Below, piece after piece: positions 1 through 64,000 of a stretch of 64,000 bases of DNA; positions within the stretch are counted from its first letter, which is position 1; the number at the start of each line of letters is the position of its first letter. A program made the position numbers and the translations under genes. The stretch is from assembly GCA_965223855.1 (NCBI GenBank), contig CBDCXM010000009.1, forward strand, positions 2,016,001-2,080,000, in the 5' to 3' direction. This stretch comes from Candidatus Multivoradales bacterium (GTDB lineage: Bacteria > Acidobacteriota > Thermoanaerobaculia > Multivoradales > JAHEKO01). The notes below the pieces were generated by a model. That model was not told the DNA's origin. It was given only the letters and a program-made list of their open reading frames with translations, and searched no databases.

Positions 1-98
1 CGGCTTGTCACCCCCCGGTCTCTCAGGCCGGCGACGACCGGTGCGAACATCGCGAGGTGATGTGCGGGATTGGAGAGGAAGAAGTCGACGTCAGCCAC
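1..98 (-). CDS. Partial CDS (N-terminus only), probable polysaccharide-locus transferase
   Basis: GTG at 98 overlaps the stop of the preceding gene. The frame reads MADVDFFLSNPAHHLAMFAPVVAGLRDRGV and runs off the window edge. Confidence 0.5.
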   Translation of the reverse strand, partial: MADVDFFLSNPAHHLAMFAPVVAGLRDRGVTS

Positions 99-1143
99 GA
101 GCCGCCGCCTCGATGGCGCTTCCGACCCGCTGCGACATCCTGACGACGTAGTCGATCTCCTCGAGTGAGGTCGGGTTGTCACCCTGGCCTTGGAGATGGC
201 GGGCGAAACCTTCGATGATCCGTGCGTGAGGAGAGAGTCCGCGAGCGCGGTCTGTCAGGTAGGCCAGTCGGTCGGGGAGCCACTGCAGGATCCGGGCGCA
301 GGTGTCGCGCGGCACCGTCGTCCAGGGGCGCTTCCACCTGGCGTCGAGTCCGCGCAAGAGCGTCGCTCCATCGCCCAGAACATCGACCTCGATCACTCCT
401 TCTTCACCCACCAGGGTCAGCTGGCGCCGGTTGACGGTGCAGTGGGCGGAGTAGTGGATGGTGGCGATGGCTCCGGCGCCGCTCAAGGAGATGGCGACCT
501 CGTCGATCTGCGCTCCCGAGGGGGCGCGAGGCGTTGCCTGAGCCGTGACGCTGCTCAACTCGAGGGGGCCGATGAAGGCATGGGTCAGATAGAGAGCGTG
601 GGGAAGGGTTTCGAACCAGCGCCCTCCGGGAAGGCCGTGGGACCAGTGACCGTCGGCCACGAGCATGCGATCGGTCGTCGGGTGGGTGAGGAACTCCCTG
701 TGCAGCCGCAACGGGCGACCGATGCGCCCCTCTCGAACCCACCCCAGTGCCTTCTGGATGCTGCGCTGAAACTTGATGTTGTGAACCACGCAGATCCGGC
801 CGAGCGAGTTGCCGAGCTCCGCACGCAGGCTGCGCCAATCGTCGAGGTTGGTAACAACCGGCTTCTCGATCAGCAGGTGCCGGCCCGCCGCGATGACTGC
901 GTGGGCGATCTCAGCGTGACTTTGAGGCGGGGTGCAGACGTCGACGATGTCGGCATCTGCGATCACAGCGTCGACGTTATCGGCGATCGCGACACCGCGG
1001 TCGCCACCCGCTCGCTGCGCCGCGGCCTCGCGATCGCGATCGTGGATCGCGACGAGGCGGCATCCCCGGGCCCGCTTCCATCCGGCAATGTGGGAAGCGG
1101 AGATGTGTCCGGCGCCGACGAGGCCGACGCGAAGAGAACTCAT
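91..1143 (-). CDS. Gfo/Idh/MocA family NAD(P)-dependent oxidoreductase
   Basis: N-terminal GLVGAGHI Rossmann motif; VCTPPQSH and LIEKP motifs. Confidence 0.9.
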   Translation of the reverse strand: MSSLRVGLVGAGHISASHIAGWKRARGCRLVAIHDRDREAAAQRAGGDRGVAIADNVDAVIADADIVDVCTPPQSHAEIAHAVIAAGRHLLIEKPVVTNLDDWRSLRAELGNSLGRICVVHNIKFQRSIQKALGWVREGRIGRPLRLHREFLTHPTTDRMLVADGHWSHGLPGGRWFETLPHALYLTHAFIGPLELSSVTAQATPRAPSGAQIDEVAISLSGAGAIATIHYSAHCTVNRRQLTLVGEEGVIEVDVLGDGATLLRGLDARWKRPWTTVPRDTCARILQWLPDRLAYLTDRARGLSPHARIIEGFARHLQGQGDNPTSLEEIDYVVRMSQRVGSAIEAAARG

Positions 1144-2270
1144 GAGGTCCCGGTCTCCATCGGGTCGAGCGCGTTGACGTAGTTCGGAAGGATGGCGTCG
1201 AGGTGAAAGCGCCGGGCGCTGCTGCGGGCCGCCTCGCCGAGACGGCGCCGGAGGTCGGCGTCGGAGACTACCCTCGTCATCGCGTCGACGAGAGCAGCAG
1301 GGTCATCGTGGGGGACGAGAATACCGTCCTTGCCCTGGGTGAGGATCTCTCGGGGTCCGAACGGGCAGTCGGCGGCCACGACTGCCGTGCCGCATGCCAT
1401 TGCCTGAATGAGAATGCCTGGCAGGCCTTCGAAGCGCGAGCTCAAGACGAACGCAGTGGCGCGATGGAGGTAAGGATAGGGATTGGGGCGAAAACCGGCC
1501 AGTCTGACGTCTGGTGCAATGCCGAGTTCGGCGGCCTGCCGCTCGAGCTCGACGCGCAACGGACCCTCTCCGAGAATGAGGAGGCGGCAGGCCTGACTTT
1601 GCCGCAAACTGGCGAAGGCCAGAAGCAGCCGGTCGAAGCCCTTGGCATGGACGAGCCGGCCGCCGGCGACCAGGACGGGATCGGGCCCATCGAACCAGGG
1701 TTCCTCGACGGGCGCCAGTGCGTCGAGCTCCAGCTCGGGCGTGACGATTGGGTTGTACACGACCCGGACGTGATCAGGCGGCAGGCCCAGCCGTCGGCCA
1801 AGATCCTGACCCACGCCGGCAGAGACTGCCGTGACGCAGTCCGCCCTGCGATAGAGCCAGCGCTTGGCGGCCAGGAGGATCCACCGCTTGTAGAAGGGCT
1901 GGTCGCGCACGAGACCGTTGCGCTCGGACAGCACAATGCGAGGTCTTCCCGAGTGAGCGCGCCCGGCGGCGAGGGCGAGAGTGAGGTTCGTTCCGCTCGA
2001 CGTGGACAAGGCGATGTCGGGTCGGCGCTTCCTCAGGAGACGCGCCAGAGGGAGCACTCCGGCCAGGAGATTGACCGCCTCGAGATCGACCACCTCGACG
2101 TCCCCGGGAAGCTCGGGCATTAGTTGCCCGCCGCTCGCGAGGAGGACCAAGGTAGGGGAGAAACGGGAGCGATCGAGGTGACGCAGGAGCGTCACGGTCA
2201 CACGGTCGGCCCCACCGACGGATAGCGAAGGACGAACGACGAAGAGCGAGCGCGGTGCGACGGCGCTCAC
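1140..2270 (-). CDS. Glycosyltransferase family 4 (GT-B)
   Basis: GGADRV, GRLVHAKG and SSRFEGLPGILIQAMACG motifs. GTG start chosen at the GTGA overlap with the upstream stop. Confidence 0.9.
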   Translation of the reverse strand: MSAVAPRSLFVVRPSLSVGGADRVTVTLLRHLDRSRFSPTLVLLASGGQLMPELPGDVEVVDLEAVNLLAGVLPLARLLRKRRPDIALSTSSGTNLTLALAAGRAHSGRPRIVLSERNGLVRDQPFYKRWILLAAKRWLYRRADCVTAVSAGVGQDLGRRLGLPPDHVRVVYNPIVTPELELDALAPVEEPWFDGPDPVLVAGGRLVHAKGFDRLLLAFASLRQSQACRLLILGEGPLRVELERQAAELGIAPDVRLAGFRPNPYPYLHRATAFVLSSRFEGLPGILIQAMACGTAVVAADCPFGPREILTQGKDGILVPHDDPAALVDAMTRVVSDADLRRRLGEAARSSARRFHLDAILPNYVNALDPMETGTS

Positions 2271-3415
2271 GAAGAGCCCGATCGCGTTTCGAAGCCGAGT
2301 TCGCGAAGGATGCGCCGCGCTCGAAGATCCCAGGTGTAGCTCTCGGCGACGAGTTGCCGCGCCGCGGCTCCCAGTCGTGCTGCGAGATCGGTCTCCGCGA
2401 GGAGTCGACGGACGCTTGCGATCCACTCCGCGAGCTGTTCCGGCTCGGCCAGGAGGGCCGTCTTCTCGTGGTCGAGAACCTCCCGCAGCGCGGGAAGGTC
2501 GGCGGCCACGATGGCCCGGCCTGCCGCCATCGCCTCGAACATCTTGAGGGGCGACATCCAGGGCGCCAGATCGCTTCTCCCCGTGGCTCCGGCGACCCTG
2601 CGACCGTAAGGGAGCAGCACGACATCGAGTTCGGCGTAGTAACGCCGCACCTCAGCCGGACTGACGAAGCCGTGGAGGGTCAGGTTCTCGGGGAGGGCCG
2701 CGCGTGCCAGGCGGGCGAGCTTCGAGGGGTCTCCACCGACGACGTGGAACGAGGCCTCGGGCAAGTTGGCGGCGAGTGCGACGAGGAGCTCGAGGCCCTT
2801 TCCGGGATAGAGCTGACCGACGTAGCCGACGCGCGGCCGCGGGGCTGCTTTCAACGACCTGGGCGGCGGTCCGCCAGGCGGGTCGAGGCTCGCCGCATCC
2901 GGGGCCACGACGACCGGCAGGCTCGAGGGGAGCCCTCCGCACCGACGGTAGGCATGGGCAAGCGACTCGGTGATAGTGACTAGGCCACGACAGGAAGGGG
3001 CCGACAGGAAACGCTTCTGTCTTCGACCGAGCGTTCCCGAGCCCGGTGGCTGGTGCGCTTCGAACGCAAACGGGACCTCGGCCCGGGCTGCCGAGGCCGC
3101 ACCGTCAGCATCGCGGCAGTAGAAGAGATCAGTCTCGTCCCGATGAGCGCGCACGTGCCGGTTCAGGCAATAGCGGTAGAGCAGGCCGCCGCCCCTGACG
3201 GCCGGTCGCGAAAGCGGAGTCCAGGTGAGTTCTGCCGCGACGCCGTAGAAGGCGAAGATATCGTCGATCCCCGGTTCTTGACGCGGTGGGCACAGCTTGG
3301 TGACGAGGGTGACGTCATGGCTCTGCCTGGCCCAGGCGGCGCAGGTGTTGATGACCTGAATCGAGCTCGCCCGGCGGGAGGGGACATACGATTGTGAGAG
3401 GTAGTGAAGTCTCAT
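2267..3415 (-). CDS. Glycosyltransferase family 4
   Basis: GYVGQLYPGKG and SPLKMFEAMAAGRAIV motifs. Confidence 0.9.
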   Translation of the reverse strand: MRLHYLSQSYVPSRRASSIQVINTCAAWARQSHDVTLVTKLCPPRQEPGIDDIFAFYGVAAELTWTPLSRPAVRGGGLLYRYCLNRHVRAHRDETDLFYCRDADGAASAARAEVPFAFEAHQPPGSGTLGRRQKRFLSAPSCRGLVTITESLAHAYRRCGGLPSSLPVVVAPDAASLDPPGGPPPRSLKAAPRPRVGYVGQLYPGKGLELLVALAANLPEASFHVVGGDPSKLARLARAALPENLTLHGFVSPAEVRRYYAELDVVLLPYGRRVAGATGRSDLAPWMSPLKMFEAMAAGRAIVAADLPALREVLDHEKTALLAEPEQLAEWIASVRRLLAETDLAARLGAAARQLVAESYTWDLRARRILRELGFETRSGSS

Positions 3416-3465
3416 GGCGCCACGAGCAGGGAGCGAGCAGCCGGGATGTGGTGGAGCGACGTCTC

Positions 3466-4584
3466 TCAGCGATTGCTGGCGATCTCCCGCCGAAGCACTT
3501 CGACGATGCGCTCAGCAGCTCTTCCGTCCCACAACGGCGGCATGCGTCCGGTTTCTCGATCGAGCGGGCGCGCCAGCTCGCGTTCGACGAGATGGAGAAT
3601 CCGTCGCGGATCGGTGCCGGCGAGGACGTTTGTGCCAAGCTCGACGGTGATCGGACGTTCCGTGTTGTCCCTGAGCGTCAGGCAGGGCACTCGCAGCGCC
3701 GTAGTTTCCTCCTGAATGCCGCCTGAGTCGGTCAGCACCAGGCGCGCACCGTCCAGTGCGGCCAGGAACTCGAGGTAGCCGAGCGGCTCGGTCAGGACAA
3801 ACCCGGATTCGGAGGTGAGGACCTCGGCCGCGGAGCCCAGGTGCCGGCGCGTCCTGGGGTGTACCGGAAAGAGGATCGGCAGAGTCGTCGAGATCCGGGC
3901 CAGAACCTCCAAGAGTGCTAGAAGGTTCTCCTCTTCATCGACATTGGAGGGTCGATGGAGCGTAAGTACGGCGTATTCTCCCACCTCGAGGCCGTGCCGC
4001 TCGAGAACGGCAGGCTGCAGCCGCTTCGCCTCCTGGAGGCTGTCGATCAGGCTGTCGATCATGGTGTTGCCGACGAGGTGGACTCGATCGGGCGAGGCAC
4101 CCTCACGTTCGAGGTGCTCGACGCCGCTCGCTTCGGTGACGAAGAGCAGATCGGCGATTGCGTCAGTGACGATGCGGTTGATCTCCTCCGGCATCGTGCG
4201 ATCGAAGGAGCGCAGGCCGGCCTCTACGTGCGCGACGGTGAGGCCCAGCTTGGCGGCGGTGAGGGTGGCGGCGACCGTCGAGTTGACGTCACCGAAGACG
4301 ACCACGACCTGCGGTCGATGCTCGGCGAGGATTGGCTCGATTCGCTCCATGACCTGCGCCGTCTGGACGGCATGGGTCCCGGAGCCGACGTCGAGCATGA
4401 GATCGGCGGCGGGCAGCTCGAGATCACGGAAGAAGAGGTCGGAGAGGGCGGCGTCGTAGTGCTGTCCCGTATGGATGATCTGGAGCCGGAGGTCGCCGGT
4501 GGCGGCAGCCGCCTTGACCAGGGGCGCCGCCTTGACGAAGTTCGGTCGTGCTCCGACAACGAACGAAAGGAGAGGCGCCGTCAT
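3466..4584 (-). CDS. wecB: UDP-N-acetylglucosamine 2-epimerase (non-hydrolysing)
   Basis: GARPNFVK, HTGQHYD, HVEAGLRS, PEEINR and TDSGGIQEE motifs. Confidence 0.95.
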   Translation of the reverse strand: MTAPLLSFVVGARPNFVKAAPLVKAAAATGDLRLQIIHTGQHYDAALSDLFFRDLELPAADLMLDVGSGTHAVQTAQVMERIEPILAEHRPQVVVVFGDVNSTVAATLTAAKLGLTVAHVEAGLRSFDRTMPEEINRIVTDAIADLLFVTEASGVEHLEREGASPDRVHLVGNTMIDSLIDSLQEAKRLQPAVLERHGLEVGEYAVLTLHRPSNVDEEENLLALLEVLARISTTLPILFPVHPRTRRHLGSAAEVLTSESGFVLTEPLGYLEFLAALDGARLVLTDSGGIQEETTALRVPCLTLRDNTERPITVELGTNVLAGTDPRRILHLVERELARPLDRETGRMPPLWDGRAAERIVEVLRREIASNR

Positions 4585-5315
4585 GACTCACGCCTGGCGG
4601 GGGTGGCAACGGCGATGAGATTCTTGCCCCGCACGATCTCCGCCTTGAGATGGAGAGTGTGGCGATAAAGGAGCTGGAACGCGCGCCAGGCCAGGCCGTC
4701 GAAGACCCAGCGAGCGAGGCGCCGGCGGTGGAGCGCGTACTCGCCGTGAACCGAGAGGACTTTGAAGCCGCTGAGACGCAGCACCTGAGCCAGGCTTTCC
4801 TGCGAGAAGCCGAGCTCGTGGGTGAAGTCGACGTAGCGGGTTCGCACGTTGAGCGGGTTGCTCAGGTTGGGCACACGCAACAGAAGGCGGCCCTCGGGGG
4901 CGAGTCGGCGAGCGATCGCTCCGAGGGTGGCGAGGGCCCTGGCCTTGTCGAGGTGTTCCAGCACGTCGCTCAGGACGACGGCGCCGAAGAACTCGCGGCT
5001 TCGCTCGAGGTAACTCAGGCCGTCGGCCACCTCGACGTCCTCGAGGCCCCTCGCGCGGCAGAAGGCGATCTGGTCCTCGGAGATGTCGATGCCGCGGTAG
5101 GCGTAGCCCATCGATTCCAGGCAGGTCAGAAACGCCCCGACGCCGCAACCGATTTCGAGGATCGGCAACGATCGGTCCTCGGGTAGGTAGGGGCCGAAGT
5201 GGCGTTCGTACATTCGCGCGGAGCGGGCGAGCCCCTCCTCGCTGAGATCGTTGCGCGCCGCGTAGGTGTCGGCGTTGTAGGTCGCGTAGACGTTGTCGGG
5301 GTAGCTGTCGGTCAC
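4581..5315 (-). CDS. Class I SAM-dependent methyltransferase
   Basis: ILEIGCGVG, GIDIS and DVLEHL motifs; GTG start overlaps the upstream stop. Confidence 0.88.
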   Translation of the reverse strand: MTDSYPDNVYATYNADTYAARNDLSEEGLARSARMYERHFGPYLPEDRSLPILEIGCGVGAFLTCLESMGYAYRGIDISEDQIAFCRARGLEDVEVADGLSYLERSREFFGAVVLSDVLEHLDKARALATLGAIARRLAPEGRLLLRVPNLSNPLNVRTRYVDFTHELGFSQESLAQVLRLSGFKVLSVHGEYALHRRRLARWVFDGLAWRAFQLLYRHTLHLKAEIVRGKNLIAVATPARRES

Positions 5316-6394
5316 GGGGAGGTTCTGCGCTCGGCGTCGAGGAGTTCTCTGAAGTAGCCGAGGATATCGCCTGCGATGACGCGCCAGTCGAGTTCGTTGC
5401 ACGCCTTCGCTCGGGCGCCCCGGCCGAGCATCGCGCGCACGGCGGGATCACGCAAGGCGCCGAGGGCTCGAGCCAGTGCATCGACACGCCCCGGCGGCAC
5501 GACCCACCCGGACTTCATGTGCTCGACGACAGAGCCCTGGTCACCGACATCGGTCACTACGAGCGCCTTGCCGAGGGCCATGTACTCCGGGAGCTTGGAG
5601 GGGAAGCCGGCCCGAGCCGTTGCCGAGTCCGGGCGTGGAATGAGGAGGACGTTGGCCTCTTCGAGGGCTCGGGGCACCTCGTCGTAGGGGAGGGGCCCGG
5701 TCAACGTCAGGCGATCGCCGAGAAGTTCGCGGGCCTGGTGGTCTACGCCCGTTTCGCCGGCGTCTCCCACGAGGATCGCCCGCGGCCGGGGCTCGAGTCG
5801 CTCGATCGCCTCCAGCAGCTGCGGCAGGCCCTGGTAGGAGCGGAAGTTGCCGGCGTAGCCGAGGACGAGTTCGTCGCCTGGGGCGCCCGGGCTCTCCACG
5901 AAGAGCTCGGGGTCGACGCCTCCCCATACGACCTGCGAGCGTACGCCGCGCCGTTCCGCGCGGGTGGCAAGCTGTCGGCTGACCGTCGTACAGGCGTCGA
6001 TTCGGTTCAGGTACCGCTGCTCGATCCACCAGAGCCGAGCCGCGCTACGAAGCCTGCGCGACCAGGGGCGCTCTCGCTCTTCGAGCTTCTCGGCGATTGA
6101 GTTGCCGTGGAGATCCGCGACTGCCAGGCAACCGGTAACGGAGGCGAGGACGGGAAGCGCCTTGTGGGTGTGGCCGTAGAGGACGTCGGGGTTGAAGTCC
6201 CTCACGAGGTCGCCGAGATCACCGTCGATGAGCGGCACATGACGCACGCCGGGAAGGTCGAGCACCGGATCTCGACTGACGGTCGCGACCGCTACGCCAT
6301 CGTGGCCTGCAAGCGCCAGAGCCATGTTGCGGGCTCGCGAGGGCGTGCCGCGACTCTCTCCGAGGCGGCCGCCGTAGTAGACCGAGATCCTCAT
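5312..6394 (-). CDS. Glycosyltransferase family 4
   Basis: GYAGNFRSYQG and FPSKLPEYMALGKALV motifs. Confidence 0.88.
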   Translation of the reverse strand: MRISVYYGGRLGESRGTPSRARNMALALAGHDGVAVATVSRDPVLDLPGVRHVPLIDGDLGDLVRDFNPDVLYGHTHKALPVLASVTGCLAVADLHGNSIAEKLEERERPWSRRLRSAARLWWIEQRYLNRIDACTTVSRQLATRAERRGVRSQVVWGGVDPELFVESPGAPGDELVLGYAGNFRSYQGLPQLLEAIERLEPRPRAILVGDAGETGVDHQARELLGDRLTLTGPLPYDEVPRALEEANVLLIPRPDSATARAGFPSKLPEYMALGKALVVTDVGDQGSVVEHMKSGWVVPPGRVDALARALGALRDPAVRAMLGRGARAKACNELDWRVIAGDILGYFRELLDAERRTSP

Positions 6395-6425
6395 CGGCTC
6401 GCGCGGCAGCCTCTGGCGAGGAGCG

Positions 6426-7355
6426 TCAGCTCCCCGTGCTGGTCGAGGCGTAGACCCGGCGCATCCAGGCGACCGTGCGCGCGACCCCCTCGTCGAGCTG
6501 AATGGTCGGCGCGTGGGCGAGGTCTCGAACCGCCCTCGAGACGTCGACCTTCTTGTTCTTCGTCGTAAAGGGCTCGGCCTCTCTGTACTCGACGAGCGAA
6601 TCGTCGATGCCGACAGCGGCGAGGATCAGGTCGGAGAGGGTCTTGATGTCGTGGTACTCGGTGCTGGCGATGTTGTAGACCTCGCCGGGGACGAAGTTGT
6701 CGATGATGTTCGCCATCGTTGTCGCCGTGTCGGTGATGTAGGACGAAGTGCGGTGATGATCCAGGTAGACCGTGTACGGCATGCCGTGGAGCGCCCGGTA
6801 GGTGAAGAGGCAGTTCACCGAGCGGTAGGGGCTGTAGTACTCCCCCTCGCCGTAGGTGTTGAACAGTCGGACGCGGACCGACTCGGTCCCGTGCATGGCG
6901 TGGGAGTTGAGGATCTGCTGCTCGTTGACCCACTTGGTGATCGCGTAGTCGTTGAGCTGACGGACCTCGAGATCGTCCATCACCGACTCTTCCATCACCC
7001 CCTCGTAGTCGCCGTAGACCTCCGAGCTCGAAGTGAAGACGAGCTTGAAGCCGAGCCTCTCCTGCATCCGGATCAGGTTCTTGGTGCCGATCGCGTTGGT
7101 CCGCCACAACGTGTCGTAGTAGTCCTCGCCGTTCCAGCGGCCGAACTCCGCCGCCAGGTGGTAGACGAAGTCGAACTCCGCCTTCTCGAAGGCGCGCTCG
7201 ACCTGCCGGAACGAGCCGACATCGCAGCGGACGTAGTGCGGGTCGTGATGATGCGGGAGGTCGGCGATCCAGACGTCGTGCCCGCGGTCGCGGAGGATCC
7301 GGACGAGGTGGCCGCCGACGACGCCGAGGCCGCCGGTTACGAGAATCGAACTCAT
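6426..7355 (-). CDS. NAD-dependent epimerase/dehydratase (extended SDR)
   Basis: VTGGLGVVG, SSSEVYG and YAITK (YxxxK) motifs. Confidence 0.92.
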   Translation of the reverse strand: MSSILVTGGLGVVGGHLVRILRDRGHDVWIADLPHHHDPHYVRCDVGSFRQVERAFEKAEFDFVYHLAAEFGRWNGEDYYDTLWRTNAIGTKNLIRMQERLGFKLVFTSSSEVYGDYEGVMEESVMDDLEVRQLNDYAITKWVNEQQILNSHAMHGTESVRVRLFNTYGEGEYYSPYRSVNCLFTYRALHGMPYTVYLDHHRTSSYITDTATTMANIIDNFVPGEVYNIASTEYHDIKTLSDLILAAVGIDDSLVEYREAEPFTTKNKKVDVSRAVRDLAHAPTIQLDEGVARTVAWMRRVYASTSTGS

Positions 7356-7416
7356 GGGAGGGATCAGTCCAGGGAAGGGCGCGTGGCTGCGCCGTGGCGT
7401 GAAGAGGCGGCGCCCG

Positions 7417-7422
7417 ATAGTA
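7417..7422 (-). promoter_or_regulatory. Putative -10 box (TACTAT) for the downstream epimerase/GT operon
   Basis: TAnnnT hexamer in the 124-bp gap upstream of the ATG at 7355. Confidence 0.4.
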
Positions 7423-7479
7423 CCTGCTGAATCGGCGCCGCGGAAGGCGCGCCAGACCTGCTGAGGGAACCGCTACCGG

Positions 7480-8877
7480 TCAGCGACCAGGGGGCACCGG
7501 CTCCGTTCGCCGCTTCATCCGGTAGATCGATCGCTCGGACCCTTCGAGTCGCACGCGATCCTCGATTTCGAAGAGCGGCTCGAAGGCGGCCTCGAAGTGC
7601 GAACGATCGTAGCCGGGGAAGACATCGGCTCGCGAGGAGAGCAGGCGGTCGACCTGCGAGTCGCTCTTCGGCACCCACTCGATGACGAGGTTGCGCGAGC
7701 AGTCGGCGAACCATGCGGCGAGCATCGGCAGCGGGACGTTGTTGCCGATCGCCAGGTGGTGGACGAGAGCGAGCGCCAGCACCAGGTCGGCAGGGCCGCG
7801 GTCGAGGAGACTGCTGCGCTCGCGGTGGTGCCAACCGAGCGCCGGGCTCGGGTTGGTGAGATCGATCTTGAGCGGCAGCAGCGTCGAACTGCGCTGCTCG
7901 CAGGAACGCTCGTAGGCCCCTTCGACCGCGCGCCAGTCGCCGTCCATCGCGACGGTCGGAATGCCTCGCTCGGACGCGAGCGCCGAGAAGCGGGCGTCGT
8001 TGGCACCGAGATCCCACACCTCGGCCGGCGCGAGCGCATCGAGTGCCGCCTCCACCACCGAGGCCTTGTGACGAGCCGCCTCGTCGTCGTAGTTGGTCGC
8101 CTCGTAGTAGCGGCCCCATTCGGTCGACCCGCTCGGCGAGCGGAGCCGGCGCACGGCCGCAGCAAGGCTTTCCACCAGGCCCTCCCGGGCCTGCCGGGAG
8201 ACACGAAAGCTCTCGGCGGCGCGGCCCGAGCCGGCCATCCGGCGTTGGCTCGCGGCATGGAGGAAGAGATGAGAGAGGAGGCCGAAGCGCAGCCGGGCGC
8301 GCCGCGGCAGGAGTCGGGCTGCCAGATCGAGCGGCACGCCGTCGAGATGGGCTTTCAGGAGATCGCTGGTCCTCGGGTCGCGGAAGCTTGCGAGCGCGAG
8401 GGGGGCGAGGAAGTGCTGACAGAACTGCCGGTAGGCGACCCAGGGTCTGCCCTCCCGGTAGCGCTCGAACGAGAGGGTGTCGATGAGCACCGGCCGCGAG
8501 CCGCGGAACTGCACGTTGTAGGCGGAGGCATCCTTGAGGGACATGCCGTGGGCCAGGGCGAGTCGCTCGACGTCGAGGGTAAGGAGGGCCGCGTCCCTCA
8601 GCTGAGCGAAGCACCACTCGTACGGGTAGGAGATGAACGGGACGACCTCCGGCCGCAGGATCCGCCACGCGTCGGCACCGGCGGCGGGATCGGTTTCAAC
8701 CTCGTGGTGAGCGACCAGCCAGCCGCGCTCGGTCAGAGCGGCGTAGAGACCCGAGTCGACGAGTTGTTCGTAGTCGTCCCGGTAGGAGGCGCCGACGTGG
8801 CGGTAGAGGACCCCGTCTCGGCGGAAGACGAAGCCGCTCGGATCCCGGAACGAGGCGGGGTCGCGCGCCTCGCTCAC
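7480..8877 (-). CDS. NoeA-like protein: kinase-like N-domain plus SAM-dependent methyltransferase
   Basis: SFRDPSGFVF start, LKDASAYN...LIDTLS, and C-terminal WDLGAN SAM motif. Confidence 0.8.
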   Translation of the reverse strand: MSEARDPASFRDPSGFVFRRDGVLYRHVGASYRDDYEQLVDSGLYAALTERGWLVAHHEVETDPAAGADAWRILRPEVVPFISYPYEWCFAQLRDAALLTLDVERLALAHGMSLKDASAYNVQFRGSRPVLIDTLSFERYREGRPWVAYRQFCQHFLAPLALASFRDPRTSDLLKAHLDGVPLDLAARLLPRRARLRFGLLSHLFLHAASQRRMAGSGRAAESFRVSRQAREGLVESLAAAVRRLRSPSGSTEWGRYYEATNYDDEAARHKASVVEAALDALAPAEVWDLGANDARFSALASERGIPTVAMDGDWRAVEGAYERSCEQRSSTLLPLKIDLTNPSPALGWHHRERSSLLDRGPADLVLALALVHHLAIGNNVPLPMLAAWFADCSRNLVIEWVPKSDSQVDRLLSSRADVFPGYDRSHFEAAFEPLFEIEDRVRLEGSERSIYRMKRRTEPVPPGR

Positions 8878-9122
8878 GAACCTGGCGAGTCGTCGTCGCT
8901 GGGCTTCGTCTTCGGGGAGTCGCGGCGGAAGAAACCGACGATGCGGCGCCAGTAGGTACGAATCGCCATGCCGGCTGCCAGCAGGCCGGCGAGGACCGCC
9001 TGCAGCAGGAAGCTGCCGCTACCCGGGTCGATGTAGGCTTGCGCGGTCGATATCGGGACCAGCAGGATTCCGAGGGCAAGAACGACGACTCGTTCGGGAG
9101 ACCGCTGAGACCGTTTCCGCAT
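8874..9122 (-). CDS. Small membrane protein with AYIDPGSGS motif
   Basis: Two hydrophobic segments around YIDPGSGS and a basic tail; TAGAAT lies 7 nt before the ATG. Confidence 0.7.
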   Translation of the reverse strand: MRKRSQRSPERVVVLALGILLVPISTAQAYIDPGSGSFLLQAVLAGLLAAGMAIRTYWRRIVGFFRRDSPKTKPSDDDSPGS

Positions 9123-9132
9123 CAGCGGGATT

Positions 9133-9822
9133 CTAGTCGAGTGGGATGCGACCGCCCTCGCCGGCCGCCCACGGGAAGAGCGTCGCAAACCCGGTCAGGT
9201 CGGAGAGACGCGGGCCGTCGTAGTCGGAGAAACGGTCCGCCTGCTCCGGCGTTTCGCGCAGGCAGAAGGCGGCGCCGGAGGCGAGGGCGGCGTCGTAGTC
9301 GGTGCGACCGTCGCCGAGGAAGAGAAGGGCTTCGGGCTTGACGTCGAGGTCGGCGGCGAGGGCGCGCAGGATCGGCTCCTTGCGCCGCGGTGAGCCGTGG
9401 ATGCCAGCGAAGCGCCCGGCCCAGCCGCGCGCCGTCACGAGGCGGACGAGCTCTTCCTCCGGGATCCCGGAGGCGATGAATCGAGGGATCGCGAGTCGCT
9501 CCAGGAGATCTAGCAGCGCCGTCGTGCCCTGCACCTCCGGGCACTCGCGAGCGCGCTCGAAGACGAGACGGGAGAAGGCGGTGCCGAGCTCTTGCAGCCG
9601 GTCCCGACCAGGCACCCGGCCGAGCAGGTGCTCCTCGATCCAGCGGAACTTCTCGAAGCGAGACGCTCCTAGGTGCCGCTGGTGATGATCGACGATCGCC
9701 CGGTGGTGCTCGGGGTGATCCGGGTAGAGGGCGACGAAGGCCTCGGTCTTGATCTCGACCGATTCGATCAGCACTCCGTCGCAGTCGAAGACGACGGCGG
9801 CCGGCCTCGAGAGCTCGCTCAA
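9133..9822 (-). CDS. HAD-superfamily hydrolase (phosphatase)
   Basis: FDCDGVL motif I and GDGRTD motif IV; TTG start right after the upstream stop. Confidence 0.88.
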   Translation of the reverse strand: MSELSRPAAVVFDCDGVLIESVEIKTEAFVALYPDHPEHHRAIVDHHQRHLGASRFEKFRWIEEHLLGRVPGRDRLQELGTAFSRLVFERARECPEVQGTTALLDLLERLAIPRFIASGIPEEELVRLVTARGWAGRFAGIHGSPRRKEPILRALAADLDVKPEALLFLGDGRTDYDAALASGAAFCLRETPEQADRFSDYDGPRLSDLTGFATLFPWAAGEGGRIPLD

Positions 9823-9823
9823 C

Positions 9824-10540
9824 TCAGAGCTCGCGGACGCCGGGCAGCGCACTCAGCCACCACTCGGAGACGCCGAGGTCGAGGTGGGTGTGGATATCGC
9901 GCCCGGTGACCCAGTTGCGGACGATCGGCTTCGACCGCCGGCCCATCCACCACCATGGGTTCGGCCCGTCGCGACGATCGACCGTTGTGTGACGGAACGC
10001 CCAGACGCCCTGGTCGTAGTAGTACGCGCGCGGGTAGGACTGGCGCTCGGTCGAGACGTCTCTCTCCCCGCCGTAGGGGGCGAGGACGCCGTCGACGATC
10101 TCGAGCGCCCGCAGCGGGTGGTCGTCCGCCGCCTCCCACACCGTCATGACGGAGTCGAGCGTCGGGTCGGCGTCGAGCTCGGCGAGACAGCGGTCGATCA
10201 GCTCGCCGTCGACCATCACGGTGTTGCCTAGCAGAAGGACGACGTTCGCGAGATCGGGGTGGATCTCGCGCACCCGGTGCACGGCGTCCCGGATGACGTC
10301 TCCATGGTTCACCGTGTCGCCGCCGAGCTCGTCGGGGCGCTCGAGGACCTCGGCGCCGGCGTCGAGGGAGGCGACGGCGATCGCTTCGCCGTCGGTCGAG
10401 ACGAACACGGCGTCGATTCCCTCGGCTTCCTGCGCCGCGGCGATCGGGTAGGCGACGAGAGGCCTGCCGGCGACCGGGTGGACGTTCTTGTCGCGGATCG
10501 ACTTGCTGCCGGCGCGGGCGGTGACGATCGCGGCGTTCAC
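9824..10540 (-). CDS. Acylneuraminate cytidylyltransferase (NeuA/KdsB) family protein
   Basis: TARAGSKSIRDKN, VSTD and ERPDEL motifs. Confidence 0.85.
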   Translation of the reverse strand: MNAAIVTARAGSKSIRDKNVHPVAGRPLVAYPIAAAQEAEGIDAVFVSTDGEAIAVASLDAGAEVLERPDELGGDTVNHGDVIRDAVHRVREIHPDLANVVLLLGNTVMVDGELIDRCLAELDADPTLDSVMTVWEAADDHPLRALEIVDGVLAPYGGERDVSTERQSYPRAYYYDQGVWAFRHTTVDRRDGPNPWWWMGRRSKPIVRNWVTGRDIHTHLDLGVSEWWLSALPGVREL

Positions 10541-11409
10541 GCCCGTGTCTCGCGGTCGATCTCGTCGAGCATTTGCAGGAGCCCCTGCCCCATGTCGACA
10601 TAGCAGTCGGAGGTGAGTTTGCGCCCGACCTTGGGGGAGAAGGAGTACGGGGTCATCCGGTAGTGCTCCTCCGACGGTTCGGTGTAGTCGATCGACAGAT
10701 CGCGGCCGAGGATCTCGGAGAACATGGTGAAGAGATCGCGCAGCCGCAGCGGATGCGGCCCCGACAGCGTCAGCGCCTGGTTGGCGAACTGCGGCTCGAG
10801 GGCGCGCACGCTCAGTCGCGCGGCGTCCTCGACGTGAATGTAGTCGCGCGCATCGTCCGGCGTGCCGGCATGGGCGATCGCACCTTCCTGGAACGCGGCC
10901 TTCAGCAGCCGGTGCACGCCGTTGGAGCGGTCGGCGCGGGGGCCGTAGAGGCTGCCGTAGCGCAAGATCGTGTACTCGAGCCCGTAGCGGCGCTGGTACT
11001 CCTCGGTGTACGCCTCGCACGCCTGTTTGCTGCAGCGGTAGAAGCCGCCGGCGCGACTGTAGACGTAGACGGTGCTCGCCAGCACGAACCGCTCCGCGCC
11101 GGCCTGCCGAGCCGCCTCGAGGGCGTGGACGGTGCCGACGACGTTGGTCTCGGCCGTCTCGACGGGGGAGTCGCCCGCCTCGTCGAGGTCGGCCGCCGCC
11201 GCGAGATGGAAGACGGCGGAGCAGCCCTTCGCCGCTTCGGTCAGCGCCTCAAGGTCGCGGACGTCGCCGTCGAACATCGTTTGCCCCTGGGTGAGGTAGG
11301 GGGAAGCGGTGCGGTCGAAGACGACGACCTCGTGACCCGCCGCGACGAGAGCGTCGGCGACGAAGGAACCGAGGAACCCGGAACCGCCGGTGACGAGCGC
11401 TCGGCTCAT
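10537..11409 (-). CDS. NAD-dependent epimerase/dehydratase
   Basis: VTGGSGFLG, YRCSK and LRYGSLYGP motifs. Confidence 0.9.
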   Translation of the reverse strand: MSRALVTGGSGFLGSFVADALVAAGHEVVVFDRTASPYLTQGQTMFDGDVRDLEALTEAAKGCSAVFHLAAAADLDEAGDSPVETAETNVVGTVHALEAARQAGAERFVLASTVYVYSRAGGFYRCSKQACEAYTEEYQRRYGLEYTILRYGSLYGPRADRSNGVHRLLKAAFQEGAIAHAGTPDDARDYIHVEDAARLSVRALEPQFANQALTLSGPHPLRLRDLFTMFSEILGRDLSIDYTEPSEEHYRMTPYSFSPKVGRKLTSDCYVDMGQGLLQMLDEIDRETRA

Positions 11410-12335
11410 GACGAGCGCTTGAGGAGTCGAATCAGGTTATCCACGGCTTCCAGCTCCATCGCGACCCTGCCTTCCACGGCGTAGGAGCCGATGTGAGGGG
11501 TCAGCAGGACCCTATCGAATCCGGCCAGCGGGCCCGAGTAGGGCTCGTCCTCGAAGACGTCGAGATAAACGCCGCCCAGCCGATCGTTCCTGAGTGCCGC
11601 GAGTAGGGCCGCTTCGTCGATGAGCGAGCCTCGTGCGCAGTTGACGAGCAGGCCGTCGGGGCGCATCGCTTCGAGCTCCTGCGGGCCGATCAGGTGCCGG
11701 CTCCCTCTCTCGATATCGGCGTGGAGGGTGACGATGTCGCTCTCCTTCAGCAGGCGATCGAGTGCGACGAGCTCGATACGGTGTGCCTCCGCGAAGGCGA
11801 GATCCGGTCGTGGCTCGCTCGCCAGCAGGGAGACCTCGAAGGGTGCGAGCAGGTCGGCGAGGCGTCTGCCGGTACGGCCGAGCCCGACGATGCCGACGCT
11901 GCGGCCCCTGAGAAGGCGTCCCATCGGTTTCGACCAGCGGCCCGCGCGGAGGTAGCGATCGGCCGTCGAGACGTGGCGGAGCAGGTCGAGAATGCCGGCC
12001 AGCGCCAGCTCGGCGACGGCATCGACATGGGCCGACTCGGTGTGCGCGACGGCGATGCCGAGCTCGTCGGCCGCCGCGAGGTCGACGTTGTCGATCCCCA
12101 CGCCGCAACGGGAGATCGCCCGCAGTCGCGGGCACTGCTCGAGCACCTCGCGGTCGAGCGGCTCGGTTCCGGCGATGAGCCCCTCCGCGGAGCCCGCCAG
12201 CTCGACGACCTCGGACGCGCTGAGCTTGCGGCCGTGGGGGTTGAGAGAGATCTCGAAGCCTGGAGCACGCAGCCGTTCGAGCGGCTCTGAGTCGTATCGA
12301 CCGAAGGTGCTCGTCGAGACGGCGACGAGCCGCAT
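11406..12335 (-). CDS. D-isomer-specific 2-hydroxyacid dehydrogenase (phosphoglycerate dehydrogenase-like)
   Basis: GVGIDNVD, GIVGLGRTG, NCARG, LDVFEDEP and TPHIG motifs. Confidence 0.92.
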   Translation of the reverse strand: MRLVAVSTSTFGRYDSEPLERLRAPGFEISLNPHGRKLSASEVVELAGSAEGLIAGTEPLDREVLEQCPRLRAISRCGVGIDNVDLAAADELGIAVAHTESAHVDAVAELALAGILDLLRHVSTADRYLRAGRWSKPMGRLLRGRSVGIVGLGRTGRRLADLLAPFEVSLLASEPRPDLAFAEAHRIELVALDRLLKESDIVTLHADIERGSRHLIGPQELEAMRPDGLLVNCARGSLIDEAALLAALRNDRLGGVYLDVFEDEPYSGPLAGFDRVLLTPHIGSYAVEGRVAMELEAVDNLIRLLKRSS

Positions 12336-13651
12336 CAGGCGCGCACCACGTTCGGCGTCCCCTTCGGCAGCGCCCGTCTGGTGTCGATCACCAGTCGTGC
12401 GTGCCGCTTCACCAGGTCGTAGTCGACGTCGGAGTGGTCGGTCACCACCACCACGGCGTCGTAGCTCTCGAGCGTCTCGGCATCGAGAGGTACCGATCGC
12501 TTGTCCGGCAGATCGCTCCAGCTCCGCATCCGCGGCGCCTCGGGGAAGTAGGGGTCGTGGTAGTCGATGCTCGCCCCCTCGGCGTCGAGCAGCGAGAGAA
12601 TCTCGAAGGCCGGGCTCTCGCGCGGATCGGCGACGTCCGCCTTGTAGGCGATCCCCAGCAGCAGGACACGGCGATCGGTCAGGTCGTCGCTGCCGAGAGC
12701 CCGCTTGAGGCGGGAGACGACGTGCCTGGGCATCTCGATGTTGACCTCGCCCGCCAGCTCGATAAAGCGTGGTTCGAGACCATGTTGCCGAGCCTTCCAG
12801 GAGAGATAGAACGGATCGATCGGAATGCAGTGCCCACCCCAGCCGGGCCCGGGATTGAACCTCATGAAGCCGAACGGCTTGGTCTCGGCGGCGTCGAGCA
12901 CGTCCCAGACGTCGATCTCCATCGCGTCGAAGACGACCTTGAGCTCGTTGACGAGCGCGATGTTCACCGCCCGGAAGATGTTCTCGAGAAGCTTCGAGGC
13001 CTCCGCCGTGCGCGCGTCGGCGACCCTGACGATCTCGACCACCGCCTGCTCGTAGAGCGCTTCGGCGAGATCGCCGGCGGCCTCGTCGACGCCACCCACG
13101 ACCTTCGGGATGACGCGGGTGGAGAAGCTGGGGTTGCCGGGATCCTCGCGCTCGGGAGAGTAGGCGAGGAAGACATCCTCGCCGACCGTGAGGCCCGACG
13201 ACTCGAGCAGCGGCAGCAGGAGTTCCTCGCAGGTCCCGGGGTAGGTCGTCGACTCCAGCACTACCAGTTGCCCCGGTCTCAGAATGGCGGCGATCGCCTC
13301 GCCGCTAGCCTGGACGAAGCGCATGTCGGGCTGCCGCTCGGCGTCGAGCGGCGTCGGCACGCAAATCAGGATCGCGTCGGCCTCAGCGAGCCGGCCGAAG
13401 TCGGAGGTCGCCTCGAAGGACCGCGCCTCGACCGCCTTCCTGACGCCCTCCTCTTCGATGTGGTCGATGTAGCTTTCCCCGGCGTTCAGGGTGGCGACCT
13501 TTTCCGGATCGACGTCGAAGCCGAGGACCGGGAAACCAGCCTCGACGAAGGTGAGAGCCAGCGGCACACCGACGTAGCCGAGGCCGACGATGCCGACCTT
13601 CGACGATCGGTCCTGGATCTTCTCGAGAAGCGCGCGGGCGGTTTCGTTCAC
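12335..13651 (-). CDS. Nucleotide-sugar dehydrogenase (UDP-GlcNAc/ManNAc 6-dehydrogenase family)
   Basis: GLGYVG, CVPTP, ESTTYPG, SPEREDPG and GGHCIPIDP motifs; GTG start inferred. Confidence 0.93.
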   Translation of the reverse strand: MNETARALLEKIQDRSSKVGIVGLGYVGVPLALTFVEAGFPVLGFDVDPEKVATLNAGESYIDHIEEEGVRKAVEARSFEATSDFGRLAEADAILICVPTPLDAERQPDMRFVQASGEAIAAILRPGQLVVLESTTYPGTCEELLLPLLESSGLTVGEDVFLAYSPEREDPGNPSFSTRVIPKVVGGVDEAAGDLAEALYEQAVVEIVRVADARTAEASKLLENIFRAVNIALVNELKVVFDAMEIDVWDVLDAAETKPFGFMRFNPGPGWGGHCIPIDPFYLSWKARQHGLEPRFIELAGEVNIEMPRHVVSRLKRALGSDDLTDRRVLLLGIAYKADVADPRESPAFEILSLLDAEGASIDYHDPYFPEAPRMRSWSDLPDKRSVPLDAETLESYDAVVVVTDHSDVDYDLVKRHARLVIDTRRALPKGTPNVVRA

Positions 13652-13820
13652 GGAGCGGGGAGGGAGATCGAGAGCGACGACCGTCCGGAGCGCCGGGCGG
13701 CAGGGAGGAGCCCGGCCCGGAGAGGAGGGTGTCGGGAGACGTTTGGAAGTGAAGTCCGCCCGAGCTCGAGCTGCGGTGGTCAGGCTTCGGCAGGAGCCGC
13801 GCCGGACGTCACAGGGAGGC

Positions 13821-14567
13821 TCAGGGCTGACGAGGCGATGCCGGCGGCGTGTGCTCGATGATCGCGCCGGAGACGACCCCGGAAGCGACCGATGCGAGCG
13901 GTGGCACGAAGCCGAAGCCGACCACGCATGCGCGGCAGAACTCGTCGGGGTGCAGAATCCTCTCGGTGTCGATACGGGTGACGATGCCGTCACACAGCCA
14001 GTGGAAGACTTCCTTGTCGGCCTGAGCGGTCGAGGTCTCGCCGACGGTGAGGTTGTCGGCCCAGCCGCGCTGGCGGGGCGTGAGCGGCTCGCGGCAGTCC
14101 TCGTCGAGGACCGACACGAGTTGGGTCTCGGAGCGCCCTCGAACCTCGCCTGCAGCGTCGTAGACGGCGACGTAGTACTCGGCGGCCTCCTGGCCCTGGT
14201 CTTCGAGGTAGTCCTCCAGCCAGTCGCGGTCCCGGTCCTTCATCCAGTCGCGGGTCTCGAGGATCTCCCACCAGTCGTCGGTGAGGTGATGCTGCTCGCG
14301 ATTCTCGGGGCGCGGAAACGTCGTCCAGTAGCGGTCGTCGCCCGACGCGGCGCTGCCGACGTAGTAGAAGGCGCCTACGGGGTTGAGGCGACGGAAGTAC
14401 AGGCGGACGTCGTCTCCGCCCTCCAGACCGCCTACGGCGGCTTCGAGCACGGCGTTGGCCTCGAGCGGCAGGCACTCGATCGGCGTGAGATCAAATGTGG
14501 GCTCGGCGGCCCAGGCAACGGGCGTCAGGGCCAGCGCCACTCCCGCCGCGGCAATATAGCGAAGCAT
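13821..14567 (-). CDS. Hypothetical exported protein
   Basis: Signal peptide (…PVAWA-A), several Cys, C-terminal hydrophobic stretch; AAGGGGG SD upstream. Confidence 0.7.
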   Translation of the reverse strand: MLRYIAAAGVALALTPVAWAAEPTFDLTPIECLPLEANAVLEAAVGGLEGGDDVRLYFRRLNPVGAFYYVGSAASGDDRYWTTFPRPENREQHHLTDDWWEILETRDWMKDRDRDWLEDYLEDQGQEAAEYYVAVYDAAGEVRGRSETQLVSVLDEDCREPLTPRQRGWADNLTVGETSTAQADKEVFHWLCDGIVTRIDTERILHPDEFCRACVVGFGFVPPLASVASGVVSGAIIEHTPPASPRQP

Positions 14568-14702
14568 AGACAGCATCCCCCTTCGAATCAGCAGGCTCCT
14601 TGGAACTGCTCTCCCCTTCCTGCGTACGCGGGCGAAGCATACGTTTCGCCGGTGGATGGCGTCAACCTCGACGGGCCGGAGCCGAGACGTTTGGCGCGCC
14701 GC

Positions 14703-16136
14703 TCAACGCGGCAGAATGACGGCCCGATAGCGCTCGACGATGTCGGTTCTCTCGAGTCGCGGGAGCACCCTCGCGAGGGCCTTCGCCGCCGCCTCTGTGT
14801 CCCCCGATTCGAAGAGCGCGACGGCCAGATAGAAGCCGATTTCGGGCCGGTCCGCGGCGCTGCCGGCCCTCCGAAAGGCGTCGACAGCACGCTGCCAGGC
14901 GCCTGCCCGGTAGGCAGCTTCGCCCGCCAGCAGCTGCGGCTCCGGATCGTCGGTGTGTCGAGCGGCCAGGTCGAGCGCTTCCCGCTCGACCTGTTCCAGG
15001 GCCTCGTGGGTGGCGGCATCGTCGAGCTGGCGGCGAAGTCGGGACAGGTCGGCGGCGCTCGCCAGGGTCGGCGATTCGGTCTCCCTCGATCCGTGAGCGG
15101 GTGACTCGACTGCGGACGCCTCGTCCGGCGCTGCAGGCCTGGTCAAGGCTTCGTTCACGGCTCCAGAAGGAGCAGCCTGAGGGAGGGTGGGGCGGGCGAG
15201 AGGCGCCACCTCCGTCTCGTCTCCGAGCTGGGCGACGATCCGGCGCTCGCGGCGAGCGAACGGCCGTTCGATCCGTCTCGTCTCGGGGAGGTGGACGACG
15301 ACCGATCCCGCCTCGCTCCAGCGGCCGGCCGCGGTGAGGCAGTCGAGGGTCAGGAGCAGCTCCTCGTCCGGCAGTTCCGGGAGCTCGCAGTGGCTCAGGC
15401 TCTCGAGGTTGGGACACTCCCCGGCCTGCAGCGTCGCGCGCTCACGCCAGCACAGCGGGCGAGGGTCGGACGGGAAGCGCCGGGCGAGGACGTCGATCAC
15501 GGGCACGGCACGCGGCCCCTGCCCGACGTCGATCGCCGTGGCGGCCAGAGACAGGCTCCAAGTCGCGTCGGCTGGGTCGGCGGCTGCGAGCCGTTCGAGT
15601 TCGCCGAGGCGCTCCTCGGTGGGGAGCGCCTCGAGTCGCTCGAGCCGCTGGCGTCGGAGGATCCCGGCGAACGCCGGCTGCGATGCGAGGGTCGCTTCTT
15701 CGATCCACTCCGCGGCGAGTGTTTCGAAGCGCTCGCGCAGCGCGTCGTTCGGCAGCCGCGCGTAGCTCCCGTAGACGGTGTCGGCTTCGAGAACGCTGCG
15801 GAACGCCTCGTCGAAGGCCGCCGCACCGGCGTTCTCGCCGCGGGCGACGGCGTGCGCGACTCGCGCCCGGGTCAGCAGTTCCGGCGTATCGAGCAGCCCG
15901 AACGCAGCGAGCTCGAGCGAGCGCTCGGCCCGGGCCGCGTCGCCGGAGTCGAGCCATCGGAGACCCTGCTCGAGGAGGCCCCGGTAGAAGGGATCCGCCT
16001 CGCCCGCCGCTCCCGACGGGGACGGGAAGGCGGTCGCCAGCAGGAGCGAGGCGACGACCAAGACGGGACGCGAAAGGTCTGCCAACCGGCGCAGGCCGGG
16101 CGACCGCTCCGATCCGATGGGCGGTGAGGACTCCAT
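14703..16136 (-). CDS. Exported tetratricopeptide-repeat protein
   Basis: N-terminal hydrophobic signal; helical repeats (GEAAYRAG…FYLAVALFESGD); AAGGAG SD. Confidence 0.75.
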   Translation of the reverse strand: MESSPPIGSERSPGLRRLADLSRPVLVVASLLLATAFPSPSGAAGEADPFYRGLLEQGLRWLDSGDAARAERSLELAAFGLLDTPELLTRARVAHAVARGENAGAAAFDEAFRSVLEADTVYGSYARLPNDALRERFETLAAEWIEEATLASQPAFAGILRRQRLERLEALPTEERLGELERLAAADPADATWSLSLAATAIDVGQGPRAVPVIDVLARRFPSDPRPLCWRERATLQAGECPNLESLSHCELPELPDEELLLTLDCLTAAGRWSEAGSVVVHLPETRRIERPFARRERRIVAQLGDETEVAPLARPTLPQAAPSGAVNEALTRPAAPDEASAVESPAHGSRETESPTLASAADLSRLRRQLDDAATHEALEQVEREALDLAARHTDDPEPQLLAGEAAYRAGAWQRAVDAFRRAGSAADRPEIGFYLAVALFESGDTEAAAKALARVLPRLERTDIVERYRAVILPR

Positions 16137-16146
16137 GGTGTCTTCC

Positions 16147-18381
16147 TTAGGCTGCGTCGTCCTCGGCTGACTCGGCCGACTCGGCGTAGGCCTCGTAGTA
16201 GCGGTAGCGCCGGTCGTAGTAGCGGCCTTCCCTCGGGTTGTAGCGGTTGAGCACGACGCCCAGGATCTTCACGCCCGCCATGGTGAGCTGCTCCTTGCAG
16301 GCGGTCGCCGCGTCACGCTCCACCTGATTGGCGCGCAGGCACAGGACCACACCGTCCGAGATCGAGCCCGGCAGCACGGCGTCACTCACGGCCAGCACCG
16401 GGGGGGAGTCGATCAGCACGAAGTCGAAGTTCTCCCGCGCCCAGTCCGCCAGACGCCGCATGCGCTCGGAGGCGAGGAGCTCGGACGGATTCGGCGGGTG
16501 AGGGCCGGAGGTCATGACGAAGAGCCCCGGCACCGAGCTCTTCTGGACGAGCCCGTCGCCCGATTCGCCCGCGGTGAGAGCGTGTACCAGTCCGCGAGCG
16601 TTCGAGAGCTCGAACACTCTGTGCAGCCTGGGCTTGCGCAGGTCACCGTCCACGAGCAGCACCCGTTTGCCCAGCTGGGCGAGGACCGTGGCGAGGTTGG
16701 TGGAGGTCGCCGTCTTCCCCTCGCCGGACTCGGCGGAGGTGATGGTGACGAGCCTCGGGTCGTCGGCGCTCGAGAGCAGGAGCGCCGTCCGCAGCGATCG
16801 GTAGGCCTCGGAGACGGCCAGTCTCGGCTCGGTCACCGGCAGGAGCTCGACCACTTGCGGTCGCCCGCGAGCGCCGCGATCGGCCGCGCGCGGACGGGCG
16901 ATGCCGTAGCTCCTGGTGTCCGCCTCGACGTCGGGGATGACCGCGAGCACAGGCAGGTCGAGCAGCCGCTGCACGTCCTCCGGGCTCTTGACTGTCCGGT
17001 CGAGGAAGTGAAGGCCGAGGACGAGGGCGATTCCGAGCAGCAGCCCGGAGCCGAGGCCGAGGGTGACGTTCTGTTCGAGCGACGGTCGAAACGGGGCGCC
17101 GGGGCGCAGGGCGGTGTCGATGACGTGGACGTTGGAGCGGGTGTCGTCGTCGGTCTCGACCCCTGCCGTCAGCTCCGCCTCGGACTGCCGTTCGACGAGT
17201 TCCGCCAGGCGCTGACGCTTCGCCGCCACCTCCATCTGCAGGTTGGCGAGCGGCAGCGACTCGACGTTGAGGGTGAGGTTGTCCTGCTGGAGTTGCTCGC
17301 GCTCCTCGTCGATACCCTCCACGAGACGCAGCGCCGCCTGCCACTCGTTGTAGGCGGCCTGCCGCGCCGCTCGCGCCTCGGCTGCGATCGCCTCTTCGTA
17401 GCGGCGACGGGTGTCGTCCATCTGCTTCTGCAGCTCTCTCATCGAGGGGTGGTCGGGCTTGTAGGTGTCGAGGCCGGTCTGGTAGTCGCGCTCGTAGGCG
17501 AGCAGGTCGGACTCGAGCCGGGTGACCGAGCTGCGGCCGGAGTTGGCCGCGATTACCGCGTCGGGCGTCCCGACGAGATCGCGGTAGCGCTGCTGGCGGG
17601 CGAGAGCGTTCGACATCGCGGTCGTCGCCTGTTCGTTCATTCGCAGCAACGCCTGGCCGGCACTGTCGAGCGTCGTGTCGGCGCCGACATCGCCGCGCTG
17701 GCCCATCTCCTGGATGCGGCGTTCGAGCGTCTCGACCTCGGTTCGCAACGCGTCGATCTGGTTGTTGAGGACCTTGTTCGCCTGGTTGAGAGTCTCGCGT
17801 CGTTTGTCGATGCCGAAGTCGATGAACGCCTGAGCGAAGCCGTTGGTGATGCGCTGAACGAGTGCCGCATCGGTGCCGACGTATCTCAGGTCGAGAAGCT
17901 CGGTCCCTTCCACCGGATCTACGGTCAGGCCGCCGAGGAGCCGGTTGGCGAGCGCCGCGCGGTAGAGCTCGTCGTCCTCGGCGGAGTACCCCTCGCCGTC
18001 CGCCGTCGCTCGGCCGCCCACGAACTTCGGATCGGTGGCCAGGCCGAGATCGTCGATCACCCTCTCGGCGAGGCCGCGACTGCGCAGCAGCCGGTACTGG
18101 GTGGGGAAGTACTTCATGTTGGTCCACTGGTCGAGCCAGGGATTGCGGTCTTTCGAAACCGACACGACGGTGCGGGGCTCGATCTGCAGCCTCGTCGACG
18201 CCTGGTAGAGCTTCGGCGACACGGCGTAGCGGGCGACTCCGATCCCGAGTCCCACGACCATGGCGCCGACGATCCACGGCCACTTCGCCAGCAGCAGTCG
18301 GGCGTAGAACGCCGGGTCGAAACCGGGAGTCCCGGAGGGGCGAGCGGGCGCTTCGGTCAGGATCGGCTCGTCGAATCTCAC
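16147..18381 (-). CDS. wzc: Polysaccharide co-polymerase/tyrosine autokinase
   Basis: Two TM segments flanking a coiled coil; GEGKT Walker A, VDGDLRKP, DSPP; C-terminal Tyr cluster RYYDRRYRYYEAY. Confidence 0.93.
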   Translation of the reverse strand: MRFDEPILTEAPARPSGTPGFDPAFYARLLLAKWPWIVGAMVVGLGIGVARYAVSPKLYQASTRLQIEPRTVVSVSKDRNPWLDQWTNMKYFPTQYRLLRSRGLAERVIDDLGLATDPKFVGGRATADGEGYSAEDDELYRAALANRLLGGLTVDPVEGTELLDLRYVGTDAALVQRITNGFAQAFIDFGIDKRRETLNQANKVLNNQIDALRTEVETLERRIQEMGQRGDVGADTTLDSAGQALLRMNEQATTAMSNALARQQRYRDLVGTPDAVIAANSGRSSVTRLESDLLAYERDYQTGLDTYKPDHPSMRELQKQMDDTRRRYEEAIAAEARAARQAAYNEWQAALRLVEGIDEEREQLQQDNLTLNVESLPLANLQMEVAAKRQRLAELVERQSEAELTAGVETDDDTRSNVHVIDTALRPGAPFRPSLEQNVTLGLGSGLLLGIALVLGLHFLDRTVKSPEDVQRLLDLPVLAVIPDVEADTRSYGIARPRAADRGARGRPQVVELLPVTEPRLAVSEAYRSLRTALLLSSADDPRLVTITSAESGEGKTATSTNLATVLAQLGKRVLLVDGDLRKPRLHRVFELSNARGLVHALTAGESGDGLVQKSSVPGLFVMTSGPHPPNPSELLASERMRRLADWARENFDFVLIDSPPVLAVSDAVLPGSISDGVVLCLRANQVERDAATACKEQLTMAGVKILGVVLNRYNPREGRYYDRRYRYYEAYAESAESAEDDAA

Positions 18382-19256
18382 AGGAACGACTCCTTCACGA
18401 CCACCAGGTCGCCATCGACGAGAGGGATGTCCAGGTCGTCGCCGGCGAGGATGCGCCGGAAGTTGGCGGCGATCTCGTCGCGGCTGCCGTCCCCCCGCTC
18501 GCGGCGGATGGTGATGCGCGGCGAAGCGCGGTCGGTCAGCCCCCCGGCCTTCGCGATCGCCGTCAGTAGTGTGGCGCCGCCGCCACGGGCGCTCAGGGTG
18601 AGCGGGCCCTGGGTGGCGACTTCGCCCAGGAAGTAGACGGTGATGTCAGCGGCGATCGGAGCGACGATCACGTCGCCGGCCCTGACGATCAGATTCTCGG
18701 CGGAGGTCGAGCCGCCCGCGATCCGGTCCGTCGGGATCGTGAGGCTCTCGGAGAGCCTGCCGTCGATGGAGGTGCGGGTGATCTCGATCCGCCCGTCGTG
18801 TTGTTCGGTGAGCCCTCCCGCCGCGGTGAGTGCGTCGAACAGGGTCCATCGGGAGGTCAGGAAGTGCGTGCCCGGCTCCACGACCGCGCCGAGCACCCGG
18901 ATCGGCTGAGAACGGTACTGCGTGACCGAAACCGTGACCGTGGCGCGTTGCAGATAGCTCTCCTCGAGCACCCTGCGGACGGTCTGGGCCACCTCATCGA
19001 CGGTGCCGCCGGCGACCTCGATCGGGCCGGCCAGCGGCAGCGAGACCGTGCCGTCGTTGCTGATCGTCCAGCTGCCCTCGATCGAGTCGTCCTCGTAGAC
19101 CTCGATCGCCAGCTCGTCGCCCGGCCCGACGCGGTAGGAGGAGTCCCCCGTCGCGGCGAATGCGGCAAGCGGAAGCAGCGCCAGGAAGGCAGCCGCCGGC
19201 AGCCGTCGGCACGCGGCGATGCAGTGCGCAAGGGTCGATCGGCACACAACTTCCAT
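18378..19256 (-). CDS. wza: Polysaccharide export OPX protein (Poly_export plus SLBB domains)
   Basis: YRVGPGDEL, DGTVSLPLAG, GAVVEPG and AGGLT motifs; ends without an amphipathic outer-membrane helix. Confidence 0.88.
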   Translation of the reverse strand: MEVVCRSTLAHCIAACRRLPAAAFLALLPLAAFAATGDSSYRVGPGDELAIEVYEDDSIEGSWTISNDGTVSLPLAGPIEVAGGTVDEVAQTVRRVLEESYLQRATVTVSVTQYRSQPIRVLGAVVEPGTHFLTSRWTLFDALTAAGGLTEQHDGRIEITRTSIDGRLSESLTIPTDRIAGGSTSAENLIVRAGDVIVAPIAADITVYFLGEVATQGPLTLSARGGGATLLTAIAKAGGLTDRASPRITIRRERGDGSRDEIAANFRRILAGDDLDIPLVDGDLVVVKESFL

Positions 19257-19343
19257 CACGACAGGCTACCACGCCGCCCCTGTAGGGAAGGGGTCACACG
19301 GCCCCACCCACAGCGGCGCGCGGAGGGCGCTGGAAGAGAGCGA

Positions 19344-20669
19344 TCAGAAGGGAAATTCGGGGAGGTCGACGCGCACCGTCGATCGGAGCACGGTGAGGGT
19401 GCGGTCGAACGGGTCGAGGTTGGAGTCGATGTCGATCTCGCTGATTCCCAGCAGCAGTTCGAGGCGGTTGCGCAGCGGGATCTGCACGGTGAACCCGACG
19501 GTCGTGACCTCGTCGGACCGACCTTCGTTCGGGCCCCCGGTACCGACGTAGTCGTCACTCCCGTCCTCGAGGAAGGCGCGGATCTCGATGTCTCGAACCC
19601 CCCGTGTGCCTCCCGTGCCTGCCGTGCCTCCCCTCCTTCCCCAACCGGCCGAGAGACCGGTCACCTCGCTCGTGAAGTAACTCGCTGCATCGAGGGCGGA
19701 GTAGACGACGGAGCGCGAGCGGTAGAGCGCCGTGCTGGTGCGTGTGCCGAAGCGGACGGTGCCGCGCGCCAGCCCTCCCTCCTCCTCACGAGTCCCGAGA
19801 TCGGGATTGTCGAACTCGAGCTCGCGGCGATTGATCGCGAGGTCGAGCTGCAGGCGGTTGCCGTTCAACCTCACCTCCACGAACGGGGAATCGCTGCGAT
19901 TCGAGCGGCCGGTGGTGTCGTCGTCGAACCGGGTGTCGATCGTCCGCCATCCGACATCGACTCTCAACTTGTCGTCAGGCTCGTAGCCGACGCCGAAGGC
20001 GGCCTCGTCCTCGCTGCGGGCGAGCGCGAGTACCGGCGCCAGCATGCCCTCGAGCGTCTCGGGCTGCGAGAACGTCGTCTCCTCGGTGGCGAGCGAGGCG
20101 AACAGTTGCCACGGGCCGCGGACGTCGAAGCGGGCGTCGGCGCCGAGGCGGTCGGTCTGGATCGTCGTCCGGAAGCGGAACTCGTTGTTGACCGGCCGAT
20201 CCGACTCGACGCGGCGCGCCACGAGTTGGGTGGTGGCGCGGTTGAAGAGGCCGAAGAGGGCGGCTCCGTAGGAGAGGTTGAAGCGCCGCAGGTCTTCGTT
20301 CTTCTGCCACCAGGTGTAAGTCGGATGCGCGAAGGCCGAGAGGATGCCGTCGCTACCGAGGGGCAGATAGAGGTCGAGGCCGGCGCGAGCGGTCGCCGTG
20401 AAGTCGGAGACCCGCTCGCCGGGCGCGTCGTCGCCCTCGTCGAAGACGTTGTCGATGTAGCGCAGGTCGCCGAGTCCGAGCCGGGGCTGGAGGCGGAAGC
20501 GGCCGGCGCGCCACGGCGCCTCGTCGAGCTGCTCGCGAACCCGGTCCGCGGCGGCGATCGGTCCCTCGGCGAGCGAGCCGGGGTCGGCGTACTGCGCCTG
20601 CGCGAAGGCGGCGACGGGGAGCAGGAGGATCGGCGCAGCAGCGCGGGCGATCGTGCGGAGTGAATGCAT
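19344..20669 (-). CDS. Outer-membrane beta-barrel protein linked to EPS export
   Basis: Signal peptide, YIDNV motif, alternating amphipathic strands, terminal aromatic residue; directly upstream of wza. Confidence 0.75.
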   Translation of the reverse strand: MHSLRTIARAAAPILLLPVAAFAQAQYADPGSLAEGPIAAADRVREQLDEAPWRAGRFRLQPRLGLGDLRYIDNVFDEGDDAPGERVSDFTATARAGLDLYLPLGSDGILSAFAHPTYTWWQKNEDLRRFNLSYGAALFGLFNRATTQLVARRVESDRPVNNEFRFRTTIQTDRLGADARFDVRGPWQLFASLATEETTFSQPETLEGMLAPVLALARSEDEAAFGVGYEPDDKLRVDVGWRTIDTRFDDDTTGRSNRSDSPFVEVRLNGNRLQLDLAINRRELEFDNPDLGTREEEGGLARGTVRFGTRTSTALYRSRSVVYSALDAASYFTSEVTGLSAGWGRRGGTAGTGGTRGVRDIEIRAFLEDGSDDYVGTGGPNEGRSDEVTTVGFTVQIPLRNRLELLLGISEIDIDSNLDPFDRTLTVLRSTVRVDLPEFPF

Positions 20670-20766
20670 CGGGCCTCGGGGGTCGGAGTGGGGTAGGTTT
20701 CGACGCGCGCGGATCATACTGTCTGGCACTCCGGAAACGGCACCACGAAAACGCGGCACTCCATCG

Positions 20767-22128
20767 ATGAGGTACCTGAGAACGTTATTGCTCTTCGCCA
20801 TCGTCGTCGGCGCGCCGGTGCCGTTCGGCAGTGTGACGCCGGCGGGTGTTCTCTGGCTCGTCGGCTCCATCGCCGTCGCCCTGGCTCTCTTTCTGGTCTC
20901 GCCGCGATCGCGTTACTCGCTGGCGAAGGTCACGACGCCTCTCCTCTCGCTTCTCGGCCTCGCCGCACTGGGTATCGTTCAGTCTCTGCCCTGGTGGGGC
21001 GGAGAAGCGCTCTCCGCCGCGCCGCACCAGTCGCTGGAGGCAGCAGCCGGGTGGGCCATCGTGGCCGTCGTTCTGGCGATCGGGGCGATGGCGTCCGACG
21101 ACCGCCTCCAGGTCGCGGCACTCCTTCTGGCGGCGGTGGTGGCGGCCGGGTTTCAGGCTCTTTACGGCTGGCGGCGGCTGGTCGTCGGGCTCGGAGAGAT
21201 TCTGGGACGCGAGGTGCCGGGAACGGTGGGGAGGTTGCGCGGGACATTCGTCAACTCCGATCACCTCGCGGTGCTGTTCGAGATCACCCTGGCGGTCGCG
21301 CTGGCCTGGGGGTGGTGGGCGTGGCGGCGCAGCCGAACAGAGCCCCGTCTCGAGCGGCGCCTGTTGCTGAACGGGCCACCGCTCCTCGTGTGGGTCGGCC
21401 TCGTGGTCGCCCTCGTCGCCACGGGATCGCGGGCGGGTCTGCTCGCCTTCTGTGTGGCATTCGTGGTGCAGATCGGCCTGCTGGCAGGGCGGCGTCGCTG
21501 GTGGTGGGCGGCGGCAGCGCTGGCCGGTCTCGTAGCCCTGGCGGCTACGGTCCTCACTGCCGGCTTCGCCGGCGGCGTCGGCCGGCAGATGGAGACCTCG
21601 CTCTACCTGGTTCGCAACAGCCCACGGTTCGAGGTCTGGAGACCCGCCTGGGAGCTCTTCCTCGAGCGGCCTCTGGCCGGCAGCGGGCTGGGGACGTTCG
21701 GAGAGGTGTTCCCCCGCGTCCAGCCGGCGTCGCTCGTCGGCGCCCGTTGGGACCAGGCTCACAACGATCCGCTCGAGCTGCTGGTGACCGGAGGGCTCGT
21801 GGCCGTGCTGTTGCTCGGCTGGGGGCTCTTCTGGCTGCTGCGCACCGCATGGCGCACCTTCCACGGTCGGGGGAGGAGCTGGCAGCGGGCGGCGGCGCTG
21901 GCATGGCTCGCCGCCGTCCCGGCGGTGGCGGTCCATGAGCTCTTCGACTTCGGGTTGACGATCCCGTCGAATGCGGTCTGGATGGCGTTGCTGGCGGGGG
22001 TGAGCGTCGCGGGTGTCAGCGGGTCAACCCGGGCTGCACTTCGCCGGGCGGCAGCTCGACCGCCGGAATCTCGATCGACTGAAGCTCGACGTTCGCTCTC
22101 GCCAGAGTCGACGAACGATCGCTCCTGA
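20767..22128 (+). CDS. O-antigen ligase/Wzy_C family membrane protein
   Basis: Multi-TM; GTFVNSDH, TGSRAG, GSGLGTF and AHNDPLE motifs. Confidence 0.88.
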   Translation: MRYLRTLLLFAIVVGAPVPFGSVTPAGVLWLVGSIAVALALFLVSPRSRYSLAKVTTPLLSLLGLAALGIVQSLPWWGGEALSAAPHQSLEAAAGWAIVAVVLAIGAMASDDRLQVAALLLAAVVAAGFQALYGWRRLVVGLGEILGREVPGTVGRLRGTFVNSDHLAVLFEITLAVALAWGWWAWRRSRTEPRLERRLLLNGPPLLVWVGLVVALVATGSRAGLLAFCVAFVVQIGLLAGRRRWWWAAAALAGLVALAATVLTAGFAGGVGRQMETSLYLVRNSPRFEVWRPAWELFLERPLAGSGLGTFGEVFPRVQPASLVGARWDQAHNDPLELLVTGGLVAVLLLGWGLFWLLRTAWRTFHGRGRSWQRAAALAWLAAVPAVAVHELFDFGLTIPSNAVWMALLAGVSVAGVSGSTRAALRRAAARPPESRSTEARRSLSPESTNDRS

Positions 22129-23776
22129 GTTCGAGTGAGTAGGGGCGAACGTCGATCGGCATCTCTACGAAGATCTCGCGTCCGGGCGTAGTCGGGTAGG
22201 TGCCGATCCATCGACCGTCCACATGAAGGGTGGTGACCCCGAGCGGAGGTCCGGTCGGGACGAGAGTCAACAGGAGGCCGTCGGCGGTGGCGGCGGGAGC
22301 CGCTGTGAGTCGCATGGAGCGCCCATGTCGCTTCCATGCTTCCGGCTGCCAGGAACGTGCCGCCCAGGTGGCCTGCCAGGCCGTTCGAGTCCCGTCGTCC
22401 CGGCCCGACGGCTCCTTGAGAGCCTGCTCGCGGACGTAGTGATAGCGGATGCCGCGCATCGCTTGCGGCACGCCTTCGAGGGCCGTCAGAGCGGCCTCGC
22501 TGGGACCGGCGGCTCGTGCGAGAGCGAGCCTTGCCAGCGCATCGAGCTCGCTGCTTTGCGATATCGCCACGCTCCGGCCCTCGACTTCCACAGCCTCGCT
22601 AGGCTTCGCAAGGATCGACTCAGCTCGCTCGAAGTCGCCACTCGTGACCGCCCCCCAGGCTGTGAGGGCCGGGAGCAGGCGGGGAGCTAGGCCGGCCAGT
22701 CGCGCCACTGTTTCGCTGCTCAACCCCGGGTCACCGCTGTCGACAAAGCGGCGTAGCGACCATTCAAGCCACGAGGCCATCCAGGCGCCGTCCCGGTCAT
22801 TGACCTCACCAGGAGGGAGGCGCTGCGCCACTTCGTCGAGGAAGGGCGCGCGTCCAGCTTCCACTTCCGCGGCGACTCCCACCTCGCGCAGTCGCTGGGC
22901 GGCGTTTCCCGGGTCACCGCCAGCGAGTCTCCGGCGCGCCTCCTCGAGACGCTCTTCGATCAACAGGCGCAGAGCCTCTCTCTGGCGCCCCGCAGCCATC
23001 GCGACCCGCTCCCAATCGCCGATTCGCGCGAAGTAGTTGCGCAGCAAACGCCACTGACCCGGCCGGTTCGGGATGATCGACAACGCCGTCTCCAGGGACG
23101 GCGCCACCCGCAGCCAGCTCGAAGCGAAGAGGTCGAACGAGCCGGCGTCCTCGAAGGCCAGCTCGAGGATGCGAACGGCCTCTTCCCTCTGCTGCCGATC
23201 GAGAACCGACCAGTTGCCGAGGTAGGTGGCCGCCAGCCAGCGCAGCGGTTCCGGCTGTGTCGGTGCGAGATCGTGGGCGCGCTGCAGCAGCTCCTGCCAG
23301 GTCTCGGCCGCGCCGAGCCGCGGGTCCCGGCGCCGGGTGAAGCGAAGATAGTTGCTCGCTCCGACCACCATGTGCGCCTCCCACGAGCCGGGCCGTCGAG
23401 CGAGCACGGCGGCCCCGAGGTCGTGGGCGACGTCGAGTCGTTCGAGGCCCCGCTCTCTTTCGCGGCGGCGCTCCTGCTCCTCGAGTTCCGCCACCCAGCG
23501 GCGATCGAGCTCGTCGGCGAGCAGCGCACGAGCCAGGAGGAGGGCGCCGGCGTCACGATCGGCGGTCCGAGCGAGGTCAGCGAGCAGTCCAGGTCGTCGG
23601 TCGGGCACCCCTGCCGCCTGTGCGAGCCCGGTCAGGCGCTCGAGCTCGGCGCGCCAGCGGGCGTGGTGGGCGAAGGTGAAGACAGTGGAGGCGGCCGCCG
23701 CGACCGCCAGCAGCGTCGCGAGCAGGGTCGGCAGCCGGCTGCCGACCGCGGCCGGATCGGAACTTGGCGGCTTCAT
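22016..23776 (-). CDS. Hypothetical membrane-anchored helical-repeat protein
   Basis: 586-aa ORF with an N-terminal TM helix and TPR-like helices; convergent overlap with the ligase. Confidence 0.65.
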   Translation of the reverse strand: MKPPSSDPAAVGSRLPTLLATLLAVAAAASTVFTFAHHARWRAELERLTGLAQAAGVPDRRPGLLADLARTADRDAGALLLARALLADELDRRWVAELEEQERRRERERGLERLDVAHDLGAAVLARRPGSWEAHMVVGASNYLRFTRRRDPRLGAAETWQELLQRAHDLAPTQPEPLRWLAATYLGNWSVLDRQQREEAVRILELAFEDAGSFDLFASSWLRVAPSLETALSIIPNRPGQWRLLRNYFARIGDWERVAMAAGRQREALRLLIEERLEEARRRLAGGDPGNAAQRLREVGVAAEVEAGRAPFLDEVAQRLPPGEVNDRDGAWMASWLEWSLRRFVDSGDPGLSSETVARLAGLAPRLLPALTAWGAVTSGDFERAESILAKPSEAVEVEGRSVAISQSSELDALARLALARAAGPSEAALTALEGVPQAMRGIRYHYVREQALKEPSGRDDGTRTAWQATWAARSWQPEAWKRHGRSMRLTAAPAATADGLLLTLVPTGPPLGVTTLHVDGRWIGTYPTTPGREIFVEMPIDVRPYSLELRSDRSSTLARANVELQSIEIPAVELPPGEVQPGLTR

Positions 23777-23842
23777 GGCGCGCGGCTATCTTATGGGCCG
23801 CCGACCGGCGAAGCGATCGCCGTGCCGCCGCACTCTCTTCCC

Positions 23843-24199
23843 ATGCTGCGTCTACTTCCCGCCATCGCCTGGGCTCTCTTGGTCGCAGTCTTCCTTCTCA
23901 CCCCGCCGAGCGGGCTGGAAACCCCGGACTGGCTCGAGCCGTGGGTCGAGGCCGATCTCGACAAGCCGGTCCATTTCGCTCTCTTCCTGATCCTCGGTCT
24001 GGCGGTCGCCTGGTCGGGGAGAGTGCCGGCCCTCGCGAACTTCCTCGGGGTGGTCGCCTACAGCGCTCTGCTCGAGGGGGTGCAACCGTGGGTAGGGCGA
24101 TCGACCGAGGTGGGCGATCTGGTGGCCAATGTGCTGGGTGCGATGGTCGCCTGGCTTCTCGCGCGTCGCTTGGGCCGCCCGTCTCACACAGCCTCCTGA
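23843..24199 (+). CDS. VanZ family membrane protein
   Basis: DKPVHFALF, EGVQPWVGRS and DLVANVLG motifs. Confidence 0.85.
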   Translation: MLRLLPAIAWALLVAVFLLTPPSGLETPDWLEPWVEADLDKPVHFALFLILGLAVAWSGRVPALANFLGVVAYSALLEGVQPWVGRSTEVGDLVANVLGAMVAWLLARRLGRPSHTAS

Positions 24200-24337
24200 G
24201 AGCTCATCGACAGATACCTTGCCGTTGCGACGGCTCCGGTCGGAGCGAAGGGAGCGCCTCGTCCGCCCAGCAGTGCTGATCTATACTCCGCAGCCTCTCG
24301 CGGCAGCTCGACAGTGCCCTGCAGGAGAGATCGATCG

Positions 24338-25291
24338 ATGAAAGTCAGCGAACATCTCGCACGCGCCGAGCGGCCGCTCCTGAGCTTCGAGATCATCCCG
24401 CCGCTTCGTGGGGGCAACCTCGCCAGCCTGCTCGAGCTGATCGAAGATCTGGCACGCTTCGACCCGCCGTTCATCGACATCACCAGCCACGCCGCTCAGG
24501 TGAGCTACGAGGAGACCGGAGACGGCAACCTCGAGCGACGGGTCAAGCGCAAGCGGCCCGGCACGCTCGGCCTGTGTGCCCTGGTGCAGAACAAGTACCA
24601 GATCGATGCGGTGCCCCACGTCCTGTGCAGCGGGTTCAGCCGCGAGGAGACCGAGGACTTCCTCATCGAGCTCAAGTACCTCGGGATCTCGAACGTCCTC
24701 GCCATCCGCGGCGACGAGGGGGCGTACGAGAAGCCGCTGACGTTCGGTCGCAGCGCCAACAAGTACGCGGTCGATCTGGTGGAGCAGGTCGCGGCGATGA
24801 ACGACGGCCGCTACCTGCAGGAGGACCTGCTCGACGCCGAAGCGTCCGACTTCTGCATCGGCGTGGCCGGCTACCCGGAGAAGCACTTCGAGGCGCCGAA
24901 CCTGGTTTCCGACCTGCGGCACACGAAGGCGAAAGTGGAGGCGGGCGCCGACTACGTGGTGACCCAGATGTTCTTCGACAATCGTCACTACTTCGCCTAC
25001 GTCGACGCCTGCCGGGAGCATGGAATCGACGTGCCGATCGTGCCCGGCATCAAGATCCTGACCAGCCGCAGCCATCTCCAGTCGTTGCCGCGCACCTTCC
25101 ACTGCGAGATTCCGGCCGAGCTCGCCGACGAGGTCGGTGCCTCGCCGGCGTCGCGAGCGCGCGACATCGGAGTCGAGTGGGCGACCCGCCAGGCTCAGGA
25201 GCTCATCGATCGCGGCGCGCCGTCGATCCACTTCTACGTGATGGCGAATTCGCGGGCGGTGGCGCGGGTCGTCGAGCAGCTCAAGTTCTGA
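24338..25291 (+). CDS. metF: 5,10-methylenetetrahydrofolate reductase
   Basis: SFEIIPP, LAIRGD, GVAGYPEKH and VTQMFFDN motifs; AGGAG SD and TATACT -10 at 24282. Confidence 0.93.
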   Translation: MKVSEHLARAERPLLSFEIIPPLRGGNLASLLELIEDLARFDPPFIDITSHAAQVSYEETGDGNLERRVKRKRPGTLGLCALVQNKYQIDAVPHVLCSGFSREETEDFLIELKYLGISNVLAIRGDEGAYEKPLTFGRSANKYAVDLVEQVAAMNDGRYLQEDLLDAEASDFCIGVAGYPEKHFEAPNLVSDLRHTKAKVEAGADYVVTQMFFDNRHYFAYVDACREHGIDVPIVPGIKILTSRSHLQSLPRTFHCEIPAELADEVGASPASRARDIGVEWATRQAQELIDRGAPSIHFYVMANSRAVARVVEQLKF

Positions 25292-26675
25292 CGCCGGACT
25301 CCGTCGGCGGTCCGCCCTGGAATCGCCTCAGGTAGGGCCCCTCGACCATGTCGGGGACGGCGCGACGCCGGCACCGCGTGCAAACCACCTCCACGGGATC
25401 TCCCGCCAGGAGCGGCCCGGTCCGAAGCTTGCTGACTCCGCGCACCTCGCAGTCGGAACAGAAGAATGGCATGAGGAGGGATTCGACGCTGAAGCCGGCG
25501 AAGAAGTCCGAGTCGATGTTGAACAGGAGAACCAGCAGGGGTGGGCACTCGGCGATGACGACCGATCTGCCGTCGTCGCGAAGCTGTTCGAGCCAGTCGC
25601 GCCAGAGGCTGTACCCCCGACTGTTGATGTGCGTGACTCCGGAGAGTCGTAGCTCCAGCGAATCTTCGTCCTGGCTGAACAGGAGGTCCTCGAACCGGCT
25701 CTGTTCATTGATCGTGCCGGCGAGTTCGACCACGACACGCGAAGCCCGGTGACTCACCCAGGTCGCCAGTGCCCGCTGCGCCGCAGGGTAGGGCCGGTCC
25801 TCTCTCCTGCGGACGGGCCGAGCCATCAGCTTGCGCAGCTCGACGAGCCTCAGCCGCATCTCGCCGGCCGAGGCGATCCGATGCGCCAGATTGCGGTCGA
25901 GTGCGTCGGCGGCCAGGCGGTCGGCTTCGGCCGGGATTGCCAGATGAGGAGCCAGCTCCCCCGGAAGTCGTGGCTGAGTGCCTTCTATGGCCGCGAGGAG
26001 CGACGGGAGGTCCTGATCCTCATGGGGAAGCCGCCCGCTGACCATCAGCACGAAGAGCACCCCGAGGGCGTAGACGTCGGATCGCGGTGTCGGCCCCGGT
26101 CCATCCGTTCGGAGGAGTTCGGGGGCTACATAGGCCGGCGTGCCGGCGAGTGAAGCGGCGCCGGCCGTCTTCGGCATCGCGAGCGCCAGCCCGAAGTCGA
26201 GCACCTTGACCATGTTCGTGCGGGCACCGTCACGACAGAGGAAGACGTTCTCCGGTTTGAGGTCGCGGTGGACGATGCCGTGCGCGTGCGCCGCTTCCAG
26301 AGCGAAGGCGACTTCGATCAGGATGGACGCCGCCTCGTCGACCGGAAGCGGCCCCGATCGGGCGAGTCTCTGCGCCAGGGTCTCGCCGTCGAGCAGCTCC
26401 ATGGCGAGGTAGGCGCCGTTCTCGATCCGGCCGAAGTCGAGAACCTGGACGATGTTGCGATGACCGATCAGCGAAACCGTCCTGGCCTCGCGCTCGAGGC
26501 GATCGATCGGCTCGCCCCGGAGGCCGTCCCGGCTCACGAGCTTGATCGCCATCCGGCGACCGACCCTCAAGTGCTCGGCGTCGTACACCGCACTCGACCC
26601 GCTCGCGTCGAGTCGGCGGTCCAACCTGTAGCGCCCCTCCAGGATCGTCCCGACCCAGGCATCAGAATCCGACAG
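25281..26675 (-). CDS. Hanks-type Ser/Thr protein kinase fused to a STAS-like domain and CxxC/CxxC Zn ribbon
   Basis: AIK, HRDLKPEN, DFG and GTPAYVAPE motifs; C-terminal LSGVTHINSRG…CSDC…CTRC; start probably CTG after GGAGG. Confidence 0.85.
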   Translation of the reverse strand: MSDSDAWVGTILEGRYRLDRRLDASGSSAVYDAEHLRVGRRMAIKLVSRDGLRGEPIDRLEREARTVSLIGHRNIVQVLDFGRIENGAYLAMELLDGETLAQRLARSGPLPVDEAASILIEVAFALEAAHAHGIVHRDLKPENVFLCRDGARTNMVKVLDFGLALAMPKTAGAASLAGTPAYVAPELLRTDGPGPTPRSDVYALGVLFVLMVSGRLPHEDQDLPSLLAAIEGTQPRLPGELAPHLAIPAEADRLAADALDRNLAHRIASAGEMRLRLVELRKLMARPVRRREDRPYPAAQRALATWVSHRASRVVVELAGTINEQSRFEDLLFSQDEDSLELRLSGVTHINSRGYSLWRDWLEQLRDDGRSVVIAECPPLLVLLFNIDSDFFAGFSVESLLMPFFCSDCEVRGVSKLRTGPLLAGDPVEVVCTRCRRRAVPDMVEGPYLRRFQGGPPTESGVRT

Positions 26676-26769
26676 AACGACAGACCTCCAGAAAATTGGC
26701 GCCGAGTATAGAGGCTCACCGTCTCGAGAACGACTCGGCCGGGTGCATAGCCGGATCTCTCGAGGATCG

Positions 26770-26798
26770 TTGACCCGGTCTCCGATCCCGGCTAGGCT
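26770..26798 (+). promoter_or_regulatory. Sigma70-type promoter for the riboswitch-metH transcript
   Basis: TTGACC-N17-TAGGCT, with the aptamer starting 7-8 nt downstream. Confidence 0.7.
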
Positions 26799-26804
26799 CG
26801 TCGG

Positions 26805-26916
26805 CGCATCAGGAGTGGTCCGGTAGAGACCGGACTCGGCAACCTGGGACGGACACCCAAGGTGCCTCTCGCTCGACGCGAGGATGTGGCCGCCGCCGGC
26901 GGCAACGAACTGTCCG
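26805..26916 (+). ncRNA. SAM riboswitch (SAM-I/IV-like) upstream of metH
   Basis: P1 GCAUC/GAUGU; P2 GGUCCGGU/ACCGGACU; P3 GGCAACC…AGGUGCC; P4 CUCGC/GCGAG; 3' GC hairpin; L3 CGGACA pairs with the 3' UGUCCG. Confidence 0.85.
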
Positions 26917-27011
26917 GGTGGCTCGGTAGCTGCGGCCCGCTCCCTGATGCGAGAGCGGGCCTTCGTCGTTGGCCCGCGTCTCGGACGAGCGACGACGAAG
27001 GAGAGCAGCAG

Positions 27012-30000
27012 ATGAACGAACCGACATCCACCCCGATCCCGGAGATTCCTCGGCCGCCGGACCTCGACGAGCGGACCGCAGCGCTCGTCGATGCGCTCGC
27101 CGAGCGCATCCTCGTGCTCGACGGGGCGACCGGTACCGCCCTCCAGGCGTTCGACCTCACGGCGGACGACTTCGGCGGCGACGACCTCGAAGGTTGCAAC
27201 GAGAACCTCGTCGCCACCCGCCCCGACGTCGTGGCTGCGGTCCATCGTCGCTACCTCGAGGCGGGGGCCGACATCGTCGAGACCAACACCTTCGGCGGCA
27301 CGCCGCTCGTGCTCGACGAGTACGGGCTCGGCGATCGGGCGATCGAGCTCAACCGCGAGGCGGCCCGCATCGCGCGCGAGAGCTGCGCCCGCTTCGAGGG
27401 GGACGGCCGGCTGCGCTTCGTCTGCGGTTCGATGGGGCCGACTACGAAGGCGATCTCGGTGACCGGCGGGGTGACCTTCGAAGAGCTGATCGATCACTTC
27501 AGGATTCAGGCGCTCGGTTTGATGGCCGGAGGCGTCGACTACCTGCTGCTCGAGACCTGTCAGGACACCCGCAACGTCAAGGCGGGGCTCCTGGGGATCG
27601 AGGCCGCCTTCGAAGGGGTCGGCTGGCGGGTGCCGGTCGCCGTGTCGGTCACCATCGAGCCGACCGGCACGATGCTGGCGGGGCAGGATGCCGAGGCGCT
27701 GGCGATCTCGCTGGCGCACGTCGATCTGCTCTATCTGGGGCTCAACTGCGCGACCGGGCCGGAGCTGATGGCCGAGCACCTGAGGACGCTGTCGACGCTG
27801 GCACGCACCCGGATCGCCTGCGTGCCGAACGCCGGTCTGCCGGACGAAGAGGGCGACTACAACCAGTCGGCGGACGACTTCCGCGAGGTGTTCGGCCGGT
27901 TTCTCGACGAAGGGTGGCTCAACCTCGTCGGCGGCTGTTGCGGCACGACCGAGGAGCATGTCGCGGCGCTGGCCGACCTCGTCGAGGGCCGCCGACCGAG
28001 GGTCGCCCCCCGTCATCAGCGCTCGTTCGTCTCGGGCATCGAAGCGGTGGAGTTGACCGCCGACAACCGGCCGCTGCTGGTCGGGGAGCGCACCAACGTG
28101 CTCGGTAGCCGCAAGTTCAAGAAGCTGATCGCCGGGGGCGACTGGGAGGCCGCCGCGGAGGTCGGGCGAGCCCAGGCGCGGGGCGGCGGGCAGGTGCTCG
28201 ACGTCTGCATGCAGGACCCCGATCGCGACGAGGCGGCGGACGTGAGCCGTTTTCTCGACCGTCTCGTGCGGATGGTGAAGTTGCCGCTGATGGTCGACTC
28301 GACCGATGCGGCGGTGATGGAGGATGCGCTGACCTACTGTCAGGGGAAGTCGGTCCTCAACTCGATCAACCTCGAGGATGGTCTCGCGCGTTTCGATCAG
28401 GTGGCACCGCTGGCGCGGCGCTACGGCGCGGCGGTCGTCGTAGGCCTGATCGACGAGCAGGGGATGGCGGTCGATGCCGCCCGCAAGCTGGAGGTCGCCC
28501 GGCGCAGCTACCAGCTGCTCACAGAGGACTACGGACTGCCGCCCGAGGATCTGTGGTGGGATCCGCTCGTCTTCCCGTGCGGCACCGGCGACGAGAACTA
28601 CATCGGTTCCGCCGCCGCGACGATCGAGGCGGTGCGGCGCATCAAGGAGGAGTTCCCGCTGTCGAAGACCGTGCTCGGGATCTCGAACGTCAGCTTCGGC
28701 CTGCCGGGAGCCGGGCGCGAGATTCTCAACTCGGTCTTCCTCTACCACGCGACGAGGGCGGGCCTGGATGCCGCGATCGTCAACACCGAACGCCTCGCGC
28801 GCTACGCCGAGATCGGCGACGAGGAGCGCCGTCTGTCGGAGGCGCTCCTCTTCCTCTCTCCCGGCGACGTCGAGCAGAGCGAGGCGGCGGTGGCGGCCTT
28901 CACCGAGCACTTCAGGGGGCGCAAGAGCCAGGCGGCAGGGCCGCCGATCGAGACGTTGCCGCTGGAGGACCGGCTGGCGCGCGCCGTGATCGAGGGGACG
29001 AAGGAAGGGCTGACGGACAACCTCGAGGCGGCGCTCGCCGACGACCGATGGCCCGATCCGCTGGCGATCATCAACGGGCCGCTGATGAAGGGCATGAGCG
29101 AGGTCGGCCGGTTGTTCAACGACAACCAGCTGATCGTCGCCGAGGTGCTGCAGAGCGCCGAGGTGATGAAGGCCGCGGTGAACTTCCTCGAGCCGCACAT
29201 GGAGCGCAGCAGCGGCGCCAGCCGCGGCAGGATTCTGCTCGCCACCGTCAAGGGTGACGTCCACGACATCGGCAAGAACCTTGTGGACATCATCCTCAGC
29301 AACAACGGCTTCGAGGTCGTCAACCTCGGGATCAAGGTGCCGAGCGAGCAGCTCGTGCAGGGGGTTCGCGAGCACGGGCCGGACGTGATCGGTCTGTCCG
29401 GCCTGCTGGTCAAGAGCGCCCAGCAGATGGTGTCGACCGCCGGCGACCTGGCGGCGGCCGGGATCGACATGCCGCTGATCGTCGGTGGCGCCGCTCTCAC
29501 GAGGCGCTTCACGCATCGGCGCATCGCTCCCGAGTACGGGGGGCCGTGCACCTACGCGACCGACGCGATGGACGGGCTGCGACTGGTCGAGGGGCTGACC
29601 GACGCCGACCAGCGGCCGGCGCTCGAACGCGAGATCCTGCGCCTGCAGGAGGAGGATCGCGTCGCCGAGGGGGCGAGTCGCAAAGCGGCGCGCCCCCGGA
29701 GACGGGCTGCTCCCGAGATCGACCGCACGCTGCCGGCGCCGTCCCCGCCCGATCTCGAGCGGCACGTCGAGCAGCTCGATCTCGACAGCGTCTGGGAAGA
29801 GCTCAACCCGCAGATGCTCTTCGGCAAGCACCTCGGTCTCAGGGGCTCGGTCGCTGCGCTCGCGGCCGCGGGTGACGAGCGCTACCGCAAGCTCGAAGCG
29901 CTGATCGAGGATCTCAAGGACCGTGCGCGCGGCGGTTCGCTGTCCGCGCAGGCAGTGTGGCAGTTCTTCGCGGCGACACCGGACGGTGATCGTCTCGTGC

Positions 30001-30506
30001 TGACCGACGCCTCCGGCGCGACGGTGGCGGAGTGGGTCTTCCCGCGGCAGGACGACGGCAGCGGCCTATGCCTGACCGATTTCGTTCTTCCCGAAGGCGA
30101 CCACGTCGCGCTCTTCGTGACGACGGCGGGAGAGGGGGTCCGCGAGCAGGCAGAGGCGTGGAAGCAGGAGGGGGAGTACCTGCGCAGCCATGCCTGGGCC
30201 GCCCTGGCACTCGAGACGGCGGAGGCGGCCGCCGAGTCTCTCCATCGGCGTCTGCGCGAGTTGTGGGGCTTCGGCGATGCGCCCTCCATGAGTTTGCGCG
30301 ACCGTCTCTCCGCTCGGTATCGTGGCAAGCGGTATAGCTTCGGCTATCCGGCTTGTCCCGATCTCGAGGGCCAGGTGGCGCTCTTCGAGGCGCTCGAGCC
30401 CGCGGCGATCGGGGCGCGGCTGACCGACGGATTCATGATGGATCCCGAGGCGACCGTCTCCGCCGTCGTGCTGCATCACCCCGGGGCCAGATATTTCGGT
30501 GTGTAG
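27012..30506 (+). CDS. metH: Cobalamin-dependent methionine synthase
   Basis: LDGATGT, GGCCGT, GERTN, GDVHDIGKN (B12-binding His) and RYSFGYPACPDL motifs. Confidence 0.97.
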   Translation: MNEPTSTPIPEIPRPPDLDERTAALVDALAERILVLDGATGTALQAFDLTADDFGGDDLEGCNENLVATRPDVVAAVHRRYLEAGADIVETNTFGGTPLVLDEYGLGDRAIELNREAARIARESCARFEGDGRLRFVCGSMGPTTKAISVTGGVTFEELIDHFRIQALGLMAGGVDYLLLETCQDTRNVKAGLLGIEAAFEGVGWRVPVAVSVTIEPTGTMLAGQDAEALAISLAHVDLLYLGLNCATGPELMAEHLRTLSTLARTRIACVPNAGLPDEEGDYNQSADDFREVFGRFLDEGWLNLVGGCCGTTEEHVAALADLVEGRRPRVAPRHQRSFVSGIEAVELTADNRPLLVGERTNVLGSRKFKKLIAGGDWEAAAEVGRAQARGGGQVLDVCMQDPDRDEAADVSRFLDRLVRMVKLPLMVDSTDAAVMEDALTYCQGKSVLNSINLEDGLARFDQVAPLARRYGAAVVVGLIDEQGMAVDAARKLEVARRSYQLLTEDYGLPPEDLWWDPLVFPCGTGDENYIGSAAATIEAVRRIKEEFPLSKTVLGISNVSFGLPGAGREILNSVFLYHATRAGLDAAIVNTERLARYAEIGDEERRLSEALLFLSPGDVEQSEAAVAAFTEHFRGRKSQAAGPPIETLPLEDRLARAVIEGTKEGLTDNLEAALADDRWPDPLAIINGPLMKGMSEVGRLFNDNQLIVAEVLQSAEVMKAAVNFLEPHMERSSGASRGRILLATVKGDVHDIGKNLVDIILSNNGFEVVNLGIKVPSEQLVQGVREHGPDVIGLSGLLVKSAQQMVSTAGDLAAAGIDMPLIVGGAALTRRFTHRRIAPEYGGPCTYATDAMDGLRLVEGLTDADQRPALEREILRLQEEDRVAEGASRKAARPRRRAAPEIDRTLPAPSPPDLERHVEQLDLDSVWEELNPQMLFGKHLGLRGSVAALAAAGDERYRKLEALIEDLKDRARGGSLSAQAVWQFFAATPDGDRLVLTDASGATVAEWVFPRQDDGSGLCLTDFVLPEGDHVALFVTTAGEGVREQAEAWKQEGEYLRSHAWAALALETAEAAAESLHRRLRELWGFGDAPSMSLRDRLSARYRGKRYSFGYPACPDLEGQVALFEALEPAAIGARLTDGFMMDPEATVSAVVLHHPGARYFGV

Positions 30507-30541
30507 CGCGATGTCGGGGGCAGGAGAGAGAGGAGAGAGGA

Positions 30542-30841
30542 TTGAGGGACGGGAAGTTGTGTGTGGTGGCGCGCGTGCGTGCCACCTACGATCAGACGGA
30601 GCGCGTGCGGGAGATCCTGGAGGAGCTGGTGGAGCCGACGCGTGCGGAAGCGGGTTGCCACCGGTATGACCTCTTCGTGAGCGAGGAGGATCCGGGCGAG
30701 TTCGTCTTCATCGAGGAATGGGAGGACGAGACGGCTTTGACGTCCCACTTCGCCACCACCCATTTCGAGGCGTCCGGAGCGGCGCTGACCGGCCTGCTGG
30801 CGGAACCGACGACGATTCTGCGCTACAGCAGGGTGCGCTGA
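30542..30841 (+). CDS. ABM-family protein (putative quinol monooxygenase)
   Basis: TRAEAGCHRYDL…FIEEWED…HFATTHF; TTG start after a purine-rich SD. Confidence 0.8.
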   Translation: MRDGKLCVVARVRATYDQTERVREILEELVEPTRAEAGCHRYDLFVSEEDPGEFVFIEEWEDETALTSHFATTHFEASGAALTGLLAEPTTILRYSRVR

Positions 30842-30848
30842 ACCGACC

Positions 30849-30866
30849 GGTCGCCTCGGGGCGACC
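30849..30866 (+). terminator. GC hairpin after the ABM gene
   Basis: GGTCGCC-TCGG-GGCGACC; no U-tract. Confidence 0.35.
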
Positions 30867-30902
30867 CTCCTCGTCGCAGCTGTCCTCGGATACCCTCGGC
30901 CG

Positions 30903-32012
30903 ATGACTCGAAACCGGTTGGGACTGACCTACGACCTGCTCGCGGAGTCCGAGGTCGCGGCGCGGTCGAAGGCGCGCGACCTGGTGGTCGAGCAGACGGT
31001 GGAGATCCCCGACGGGTGCTACTCGGACGAGATCGCCCGCTCGATCGTCAGCCGGATCGAAGCGCTCGAGGAAGTCGAGGAGGGGTGCTTCCGTCTGGAG
31101 GTGACGGTCTCCCCGGCGCTCGTCGGCCGTGAGATCGGCCAGCTCTTCAACGTCCTCTTCGGCAACATTTCGCTCTTCCGCGGCGTCAGGCTGCGGGCGA
31201 TCGACTGGCCGGCCGGTCTGCTGGAGCTCTTCCCGGGGCCGCGATACGGCATCGCCGGGCTGCGACGCCGGTGCGGTGTCGAGCGCCGACCGCTCCTGTG
31301 TGCCGCCATCAAGCCGGTCGGCAAGACGCCCGGGGAACTGGCCGCCGACTGCGCCGACTTCGCACTCGGCGGTGCCGATCTCATCAAGGACGACCACTCG
31401 CTGGCAAACCAGGCGAGCGCTCCGTTCGCCGAGCGAATCGCCCGCTGCCAGGCGGCGGTGGACGAGGTCAACGCTCGCACCGGAGGCAACACCCTCTATC
31501 TCCCCAATCTGCCGGGAGATCCGCGGTTTCTCGCTGAGCGTCTCGAGCGGCTCGAGGAAGCCGGCTGCGGCGGGGTGATGCTCTCGCCGCTGCTCTTCGG
31601 CATCGAGGCGACGGCCGAGCTGGTGCGCAGCGGCGAGTTCGTCGTCCTCGGGCATCCGACCTTCAGCGGAGCCTTCTTCGGCGACGCTCACGGCATCGCT
31701 CCCGAAGTGCTGTTCGGCGATCTCTACCGCCTTCTGGGGTGCGACGGGGTGATCTATGTCAACGTCGGCGGGCGCTTCGGCTGGACCCTCGAGCAGTGTC
31801 AGGCGGTCAACGAGGCGTTGCGACGGAAGCTGCCGGGGATCGAGCCCGCCTTCCCGGTGCCCGCCGGTGGTGTGCAGACCGGTGAGGTCGGCATGCACCT
31901 CGAACGCTACGGAGCCGACACCATGGTGCTGATCGGCGGCAGCCTCTACCAGCAGGGGGATCTGGCGGCGGCGACCGCTCGACTGCGCGAGGATCTCGAG
32001 GACGTCGCATGA
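30903..32012 (+). CDS. RuBisCO-like protein (form IV), probable 5-methylthioribulose-1-P isomerase type
   Basis: EQTVE, AIKPVG, GGADLIKDDH, GHPTFSG, PAGG and IGGSL motifs; about 370 aa and lacks the KDDE of true RuBisCO. Confidence 0.88.
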   Translation: MTRNRLGLTYDLLAESEVAARSKARDLVVEQTVEIPDGCYSDEIARSIVSRIEALEEVEEGCFRLEVTVSPALVGREIGQLFNVLFGNISLFRGVRLRAIDWPAGLLELFPGPRYGIAGLRRRCGVERRPLLCAAIKPVGKTPGELAADCADFALGGADLIKDDHSLANQASAPFAERIARCQAAVDEVNARTGGNTLYLPNLPGDPRFLAERLERLEEAGCGGVMLSPLLFGIEATAELVRSGEFVVLGHPTFSGAFFGDAHGIAPEVLFGDLYRLLGCDGVIYVNVGGRFGWTLEQCQAVNEALRRKLPGIEPAFPVPAGGVQTGEVGMHLERYGADTMVLIGGSLYQQGDLAAATARLREDLEDVA

Positions 32013-32431
32013 GCTCGGCGGTGCTGCGGCACGCCGGAGCCGGCTGGGAGGGGATCGAGCGGCGGCTCTACAAGACCGACGACGAGGGCCGCCATCGGGG
32101 AGTCACTCGGCAGACGCTGTGCGCTGCCGGAACCCCCGGCCTGGCGAGTGAGACGCGCTACTTCGAGATCGAGCCGGGCGGCTTCTCGAGCCGCGAGCGC
32201 CATCGACACGCTCACTTCGTGGTCGTCGTTCGCGGCAGCGGTCGAGTCGAGCTCGACGGCGAGGAGCATGCGCTGCGGCAGTTCGACGCCGTCTACGTGG
32301 CGCCGGGGAGTGTGCACCGGTTCCACGCCGATGCCGAGGCGCTGGGGTTCCTCTGCGTCGTCGACGGCGAGCGCGATCGCCCCGAGCCGGTCCCGGCCGC
32401 GAACGAGACGTCTCAGCCGTCCGACAGCTGA
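32009..32431 (+). CDS. Cupin, probable methylthio-xylulose-5-P methylsulfurylase type
   Basis: RYFEIEPGG, ERHRHAH, HRF and GFLCVVD…RDRP motifs; ATGA-coupled to the RLP. Confidence 0.8.
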   Translation: MSSAVLRHAGAGWEGIERRLYKTDDEGRHRGVTRQTLCAAGTPGLASETRYFEIEPGGFSSRERHRHAHFVVVVRGSGRVELDGEEHALRQFDAVYVAPGSVHRFHADAEALGFLCVVDGERDRPEPVPAANETSQPSDS

Positions 32432-33483
32432 AAGCGAGCCCGCACCGCTTCGTCCGCGGGGAAGGGGAGCAGCGCCAGGCGCCGGTTGCCGATCCGCAGC
32501 CACAGCCATTCGAGTTCGCGATCGCGCTCTTCGGGCTGGAGGCTCAGCAGGGTGCCCAGCTTGCGCGTTCCGTCGAGCTGCTCGACGAAGTGCTGCAGCC
32601 GGCCCGGTACGTCGCTCATCGAACGCGCGTCGCCGTGATCGAGCCACAGCGCGTACATCTGACCCAGCACGGCCATCGGCATCGCCACGGTGGCGCCGAT
32701 CGTCGCCCGGCGCTCGTCCTGGATCCGGTCGAGCATGATGTCGAGCAGCGAGAGGGTGACCGTGTCGGGGGCCGGTTCGCCCATACGGTCGATCGACAGC
32801 ACACCTTTCGAGACCAGTGCGTCGGCTTCGGCAAGGAACGGCGCATAGCCTCCTCCCGTCGCTTCATGGAGCTGCGCCAGGGACAGGTCGCGCTGAAAGA
32901 CGTCGACGATCCGTTTGCCGAGCGGTCCGAGGTCGCTTCCCGGCCACGCCCTGCCCTTCTGCAGCACCACCCCGTCGTGCGGCAGCCGTGCGCGGATCCT
33001 GTTCACTTCGTCGATCTGTCGAACGCCTTCGAGGATCAATGGCATCGGCTCGATCGGGTCGAACTGGAGGTTCGGGCGTGGCGGATTGTCCTCGAGGAGG
33101 AAGAAGACGCCGCGCGGCCACAGGAAGATGTCGATGATCGACTGGGCGGTCTGCTCCCGCAGGCAATCGGCGACCGCGCCGCGGTCGAGGATGCCCAGCT
33201 TGGCGAGCGCCTCGCCGAGCATCAGTCGACCGTCGCTCTGCTCGCATGCCGACAGTGCCGCGACCAGCTCGGCGTCCTCGACGTAACCCCCCGCGAGAAG
33301 GAAGCGACCGAAGAAGTCCCAGCTCTCGTTCGACAGACAGCCGACGATCGAGCCTTCGCGCAGCAGGATGCGCTTCTCGCGCGTGCTGCGGCGGACGGCG
33401 AGCGTACCGGTGACCTGGTCGTTGTGCGCCCACTGGAGAAGCTCCGCCGGAGGGAACGTCTCGAGCATTCCTGACATCTGCAT
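32413..33483 (-). CDS. DUF4388 (PATAN-like) domain protein
   Basis: MSGMLETFPPAELLQW…TGTL…G…FGRFL…IFLWPRGVF…LEGVRQIDE. Confidence 0.8.
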   Translation of the reverse strand: MQMSGMLETFPPAELLQWAHNDQVTGTLAVRRSTREKRILLREGSIVGCLSNESWDFFGRFLLAGGYVEDAELVAALSACEQSDGRLMLGEALAKLGILDRGAVADCLREQTAQSIIDIFLWPRGVFFLLEDNPPRPNLQFDPIEPMPLILEGVRQIDEVNRIRARLPHDGVVLQKGRAWPGSDLGPLGKRIVDVFQRDLSLAQLHEATGGGYAPFLAEADALVSKGVLSIDRMGEPAPDTVTLSLLDIMLDRIQDERRATIGATVAMPMAVLGQMYALWLDHGDARSMSDVPGRLQHFVEQLDGTRKLGTLLSLQPEERDRELEWLWLRIGNRRLALLPFPADEAVRARFQLSDG

Positions 33484-33518
33484 GGTGGGATCCCGACCCG
33501 CACGGACCGTGCGAGGCG

Positions 33519-35447
33519 TTAGCTTACTGTCTCGTCGGCGGACTCGGCGAGCCGCTCCTCCAGATCTGCCCAGGTGCTCATGAGCTCCTCGATCTCTTCC
33601 TTGAGCCGTTTCTGCTCCTGCTCCAGCTTGTTGACCTGCTTGCGCGGCGTCGTGTCGAAGTAGGTGGGGTCGCAGAAAATCTCGTTGATCTCGTGGACCC
33701 GCGTTTCGGCGGCCTCGATCGCCTCGGTCGCTGCGTCGCGCTCGGCGCGCAGCCGGGTTAGATGGTTGCGGCCGCCCTCGCCGCCGCGCTTCGACGACTT
33801 GCGGGCGCGCTTCTGCTTGCGCGCCTTGCGCAACACCACCTCGGCATCGAGATGGTCGTCGCCGCACCGCTCGACGTACTCGTCGTAACTGCCGACGAAG
33901 TTCTCGATGCCGTCGTGCCGGATCTCGACGATCCGCGAGGCGAGTTGCGACACGAACCAGCGGTCGTGCGACACCAGCAGCAGGGTGCCGTCGTACTCCG
34001 AGAGGGCCGAGACGAGGGCCTCGATCGCCTCGAGGTCGAGGTGGTTGGTCGGTTCGTCGAGCACCAGCACATTCGGTTGCTCGATGCCGAGGCGGGCGAA
34101 GATCAGCCGCGCCGCCTCGCCGCCCGACAGCGCCTGGACCTTCTTCTCGACCTCCTCCTTCGAGAAGAGCACCTGGCCGAGGCGGTTGCGGACGTAGCCG
34201 ACACTCTCCCCCGGGCAACTGTCCCAGAGCCACGCTTCGACCGTCTGATTGGAGCCTTCCAGCAGCTCGCGGTGATCCTGGGCGAAGTAGCCGGGATAGG
34301 TCTCGTGGCCCCACTCGACGCTTCCTGAGTCCGCATCGAGCTTGTCGACGAGAATCTTGAGCAGCGTCGACTTGCCGATCCCGTTCGGTCCGATGATGGC
34401 AATGCGGTCGCCGCGCTGCACCGTCAGGTCGACGGCGTCGAGCACCCGGTTCTCTCCGTAGGCCTTGGAGAGTTCTTCGACCTCGAGCACCGTCTTGCCG
34501 CTCGGCCGTCGCTGTTCGAAGCGGAAGCGCGGATAGCGGCGAGAGCTTTGGGCCAGTGGCTCGAGGGCGTCGGCCTTCTTCTCGATCAGGCGCAGCTTGC
34601 TCTGTGCCTGTCGCGCCTTGGTCGCCTTCGCGCGGAAGCGCTCGACGAACGCCTCGTGGTGGGCGATCTCGCGCTCCTGCTTGGCGATCTCCTTCTCCTT
34701 GCGCTCGCGGTCCTCGGCCTTGGCGGCGGTGAAGGAGGAGTAGTCGCCGGTGTAGAGCGACACGGTTTCGTAGTCGACGTCGAGGATGTGGGTGCAGACG
34801 TTGTCGAGGAAGCGATGGTCGTGCGAGATCACCACCACCAGGCCCGAGAACTCCTGCAGGAAGATCTCGAGCCAGCGGATCGACAGGATGTCGAGGTGGT
34901 TGGTCGGCTCATCGAGGAGCAGCGCGTCCGGCCGCGAGGCGAGCGCCTGAGCGAGCAGCACCCGCAGCTTGAAACCACCCGAGAGTGCCGACATCGGCTC
35001 GCGGTGGCGGGCTGTCTCGATGCCGAGCCCCTCGAGGATCTCGCCGGCACGCGCTTCCGCCGAGTAGCCGTCGTTGGTAAGGATCAGCTCCTCGACGACG
35101 GCGTAGCGGTCGGCGTCGAACTCCTCGCCTGCGCGTGCGAGGATCGCCTCTTTCTCCACCATCGCGTCCCACAGCTCCGGATGGCCCTGCAGTACGACGT
35201 CGAGGATCGGCGTCTCCTCGTACTGGAAGTGATCCTGGCCCAGCACACCGATCCGCAGCCGCTTGGGGATCGCGACCGTCCCTTCGCTGGCCGGCTCTTC
35301 ACCGGTCAGCACCCTCAGCAGGGTCGATTTGCCGGAGCCGTTGGCCCCCACCAGGCCGTAGCGCTGGCCGGGATTCAGCTGGAAGGCGACGTCACGGAAA
35401 AGCGTCTGCGGTCCGAACGACTTGGACAGGCCGGAAACCGCGATCAT
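33519..35447 (-). CDS. ABC-F family ATP-binding protein with Uup-like C-terminal coiled coil
   Basis: Two ABC domains (GANGSGKST, GPNGIGKST, LSGG, LDEPTNHLD) and no TM segments. Confidence 0.93.
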   Translation of the reverse strand: MIAVSGLSKSFGPQTLFRDVAFQLNPGQRYGLVGANGSGKSTLLRVLTGEEPASEGTVAIPKRLRIGVLGQDHFQYEETPILDVVLQGHPELWDAMVEKEAILARAGEEFDADRYAVVEELILTNDGYSAEARAGEILEGLGIETARHREPMSALSGGFKLRVLLAQALASRPDALLLDEPTNHLDILSIRWLEIFLQEFSGLVVVISHDHRFLDNVCTHILDVDYETVSLYTGDYSSFTAAKAEDRERKEKEIAKQEREIAHHEAFVERFRAKATKARQAQSKLRLIEKKADALEPLAQSSRRYPRFRFEQRRPSGKTVLEVEELSKAYGENRVLDAVDLTVQRGDRIAIIGPNGIGKSTLLKILVDKLDADSGSVEWGHETYPGYFAQDHRELLEGSNQTVEAWLWDSCPGESVGYVRNRLGQVLFSKEEVEKKVQALSGGEAARLIFARLGIEQPNVLVLDEPTNHLDLEAIEALVSALSEYDGTLLLVSHDRWFVSQLASRIVEIRHDGIENFVGSYDEYVERCGDDHLDAEVVLRKARKQKRARKSSKRGGEGGRNHLTRLRAERDAATEAIEAAETRVHEINEIFCDPTYFDTTPRKQVNKLEQEQKRLKEEIEELMSTWADLEERLAESADETVS

Positions 35448-35542
35448 CGGCCGGTCAAGATAGCACGTCCGTGCTGCTGGCTCGCTTGTTGCACAGGGCT
35501 GTAGGGTGAGGCTGTCCGGCGGGCGTCCGCCGGCCGATCCGA

Positions 35543-37984
35543 ATGGCGACCTCCAGACGCAAGCGACCCTCGACCGCCCCCGGCAAGTCGGCTGGCAAGT
35601 CGACCGGGCGGAGCACCGGGCAGAGTACGCGACAGCGGACGAAGCGGCGCCGCCGTGTCGTTCTGACGGCCCTTGCGGTTCTACTCGTCCTGGGGATCGG
35701 CTGGATGGTCTGGCCGTTCTGGCACCTGGCAGGGCAGTTCGCCGACCGTGCGGCGACCCAGCCGACACGTCTCTACGCCAGTCCCGTGAGCCTCGCCGTC
35801 GGGCAGGCGATGTCGCGCTCCGACGTCGTCAGCCGACTCGAGACGGACGGCTATCTCGCGACCGGAGGTGCCGCGCCTGGCCCGGGAGAATTCCGCAGCG
35901 ACGCGGCTCTCGTGGATGCTCACCTGCGGGCGGGGCCGTCGTCGAGCGGTTGGAAGGAGGCGCGCAGGGTCACGATCCGTTTCGCCGGCGGGAGGATCGC
36001 CGAGCTCAGCGAGGCGGGGCGTGAGGTCGATCGGCTTGAGCTCGAGGCGCCGTGGCTCGCGTCTCTCTACGGGCCGGAGCGCAGAGAGCGGCGGCCGGAG
36101 GCGCTCGAGGATCTGCCGGAGCACCTGACGCGCGCCGTCCTAGCCGCGGAGGATGCCCGCTTCTTCGATCATCAGGGGTTCTCGGTGCGCGGCATGGCGA
36201 GGGCGCTGTGGGTCAACGTGCGCGCCGGCGGCGTGCGGCAGGGCGGCAGCACGCTGACCCAGCAGCTGGTGAAGAACCTGTTCCTCACCCACGAACGCAC
36301 CGTCAGCCGGAAGTTGCGGGAGATCGTGCTCGCCGTCCTCGTCGACACCCGCTACTCGAAGCCGGCGATCCTCGGTGCCTACCTCAACGAGATCTACTGG
36401 GGGCAGCGGCACGGTGCCAACCTGATGGGGGTCGGCGCGGCCTCGAACGCCTACTTCGGCAAGGAGGCGTCGCGGCTGACGCTGTGCGAGGCGGCGGTGC
36501 TGGCAGGCATGATTCAGTCGCCCGGTCGCTACGATCCCGGCGTCCACCCCGAGCAGGCGACCGAGCGGCGCAACTGGGTGCTCAGCCGGATGGAGGCGCA
36601 GGAGTGGCTGACACCGGAGCGGGCGGCACGGGCTCGCGAGGAGCCTCTGTGCACCGGGGTCGGCCGCTCACCGCTCGGCGGAGCCTTCTACTTCAGGGAT
36701 CGGGTGCGCGCGGAGCTCGCCGAGCGCTTCTCGATCGACAACCTCGCCGACGGCGGCTACTCGGTGATGACGACTCTCGACCCGCGTCTCCAGGGGCTCG
36801 CCGAGGAGGCGGTGGCGTGGGGTGTGGAAGCGCTGGAGGAGGGGTGGGAGAAGGGCGCCGAGCGCGAGTCGCCGCTTCAGGCCGCCCTGGTTGCCGTCGA
36901 TCCCTCGACCGGTGGGCTGCGCGCCTATGTCGGCGGGCGTGACTATCGCGCCAGCCAGTTCGACCGCGCTTCTCAGGCGCGGCGGCAGGCGGGCAGCGCC
37001 TTCAAGCCGGTGGTCTATGCCGCGGCGTTCGAAGCGGGCTGGAATCCGGCCGACCTCCTGGCCGACGAGCCGCTGACGGTGCGGCGGGCCGGCTCCGGAG
37101 ACTGGCAGCCGCGCAACGACGACGGCCGCTTTCGCGGCTCGGTGTCGGCGCGCCAGGCTCTCGAGCTCAGCCTCAACGTCCCGACGGCGAGATTGGCGCT
37201 CGACGTCGGTCTCGGCGAGGTGGCCGACATGGCGGGCAGACTGGGGGTGCCGCGCCGGCTGCAGCAGGTGCCGTCGATGGCGCTCGGTGCGCTCGAGGTG
37301 ACGCCGCTCGAGCTGGCGACGGTCTACACGACGCTGGCCGGCGGCGGGGTAAGGCGGCCGACCCACGGGGTCGTAGCCGTGCTGTCGCCCGACGGGGAGC
37401 GGCTCGACGGTCGATCGCTGGCGGCGCCCTCGCCGGCGCTGCCCCCCGAGATCGCCTACCTCGTCACGTCGTCGCTCGAGGGGGTGTTCGATCGCGGGAC
37501 CGCAAAGGTGGTGCGCGGGTGGGGGATGACCGATCGTCTGGCAGGCAAGACCGGCACGACCAACGATCGGCGCGACAGCTGGTTCGGCGGCTACGCGCCG
37601 ACCCTGGCGACGCTCGTCTGGGTCGGTTACGACGACAATGCGACGACGAGGCTCTCGGGCGCGCGGGCGGCGTTACCGATCTGGAACCGTTTCATGTGGC
37701 GGGCACGACCCCGGGGCGGCTACCTTCCCGCCACGGCGCCCGACACCGTCGTCTCCGTGGCCGTCGATCCGCTGACCGGCGAGCGTGCCGCGCTCCGCTG
37801 TCCGCAGGTCGAGAGCGAAGTCTTTCCCGCGGACCGAGTTCCCGAGTCGCTATGCCGTCTCCACGCCGGAGCGTTCGAAAGGCGGCAGGAGTGGGAGCGC
37901 GACGACGGCCGGCGCGGGCGCTTCCGTCGTTGGTGGGACAGGGTCTTCCGCGGCCGTCGCAGCGACGACGATCCGCCGAACTGA
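35543..37984 (+). CDS. mrcB: Penicillin-binding protein 1B (UB2H, transglycosylase, transpeptidase)
   Basis: EDARF, GGSTLTQQLVKN, RKLRE, GSAFKP (SxxK), SLN and KTG motifs. Confidence 0.9.
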   Translation: MATSRRKRPSTAPGKSAGKSTGRSTGQSTRQRTKRRRRVVLTALAVLLVLGIGWMVWPFWHLAGQFADRAATQPTRLYASPVSLAVGQAMSRSDVVSRLETDGYLATGGAAPGPGEFRSDAALVDAHLRAGPSSSGWKEARRVTIRFAGGRIAELSEAGREVDRLELEAPWLASLYGPERRERRPEALEDLPEHLTRAVLAAEDARFFDHQGFSVRGMARALWVNVRAGGVRQGGSTLTQQLVKNLFLTHERTVSRKLREIVLAVLVDTRYSKPAILGAYLNEIYWGQRHGANLMGVGAASNAYFGKEASRLTLCEAAVLAGMIQSPGRYDPGVHPEQATERRNWVLSRMEAQEWLTPERAARAREEPLCTGVGRSPLGGAFYFRDRVRAELAERFSIDNLADGGYSVMTTLDPRLQGLAEEAVAWGVEALEEGWEKGAERESPLQAALVAVDPSTGGLRAYVGGRDYRASQFDRASQARRQAGSAFKPVVYAAAFEAGWNPADLLADEPLTVRRAGSGDWQPRNDDGRFRGSVSARQALELSLNVPTARLALDVGLGEVADMAGRLGVPRRLQQVPSMALGALEVTPLELATVYTTLAGGGVRRPTHGVVAVLSPDGERLDGRSLAAPSPALPPEIAYLVTSSLEGVFDRGTAKVVRGWGMTDRLAGKTGTTNDRRDSWFGGYAPTLATLVWVGYDDNATTRLSGARAALPIWNRFMWRARPRGGYLPATAPDTVVSVAVDPLTGERAALRCPQVESEVFPADRVPESLCRLHAGAFERRQEWERDDGRRGRFRRWWDRVFRGRRSDDDPPN

Positions 37985-37992
37985 CAAGAGGC

Positions 37993-39069
37993 TCAGCGCT
38001 GAGGGACGAGCCGCTCGACGATCTCCGTGAGCGCGGCGTTCTGTTCCAGCTCGTCGTCGAGGTGGCGCCGCCAGACCTCCCGAACGACCGACGGGATCGG
38101 CTCGAGCCGGGTGTAGAGGCCCGACACCGCCTCACCGTAGGCGACGTGGCTCGGGTCGACGACCCGACGCATCGTCTCCTCGGCCTGGACGAACATCAGG
38201 GTGTGCGGAATCTCGTAGAGCGCCTCGTCGCCGCGCTCGAGGCCGCGCTGCTCGAGCGCCTCTCTGAGGCGGCCGAAGACAGTCTGCGGTTCGCTCGAAG
38301 GATCCTCGAGGGCGTGGGTCGCCTCGTGGAGGATCAGTTCGAGGAACTGGGAGTCGAGAGAGTCGTCCATCGAAGCGAGCACGCTGACCGGCCGTCCGCC
38401 ACGCAGCGAGTAGGTCATCGCTCCTGGAGGATTCGCCTCGAGGACGAGGAAGACCGGTAGGGTCGTGCGTGGATCGGGGATCGCGAGTGACGTCAGCATG
38501 AAGCGGAACGCCTCCCGGTGTCGGGGCATCAGACGTTCCTCGACCAGGGCCAGCCGCCGCTCGAGGGCCTCTCGACGCGCCGGCCATCTGCTGTCCATGA
38601 ACTCCGGCATCTGACGAGCCAGGGCTCGGGCGAGCTGGACGGCGTCGTCGCGCAACGAGAGAGTGGTGCCGCGGCGCCTGTAGGGCTCAGGGAAGCCGAG
38701 GAAACCCTCCAGTAGCGTCTCGGGCGTCGAGGCGCTGAGCACCCGGGTGTCGATCGGTCCCCAGCCACCGAAGGTTCCGAGCGAGGCCTGGAGCCCGCGG
38801 GCCGCTTCGACCGCGTCCTCGTAGCCATCCCACGGCGGTGCTTCGGCGTCGGCCGCCTGCGCCCGGATCGCGAAGTAGAGGTCGACGAGCGGGTCGATTC
38901 TCAGCTCGAGGTAGTCGAAATCCGGGTCGGGTGAGGGCGAATCGTCCGATGGGCCGATGTCGGGAGCCGCGACAGCCGCCGGTTCTCCGGCGCTCGCCGG
39001 GGACATCCCCGAGAGGAAGCTCAGGACGAGGACCAGGGGGCAGATCCGTGACCGGCGCGGGGCGAACAT
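37993..39069 (-). CDS. Exported hypothetical protein with HEXXH zincin motif
   Basis: Signal peptide; LILHEATHALE; leaderless-type -10 box upstream. Confidence 0.7.
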   Translation of the reverse strand: MFAPRRSRICPLVLVLSFLSGMSPASAGEPAAVAAPDIGPSDDSPSPDPDFDYLELRIDPLVDLYFAIRAQAADAEAPPWDGYEDAVEAARGLQASLGTFGGWGPIDTRVLSASTPETLLEGFLGFPEPYRRRGTTLSLRDDAVQLARALARQMPEFMDSRWPARREALERRLALVEERLMPRHREAFRFMLTSLAIPDPRTTLPVFLVLEANPPGAMTYSLRGGRPVSVLASMDDSLDSQFLELILHEATHALEDPSSEPQTVFGRLREALEQRGLERGDEALYEIPHTLMFVQAEETMRRVVDPSHVAYGEAVSGLYTRLEPIPSVVREVWRRHLDDELEQNAALTEIVERLVPQR

Positions 39070-39177
39070 GGGCGGCAGGCTAGCAGGCGCCCATGAGGAG
39101 ATCCCGCGGTTCGGTATGCTGGCGAGCTTCGGTCGGCGCGCTCCCGCGGGCGCCCTCGACCGTAGGGACCCGCCACC

Positions 39178-42015
39178 ATGACCGCGCCGACCGCCATCGA
39201 GGTCTACGGAGCTCGAACGCACAACCTGAAGGGGGTGGACTGCCGCATTCCCCATGGCCGTGTGACGGTCGTGACCGGCCCTTCGGGAGCCGGGAAGTCG
39301 TCGCTCGCCTTCGACACGGTGTTCGCGGAGGGGCAGCGGCGCTTCGTCGAGTCGATGTCGACCTACGCCCGGCAGTTCCTCGACCAGATGGAGCGGCCAC
39401 CGGTCGAGGACCTCGTCGGTGTGCTGCCGGCGGTGGCACTCGAGGCTCGCAACTCGGTGCGCAACGCCCGCTCGACGGTCGGCACCCTGACGGAGATCCA
39501 CGATGTGCTGCGCCTGCTCTTCACTCACCTCGGTCAAGTGCAGTGCCCGGCGGGCCACGGTGCGGCCGTGGCGACGACTCCCGCGGCCGCTGCCGGAGAG
39601 CTCGTGGAGGGAGCCGCCGGTGACAGCTTCCTCGTGCTCGCTCCTGTGGCCCGGCCCCGAAAGGGAGCCTCGAAGGCGCTGCGCGAGCTGGTGCGTCAGG
39701 GCTTCGGCCGACGGCTCGAAGGCGACGAGATCGTGCGGCTCGACTCGAAATCGGTTTGGCCGGCGGACTTCGATCCGCTCCCTCTGGTGCTCGGCCGGTT
39801 CCGCGCCGGAGGGGACAACCTCTCGCGTGTCACCGCGGCCGTCGAGGAGGCGTACCGGCTCGCTCGCGGGCGGGCGATCGGTCACGGCGAGGCGGTCCGA
39901 CACTTCAGCGCCGCTCCCGGCTGTCCGCGGTGCGGCATCGCGTTGCGGCGACCGGTGCCGGCGCTCTTCTCCTTCAACTCCCCGCTCGGCGCCTGCGCGG
40001 AGTGCCAGGGGTTCGGGCGGGTGATCGGCGTCGATCCCGGCCGCGTCGTGCCGGATCCCTCGCGAACCCTCGAAGAGCATCCGATCGCTCCCTGGAACAC
40101 GCCGGCCTACAGGAAGCACTACAAGAAGCTCTTCGCCGCCTGCCGCGAGGCCGGAGTGCCGCTCGACGTGCCATGGGCACGGCTGTCCGAGGCCGCGCGG
40201 GCGTTCGTCTGGGAGGGCAAGGGGCCGTTCCAGAGTGTGGCGAAGTTCTTCGCCCGCCTCGAGCGCAAGGCGTACCGGGTTCACGTGCGGGTGATGCTGG
40301 CGAAGTACCGCTCGTACGATCCGTGCCCGACCTGCCGCGGATCGCGCCTGCGGGCCGAGGCGCTCAGCGTCACGGTCCTCGACCGGACCCTGCCGTCCCT
40401 GACGAAGCTCAGTCTCGAGACGCTGCGGGGGTGGCTGGCCGAGGCACCGTGGAGCAAGCGCCAGCGGGAGGTCGCCGGACATCTGATCGAGCAGCTCGAA
40501 CACCGGGTAGCGGTGCTCCATCAGGTCGGGCTCGACTATCTGACGCTCGACCGCCAGGCGCGGACTCTCTCCGGCGGGGAGACGCAGCGGATTCATCTCG
40601 CCGCCTCGCTCGGGTCGGGCCTCACGCACACCCTTTACGTTCTCGATGAGCCGACGATCGGCCTGCACACGCGCGACAGTGAGCGGCTCCTGGCTCTGCT
40701 GCGGCAACTGGCGAAGCGCGGCAACACGGTGCTCGTGGTCGAGCACGACCGCACCATGATCGAAGGGGCCGACCACGTCATCGATCTCGGTCCGGCGGCC
40801 GGCGAGGGTGGGGGAGAGCTGATCGCCGAAGGCACGCCGGCCGAGATCCGTGCCTCCGAGACTTCGCTGACCGCCCGATACCTGCGGCGCCCGACCCGGG
40901 CCGAGGCCTCGCGACGCCACCTCGATCGCCGACGGCGGGAACTGGGACGTCGGCCGCTGGAGGCCCGGCTCGAGGAGCTGCCGCGCGTATCCATCCGCGG
41001 CGCCCGTGAGCACAACCTGGAGGGGATCGACGTCGACTTCCCGCTGGGCGCCCTGGTGGCGGTCACCGGCGTGTCGGGATCCGGGAAGTCGACGCTCATC
41101 GGCGACGTGCTGTTCGGCAACTACCAGCGCAGCATCGGCATTCCCGACGCCGAGCCGGGAGCGTGCGACGGCATCGAGGGGCTCGACGAGGTCGCCTACG
41201 TAGCGAGCGTCGATCAGCATCCGCTCGGCCGCTCGAGTCGGTCGAACCCGGTGACCTACCTCAAGGCGTACGACGCGATCCGCCGCGCCTTCGCCGAGGA
41301 GCCGGAGGCGAAGGCGGCCGGGATCACCCCGGGGCACTTCTCGTTCAACGTCGCCAAGGGGCGCTGCCCGGATTGCGAGGGGACGGGTGCGCTCGAGATC
41401 GACATGCAGTTCATGGCGCCGGTGTCGGTGCCTTGCGACCGCTGCCAGGGGCGGCGGTTCCAGCGACGGGTGATGGCGATCCGTCATCGCGGCCTCGACA
41501 TCGCGCAGACGCTGGAGCTCACCGTGCAGCAGGCGACCGCGCACTTCGAGGGGCAGCGCGGCCTCGTGAAGAAGCTCGGTCGGCTCATCGACGTCGGCCT
41601 CGGCTATCTGCGTCTGGGCCAGCCGACCGCCACGCTGTCGGGCGGCGAGGCGCAGCGTCTCAAGCTCGCTTCGTTCCTCGACCGGCCGCGCGCCGAGGGG
41701 AGGCGCCTGCTGCTGTTCGACGAACCGACGACCGGGCTGCATCTCTCCGACATCGATCAGCTCTACCGCACCCTGCGGCAGCTCGTGACGCGGGGGGACG
41801 GCCTGGTGGTGGTCGAGCACAATCTCGACCTGATCGCGCGTGCCGACTGGATCGTCGACCTCGGTCCCGGCGGCGGTGTACATGGCGGCCGACTGCTCTA
41901 TTCCGGCCCTCTCGAGCCGTTCCTCGACGGCGTGGACAGCCCTTCCGCCGACGCCTTGCGGGCACACCTCGGCCGCAGTCGAGTGCCGTCCGCTTCGGCC
42001 GCTCGGGCAGGCTAA
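39178..42015 (+). CDS. uvrA: Excinuclease ABC subunit A (divergent, possibly a second copy)
   Basis: [22 protein letters not shown]…EGQRR, LSGGE twice, Zn-finger CxxC pairs. Confidence 0.93.
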
Positions 42016-42025
42016 GATCCGCGTC

Positions 42026-42982
42026 GTGGGAATCCTCAACGAGCGTCGTCGCGGCTGGCTCGGCACCCTCGGTGCCGTGCTGCTGGGAGTGGTGCTGCTG
42101 GTGGCCGCGTGGACGAAGGCGATTCACCCGGACGCGTTCGTCGAGCAGATCGCTGCGGAAGGGCTCGACTTCTGGCTGTCGGCGCGCACCGTGGCGTACG
42201 TGGCGCTGGCGGTCGAGATCTTCCTCGGCATCGCGCTGCTGCTCAACGTTCGCCGCTGGTGGGTGCTCGCCCCCGCGGCGGCCCTGGTGGTGTTCTTCCT
42301 GTTCCTCACCGGAAAGGCCTACGTCGCCGACCTGCGCGGGCTCGAGCCCGCCTCGGAAAGCTGCGGCTGTTTCGGCAACCTCGTCGACCGGACGCCGGCT
42401 GAGGCCTTCTGGGGAGATCTGCTGCTGCTCGTGCCGCCGCTGCTGCTCGCCTGGTTCGCCCGACCCGGCGCCGAGTCGGCGACCTGGCGGACGACCGCTG
42501 CCGGCGCTCTGGCGCTGGCCGGCGTCGGCTTCGCGACGAAGGCGCCCGAGCTGCCGCTCGACGACCTGGCGACGCGGTTGAAGCCGGGGGTCGAGACGCA
42601 CGACCTGTGTGCGGGGAGACCCGACGACGTCGAGTACGTCTGCCTCGACGCGCTCGTGCCGGAGCTCGACGACGGGGAGCACTGGGTCGTTCTCACCCAG
42701 TTGGCGGAGCCGGCGTTCCTCGAGGGGGTGACGCCGATCCACGAGCACACCCTTGCGGCGGTCGACCCTCCGGTCTGGCTGGTGAGCGACGTCGAACCGG
42801 AGGCGCTCAACATCTTCACCTGGCAGCACATGATGGCGACCGAGGTTCGACTGGTGCCACCGTCTCTCATGAGCCCGCTGTTCCGCGCCCTGCCGCGGTC
42901 GTTCAGGGTCGTCGACGGCGAGGTCGTCGAGACCCTTCAGGGAATGCCGCCACTGGCGGCATCGGTTGCTCCCGCCGGCTGA
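42026..42982 (+). CDS. MauE/DoxX family membrane protein with C-terminal soluble domain
   Basis: Several TM helices and the SCGCFG motif. Confidence 0.8.
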   Translation: MGILNERRRGWLGTLGAVLLGVVLLVAAWTKAIHPDAFVEQIAAEGLDFWLSARTVAYVALAVEIFLGIALLLNVRRWWVLAPAAALVVFFLFLTGKAYVADLRGLEPASESCGCFGNLVDRTPAEAFWGDLLLLVPPLLLAWFARPGAESATWRTTAAGALALAGVGFATKAPELPLDDLATRLKPGVETHDLCAGRPDDVEYVCLDALVPELDDGEHWVVLTQLAEPAFLEGVTPIHEHTLAAVDPPVWLVSDVEPEALNIFTWQHMMATEVRLVPPSLMSPLFRALPRSFRVVDGEVVETLQGMPPLAASVAPAG

Positions 42983-43043
42983 ATCGACACCCGATTCGTC
43001 GATCGAGCCGCCCTGCTAAGCTCCCCCGCCGGAGGAATTTGCC

Positions 43044-43850
43044 GTGTCGAAGAACCGTTTCGCCCCGATCGCCCTCACACTTCTCGTCGCTCTCGCTCTG
43101 CCCCTGCCGGCCGCCGCTCAGCCGGCGATGGAAGGCTTCGTGTCGATCGACAAGTTCATCTTCCTGGTCGCCGGGGAGGAGAGCCGGGACGCGGAGATCT
43201 ATCAGTCCCAGGCCGCAGGCGCGTTCCTGGTGATCGCGCCGGAGTTCGAGTCTCCGATCCTCGTTCAGGCGCGCGCCGCGACCGTGTCGACCGTCAACCT
43301 GATGAAGGTCGACAAGCAGGCCGACGGCCGTGTCCGGCTTCTGGAAGGGGCCTCGCTCGCCGCGCTCGGGAGGTTCTCCATCGCCGGCGACGGGATCGAG
43401 TTCGAGGTCGACGGCACCCCGGTCGAGCTGCGCAACAAGCCTTGGCTCCTGGGGGCGCAGGATCTCGAGGGAATGCGGGCCTACAGTGCCGACTACCGCC
43501 GCGGCGCCGCCGCCTACGAGGTGTCGGGGCCGGTGGTCGACAGCCTCAAGAGCGAGTCGAGGTCGGTCGAGGTGAAGGTCTTCTTCGGCACCTGGTGCCC
43601 GCACTGCCAGCAGGTGCTGCCGCGGGTGCTGCGGGTGGCGGAAGAGCTGGTCGGCAGCCAGGTCGAGCTGTCGTTCTACGGCCTGCCGCAGGGCGCCGGG
43701 TTCACCAATGACGCGCTCGTGCAGCGCTTCGACATCGACGCCGTGCCGACCGGGGTGGTGCTCGTCGACGGCGAGGAGGTAGGCCGGATCTCCGGCTCGG
43801 GGTGGAAGATCCCGGAGCAGACGATTCAGAACCTCCTTCAGGGTCCCTGA
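43044..43850 (+). CDS. Exported thioredoxin-family protein
   Basis: Signal peptide; FGTWCPHC and VPT cis-Pro motifs; GGAGG SD. Confidence 0.85.
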   Translation: MSKNRFAPIALTLLVALALPLPAAAQPAMEGFVSIDKFIFLVAGEESRDAEIYQSQAAGAFLVIAPEFESPILVQARAATVSTVNLMKVDKQADGRVRLLEGASLAALGRFSIAGDGIEFEVDGTPVELRNKPWLLGAQDLEGMRAYSADYRRGAAAYEVSGPVVDSLKSESRSVEVKVFFGTWCPHCQQVLPRVLRVAEELVGSQVELSFYGLPQGAGFTNDALVQRFDIDAVPTGVVLVDGEEVGRISGSGWKIPEQTIQNLLQGP

Positions 43851-45088
43851 GCCGAGTCCTCCTCGGATACGGGCTCTGCCGCCGGGCGCGTAGCGGAGCC
43901 TGCGGACGGCTCGAGGAGCTCGCCGCCGACGAACCGCTCGAACGAGTGGCGTAGCTCCTGGTCGGCTTGAAGCCTCTCGAGCCTCTCGCCGGCGAGCGGT
44001 CCCTCGATCGCCTCGCCGGCCCAGGAGAACCGGCTGCCGGAGGCCTCGTCGATCAGAGCTCCCGAGTCGTCGAGAGTGAGCGTGAGCGTGAGCGTGGCGT
44101 CGCCGACTCGCCGATCCCAGGCCCGGAACGAAGTGAGATCGCCGTCGAGGTGGACCGCCCAGGGAACGCCGGCGCGCTCGCCTTGGAGCAACCGACGCTC
44201 GCTGAGTGCGCTCCAGGGGTAGGCGACCGTCTCCTCTCCGGCGTGCACGACGACCAGCCACTCCCATCCGGGCCCTCGCTCGGCGGACTCCTCGGGGGTG
44301 GCGGAGTCGAATTCGTGGAAGCGATAGAGCTGATACCAGTCGCCGGTCTCCTCGTCAGGCTGCATCACGAGCGACTGCGGGTGCAGTTGCAGCCAGCGCG
44401 CCAGGGTCATCTGATCGGTGGGCAGCGCCTGAAGGGTCGTCCCCTCGAGCGGTCCGGCTGCGGCGCGGCCCGAGGCCTGGTACCACCAGGTGCGGGTATC
44501 GAGATCCTCCAGCACGGAGTTGAAACGGTTGGCGGCGACCGTCCGGAACGTGAGGTGACGATCGTCTACGAGGGTTCGGTAGAGACGGCCGGAGCGGCAC
44601 ATCGTGCAGTAGGTGACCGCGATCGGCTCTCCTCCAACCTGGTCATGAACCACATGGTGGTAGGCGACCAGACGGATGGGGTACGCCTTGGTCTCGCCGT
44701 TGAGAGAGATTCCGAGGACCAGGGTCTCGGGAGGGAGATCCTCGGAGGTGCCCGTCGCGAACTGCGGTGAGCTCAGCGGACGGAAGAGCTCGGTCGGGTC
44801 GGAGCGGGCGGCGAAGCGAAAGACGAACACGCCCAACAGGAGCAGGACCACGGCGGTCGCCACCGGCCACCACGACTTGCGCTGACGCCAGATCCCCGCG
44901 AGCCCCATGGCGAGACAGGCGGCGCCCAGGCCGTAGGCGAGCCAACCCGTATGAGCCAGGAGCCGGACGAATCCGATGGAGTCCATCGTCTGACTGCCCG
45001 GAGCGGGCATCGACAGGTAGGTGAGGGCGAAACGGCGACCGGCGGTCAGCAGGAGACCGCACGTCAGCCATACGAAGGATCGCAACAT
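43838..45088 (-). CDS. DUF3179 domain membrane protein
   Basis: KAYPIR…HHVVHD…VTYCTMCRSG…D..T.TWW.Q..G.A..GPL motifs. Confidence 0.8.
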   Translation of the reverse strand: MLRSFVWLTCGLLLTAGRRFALTYLSMPAPGSQTMDSIGFVRLLAHTGWLAYGLGAACLAMGLAGIWRQRKSWWPVATAVVLLLLGVFVFRFAARSDPTELFRPLSSPQFATGTSEDLPPETLVLGISLNGETKAYPIRLVAYHHVVHDQVGGEPIAVTYCTMCRSGRLYRTLVDDRHLTFRTVAANRFNSVLEDLDTRTWWYQASGRAAAGPLEGTTLQALPTDQMTLARWLQLHPQSLVMQPDEETGDWYQLYRFHEFDSATPEESAERGPGWEWLVVVHAGEETVAYPWSALSERRLLQGERAGVPWAVHLDGDLTSFRAWDRRVGDATLTLTLTLDDSGALIDEASGSRFSWAGEAIEGPLAGERLERLQADQELRHSFERFVGGELLEPSAGSATRPAAEPVSEEDSAQGP

Positions 45089-45210
45089 CGGTCACTCCTG
45101 ACGGTACGTTTGCCTGTGGCGACTCTTGCGCGGGAGTCTTGCACACCGCTCCGGGCCTTCCCCCTGTCCGCGAAGGCCCGCGGCGCGGACTCGGGCCGGT
45201 AGAGGGAGCG

Positions 45211-45600
45211 TCAGGATCGCGTGTATCGCAGGGTCTCGACCTCGTCGCTCGACAGGGCGCCGATCTCGAGAAACATCGGCGAGTGGTCGTCGTCGTGGCG
45301 GAGCGCGAGATAGGCGAGCGCCTCGCCGCGCCGCCACACGGCGAGCACGAGTGCCTCGCTCCACTCGGGGAAGTCGTCGGCATCGACGGCGCCGTCGAAC
45401 TCCGGGTCTCCCCAGGCTCGGGTGAGGTCCTCGACCGCCTGCCGGTGATCGGCGACGAAGTCGTCGAAGACGGCATCGACCTCGCTGTCTTCGAGCTCAC
45501 CGCTCTCGAACCGATCGTCGATCCGCAGATGGGCGGCGTCGGCGCCGGGCACGGCTTCGAGCAGGGTCTCGAGGGCTTCGACGATGCGCGGTTCGCTCAC
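45211..45600 (-). CDS. Small acidic hypothetical protein
   Basis: GGAGG SD; GTGA-coupled to the luxC-like gene; typical codon usage. Confidence 0.65.
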   Translation of the reverse strand: MSEPRIVEALETLLEAVPGADAAHLRIDDRFESGELEDSEVDAVFDDFVADHRQAVEDLTRAWGDPEFDGAVDADDFPEWSEALVLAVWRRGEALAYLALRHDDDHSPMFLEIGALSSDEVETLRYTRS

Positions 45601-46877
45601 GTTTCCTCCGGAAGGCCCCCGCCGGCCAGGGCGGCGAGCGGATGCAGGCCCCCGTTATGCCAGAGGGCGTCGGCCGACTGCAACTCGCCGGGGGGTGCGA
45701 CGCGCGACAGGCCGAGCGCCTCGAGCGCGGGAGCGAGCTCCCAGGCGTTCTTCCCGGCGAGCGCGGCTCCCTGGAGACGGGGAGCGTGCGGCTGCAACAA
45801 GTCCGGGATCGAGGAGAGGTCGCTCACCGGCTGGATGCGCACCGTCCTGAGGCCGGGAGACGGTGCGAACCCCGGTAGCGGCTCGACGAGGACGGTACCG
45901 GCGACGAGGTCGAGTGGCGGTTGGTAGAGGCCGCGCAGACGGGCGTCGATCCGCACCTGCTGGACCGCTGCGGCGGTCACCGGCTCGACCTCGCCCGGCG
46001 GCCAGGCGGCTGCCTGCAACTCGAGCGCCGAAGCGAGCCGGTCGGCGACCTCGCGAGCCGGGCCGTCGGTGTAGACCGCCTGCACACAGAGGCAGCCGCG
46101 CTGATCGAAGAGCGCGATGTCGGCCGCAAGGCCGGCGAAGACGTCGTCCTCGAAGGCCTCGGAACCGACGACCGCGACGCTCGCCCTGGGGCCGAACGGC
46201 AGTAGACGGTTGCCGCAGCGTTCCCTCAGGTCGTCGATCGCGGCGGCGTTGCCGTAGGCGAGGACGAGTGCCGAGCTTTCGAGGACGCCCGGTTCGAGTG
46301 TGTCGTCGCCGCCGGGCCAGGTGACCGCCGCCAGCTCACCCTCCAGTGCCGGCAGCCGCTGGAGGAGACGATCGACGAAGACGGGAGCGAACAGCGGCTC
46401 GGAACTCGGCGACTTGAGCAGCACCGGCCGACGCAGGGCGAGCGCCGGGAGCAACGGCTGGACGAACAGTGCCGGCAGGTTGCCCGCGAGCACCACCGTC
46501 GCCAGACCCCGGCGCCCGTCGACGGGTGGGGAGGAGAGGATCTCCCGAGCCGGCTCTCCGGTAACACCGCCGAGGACCGCCTCGAGAGCGGCGTCGAGCC
46601 CGGAAGCCGACAGCCCGCATAGCCGCCGCAACGCCGGCCGGAGGGCGATCGACACGGGGGATCGTGGATCCCGGAACTCCTCGACCGTCCCGAGCCAGGC
46701 GTCGAGGAGCGCGGCGCCGTCGACCGTCGAAGGCTGCTGCGAGCGTCGATCGAGGGACGCGGCAAGGCGGGCCAGCTCGGCCGCACTCCAGCGGGCCGAG
46801 GTGTAGGCGACCCCGTTTCGCTCCACGAGGGTGGCGGCGGGGCAGAAGGACGGGGGGAGTCGTGCGTCGTGGAGCAA
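45597..46877 (-). CDS. Acyl-CoA reductase (LuxC family)
   Basis: LAGNLP, LKSPS, AYG, FGPRAS and FDQRGC (catalytic Cys) motifs. Confidence 0.85.
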   Translation of the reverse strand: MLHDARLPPSFCPAATLVERNGVAYTSARWSAAELARLAASLDRRSQQPSTVDGAALLDAWLGTVEEFRDPRSPVSIALRPALRRLCGLSASGLDAALEAVLGGVTGEPAREILSSPPVDGRRGLATVVLAGNLPALFVQPLLPALALRRPVLLKSPSSEPLFAPVFVDRLLQRLPALEGELAAVTWPGGDDTLEPGVLESSALVLAYGNAAAIDDLRERCGNRLLPFGPRASVAVVGSEAFEDDVFAGLAADIALFDQRGCLCVQAVYTDGPAREVADRLASALELQAAAWPPGEVEPVTAAAVQQVRIDARLRGLYQPPLDLVAGTVLVEPLPGFAPSPGLRTVRIQPVSDLSSIPDLLQPHAPRLQGAALAGKNAWELAPALEALGLSRVAPPGELQSADALWHNGGLHPLAALAGGGLPEET

Positions 46878-46890
46878 GTGGAGGCTCGCG

Positions 46891-47922
46891 CTAGTCGGCG
46901 AGCGCTGCGCTCAGCAGTGAGCAGCCCCGCAGCTCCGCCCCCCGCGCCCTGCCGACGAGTTCGAAACCGCCGTCGACGATGCGTCCGAGGTCCTGGGTGA
47001 GCACGTGGAGCGCCGAGCCGACGTTGGCGAGATCGAAGATCGCCAGGAGCCCCGGTTCGCCGTTCTCCACCGGTGCGAGCGACACCGGATCGAGCGCCCG
47101 GACGCGGACCCAGGCAGGTGGTTCGAAGGGCGACGACCCGGGCGCCGAGTAGCAGTGGCTCGTCAGCTCGGTCATCCCGTACTCCTGAACGAAGGCGGAC
47201 GCATCGAGCCCCAGCCTCGCGCTCAGATCGGCGGCGACTTGCGCCCGGTCGATCGCCCGCCCGAGTCCCTTGCTGCCGCCGGTCTCGAAGACGGTCGTCC
47301 CGGGCGGCAGGCGGAAGGTGACGCCGAGGCGTTTCAGGCCGTCGGCCATCTGGTCGAGGGCGAGGGTCGTGCCGAGAACGAGTGCGGCGCGCCCGTCCCG
47401 CTGGCGTGTGCCACAGAAGCCCCTCACCTCGGCGGCGCGCACACCTCCTGGACCGACCGCGTAGCGGCTACCGGGGCCGCTGAACAGCCGGTAGGCATGG
47501 TCGATCATGAAGGCGAGACTCGAGTTCGGGGCGGTCTCGCGATCCGGGATCAGCGAGAGCATCGGCGGGGCCGGTCCGACGCCGGCGAGGCACGCCTGCG
47601 GGAACGTCGCCTCGACCACCGCGCGGTAGAGATCGGGGAACGGATGCCGGTGAATGGAGGGAGTGGCTGCGTCCGTCGTTCCGGAGCTGTGGAACTCCTC
47701 CACCGAAGGGGCCACGGCAAGGTCGAGGGTCTTGAAAGACAGGGCCGGGACCATCGGCACCGACTCCCAACCGTCGATGCCGGAGTCGATGCCCGCCGAT
47801 GCGGCGAGTCGCCGCAGCGGCGCGGAACGCTCGTGCTGAAAGGCCCAGGCTTCAGCGACGAGGGTTTGGAAGTCGTCGTCACGGTCGCCTCGAATCCAGC
47901 GCTCGATCCGCTCGACGACCAT
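46891..47922 (-). CDS. Acyl-protein synthetase (LuxE family)
   Basis: FHSSGTT, ETGGSKG, EYGMTELTS, TQDLG and C-terminal RGCS motifs. Confidence 0.85.
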   Translation of the reverse strand: MVVERIERWIRGDRDDDFQTLVAEAWAFQHERSAPLRRLAASAGIDSGIDGWESVPMVPALSFKTLDLAVAPSVEEFHSSGTTDAATPSIHRHPFPDLYRAVVEATFPQACLAGVGPAPPMLSLIPDRETAPNSSLAFMIDHAYRLFSGPGSRYAVGPGGVRAAEVRGFCGTRQRDGRAALVLGTTLALDQMADGLKRLGVTFRLPPGTTVFETGGSKGLGRAIDRAQVAADLSARLGLDASAFVQEYGMTELTSHCYSAPGSSPFEPPAWVRVRALDPVSLAPVENGEPGLLAIFDLANVGSALHVLTQDLGRIVDGGFELVGRARGAELRGCSLLSAALAD

Positions 47923-48042
47923 GGGGCGATTGTGCCACGCACGGGGCGGTGTCCGGCACGCCTTTGCGTCGTCCGGCGTCGCCGCTTCCCTCTGCTACAG
48001 TTGCCTCGCTTTCGACTGGCAAGGCGAACCGGGAGGCGTGGG

Positions 48043-48423
48043 ATGAGCGAGTTCCCCTACAAGAAGAAGATCGAGATCGACAAGCCGGGTCGGCCCCGTC
48101 CGCCCAAGCAGACGGCAGTCATCGAGCAGATCGGCTGTACCGGATGCGAGGCGTGCATCTCGTTCTGTCCGGTCGATTGCATCGAGATCGTCCCCGGCCC
48201 CGTTTACCCCGAGATGCACAAGCTCGTCGAAGTCGATCTCGAGCGCTGCATCGGATGCCAGCTCTGCGCCCGCTACTGCCCGTGGGAGACGATCGACATG
48301 TGGTCGTGGGAGGAGGGGGTCGAAGTGGCACCGTCGCTCACCGTGAGGTCGCTCATCTACGACTACGAGCCGGAGCAGATGCACGAGGCGGCCGAGCCCC
48401 GTGTCGGGCCGGTCGGTGTTTGA
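48043..48423 (+). CDS. 2[4Fe-4S] ferredoxin
   Basis: CTGCEACISFCP and CIGCQLCARYCP; GGAGG SD. Confidence 0.92.
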   Translation: MSEFPYKKKIEIDKPGRPRPPKQTAVIEQIGCTGCEACISFCPVDCIEIVPGPVYPEMHKLVEVDLERCIGCQLCARYCPWETIDMWSWEEGVEVAPSLTVRSLIYDYEPEQMHEAAEPRVGPVGV

Positions 48424-48629
48424 GCCCGGGTCTGAACCCGGTGTCTGAACCCGCCCCCGGTTTCGACCCCGAGCTTGACGCCGCCCTCAAGAAGGTGCTC
48501 GCGGTGATCTACAAAGAGCACCCGTTGAGCCCCAACCAGATCCTCGTTCTCGCGTCGGAGCTCCAGCGACTGGGCGTCCACCGGCTGGTGGAGGAGCACC
48601 TGCGCAAGTACAGCCTCCGCCAGGAGTAG
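48420..48629 (+). CDS. Small hypothetical protein
   Basis: TTGA overlap with the ferredoxin stop (alternative GTG at 48441); helical 62-69 aa product. Confidence 0.6.
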   Translation: MSPGLNPVSEPAPGFDPELDAALKKVLAVIYKEHPLSPNQILVLASELQRLGVHRLVEEHLRKYSLRQE

Positions 48630-48632
48630 ACG

Positions 48633-49388
48633 CTGGTTCCTGGCGCCTGGCTGCTGTTCGCGGGTGCCGGCCTGGGACTGGTCGGAGCACTGCTCGGCGT
48701 CGGCGGGGGAGTGCTGCTGGTCCCCGTCCTCAACCTCGGCTTCGGCTGGCCGCTCCGGGAGGCGATCGGCACCAGCCTCGTCGTCGTCACGGGTACGGCG
48801 ATCGCGGCGTCTGCCGGCTACCTGCGGCGCGGGCTCGCTTCGGTTCGCCTGGCGATGGGGCTCGAAGTCGGCGCCCTCCTGGGAGCGATCGCAGCTTCGC
48901 TGGCGGCCCCCCTCGTGCCGGTGCCGGTGTTGGCGCGAGCGTTCGCGGTCGCCCTCGTGTGGGCGGCACTCCTGCTGTGGTGGCGCGGTCGAGAGGTGAG
49001 CGCGACCGGGACGGAAGTTCTGCCGGCCTCCCGCTCGCGCCGGCGGCTCGCCTTCGCGACGACGCCGATCGCCGGCCTCGCCTCCGGCTGGCTCGGCGTC
49101 GGCGGCGGGCTCTTCCAGGTGCCGATTCTCCGACTGATCCTGGGGGTCGACATGAAGCGCGCCGTGGCCACCTCGACCCTGACCGTCGGCTGGACCGCTG
49201 CGGTGGCGGCCGTCTTCTACTGGCGTCGTGGCTGGGTCGACATCGGCTCGCTGCCGTGGTTGCTGGCGGGAACGCTCGCCGGCGGTGCACTGGCGCCCGT
49301 GCTCGTCAGGCGGGTGCCACAGCGCTCGCTCGAGCTCGCCTTCTCCCTCGTTCTCGTCTGGGCGGCCGTCAGGATGGCGCTCTCTTGA
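48633..49388 (+). CDS. Sulfite exporter TauE/SafE family protein
   Basis: Two GxGGG repeats (LLGVGGG, WLGVGGG), AIGTS and AVATS. The first repeat lies upstream of the first ATG/GTG, so a CTG start is inferred. Confidence 0.85.
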   Translation: MVPGAWLLFAGAGLGLVGALLGVGGGVLLVPVLNLGFGWPLREAIGTSLVVVTGTAIAASAGYLRRGLASVRLAMGLEVGALLGAIAASLAAPLVPVPVLARAFAVALVWAALLLWWRGREVSATGTEVLPASRSRRRLAFATTPIAGLASGWLGVGGGLFQVPILRLILGVDMKRAVATSTLTVGWTAAVAAVFYWRRGWVDIGSLPWLLAGTLAGGALAPVLVRRVPQRSLELAFSLVLVWAAVRMALS

Positions 49389-49401
49389 GGCTCGCTCTCC
49401 C

Positions 49402-49641
49402 GTGAAGACCGACCGCTGGGACGCGGCCCCGCTCCCGATCGCAGGCCTCGTCGCCTGGTTGTGCCTGTGCGCCGCCGCGGTCGGAGTTGCGGGGATGGAG
49501 TGGCTAGGCCTGTCGCTGCTCTTTGCCGCCCCCTGGTGGCTCGTCGTCCGGAGGGTCTGGAGTGCCTCGTCGTGGAGCGACCGCCGGCTGCCGCTGCTGC
49601 TGGCGGCGATCGCGACGATCGCGCTCGTCATGGGGCCCTGA
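49402..49641 (+). CDS. Small membrane protein (TauE-associated, DUF1634-like position)
   Basis: 79-aa hydrophobic ORF directly after the TauE gene. Confidence 0.5.
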   Translation: MKTDRWDAAPLPIAGLVAWLCLCAAAVGVAGMEWLGLSLLFAAPWWLVVRRVWSASSWSDRRLPLLLAAIATIALVMGP

Positions 49642-49691
49642 GGTCGGGATACTGAAACCGTGGGGTGCCCAGGACGGGGCGCGACCCGGCC

Positions 49692-52115
49692 TCAGCCGAA
49701 GAAGCGCCGGCTGGTTTCACCGGGCGGGCCGACGAGCTCCCTCGGATCGCCGCCGGGGGCCCATTCGCCCGGGAGATGGTCGCGATACGGCGGCTCGAGG
49801 AAGCGCTCGTCGAGGAGCGCGATCACACCGGTGTCCTCCGCTGATCGGATGAGCCGGCCGACCGCCTGGACGACGCGGGTCATGCCCGGAACGACGAAGG
49901 CGTACTCGAAGCCGCGCTCGTACTGCTCCTGGTAGTAGCGCTTGAGAAGCTCGCGTTCGAGGCTGACGGCGGGCAGGCAGGGCCCGACGACCGCCACACC
50001 CTTGAGCATTTCGCCCGGATAGTCGACCCCTTCGGCGAACACTCCGCCGGCGACCGCCAGCAGCAGGACGTCGCCGGCGAGGCCCGAGCGGAGTTGCTCG
50101 AGGATCAGTTCGCGCTGGCGGTCGCCGTCGGCGCGCGACTGGACGAGCACCCTCTTTCCGGCGACGCGGAGCTCACGACCGACCTCATCGAGAAACTGGT
50201 AACTGGGGAAGAGCGCGAGGCAGTTGCCGGGAACGCCGGCGGCGAAGGTCGCGAGGCTCTCGGCGATGCGGCCGTAGTTCTCCGGGCGGCGTTTCCATGT
50301 CGTCGCGATCGAGTCGTCGATCACGACGGCTCGGTTCTCGGCCGGGAACGGGCTCGGCACCTCGATCGAGTGGAAGCGCTCGGGGTCGAAGCCCAACAGG
50401 TCGCGATAGAACTCGACCGGCGACAGGGTGGCGGAAAGGCCGATGGTCGAGTGGGTGCGCGCAAAGAGCGCGCCGAGGAAGCGACTCGGGTCCTTGCACA
50501 GGATGCGCAGCGAGCCGCCGTCGCGGCGCCGCTCGGCGTAGCGGCTGAACGCCTCGGAGTCGGAGAGCACGAGGCAGTTGAGGAAGCGGAGGAAGTCGAA
50601 GTAGAGCGCCACGAAGAGATCGTTGGCGCGGAAGGTCGAGGTCTCCTTGCGGTGCTCGAGGTAGTCGATGAACGTCTCGTCGAACTCGACACGCAGAGCG
50701 AACAGGTCGTCCTCCGGGAGCACCGTCTCGGCGGCGCGGGCGTTGCCTCCGACGTCCTCGAGAGCCAGCTCGGTCGTCGTCTCGATCAGCGCCGTGAGCC
50801 TGTGGGCCAGCGCTACGATGCGGCGCTCGACGCTCGAGGCGCCCGCCATCGAGGCGGCGACCTCGGAGGCCTGCCGCGAGGTGAGTCGCGGGCTGTAGTA
50901 GCCGCGACCGCGCTCCACCAGATTGTGGATCTCGTCGATCACGAGCACGACGTTCGACAGATCGTTGTCGCCGCCGAAGTCGGACAGGCCGACATAGGGA
51001 TCGAAGGCGTAGTTGTAGTCGCACACGACCACCTGCGCTTCGCGCGAAAGCTCCAGGCTGACTTCGAACGGGCAGACCTCCGCCGCCTCGGCGGCCTCGA
51101 ACACCAGATCCGGCAGCAGGCTGGTGTGGGCGCCCAGCGTCTGGCGGACGATGTGCGAGCTCTGCACCTTGGCGTAGTAGTCGCGGGCGTAGGGGCAGTA
51201 CTCCTCGTGGCACAGCACCTCGTGATGGGCGCACATCTTCGACTTGGCCCGCAACTGGAGGGAGTGGAAGGCCGACTCCTGGTTGAGCAGCTCGAGCACC
51301 GTCGTCGCCATCGTCTGCTGCAGCGTCTTGGCCGTGAGGACGAACACCCGCTTGTCGTGCGCCAGGGCGTGACGGACGGCGGGATAGAGAGCGGCGGCGG
51401 TCTTGCCGATTCCGGTCGGCGCCTCGACGAGCAGGTGAGAGCCCTGTTCCAGCGCCTCGTCGATCGCCTCGACGATGCCCGCCTGTCCGGGCCGCATCTC
51501 GGGGTACGGGAAGCGCAGTCGCTCGGCGGCGCCGCGTCGCTCCGCGAGGACCGCTCCCTTGCGCTCGTACTCGCCGATCCACTGACCGATGCGGCGCCGC
51601 ACCTCCAGATCGACGGCGGCGAAATCGAACTCGACCGCCTGCCGTTCGAGCGACTCGCTGCCGATCTCGATCAGCACCAGCTCGGCGCGCAGGTCAGGCG
51701 GGGCTTCACCGCCGTCGTCCCCTGACTCCTGCCGTGCCAGGAGCCATGCATAGAGCCGGGCCTGCTGAGCGTAGAGCGCCCGGACGGCGGGGGAGAGCGA
51801 CCCTTCGCGCCGTACCGACTTGATCTCCTCGACGACGAGCGCACCCTCCTCCTTGCGCAGTCCGTCGGCGCGCCCCTGGACCGTCACCTCCCAGCCGCGA
51901 TGGCGGACGGTCGTCGTCAAAGCCACCTCGCGGCGGTAGGTGGGATCGCTCCCGAGAGCGTGCTCCTGGTATCGGGAGTGGATCGCCTGCCCCAGCCACA
52001 TGCGCTCGTAGCCGCCGCGGTTCGAGAAGCCGAGACTGCGAGCGAGCTTCCTGTCGAGCAGGTCGGCGACGGCGAGTTCGAGGGTGAACCGCTCTCCATC
52101 GAATCGCGGCGCCAT
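49692..52115 (-). CDS. XPD/DinG family Fe-S helicase with N-terminal PD-(D/E)XK nuclease domain
   Basis: GQAIH…GRADG…EEIKS…QARLY; APTGIGKT, DEIHN, four Fe-S Cys and QAVGRLIR. Confidence 0.9.
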   Translation of the reverse strand: MAPRFDGERFTLELAVADLLDRKLARSLGFSNRGGYERMWLGQAIHSRYQEHALGSDPTYRREVALTTTVRHRGWEVTVQGRADGLRKEEGALVVEEIKSVRREGSLSPAVRALYAQQARLYAWLLARQESGDDGGEAPPDLRAELVLIEIGSESLERQAVEFDFAAVDLEVRRRIGQWIGEYERKGAVLAERRGAAERLRFPYPEMRPGQAGIVEAIDEALEQGSHLLVEAPTGIGKTAAALYPAVRHALAHDKRVFVLTAKTLQQTMATTVLELLNQESAFHSLQLRAKSKMCAHHEVLCHEEYCPYARDYYAKVQSSHIVRQTLGAHTSLLPDLVFEAAEAAEVCPFEVSLELSREAQVVVCDYNYAFDPYVGLSDFGGDNDLSNVVLVIDEIHNLVERGRGYYSPRLTSRQASEVAASMAGASSVERRIVALAHRLTALIETTTELALEDVGGNARAAETVLPEDDLFALRVEFDETFIDYLEHRKETSTFRANDLFVALYFDFLRFLNCLVLSDSEAFSRYAERRRDGGSLRILCKDPSRFLGALFARTHSTIGLSATLSPVEFYRDLLGFDPERFHSIEVPSPFPAENRAVVIDDSIATTWKRRPENYGRIAESLATFAAGVPGNCLALFPSYQFLDEVGRELRVAGKRVLVQSRADGDRQRELILEQLRSGLAGDVLLLAVAGGVFAEGVDYPGEMLKGVAVVGPCLPAVSLERELLKRYYQEQYERGFEYAFVVPGMTRVVQAVGRLIRSAEDTGVIALLDERFLEPPYRDHLPGEWAPGGDPRELVGPPGETSRRFFG

Positions 52116-52189
52116 GGCGGGAGTCTACCGGCAGCCCGGGCTCGACGCCGCGCAAGGCGGCGCAGGAGGCCGAGCTAGAATCCTGTGCC

Positions 52190-54112
52190 GTGATCCGCCT
52201 GCGCACGGCCGCACTCGTCGTCGGCCTCGCCGCTCTGGCGGTGGCGCTGCAGTCGGCCGCCGCCTTCCCTCCGACCTGGGCCGCCGCCGGTCGCCTGGCG
52301 GGCTTCGCCGTGGCGCTCGCCTTCGTCGCCTTGGGGTTGGCGGGTTGGGGGTCTCTGGTGGCGGTGCGGCTCGGAGAGGCGACGGCGGAGCTGCGGTTCG
52401 CCTGCGGGCTGACGGTGGTCGGAAGCGTCCTCGGTGCTCTAGCGAGAGTGTGGGTGCCGGGGAGGCTCGCGACCGTGGCACTGCTGGCGGTCGGCTGCCT
52501 CGTCCTGCTGTGGCTGCGCTCGCGCGCGCGCCCGGCGGCGAGATTCGACTGGAGCGCCGGGCCCTGGAGCCTGACGCTGCCCTTCGTTCTCCCGGCGCTG
52601 CTGCTCGCGCTGGCGCCGCCGATCTCGCTCGACGCGCTCGTCTACCACCTGACGGTGCCGCGCCAGGCACTGCTCGACGGTGCGATCACCGAAATGCCGT
52701 GGAGCGTCCACACCGCGCTCGCGCGGCTGATGGAGGGGATCTTCGGCCTCACTCTCGCCCTCGAGCCCTGGGGGATCCTCGCCCAGCTGCTGAGCCTGTC
52801 GTGTGCCGTGGCGACCTGCATGGCGTTGGCGCGGCTGGGCGACCGGATCTGGGGGACGAGCGCGGGCGTCTGGGCGGCGGTCCTGGTGATCTCGATGCCG
52901 GCGCTGACGGTCGTGGCGGGCTGGGCGTGGACCGATTGGGGAGTGATGTTGCTCGCGGCGCTCGCCGTCGACCGGTGGTGGCGCTTCGCCGAAGGAGGTG
53001 ACGAACGCCACCTGCTGGCGGCGGGCCTGCTGGTCGGTGCGGCCGCCGCGGTCAAGTACACCGCTCTGCCGCTGCTGGTCCTGCCGCTGCTGGCCCGGTT
53101 CGACGGCGCCACCTGGCGCCAGAGCCTGCGATCGCTGGCGCTCGCCCTGGTGCCGGCGCTGCCGTGGACCGTCCACAACCTGTCAGCTCACCGCAACCCG
53201 CTCTACCCGCTCTTCACCGAGGTGGCGTCGGAACTCGGGCTCTACCGTGGCGAGGCGGGTCTGCTGGCGCGTCTCCGCGGCTACTTCGGCCGACCGGATC
53301 TTTTGGACGAGAGCCTCGGTGTGGTGCTGTTCCCGGCTCTGGTGCTGGCGCTCGTGTTGAGGGTCGCACCCTGGAAGCGACACCGGACGCTCTACCTGCA
53401 GGGCGGTCTGTTCGCCCTCGCCGGGCTGGTGTTTCATCCGACCGTCCGCAGCTTCGCGCCGGCGCTGGTGATCGTCTGCCTGCTGGGAGGCGGCGGCATC
53501 GCGGCCGGCGCCGACGCCCTGGCGCGGCGCGGAACGCTGCGTCGGCTGGCGACCGCTGCCCTCGCCCTCGGCCTCGCGATCAACTTCCTGCAGGTGCTGT
53601 GGATCTTCGAGCGCTACGCGCCGGTGAGTGCCGCGGTCGGCTTCGAGGCCGAGGAGGACTATCTGAGGAGCGGACAGGACTACTACTCGAGCTTCGAGCG
53701 CATCGAACGGCATACACCGCCGGGGAGCGGTGTGCTGGTGGTCGGCGAGAGCAGGGTCTTTCACCTCGACCGGCCGGTGCTGGCGGGGAGCTACCTCGAC
53801 CCGCTCCCCATCCATTTCCTGCGCTCTGGAGAGTGCGATGTCGATTGCCTGGCGGAGGCCTTGCGCGGGCGTGGGATCTCGACGGTCTTCGTGCGGCGCG
53901 ACCGGCTGGTCGTCGATGATGGTGGCCCGGCCGGCACCGACGAGCTGCGCTTCCGCGTCGACCACGACGACCTGCAGGCGCTGACGGAATTGCTCGGTCG
54001 CTACGGGCGTAAGGTCCACCAGCAGGGGCCGATCGAGCTGTGGGCTCTCTCATCGAGGCTGAACGAGGTCGCGCCGGATCGGCCCCAACTCGGCGTTCCT
54101 GCCGCCGACTGA
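52190..54112 (+). CDS. GT-C fold (ArnT/PMT-like) integral membrane glycosyltransferase
   Basis: Many TMs; DALVYHL, AVKYTA and NPLYP motifs; C-terminal soluble domain. Confidence 0.7.
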   Translation: MIRLRTAALVVGLAALAVALQSAAAFPPTWAAAGRLAGFAVALAFVALGLAGWGSLVAVRLGEATAELRFACGLTVVGSVLGALARVWVPGRLATVALLAVGCLVLLWLRSRARPAARFDWSAGPWSLTLPFVLPALLLALAPPISLDALVYHLTVPRQALLDGAITEMPWSVHTALARLMEGIFGLTLALEPWGILAQLLSLSCAVATCMALARLGDRIWGTSAGVWAAVLVISMPALTVVAGWAWTDWGVMLLAALAVDRWWRFAEGGDERHLLAAGLLVGAAAAVKYTALPLLVLPLLARFDGATWRQSLRSLALALVPALPWTVHNLSAHRNPLYPLFTEVASELGLYRGEAGLLARLRGYFGRPDLLDESLGVVLFPALVLALVLRVAPWKRHRTLYLQGGLFALAGLVFHPTVRSFAPALVIVCLLGGGGIAAGADALARRGTLRRLATAALALGLAINFLQVLWIFERYAPVSAAVGFEAEEDYLRSGQDYYSSFERIERHTPPGSGVLVVGESRVFHLDRPVLAGSYLDPLPIHFLRSGECDVDCLAEALRGRGISTVFVRRDRLVVDDGGPAGTDELRFRVDHDDLQALTELLGRYGRKVHQQGPIELWALSSRLNEVAPDRPQLGVPAAD

Positions 54113-54143
54113 CAAAGAATCTGATGTGGGATAGCCTGACCTC

Positions 54144-55139
54144 GTGACCAACGGACCGCGAACGGTGATCGACCTGCCGCAGATGCCGAAGCTGCCGCGA
54201 CTCCCGAGTGGGGCGCTGCAGGTCGGTGTCCTGCTCCTTCTCGCTGTCGTCCTCGTCGTCTCCAGCGTCTACACGATCGACCCGGAAGAGGTCGGCGTGG
54301 TGATGCGCTTCGGGCGCTATCTCAAGACGACCGAGCCCGGGCTTCACTTCAAGCTGCCGTTCGGCGTCGATCGGATGATCCCCGTGCCGGTGCAGCGTCA
54401 GTTGAAGCAGGAGTTCGGCTTCCGGACCGTGACCGCCGGGATTCGAAGTCAGTTTCGCAAGGAGCCGAGCGAGTCCAACATGCTCACCGGCGACCTCAAT
54501 GCCGCCGTGGTCGAGTGGGTGGTGCAGTACCGGGTCGACGATCCGTACAAGTACCTCTTCCGGGTGCGCGGCGTCGAGACGACGCTGCAGGATCTCTCCG
54601 AGGCGGTGATGCGGCTGGTCGTCGGCGACCGGACGGTCGATGAAGTGCTCACCGTCGGCCGCCAGGAAGTCGCCGATCTCGTCGAACAGCGGCTGCAGGA
54701 TCTGTGCTCGCAGTACGAGATGGGGATCAAGATCGAGCAGGTCGTGCTGCAGGACGTCACACCGCCCGACCCGGTCAAGCCCTCGTTCAACGAGGTCAAC
54801 CAGGCGGAGCAGGAGCGCGAGACGCTCATCAATCAGGCGCAGTCGGAGTACAACAAGGTGATCTTTCGCGCTCGAGGCGAGGCGCAGCAGACGATCGAGC
54901 AGGCCGAGGGGTATGCGATCGACCGCGTGAACCGAGCCGAGGGCGAGGCGGAGCGTTTCGACACCATCTACTCCGAGTACCGCAAGGCGCCCCAGGTGAC
55001 GCGGCGCCGCCTCTACCTCGAGACGATGAGTGAAGTGCTGCCGGCGATGGGCAGCAAGGTCGTCGTCGACGAGGAGCTGGAGGGCATCCTGCCTTTGCTC
55101 AATCTGAATGCCGGCGGCACGGGAGGGGGCTCCCAATGA
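54144..55139 (+). CDS. hflK: FtsH protease modulator HflK
   Basis: SPFH domain; MLTGDLN, A.GEA..F and RLYLETM motifs. Confidence 0.93.
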   Translation: MTNGPRTVIDLPQMPKLPRLPSGALQVGVLLLLAVVLVVSSVYTIDPEEVGVVMRFGRYLKTTEPGLHFKLPFGVDRMIPVPVQRQLKQEFGFRTVTAGIRSQFRKEPSESNMLTGDLNAAVVEWVVQYRVDDPYKYLFRVRGVETTLQDLSEAVMRLVVGDRTVDEVLTVGRQEVADLVEQRLQDLCSQYEMGIKIEQVVLQDVTPPDPVKPSFNEVNQAEQERETLINQAQSEYNKVIFRARGEAQQTIEQAEGYAIDRVNRAEGEAERFDTIYSEYRKAPQVTRRRLYLETMSEVLPAMGSKVVVDEELEGILPLLNLNAGGTGGGSQ

Positions 55140-56071
55140 TCCGCGGCCTTCTCCTCGTCGTCATCGCCGGGCTCGTGCTGGCGCTCTCCGGAGCCGCCTA
55201 CATCGTCCACGAGCCGGAACAGGTGATCATCACCATGTTCGGCGAGCCGATCGGCCAGCCGGTGACGGAGGCGGGGCTCCATTTCAAGCTGCCCTTCTTC
55301 CACAAGGTGCACCGTTTCGACCGCAGATTCCTCGAGTGGGACGGTGACCCGACGGAGCTGACGACTCGCGACAAGCGCTTCATCTTCGTCGATACCTTCG
55401 CCCGCTGGCGCATCACGGATCCACTCCTCTACTTCCAGCGGTTGCAGGGGGAGCGCCGGGCCCAGAGCCGGCTCGACGACATCCTCGACGGCGAGACCCG
55501 CAACGCGATCGCCAACCACGACCTGGTCGAGGTGGTGCGCACCAGCAACCGCGAGCCGGCGCAGGACGACTCCAACGCCGACGGCGTGCAGACGACGCTC
55601 GACCCGATCGAGTTCGGGCGCGAGAAGATCCGCCAGGAGATTCTGACCAGCGCTCAGGCGCGGACGAGTGACCTCGGTATCGAGATCCTCGACGTACAGT
55701 TCAAGCGCATCAACTACGTGGAGAACGTCCGCGAGAAGGTCTACCAGCGGATGATCGCCGAGCGCCGCCGGATCGCCGATCGCTACCGCTCGGAGGGGCA
55801 GGGCGAGGCGGCGCGGATCGAGGGCGAGATGGAGCGCGAGCTCAAGCGGATCGAGTCCGAGGCCTACCGCGAGGCTCAGGAGATCGTCGGACGTGCGGAT
55901 GCCTCCGCCACCGAGATCTACGCCCGCGCCTACGACCAGTCGGCCGATTCGCGCAGCTTCTACGCCTTCCTGAAGACGATGGAGACCCTGCGGAGCACGG
56001 CGAGCGACGAGACGTCGATCGTCCTGTCGACCGATGGCGAGTTCTACCGCTTCCTCGAAGACGTCGAGTAG
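55136..56071 (+). CDS. hflC: FtsH protease modulator HflC
   Basis: GLHFKLPF, RMIAER…RSEG and FYAFLKTME motifs; coupled to hflK. Confidence 0.93.
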   Translation: MIRGLLLVVIAGLVLALSGAAYIVHEPEQVIITMFGEPIGQPVTEAGLHFKLPFFHKVHRFDRRFLEWDGDPTELTTRDKRFIFVDTFARWRITDPLLYFQRLQGERRAQSRLDDILDGETRNAIANHDLVEVVRTSNREPAQDDSNADGVQTTLDPIEFGREKIRQEILTSAQARTSDLGIEILDVQFKRINYVENVREKVYQRMIAERRRIADRYRSEGQGEAARIEGEMERELKRIESEAYREAQEIVGRADASATEIYARAYDQSADSRSFYAFLKTMETLRSTASDETSIVLSTDGEFYRFLEDVE

Positions 56072-57533
56072 AGCGCGGCAGCGGGCGAGGCGTGCGATCG
56101 CGCTGTCGGCGCTCGCCTGGGTCGCTGCGGCAGGCGCTTACGCGCTCCAGGATCAGCTGGGGGTCGCCGCAGCCGAGGCTCGCCGTGCGGCGACCGCTCT
56201 GGGCGTTCACGTCATCGACGTCGAGACCGGCGAAACGGTCTACGAATACCAGCCGGACCGACCCCGGATCCTCGCCTCCAACACCAAGCTCGTCACCTCT
56301 GCGGCGGCGCTCGACCGGCTGAGCCCCGCCCACTACATCGAGACCGCGCTGCGGGCGAGGGGGCGGGTCGAGAACGGCGTGCTGAGGGGAGATCTCGCGG
56401 TCATCGGCTCGGGCGATCCGGCGATCTCGGGGCGCCACTACGGCGACGATCCGCTGCACGTCTTCCGACGCTGGGGCGAGGAGCTGCGCGGGCGCGGGAT
56501 CTCGAGGGTCGACGGTGACCTCGTGCTGGTCGACGGCCTTTTCGACGATCTCGAAGTCCACCCCGATTGGCCGCGCGACCAGCTCCACAAGTGGTACGAA
56601 GCGCCGGTTTCGTCGCTGTCCTTCAACGACAACTGCATCTGGCTGTGGGTGACTCCGGGTGAGCGGCCGGGCGACCCGGCGCACGTCGAGGTGGCGCCGG
56701 ACGTGCCGACGGTCGTCGTCAGCAACACCGCCCGCACGACCTCGAAGTCGCGCAGCCATTCGATCGTCGTCGGACGCCAGCCGGGGAGCAATGTGATCAA
56801 CGTCTCGGGGTGGGTCTACCGGCATGCCGAGCCCTATGTCGTCGCCGTCTCGGTGCCGCGCCCGGCGCAGCTCTTCGGTGACGGTCTCAAAGAGGGTTTG
56901 CGGCAGGCGGGGGTGGCCGTCGCCGGAGACGTGACGATCGTTCCGCGGCTGCCCGCCGCGCCTTGGCGGGTCCTCGCCCGCCATCGTACCGACCTGATGA
57001 CGGTGCTCGAGGTGGTCAACAAGCGGAGCCAGAACTTCTACGCAGAGGCTCTGCTGAAGCTGCTCGGCGCGATCGACTGCGGCGAGGGAAGCTGGGCGTC
57101 GGGGGCCAGAGTGGTTGCGGAGTTCCTCGCGGAGTTGGGGATCGATCCGGCGAGCTATCAGTATGCCGACGGCTCGGGGATGAGCCGCAACAACCGCTTC
57201 ACCCCGCGTCAGCTCACGAGCGTGTTGCGGCACATGTACTTCCACCGCTTCGGCCGCGAATACCTGCGTTCGCTCGCCTACAGCGGCGAGTCGGAGCTCG
57301 ATCCGCCGTGGATGACGTCGTCGCTATCGAAGCGGATGACGGAGGCGAGCTACCGGCACAACGTGCTCGCCAAGACCGGCGGCCTCAACGGCGTCTCGAC
57401 GCTCTCCGGCTACGCCAAGTCGCGCTCGGGCAGGCTCTACGCCTTCTCGATTCTGTGCAACTCGATCCGTGGCGCGTGGCATGCCAAGCGGGCGCAGGAC
57501 CGGATCGTCCGGACGCTGATCGACCGTGGCTGA
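56034..57533 (+). CDS. dacB: D-Ala-D-Ala carboxypeptidase/endopeptidase PBP4 (peptidase S13)
   Basis: ASNTK (SxxK), GSGDP, SQN, DGSGMSR and AKTG motifs; start uncertain. Confidence 0.9.
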   Translation: MASSTASSKTSSRARQRARRAIALSALAWVAAAGAYALQDQLGVAAAEARRAATALGVHVIDVETGETVYEYQPDRPRILASNTKLVTSAAALDRLSPAHYIETALRARGRVENGVLRGDLAVIGSGDPAISGRHYGDDPLHVFRRWGEELRGRGISRVDGDLVLVDGLFDDLEVHPDWPRDQLHKWYEAPVSSLSFNDNCIWLWVTPGERPGDPAHVEVAPDVPTVVVSNTARTTSKSRSHSIVVGRQPGSNVINVSGWVYRHAEPYVVAVSVPRPAQLFGDGLKEGLRQAGVAVAGDVTIVPRLPAAPWRVLARHRTDLMTVLEVVNKRSQNFYAEALLKLLGAIDCGEGSWASGARVVAEFLAELGIDPASYQYADGSGMSRNNRFTPRQLTSVLRHMYFHRFGREYLRSLAYSGESELDPPWMTSSLSKRMTEASYRHNVLAKTGGLNGVSTLSGYAKSRSGRLYAFSILCNSIRGAWHAKRAQDRIVRTLIDRG

Positions 57534-58767
57534 GAGCGCGTCTCAGGAGGGCGAGGTGCGGCCATCGCCTGGCGATCTGCTGCAGGAGGTCGAGGAGCTG
57601 GTATCGACCATTTCGTCCGGGAGTGACGCAAGCTCGATCAGGGAGATCGCTCAGCAGGTCGTAGAACGGCTCGGGAAGAGGCTGGGCCTGATCGGGGCTC
57701 GCACCTATCGACGGGACGGCGGTGACTATGTTCTGACCTCCGCATTGCCGCAGAGAACGGATCTGCAGGGGTTCCGGGTCCCAGCTAGCTATCCGCCCAT
57801 AGATCGGCTTCTCGAAGAGCGCTTTCTGTACATGAGAAGGGACGATCCGAGGCTGGACAAGGATATCGAGAAGTTCCTGGGCGTCGATGAGTTTGCTGCA
57901 ATCTGGATCGACAGCGATCGCTGCGACTGCATCGTTGCCTTCGACGTCGCCGATGGACGGGCCCGCGAGGAGATCCGATACGCACTGTCGATCCTCCGCT
58001 ACAGCATTCAGCATCGGCTTCGGGAAGAATGGCTCGACGACGTACTTCGTGAGGCTCGACGGGTACAAGCTTCTATGCTGCCGCGTCGGACTCCCGTCTA
58101 CGGAGACTTCGACCTTGCGGGAAGAACCGTTCCGATGGAGAGACTCGGCGGTGACTTCTACGACTACATCCCGATCAGCCCGCAGATCCTCGGTCTGGCG
58201 ATCGCCGACGTCACCGGACACGGCCTGCCTGCGGCGCTCCAGACCCGGGACGTCTACACCGGCCTACGGATGGGGCTGGCACGCGACCTCAAGATCGTCA
58301 GGACGATGGAGCGCCTCAACAGGATCGTCAGCCGCAGCACGCTGACCAGCCGCTTCGTCTCGCTCTTCTACGGCGAGCTCGAGCTCAACGGCCTCTTCAT
58401 CTACGTCAACGCCGGGCACAACGCGCCGTTCCACGTCAGCGCCGCCGGAGAAGCGACCGCACTGACGGCAGGCGGACCGGTCCTGGGCCCGATTCCCGAT
58501 GCGACCTACGCGCGAGGCTTCGTGGAGTTGGAGCCTGGAGACACGCTTGTCCTGTACACCGACGGAATCGTCGAGGCGGAGGGAAAGCGAGACGGCGATG
58601 AGTCCGAGCTCTACGGCGTAGAGCGGCTGCTGGACGTCGTGCGCGGACAGCCAAAGGCCTCGGCCGAAGCCATCGTGAACGCGGTGTTCGACGACGTCAA
58701 GGCGTTCTCGACCTCGCCGCTGCCCAACGACGACCGCACCGTCGTCGTGCTCAAGAAACCGGCCTGA
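57526..58767 (+). CDS. SpoIIE/RsbU-type PP2C phosphatase with N-terminal GAF-like region
   Basis: GGDFYD, ADVTGHG, NAGH, YTDGIVE and DDRT motifs. Confidence 0.9.
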   Translation: MAESASQEGEVRPSPGDLLQEVEELVSTISSGSDASSIREIAQQVVERLGKRLGLIGARTYRRDGGDYVLTSALPQRTDLQGFRVPASYPPIDRLLEERFLYMRRDDPRLDKDIEKFLGVDEFAAIWIDSDRCDCIVAFDVADGRAREEIRYALSILRYSIQHRLREEWLDDVLREARRVQASMLPRRTPVYGDFDLAGRTVPMERLGGDFYDYIPISPQILGLAIADVTGHGLPAALQTRDVYTGLRMGLARDLKIVRTMERLNRIVSRSTLTSRFVSLFYGELELNGLFIYVNAGHNAPFHVSAAGEATALTAGGPVLGPIPDATYARGFVELEPGDTLVLYTDGIVEAEGKRDGDESELYGVERLLDVVRGQPKASAEAIVNAVFDDVKAFSTSPLPNDDRTVVVLKKPA

Positions 58768-58770
58768 CGC

Positions 58771-58792
58771 CGCGACCGTCGGATCGGTCGCG
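58771..58792 (+). terminator. Hairpin after the phosphatase gene
   Basis: CGCGACCG-6nt-CGGTCGCG, 3 nt after the stop. Confidence 0.4.
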
Positions 58793-59018
58793 TCGAATCG
58801 AGACGTTCTCGGCGTGAAGCCGGCGGGCTGTGCCTGCGCTGCAGGATCTCCTCAACGCAGCCGCGGCAGCGCAAGGACGGTTCGGTCCGTCACGCTGACC
58901 GGAGCCGCCGCCGGCCTACCCGGAAGTCTTTCTGCAAGGGCCCTCGTACATCGAAGGCGGCCTCTCCCCGGAGCGGCCCGCTCCCGGCGAGAACCCGCTC
59001 TCCCGTGAGTCTGAGCCG

Positions 59019-59516
59019 CTAGCGTGCGAAACAGACGAGGTGGGTCTCGTGCAGGAAAATGCCGAAGTAGCCGGTCGGCACCTCTCCTTCGGGCATGGCG
59101 CACTGGACGGTCGTCGCGGCGTCGTCGGTCAGGGTGAGGGTCAGCTTCTTCGGCGTCTTCTTCCGATAGGTGACGATCCAGGAGGGATCGTCTTCGCGAA
59201 AGTACTCCGCCGGCTCGGTGGTTGCCCTGGCATCGGCATCCACCCCGGCGACACGAAAGACGTCGTCGAGGGTCATGCCGGTGTCGCTGGTTTCGAAGCG
59301 CAGCCAGGCCAGCGCGCGCTCCTTCCACTCTTCGTCGCTCAGTTCGGCGATCTCGAGTTGAAAGCGGGCGGCCTCCTCCTTGGCGAGCGCCTGCTCGGTC
59401 TGCCAGCCGTACCCCTTGCTGCCGAGCGGGACGCTGCCGCCACCGCGTCCGCCGGGCTGGGCCGAGGCTGCTACTGCGAGGGTGGAAAGGACGAGGGCTG
59501 CAGCGAAGGTCTTCAT
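59019..59516 (-). CDS. Hypothetical exported protein
   Basis: Signal peptide ending ASA-Q; AAGGAG SD; two Cys. Confidence 0.7.
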   Translation of the reverse strand: MKTFAAALVLSTLAVAASAQPGGRGGGSVPLGSKGYGWQTEQALAKEEAARFQLEIAELSDEEWKERALAWLRFETSDTGMTLDDVFRVAGVDADARATTEPAEYFREDDPSWIVTYRKKTPKKLTLTLTDDAATTVQCAMPEGEVPTGYFGIFLHETHLVCFAR

Positions 59517-59642
59517 GGCGGCGTCTCCTTGCGGGGGTCTCCTTGCGGGCCTGGGCGAACCCTCGATCGGCCCGCGGGAACAGAGTCTACTGCGAGCTAC
59601 GCCGTCGTCGCCGTCGAGATTCCCCCGGTCTCGCGCACAGGA

Positions 59643-60326
59643 TCACCCTGCCCGTCGCTCGACGATCTCGATCTCCTGACGCAGCTTGATGAGGCTGCCG
59701 GCTGGATAGATGCCGGACCGGAGCTGTACTCCCGGATAGAGGCTCGTACCGGAGCCGACGATCGACCCGGGGTGCAGCACACAGTTGCAGCCGACTCGCA
59801 CCCCGTCCCCGAGAAGGGCGCCGAGCTTGCGCCGACCGCTGTCGATCCGGCCGTCGCCGCTCGGGATCTCGATCGTTCGACCGTCGTGGCGGAAGTTCGA
59901 CAGCACGCTGCCGGCGCCGAGGTTGACGTCGCTGCCGAGGATCGAGTCTCCGACGTAGGACAGATGCGGCGCCCTCGAGCCGGGCAGGAGAATCGAGTGC
60001 TTCACCTCGACGTTCGCGCCGACGCCGGCCCCGTCACCCAACCAGCATCCTCCGCGCAGGTACGCTCCGGGACCGACCCGGACGTCGTCGCCGAGGAAGA
60101 CCGGTCCCTCGATCACCGCGGTCGGATGAATCCGGCATCCTTTGCCGATGACGATTCCGTCACCCGAGAGGTGGTGGTGGGGCGACAGCGGGATCTCGAT
60201 GCTGCTCGACGGCAGCGCTTCGAGCAGCGTCGCCAGAGGCTCTCCAAGGAGCTCCCACGGTCTCCGGGGGTCGAACGCCGGCAGGAACGGCTCGGGGAGC
60301 TTCTCGAAGAGGGGCGGCAGGGTCAT
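59643..60326 (-). CDS. Hexapeptide-repeat acyltransferase (GlmU C-terminal-like)
   Basis: Left-handed beta-helix repeats; HLSYVGDSILG, NLGAG and RKLGA motifs. Confidence 0.85.
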   Translation of the reverse strand: MTLPPLFEKLPEPFLPAFDPRRPWELLGEPLATLLEALPSSSIEIPLSPHHHLSGDGIVIGKGCRIHPTAVIEGPVFLGDDVRVGPGAYLRGGCWLGDGAGVGANVEVKHSILLPGSRAPHLSYVGDSILGSDVNLGAGSVLSNFRHDGRTIEIPSGDGRIDSGRRKLGALLGDGVRVGCNCVLHPGSIVGSGTSLYPGVQLRSGIYPAGSLIKLRQEIEIVERRAG

Positions 60327-60352
60327 CGGGCCTCCGGCATGATAGCGCTCCT

Positions 60353-61009
60353 ATGGGCGACGTCTGGGAGCGGTTGCCGCCAAGGTTCTATCGCCGGCCA
60401 GCCGAGGTGGTGGCGCCGGATCTCCTGGGGCGCTACCTGGTTCGCAGCCTGGAGGGGAGCCGCGACGTGGTGAGAATCGTCGAGACGGAGGCCTATCTCG
60501 GAGCCGCCGACCGGGCCAGCCACGCCTGGGGCGACCGGCGCACCCGGAGGACGGCGTCCCTGTTTCGTGACGGCGGCTCCGCCTACGTTTACCTGATCTA
60601 CGGGATCCACTGCATGTTGAATGTGGTCACTGGAAGCCGGCAGGACGGAAGTGCTGTGCTGATTCGTGCCGCCGAGCCGGTCGAAGGGGTGGGGCGCATG
60701 GCGACTCGCCGCCGGCTTGCCGCAGACGGCCGGGCGGGTGCGATCGCCGGCGGTCCCGGGAAGCTCTGTCAGGCGCTGGCGGTCGGTCTCGATCTCGATG
60801 GCGCTCCGCTCGATCGCGGCGAGCTGCGGCTCGCTGCCGGGCGGCCCGTGCCGGCCGACGAGATCGCCGTCGGCCCGCGGGTCGGCGTCGACTATGCCGG
60901 CGAGGCGGCCGGCTGGCCGCTGCGATTCGCCGAGATCGGCAACCAGCATGTCTCGAAGCCGGCTCCCCCCAGGAGCGAGACGGCTCGCTCCAGCGGTCAG
61001 TCGAAGTAG
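60353..61009 (+). CDS. mpg: DNA-3-methyladenine glycosylase (MPG/AAG family)
   Basis: RIVETEAY, YVYLIYGIH, AVLIRA, GPGKLC and RVGV motifs. Confidence 0.93.
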   Translation: MGDVWERLPPRFYRRPAEVVAPDLLGRYLVRSLEGSRDVVRIVETEAYLGAADRASHAWGDRRTRRTASLFRDGGSAYVYLIYGIHCMLNVVTGSRQDGSAVLIRAAEPVEGVGRMATRRRLAADGRAGAIAGGPGKLCQALAVGLDLDGAPLDRGELRLAAGRPVPADEIAVGPRVGVDYAGEAAGWPLRFAEIGNQHVSKPAPPRSETARSSGQSK

Positions 61010-62118
61010 ATGTGTCCCGCCTCGAAGAGGGTCCAGAGGACGACCTGAGTCTCCAGGGGGGGCATCGGCGAGATCTTGTGAATCGTCCCGACGTCGTACT
61101 GACCGTTGATCCGGCTCAGCAGAAAGCCGGCCTGGGCGGAGATGTCGAGATTGGCGAGGTCCTCCAGGTTGCCGCTCAGATTCGGCACCGCCGACTCCAC
61201 GACACCGCTCGCCTGAACGACGGCTCGGATCTCCTTCTCGACCTCCTTGACGCCTTCCTGAGTCTTCTCGCCGTCCGGATCGAGGTTCCCCGCAGCCCGG
61301 GCGTGCCGGAGGGCGGCGACGAGTTCCTGTTCGGCCAGGAGCGCGGTCGCCGCTTCGATGAGTGCGCCGGCGTCGATCGTGTCGCCGTTGGAGGTGGCCG
61401 GCTGAACCTCGGCCGCACCTCGCGGCCGCACCATCTTCAGGTGGCCGAGCCTCATCTGCTCCCACAGCACCCGGCAGACGTAGAACTCGCTCGAGTGGGT
61501 CTCGAGCGCGATCTCCTCGATCGTCCGGTCGTCGTTGACCTGCCTCAGAAGGTGCTCGGCGCCGGGGTCCCCTTCCGGCGCGACGAGGTTGGAGACCGCG
61601 ACCGGGACGCAGAACTTCGAAGGGATCGATTCGCGGATCCGGGTCCAGTCGTCGAGCCGTTTGGCGCCTCGAAGCACGAGAGTCTGGACGTCGAGCGAGA
61701 TCGGCACCATCTCGAACGCCGGGAGCTCGTCCTCGATGAACTGAAAGTCGGCTTCGGGCCAGGTGAAGATCTCGTAGATGCTCTCCTCGGCCTTGAGCCG
61801 GAGCATCCGCTCGAGGTCGGGCTGGTTGATGGCGCCGATCGTCATCAGGATCTTCCCGAGCAACATCCGGTTGCCTTCCTGCATCTCGATCGCCTTGGCG
61901 AGAGTGACCTCGTCGAGGAAGCCGTGACTGACCAGAAAGTGCCCCAGGTACTCCGTTCGATCGCTGGACGCGGACGCGATGATCCTGCCGTCCTCGAAGA
62001 AGACCTGCTTCTGCACCTGCCCGTTGGACACCAGCAGGGTGCCGGTCTTCTGCCCACGCGCGAGCCACTGCAGCAGCTCGGGGAAGTCCATCGAGTGGAG
62101 GCTCCCCGTGAGGCTCAT
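60997..62118 (-). CDS. DUF4388 (PATAN-like) domain protein
   Basis: MSLTGSLHSMDFPELLQW…KTGTL…LGHFL…IFTWPEADF. Confidence 0.82.
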   Translation of the reverse strand: MSLTGSLHSMDFPELLQWLARGQKTGTLLVSNGQVQKQVFFEDGRIIASASSDRTEYLGHFLVSHGFLDEVTLAKAIEMQEGNRMLLGKILMTIGAINQPDLERMLRLKAEESIYEIFTWPEADFQFIEDELPAFEMVPISLDVQTLVLRGAKRLDDWTRIRESIPSKFCVPVAVSNLVAPEGDPGAEHLLRQVNDDRTIEEIALETHSSEFYVCRVLWEQMRLGHLKMVRPRGAAEVQPATSNGDTIDAGALIEAATALLAEQELVAALRHARAAGNLDPDGEKTQEGVKEVEKEIRAVVQASGVVESAVPNLSGNLEDLANLDISAQAGFLLSRINGQYDVGTIHKISPMPPLETQVVLWTLFEAGHIYFD

Positions 62119-62179
62119 GGAGCCCCTCCAGGCCTCGACGGGCCTCCCTCACTCGACTGCATCGACTCGTCCCTCCCGC

Positions 62180-62362
62180 TAGCCTGAACTTCTCACACCA
62201 CTGTGGTCTGGCAGGTCGTAGGTTGCTGAAGATACGAGGCTTCCGGTCGGGGGCACCGGAGACATAGCCGTAGCTACGTCGAGGAGCGCAGTGACTGGAA
62301 AACGAAGTAGATTCAGTGACATACGGCCTACCGGACTGCAATGGCGTGAGGAGTTCAGGCTA
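62180..62362. repeat. 183-bp TA-flanked imperfect palindrome (MITE-like element or structured RNA)
   Basis: TAGCCTGAACT…AGTTCAGGCTA termini; about 55 bp of arm pairing, an inner 8-bp stem and a central 8-bp hairpin, all symmetric about position 62271. Confidence 0.75.
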
Positions 62363-62848
62363 ATCGCGGGCTCTAGTGGTCCCTGTTTGCCCCTGATAAT
62401 GACTGCCTGAACCGGCTTCACCATAAGCTACTTCGGGTTCCGATTCCATTCGAATGAAAATCAGTTGAGCGATCCGGCGACCCGCGTCGAGGACGAACGG
62501 CTCCGGACCGAGGTTCTGCAACTCGAGCGTGATCTGCCCCTCGAAGCCGGGATCGCACCAGCCGGCGAGGGAGTGATTGATCCACAGCCTCCCGAGCGTC
62601 GACTTGAGTTTGAGGTCGCAAGCGACGTCGCGGGGGATGCGGACGTACTCGATGCTCGATGCGAGCACCACTTCACCCGGGAAGAGCTTGACGTGAGGAG
62701 CGCTGAAGTCCTCGGGGTCCCGGGTCGGGCAGATCCAGTGGTCTCCGACGCGCAGGTCGTAGCTCGCCGAGTTGACCTGAGCGGTCTCGAAAGGGTCGAC
62801 GCCGCCCTGCTTTCCCCAGCGGCGGATCCAGTGATCCGGCAGGATCAT
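62360..62848 (-). CDS. dcd: dCTP deaminase
   Basis: QVNSASYDLR, KSTLGR, DPGFEGQITLE, RIAQLIF and YQGQ motifs. Confidence 0.93.
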   Translation of the reverse strand: MILPDHWIRRWGKQGGVDPFETAQVNSASYDLRVGDHWICPTRDPEDFSAPHVKLFPGEVVLASSIEYVRIPRDVACDLKLKSTLGRLWINHSLAGWCDPGFEGQITLELQNLGPEPFVLDAGRRIAQLIFIRMESEPEVAYGEAGSGSHYQGQTGTTRARD

Positions 62849-63825
62849 CAGAACTGGACCGGAGCCGACTCGTCCTCGCGCCGGATCGTGTCGACGAAGC
62901 GGATCGTCCGCTCGGCGAGTGCCATGTAGAGCGTCGAGGTCCGGGAGCCGCCGCCGAAGAACCGCACCCCTTCCATCAGCCGATCTCCGGTCACGGCGCT
63001 GCTGGCGAGCACGATGTCGTCGCCTGGTGCGAGGTCTCGGGTGGAGTAGAGGCGATCGACGTCGTCGATTCCGACCTCCTCGACCCGCCGGCGCTGCTGC
63101 TCGTTGAGCGGCGTCAGACGGGCCTGGATCTCGCCGCCGAGGCAGCGCATGGCGGCCGCGGTGATGACGCCCTCGGGAGCGCCGCCGATCCCCATCACGG
63201 CGTGAATCCCGGTGCCTCGCACCGCCGCGGCGATGCCGGCCGACAGATCGCCGTCGCCGATCAGGCGGATTCGGGCGCCCGCTTCCCTGATGTCGGTGAT
63301 CAGTTCCGCGTGGCGCTCGCGATCGAGCACGACGACCGTCAGGTCGTCGACGTCGCGCTCGAACGCCTCCGCGATGTTGCGCAGGTTCTCCGCTACCGGG
63401 GCGTCGAGGTGCACGCGGCCGCGGGCGGTCGGTCCGACGACGATCTTGTCCATGTAGATGTCGGGGGCGTGGAGAAGGCCGCCCCGCTCCGCGGCCGCGA
63501 GGATCGCCACCGCTCCGGGATCGCCGGTCGCACAGAGGTTCGTACCCTCCAGAGGATCGACCGCGATGTCGATCGCCGGCTGCCCTTCGCCGCCCTGCCC
63601 CAGTTCTTCGCCGACGTAGAGCATCGGCGCCTCGTCGCGTTCCCCCTCGCCGATGACGATGCGGCCGCGCATCGGCAGCTCGCCGAGGGTGCTCCGCATC
63701 GCTTCCACAGCGACATGGTCGGAGTGCGTCCGCCGACCCAGTCCCATGGTGTGGGCCGCGGCGATCGCCGCCTCTTCGGTGACCCGGATCAGGTCCTGCC
63801 CGAGCAACGCGTTGACCGACGTCAC
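62848..63825 (-). CDS. glpX: Class II fructose-1,6-bisphosphatase
   Basis: [26 protein letters not shown] and GGAPEGV motifs. Confidence 0.96.
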
Positions 63826-64000
63826 GAAGCGGTCTCCACGGGCTCTCGGGCGGGCTTCGCGGCGGCCTCCGGGTGATTCGCCGGCGGGTTGAAGCTCGGG
63901 ATGCCGGTGATCGCCTCGCCGATGATCAGGTTGTGCATGTCGTGGGTACCTTCGTAGGTGTAGACCGACTCGATGTTCATCATGTGCCGGATCACCGGGT
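63822..64000 (-). CDS. Acyl-CoA dehydrogenase (glutaryl-CoA dehydrogenase-like), C-terminal fragment
   Basis: [32 protein letters not shown]; stop overlaps the glpX GTG. Confidence 0.85.

Follow-up and report, generated by a model that had tools for sequence, protein, structure and literature searches.

A probable MTA-isoprenoid shunt gene pair, encoding a RuBisCO-like protein and a cupin, downstream of riboswitch-linked metH in a member of Thermoanaerobaculia

[quoted passage not shown] (2012) and Warlick et al. (2012), and in the latter a cysteine of the cupin is reportedly the nucleophile. The R. rubrum shunt comprises the RuBisCO-like protein (RLP) Rru_A1998 and the cupin Rru_A2000, as described in PMC5893883 and PMC4958253. 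RLP1 of Rhodopseudomonas palustris is described as catalyzing the 1,3-isomerization of 5-methylthioribulose-1-phosphate (MTRu-1P) both in vivo and in vitro, in an organism that also has an mtnP–mtnA pair, Ald2, and DXS-independent alternatives (PMC5893883). The same article records RLP–cupin pairs in Proteobacteria, Firmicutes, and Deinococcus-Thermus. The pathway is thus already known in print; new here is a member in Thermoanaerobaculia (Acidobacteriota), inside a probable metH operon. Among the literature matches listed, no paper joined the MTA-isoprenoid shunt with Acidobacteria or Thermoanaerobaculia, and such a paper may exist in print.

We analyzed a 64,000-nucleotide stretch of a Candidatus Multivoradales genome (the window) that encodes an RLP and a cupin side by side. 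This pair probably runs the MTA-isoprenoid shunt, converting a by-product of SAM into methanethiol and the isoprenoid precursor DXP, a reading supported by the family placement of both proteins and by their recurring pairing. A preliminary description made from the sequence alone had already proposed R. rubrum-type shunt genes here; both of its gene assignments hold, and the pairing recurs across loci and fusions.

The methionine genes in the window set the context. A SAM-I/IV riboswitch aptamer occupies 26801–26919 on the plus strand, in the leader of metH (27013–30506, plus strand), which encodes a cobalamin-dependent methionine synthase with five Pfam domains (TIGR02082, 1123.5 bits against a cut-off of 1010.85). 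The aptamer covers the full RF01725 model (1–99) at 48.3 bits, and the congener G002 carries a SAM-I/IV riboswitch likewise 5′ of metH (47.7 bits). With a score above the Rfam gathering score of 41.1 and a position in a methionine-gene leader, the element is a SAM-I/IV riboswitch with a predicted response to its ligand, and the earlier placement of a SAM riboswitch and metH upstream of the pair stands. A GC-rich hairpin, GGCCCGCTC...GAGCGGGCC, can be read from the sequence 3′ of the riboswitch at about 26935–26965. The metH frame is open from 26862, and we infer a start at the ATG at 27013, behind GAAGGAG. The metF-type methylenetetrahydrofolate reductase (MTHFR) gene lies further 5′ (24314–25291, plus strand; PF02219, 206.8 bits). 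It had been counted as a neighbor, correctly as to presence, but a minus-strand Ser/Thr kinase gene, whose Pkinase domain corresponds to residues 1078–1275 of an over-long antisense open reading frame (25281–29831), separates it from the riboswitch. Because of this intervening gene, metF belongs to a separate transcription unit and is context, outside that of metH; in G002, metF is found immediately 5′ of the riboswitch and metH.

Downstream of metH, on the same strand, come a gene for a 92-aa ABM-domain (dimeric alpha-beta barrel) protein (about 30563–30841; PF03992, 72.7 bits), the 369-aa RLP (30903–32012), and the 140-aa cupin (32009–32431). The ABM frame may start at TTG 30557, GTG 30563, or GTG 30566. 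Two details of the preliminary description need correction: the ABM gene sits between metH and the RLP gene, which had been described as directly adjoining, and the RLP begins at 30903, not 30891. Translational coupling of RLP and cupin had also been claimed, and the ATG of the cupin gene indeed overlaps the TGA of the RLP gene as ATGA. Intergenic gaps in the metH–ABM–RLP stretch measure 50–60 nt, and a scan from 26000 to 33000 returned no plus-strand terminator-like site and no promoter-like site, which is weak evidence in both cases. The layout suggests that metH, the ABM gene, and the RLP–cupin pair most likely share one transcript behind the SAM-I/IV riboswitch. Low SAM would then induce the resynthesis of methionine from homocysteine together with the salvage of MTA sulfur.

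The translated RLP matches PF00016 at 61.8 bits (cut-off, 30.1) and contains GGADLIKDDHSL, that is, KDDH. Alignment to the form I RuBisCO of a named Meiothermus genome, with form I positions given in what we take to be spinach numbering, indicates that it retains the equivalents of K175 (K137), K201 (K162), D203 (D164), and H294 (H251) and lacks K177, E204 (replaced by H165), R295, H327, K334, and S379. The translation and this alignment bear out the description of a form-IV RLP with KDDH instead of KDDE. Its best solved relative in sequence searches is 3qfw (236.3 bits), followed by the MtnW structure 2oek (156.5 bits), the C. tepidum RLP (86.7), R. palustris rlp2 (79.7), and 3nwr (75.8). The title of the 3qfw entry names a Rubisco-like protein from Rhodopseudomonas palustris, one other than rlp2 (2qyg); by title and by exclusion of rlp2, it is R. 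palustris RLP1 (RPA2169). An AlphaFold model of the window RLP (mean pLDDT 96.0) superimposes on solved RLPs with TM values of 0.87–0.93, and a fold search with this model ranks 3qfw first (E 3.5e-41, TMt 0.93, about 36% identity in the structural alignment).

Conservation and phylogeny place the protein likewise. In a 43-sequence family alignment it retains all 16 of the 16 invariant columns, and H165 is conserved in at least 90% of members. A 92-row tree, with MtnW as outgroup and no R. rubrum RLP sequence included, puts it among Nitrococcus and other Ectothiorhodospiraceae, Gemmatimonadota, and Acidobacteriota in a clade of 41 rows (SH-aLRT 99). The marks of a DeepYkr-type RLP are present: the fold, a nearest structure of the R. 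palustris RLP1 type, KDDH combined with loss of carboxylase residues, and an adjacent cupin. These data support assignment of the RLP to the R. palustris RLP1/R. rubrum type (DeepYkr), with a predicted activity as MTRu-1P 1,3-isomerase.

The cupin carries RHRHAHF (H65, H67, and H69) and GFLCVVDGERDRP, which includes the GFLC...RDRP region, so that both motifs ascribed to it earlier are found in the 140-aa frame. It matches Cupin_2 at 53.8 bits (cut-off, 27.2), and its solved relatives are 3ibm (113.8 bits), 3jzv (Rru_A2000; 91.9), and 3kgz (87.2), with the next best family at 34.4. Against Rru_A2000 (E 3.6e-25), GFLC...ERD.P and ERH.HAH align; the GFLC cysteine, whose alignment with the R. rubrum enzyme had been suggested as a check, falls on its counterpart. 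Within the family, E63, H65, H67, and H69 occur in 61 of 61 members and H103 and C116 in 60 of 61. The protein is thus a single-domain homolog of Rru_A2000 with the conserved GFLC cysteine and His/Glu metal motif. A DMSP-lyase-like identity was considered and rejected, DddK scoring 25.5 bits as against 91.9–113.8 for the Rru_A2000 group. Rru_A2000 of R. rubrum is a methylsulfurylase, and the comparisons support an Rru_A2000-type cupin, with predicted thiol-dependent release of DXP along with a methylthio adduct.

The two genes keep company well beyond this genome. RLPs of this kind are encoded in no fewer than 588 species genomes. Of 80 related loci from named genomes, 53 have a cupin gene directly 3′ in the same orientation, 3 have one elsewhere in the locus, and in 24 none was seen; five of the 80 hold RLP–cupin fusions, and mtnA falls inside the fetched flanks in eight. 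RuBisCO_large and Cupin_2 share one chain in 27 of 35 relatives of at least 497 aa. Seven genomes of a 41-genome kin sample have the adjacent pair, which also occurs in many phyla beyond Proteobacteria, Firmicutes, and Deinococcus-Thermus. The shunt had been pictured as operating in an apparently unrelated lineage; the host does belong to a different phylum from R. rubrum, but this is unsurprising for a pair known from several phyla.

In the proposed pathway, an MTA phosphorylase, recognized by homology and encoded outside the window, would yield 5-methylthioribose-1-phosphate, which an isomerase, normally MtnA (not found in the assembly), would convert to MTRu-1P. The RLP, using a carbamylatable Lys162 and an Asp164/His165 metal site, would isomerize MTRu-1P to 1-methylthio-xylulose-5-phosphate, from which Cys116 of the cupin, a His-bound metal, and a cellular thiol would remove the methylthio group. 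The products would be DXP and a methyl disulfide, which would finally give methanethiol; DXP would enter the MEP pathway via Dxr, and methanethiol could return to methionine.

Profile searches of the genome recover several of these components. mtnP scores 324.8 bits (cut-off, 274.85) and sits on this contig about 900 kb from the locus, in keeping with the earlier statement that mtnP, mtnA, and the sulfhydrylase are absent from the window, and Dxr (411.8 bits) and IspG (361.4 bits) are encoded as well. No protein of the genome reaches the O-acetylhomoserine sulfhydrylase cut-off, and the Cys/Met PLP enzymes present, which number at least four, are of uncertain specificity. A genome search for mtnP, mtnA, metY, and dxr, recommended by the preliminary description, therefore gives a divided answer: mtnP and dxr are there, and mtnA and a protein at the sulfhydrylase cut-off were not found. 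Since a search for class-II aldolases (MtnB or Ald2) turned up none in this genome, no competing sink for MTRu-1P is visible.

The supply of DXP gives the pair a particular place in this genome. Neither DXS nor HMG-CoA reductase was found in it. A hidden DXS was sought among the four best TIGR00204 matches and rejected: three are fused E1 alpha-beta 2-oxoacid-dehydrogenase-like proteins and the fourth is a true transketolase (855.8 bits). The neighborhood of dxr is an ordinary cdsA–dxr–rseP arrangement that offers no clue. Because Dxr and IspG are present and DXS and HMG-CoA reductase were not found, the predicted shunt pair is the sole recognizable DXP route of the genome. Dxr occurs in 13 of 14 RLP-positive and 10 of 27 RLP-negative kin genomes, which are not independent of one another. 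This organism and most of its Dxr-keeping class-level relatives lack DXS, and many of the DXS-less relatives also lack an RLP; one family of 29 genomes has Dxr in 26, DXS in one, and an RLP in none. Since whole related families possess Dxr with neither DXS nor RLP, another DXP source must exist in the class. This weakens the idea that the riboswitch-controlled cassette might be a principal source of DXP, tying isoprenoid precursor supply to SAM turnover, an idea we consider improbable. Should a real flux of DXP pass through the shunt here, this organism would offer a natural example of isoprenoid synthesis independent of DXS; PMC10663253, a survey of DXS-less MEP pathways, has a single Acidobacteri* entry in one of its supplementary files.

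The missing mtnA invites a different account, in which the gene has truly been lost and the pair is stranded or re-purposed, with RLP and cupin decaying or fed by a non-homologous isomerase, the ABM protein being a candidate, or by another substrate. The assembly, 92.47% complete, has no TIGR00512 or PF01008 match, and tblastn with MtnA of two congeners gave a best E of 0.9. Three congeners share a cutA–PLP enzyme–mtnA order, and homology of this genome to theirs ends right after cutA; a 578-aa gene at this break has no Pfam match. Independent short-read contigs from runs X1 and X2 span the junction as assembled, in a check that drew on contigs and in which uncovered parts carry no information. 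The congener G003 retains only an mtnA remnant at the cutA site and has lost its adjacent cupin. Among the kin genomes, mtnA is present in 37 of 41, the four without any match are all RLP-positive, and all 27 RLP-negative genomes have it, one in two pieces. The ABM gene precedes the RLP gene directly only in this genome (G000) and the congener G001 (64% identity), neither with an mtnA match; in G002, where mtnA is present, no ABM gene occupies this position. Among proteins of the ABM fold is the sugar-phosphate isomerase LsrG, and the ABM protein here hits its model weakly, at 26.3 bits (cut-off, 135). It is more speculative still that the ABM protein replaces MtnA in these two congeners. Set against all this, the assembly certainly misses some DNA, because the universal genes tsaD and lepA, along with dus, were not found in it; tsaD is present in G002, G003, G004, and G006, and in G002 all three are found no more than 6 kb from mtnA. 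G001 is itself only 80% complete. The RLP and cupin retain every family-invariant residue. The ABM gene was rejected as a conserved partner of the RLP, since the 80 related loci include no case of it and G000 and G001 alone have it at this position. No ABM protein is known to act as a ribose-1-phosphate isomerase. Either a gap in the assembly or a true loss may explain why mtnA was not found, and a stranded or re-purposed pair seems to us unlikely.

Other substrates for the RLP deserve still less weight. It could be an MtnW-type 2,3-diketo-5-methylthiopentyl-1-phosphate enolase beside an unrelated or acireductone-dioxygenase-like cupin, as the best NCBIfam names, which are MtnW models, and the rank of MtnW as second-best solved family might suggest. 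Yet the protein scores far under the cut-offs of those models (NF007095, 173.8 against 409; TIGR03332, 140.1 against 513.6), the first of which a control MtnW from Alicyclobacillus passes at 549 bits. Sequence alignments give KDDH in 3qfw, as in the window RLP, and KDDE in MtnW; bona fide MtnW falls outside the 90-row ingroup of the tree (SH-aLRT 98). The genome yielded no MtnB-type class-II aldolase or dehydratase, and the cupin belongs specifically to the Rru_A2000 family, which together leave the enolase assignment barely credible. The phylogenetic check proposed at the outset accordingly turns out in favor of the isomerase: with 3qfw as best relative, the RLP clusters with neither MtnW nor sugar-acid RLPs. 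By chemical analogy, the RLP might instead act mainly on 5-deoxyribulose-1-phosphate derived from 5′-deoxyadenosine, a radical-SAM by-product, giving DXP directly and leaving the cupin for the methylthio analog only. A genome with Dxr and without DXS would suit such a role, and related salvage enzymes are reported, in PMC10986504 and PMC6079011, to accept both MTA- and 5dAdo-derived sugars. However, tight coupling to, and frequent fusion with, a Cys-cupin point to the methylthio compound as the selected substrate, and this route too would need MtnA; we hold it very improbable. The MTA-isoprenoid shunt remains our preferred reading of the pair.

That reading has a modest value for annotation. 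Most public entries call these proteins "ribulose-bisphosphate carboxylase large chain", and only 4 of the 120 relatives listed are named S-methyl-5-thioribulose 1-phosphate isomerase. Mislabeled RLPs could pass for carbon fixation in Acidobacteriota MAGs; the correct reading would be the salvage of a SAM by-product with release of methanethiol, a sulfur-cycle volatile.

Compared with the R. rubrum shunt, the locus has both protein families in the same gene order, a homologous cupin, and mtnP and dxr in the genome. It differs in its host, a member of Thermoanaerobaculia (Acidobacteriota) with a Ca. Multivoradales MAG as family-level relative, in the probable SAM-riboswitch metH operon with its extra ABM gene, and in that mtnA and DXS were not found. 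R. palustris RLP1 and its cupin RPA2170 (PMC5893883) share KDDH, a length of about 370 aa, and cupin adjacency with the window pair, at about 36% identity between the RLPs, whereas Ald2 and MtnB were not found in this genome. MtnW (YkrW) of Bacillus and Geobacillus shares the RuBisCO large-subunit fold and works in methionine salvage downstream of MtnA; unlike the window RLP, which fails both MtnW models, it has KDDE, is ~40 residues longer, and acts after MtnB. Cupin-less RLPs encoded with mtnK, mtnA, and a split transketolase, for example in Alicyclobacillus sp. ALC3 and Chloroflexus sp. MS-G, belong to the same KDDH superclade (38–39% identity, an mtnA-linked clade), but they form a separate 11-row clade of the RLP tree and have in the cupin's place a two-subunit transketolase-like enzyme that this locus lacks. 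The single-chain RLP–cupin fusions of uncultured bacteria, Planctomycetota, and Nitrospirota, which group in one clade of the tree (SH-aLRT 97, 5 rows), have the same domains in the same order and the same RLP family as the window pair, which is instead encoded by two translationally coupled genes.

The RLP gene belongs to a plus-strand series in which a SAM-I/IV riboswitch (26801–26919; 48.3 bits, gathering score 41.1), metH, a small ORF with an ABM domain, the RLP gene and the cupin gene follow one another, in a window of about 0.68 GC on contig C9 of a 4.52-Mb assembly (9 contigs, 92.47% complete). metH (TIGR02082, 1123.5 bits) likely starts at the ATG at 27013, behind GAAGGAG, and the 92-aa ABM ORF (PF03992, 72.7 bits) lies at about 30563–30841, its outermost possible start being 30557. 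The RLP ORF (369 aa) spans 30903–32012, a start that replaces the one in the preliminary description, and shares an ATGA overlap with the 140-aa cupin ORF (32009–32431). That description had set the pair directly downstream of metH; metH is upstream on the same strand, but the ABM ORF intervenes. A convergent DUF4388 gene lies on the minus strand, and a minus-strand Ser/Thr kinase gene lies between the MTHFR gene (24314–25291) and the riboswitch. A 1516-aa minus-strand ORF at 25281–29831, antisense through metH, is a high-GC artefact; the likely real gene is only its C-terminal part between metF and the riboswitch (Ser/Thr kinase; Pkinase residues 1078–1275). The ABM ORF between metH and RLP is common only to this genome, G000, and its congener G001 (64% identity), which are also the two congeners without an mtnA match.

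The RLP passed PF00016 (61.8 bits) and reached none of the NCBIfam equivalogs, the top ones being MtnW models (173.8 versus 409 and 140.1 versus 513.6). Among solved structures it scored highest against 3qfw (236.3 bits), followed by Geobacillus MtnW (156.5) and the Alicyclobacillus RLP 4nas (151.8), with lower scores for type III RuBisCO (about 104), Chlorobium RLP (86.7), R. palustris rlp2 (79.7) and 3nwr (75.8). A fold search with a structure model built from a 43-sequence alignment (mean pLDDT 96.0) ranked 3qfw first (E 3.5e-41, TMt 0.93). The RLP and 3qfw carry KDDH where MtnW has KDDE, and RLP H165 is nearly invariant across the 43 sequences of the family alignment. Aligned to the form I RuBisCO of Meiothermus hypogaeus, the RLP keeps counterparts of K175, K201, D203 and H294 and is without K177, E204, R295, H327, K334 and S379 (spinach RuBisCO numbering). 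Entry 3qfw bears the title 'Rubisco-like protein from Rhodopseudomonas palustris', and 2qyg, from the same species, that of rlp2. According to PMC5893883, R. palustris has two RLPs: RLP1 (RPA2169), a DeepYkr-type protein that carries out the MTRu-1-P 1,3-isomerisation in vivo and in vitro, and RLP2, which does not. By exclusion, 3qfw would be RLP1.

Among solved structures the cupin is closest to 3ibm (113.8 bits), 3jzv (91.9 bits, E 3.6e-25) and 3kgz (87.2 bits); beyond these three, the best family reaches 34.4 bits. Entry 3jzv was deposited as 'uncharacterized protein Rru_A2000', and Rru_A2000 is, according to PMC4958253, the MTXu-5-P methylsulfurylase of R. rubrum. When the window's cupin was aligned with 60 others from 91 loci examined (n = 61), E63, H65, H67 and H69 were present in 61/61, H103 and C116 in 60/61, and R122, D123 and P125 in 58–59/61. 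[quoted passage not shown] Stand-alone cupins not adjacent to an RLP occur at L133–L137 (in G003, G004, G020, G013 and G006, respectively), 38–43% identical to the window's cupin and retaining HEHEH and GFLC...ERD.P; no RLP was found in two of these genomes, G004 (77% complete) and G013 (86% complete).

Scanning a single genome of each species for the sequence pattern yielded at least 588 stretches coding for a KDDH-type relative. Of the best 80 of these, 53 have a same-strand cupin homologue no more than 300 nt downstream and 3 have one at another place in the locus. In the remaining 24, of which 21 offer a downstream flank of 600 nt or more, none was seen; five of the 80 were single-ORF RLP–cupin fusions. 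RuBisCO_large and Cupin_2 also shared one chain in 27 of the 35 cluster representatives of at least 497 aa, all of which were domain-scanned from the best 150 of 1702 (E up to 0.001). According to PMC5893883, at least 25 species (13 Proteobacteria, 9 Firmicutes, 2 Deinococcus-Thermus) carry the pair along with mtnP and mtnA. Other fusions in this RLP family (P0176, P0080) join an inositol-monophosphatase domain or GNAT acetyltransferase domains to the RLP, and purA (adenylosuccinate synthetase) lies directly upstream of the pair in 15 Balneolota/Bacteroidota loci (L049, L057–L059, L062, L063, L068, L070, L072, L073, L076, L085, L086, L092, L095).

We placed the RLP in a quick maximum-likelihood tree of 92 rows (the window, 9 kin loci including L012 from the unpublished genome G005, 80 named-genome loci, one form I RuBisCO and one bona fide MtnW) in which neither R. 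rubrum nor R. palustris is represented. The window's RLP grouped with those of congeners G002 and G003 (SH-aLRT 97 and 100), within a 41-row clade (99) shared with Ectothiorhodospiraceae (Nitrococcus among them), Gemmatimonadota and Acidobacteriota. The MtnW row (NF007095, 549 bits) fell outside the 90-row ingroup (98), the two outgroup rows being long branches that join each other; the RLP thus does not cluster with MtnW, the point on which the preliminary description had proposed a phylogeny. A sister clade of 11 KDDH rows has no cupin, and in seven of its loci (L075, L080, L082, L083, L084, L090, L096) the upstream gene encodes a Transket_pyr/Transketolase_C protein of 313–335 aa. Alicyclobacillus sp. 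ALC3 and Chloroflexus sp. MS-G have an operon of an APH-family kinase, mtnA, Transketolase_N and Transketolase_C subunits and RLP, and the representative P0259 joins an RLP to Transketolase_N/DXP_synthase_N in one chain; a literature search combining these terms found no paper linking this RLP type with a transketolase-subunit cluster.

Among the matches listed, the proteins closest to the RLP are 67–71% identical and metagenomic, one from an Acidobacteriota MAG; G020, a member of the same family, has an RLP identical to the one in a Candidatus Multivoradales bacterium MAG (class Thermoanaerobaculia). Of 41 kin genomes, 14 have the RLP and 12 match the cupin strongly (E up to 1e-20); in seven the two genes are neighbours (G000, G001, G002, G009, G012, G016, G030). 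The metH–RLP arrangement recurs in G002, where the riboswitch is present too, G003, G012, G020 (L010; same organism as L025) and L024. Across 201 class genomes at least 90% complete, RLP (E up to 1e-40) was found in only 8, and the module is patchy in the class. Kin tallies include the unpublished G005 and class tallies G049, G139, G168, G207 and G211; the conclusions are independent of these genomes. Between metH and RLP, the place of the ABM gene is taken by a DinB-family gene in G012 (L008, 2595–3083) and G016 (L007, 1414–1968 and 1895–2482), the latter also having an AhpC/redoxin-like ORF there. DinB-fold proteins include thiol transferases. The enzyme freeing methanethiol from the methylthio-thiol adduct is, according to PMC5893883, unassigned.

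The genome encodes mtnP (324.8 bits versus 274.85) and Dxr (411.8 bits), together with IspG (361.4 bits). A search of it for the class-II aldolase family (MtnB or Ald2) gave nothing, HMG-CoA reductase is absent, and none of its several Cys/Met PLP enzymes reached the cut-off for a sulfhydrylase. DXS is absent too (best TIGR00204 score 67.9 bits, cut-off 466); the TIGR00204 matches are E1-type dehydrogenases and a transketolase, and were rejected. This leaves the RLP–cupin pair as the sole DXP-forming route that can be recognised in the genome. DXS occurs in only 3 of the 41 kin genomes and Dxr in 23, including 13 of the 14 that are RLP-positive. Class-wide, Dxr is present in 171/201 genomes and DXS in 115/201, which leaves at least 56 with Dxr but no DXS. 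The pair cannot explain the DXS-less state of the whole class. Entire families carry Dxr and lack both DXS and the RLP, as in f8 (Dxr 26/29, DXS 1/29, RLP 0/29).

The assembly gave no TIGR00512 or PF01008 match for mtnA, and tblastn with MtnA of G002 and G004 reached a best E of 0.9. An assembly gap and a real loss account for this about equally well. The assembly also lacks tsaD, lepA and dus (the tsaD control was positive in 14/14 reference genomes), tsaD is found in G002, G003, G004 and G006, and in G002 all three genes lie within 6 kb of mtnA, which argues for a gap. Loss, whose probability we put at much the same level, is favoured by synteny: G002, G003 and G004 share the order cutA, PLP enzyme, mtnA, and homology in G000 stops directly after cutA. 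Contigs from short-read runs X1 (2860 nt) and X2 (937 nt) span this junction as assembled, though the runs may be the assembly's own source. The syntenic site in G003, which has also lost the cupin beside its RLP, holds only two mtnA fragments in different frames (residues 153–215 and 333–366). All four kin genomes without an mtnA match (G000, G001, G006, G009), three of them less than 94% complete, are RLP-positive, and mtnA is present in all 27 RLP-negative kin genomes (split in G034), kin not being independent of one another. The break point in G000, at about 806,170 on C9, is outside the window (loci L020, L021, L125), and the congeners' PLP enzyme is of the Cys/Met type.

G000 is an MEP organism without DXS. 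In Bacillus, methionine-salvage genes are under SAM-riboswitch control. The finding reported here is real: it adds a further lineage and a further operon context, with a SAM riboswitch and metH, to an already known pathway.
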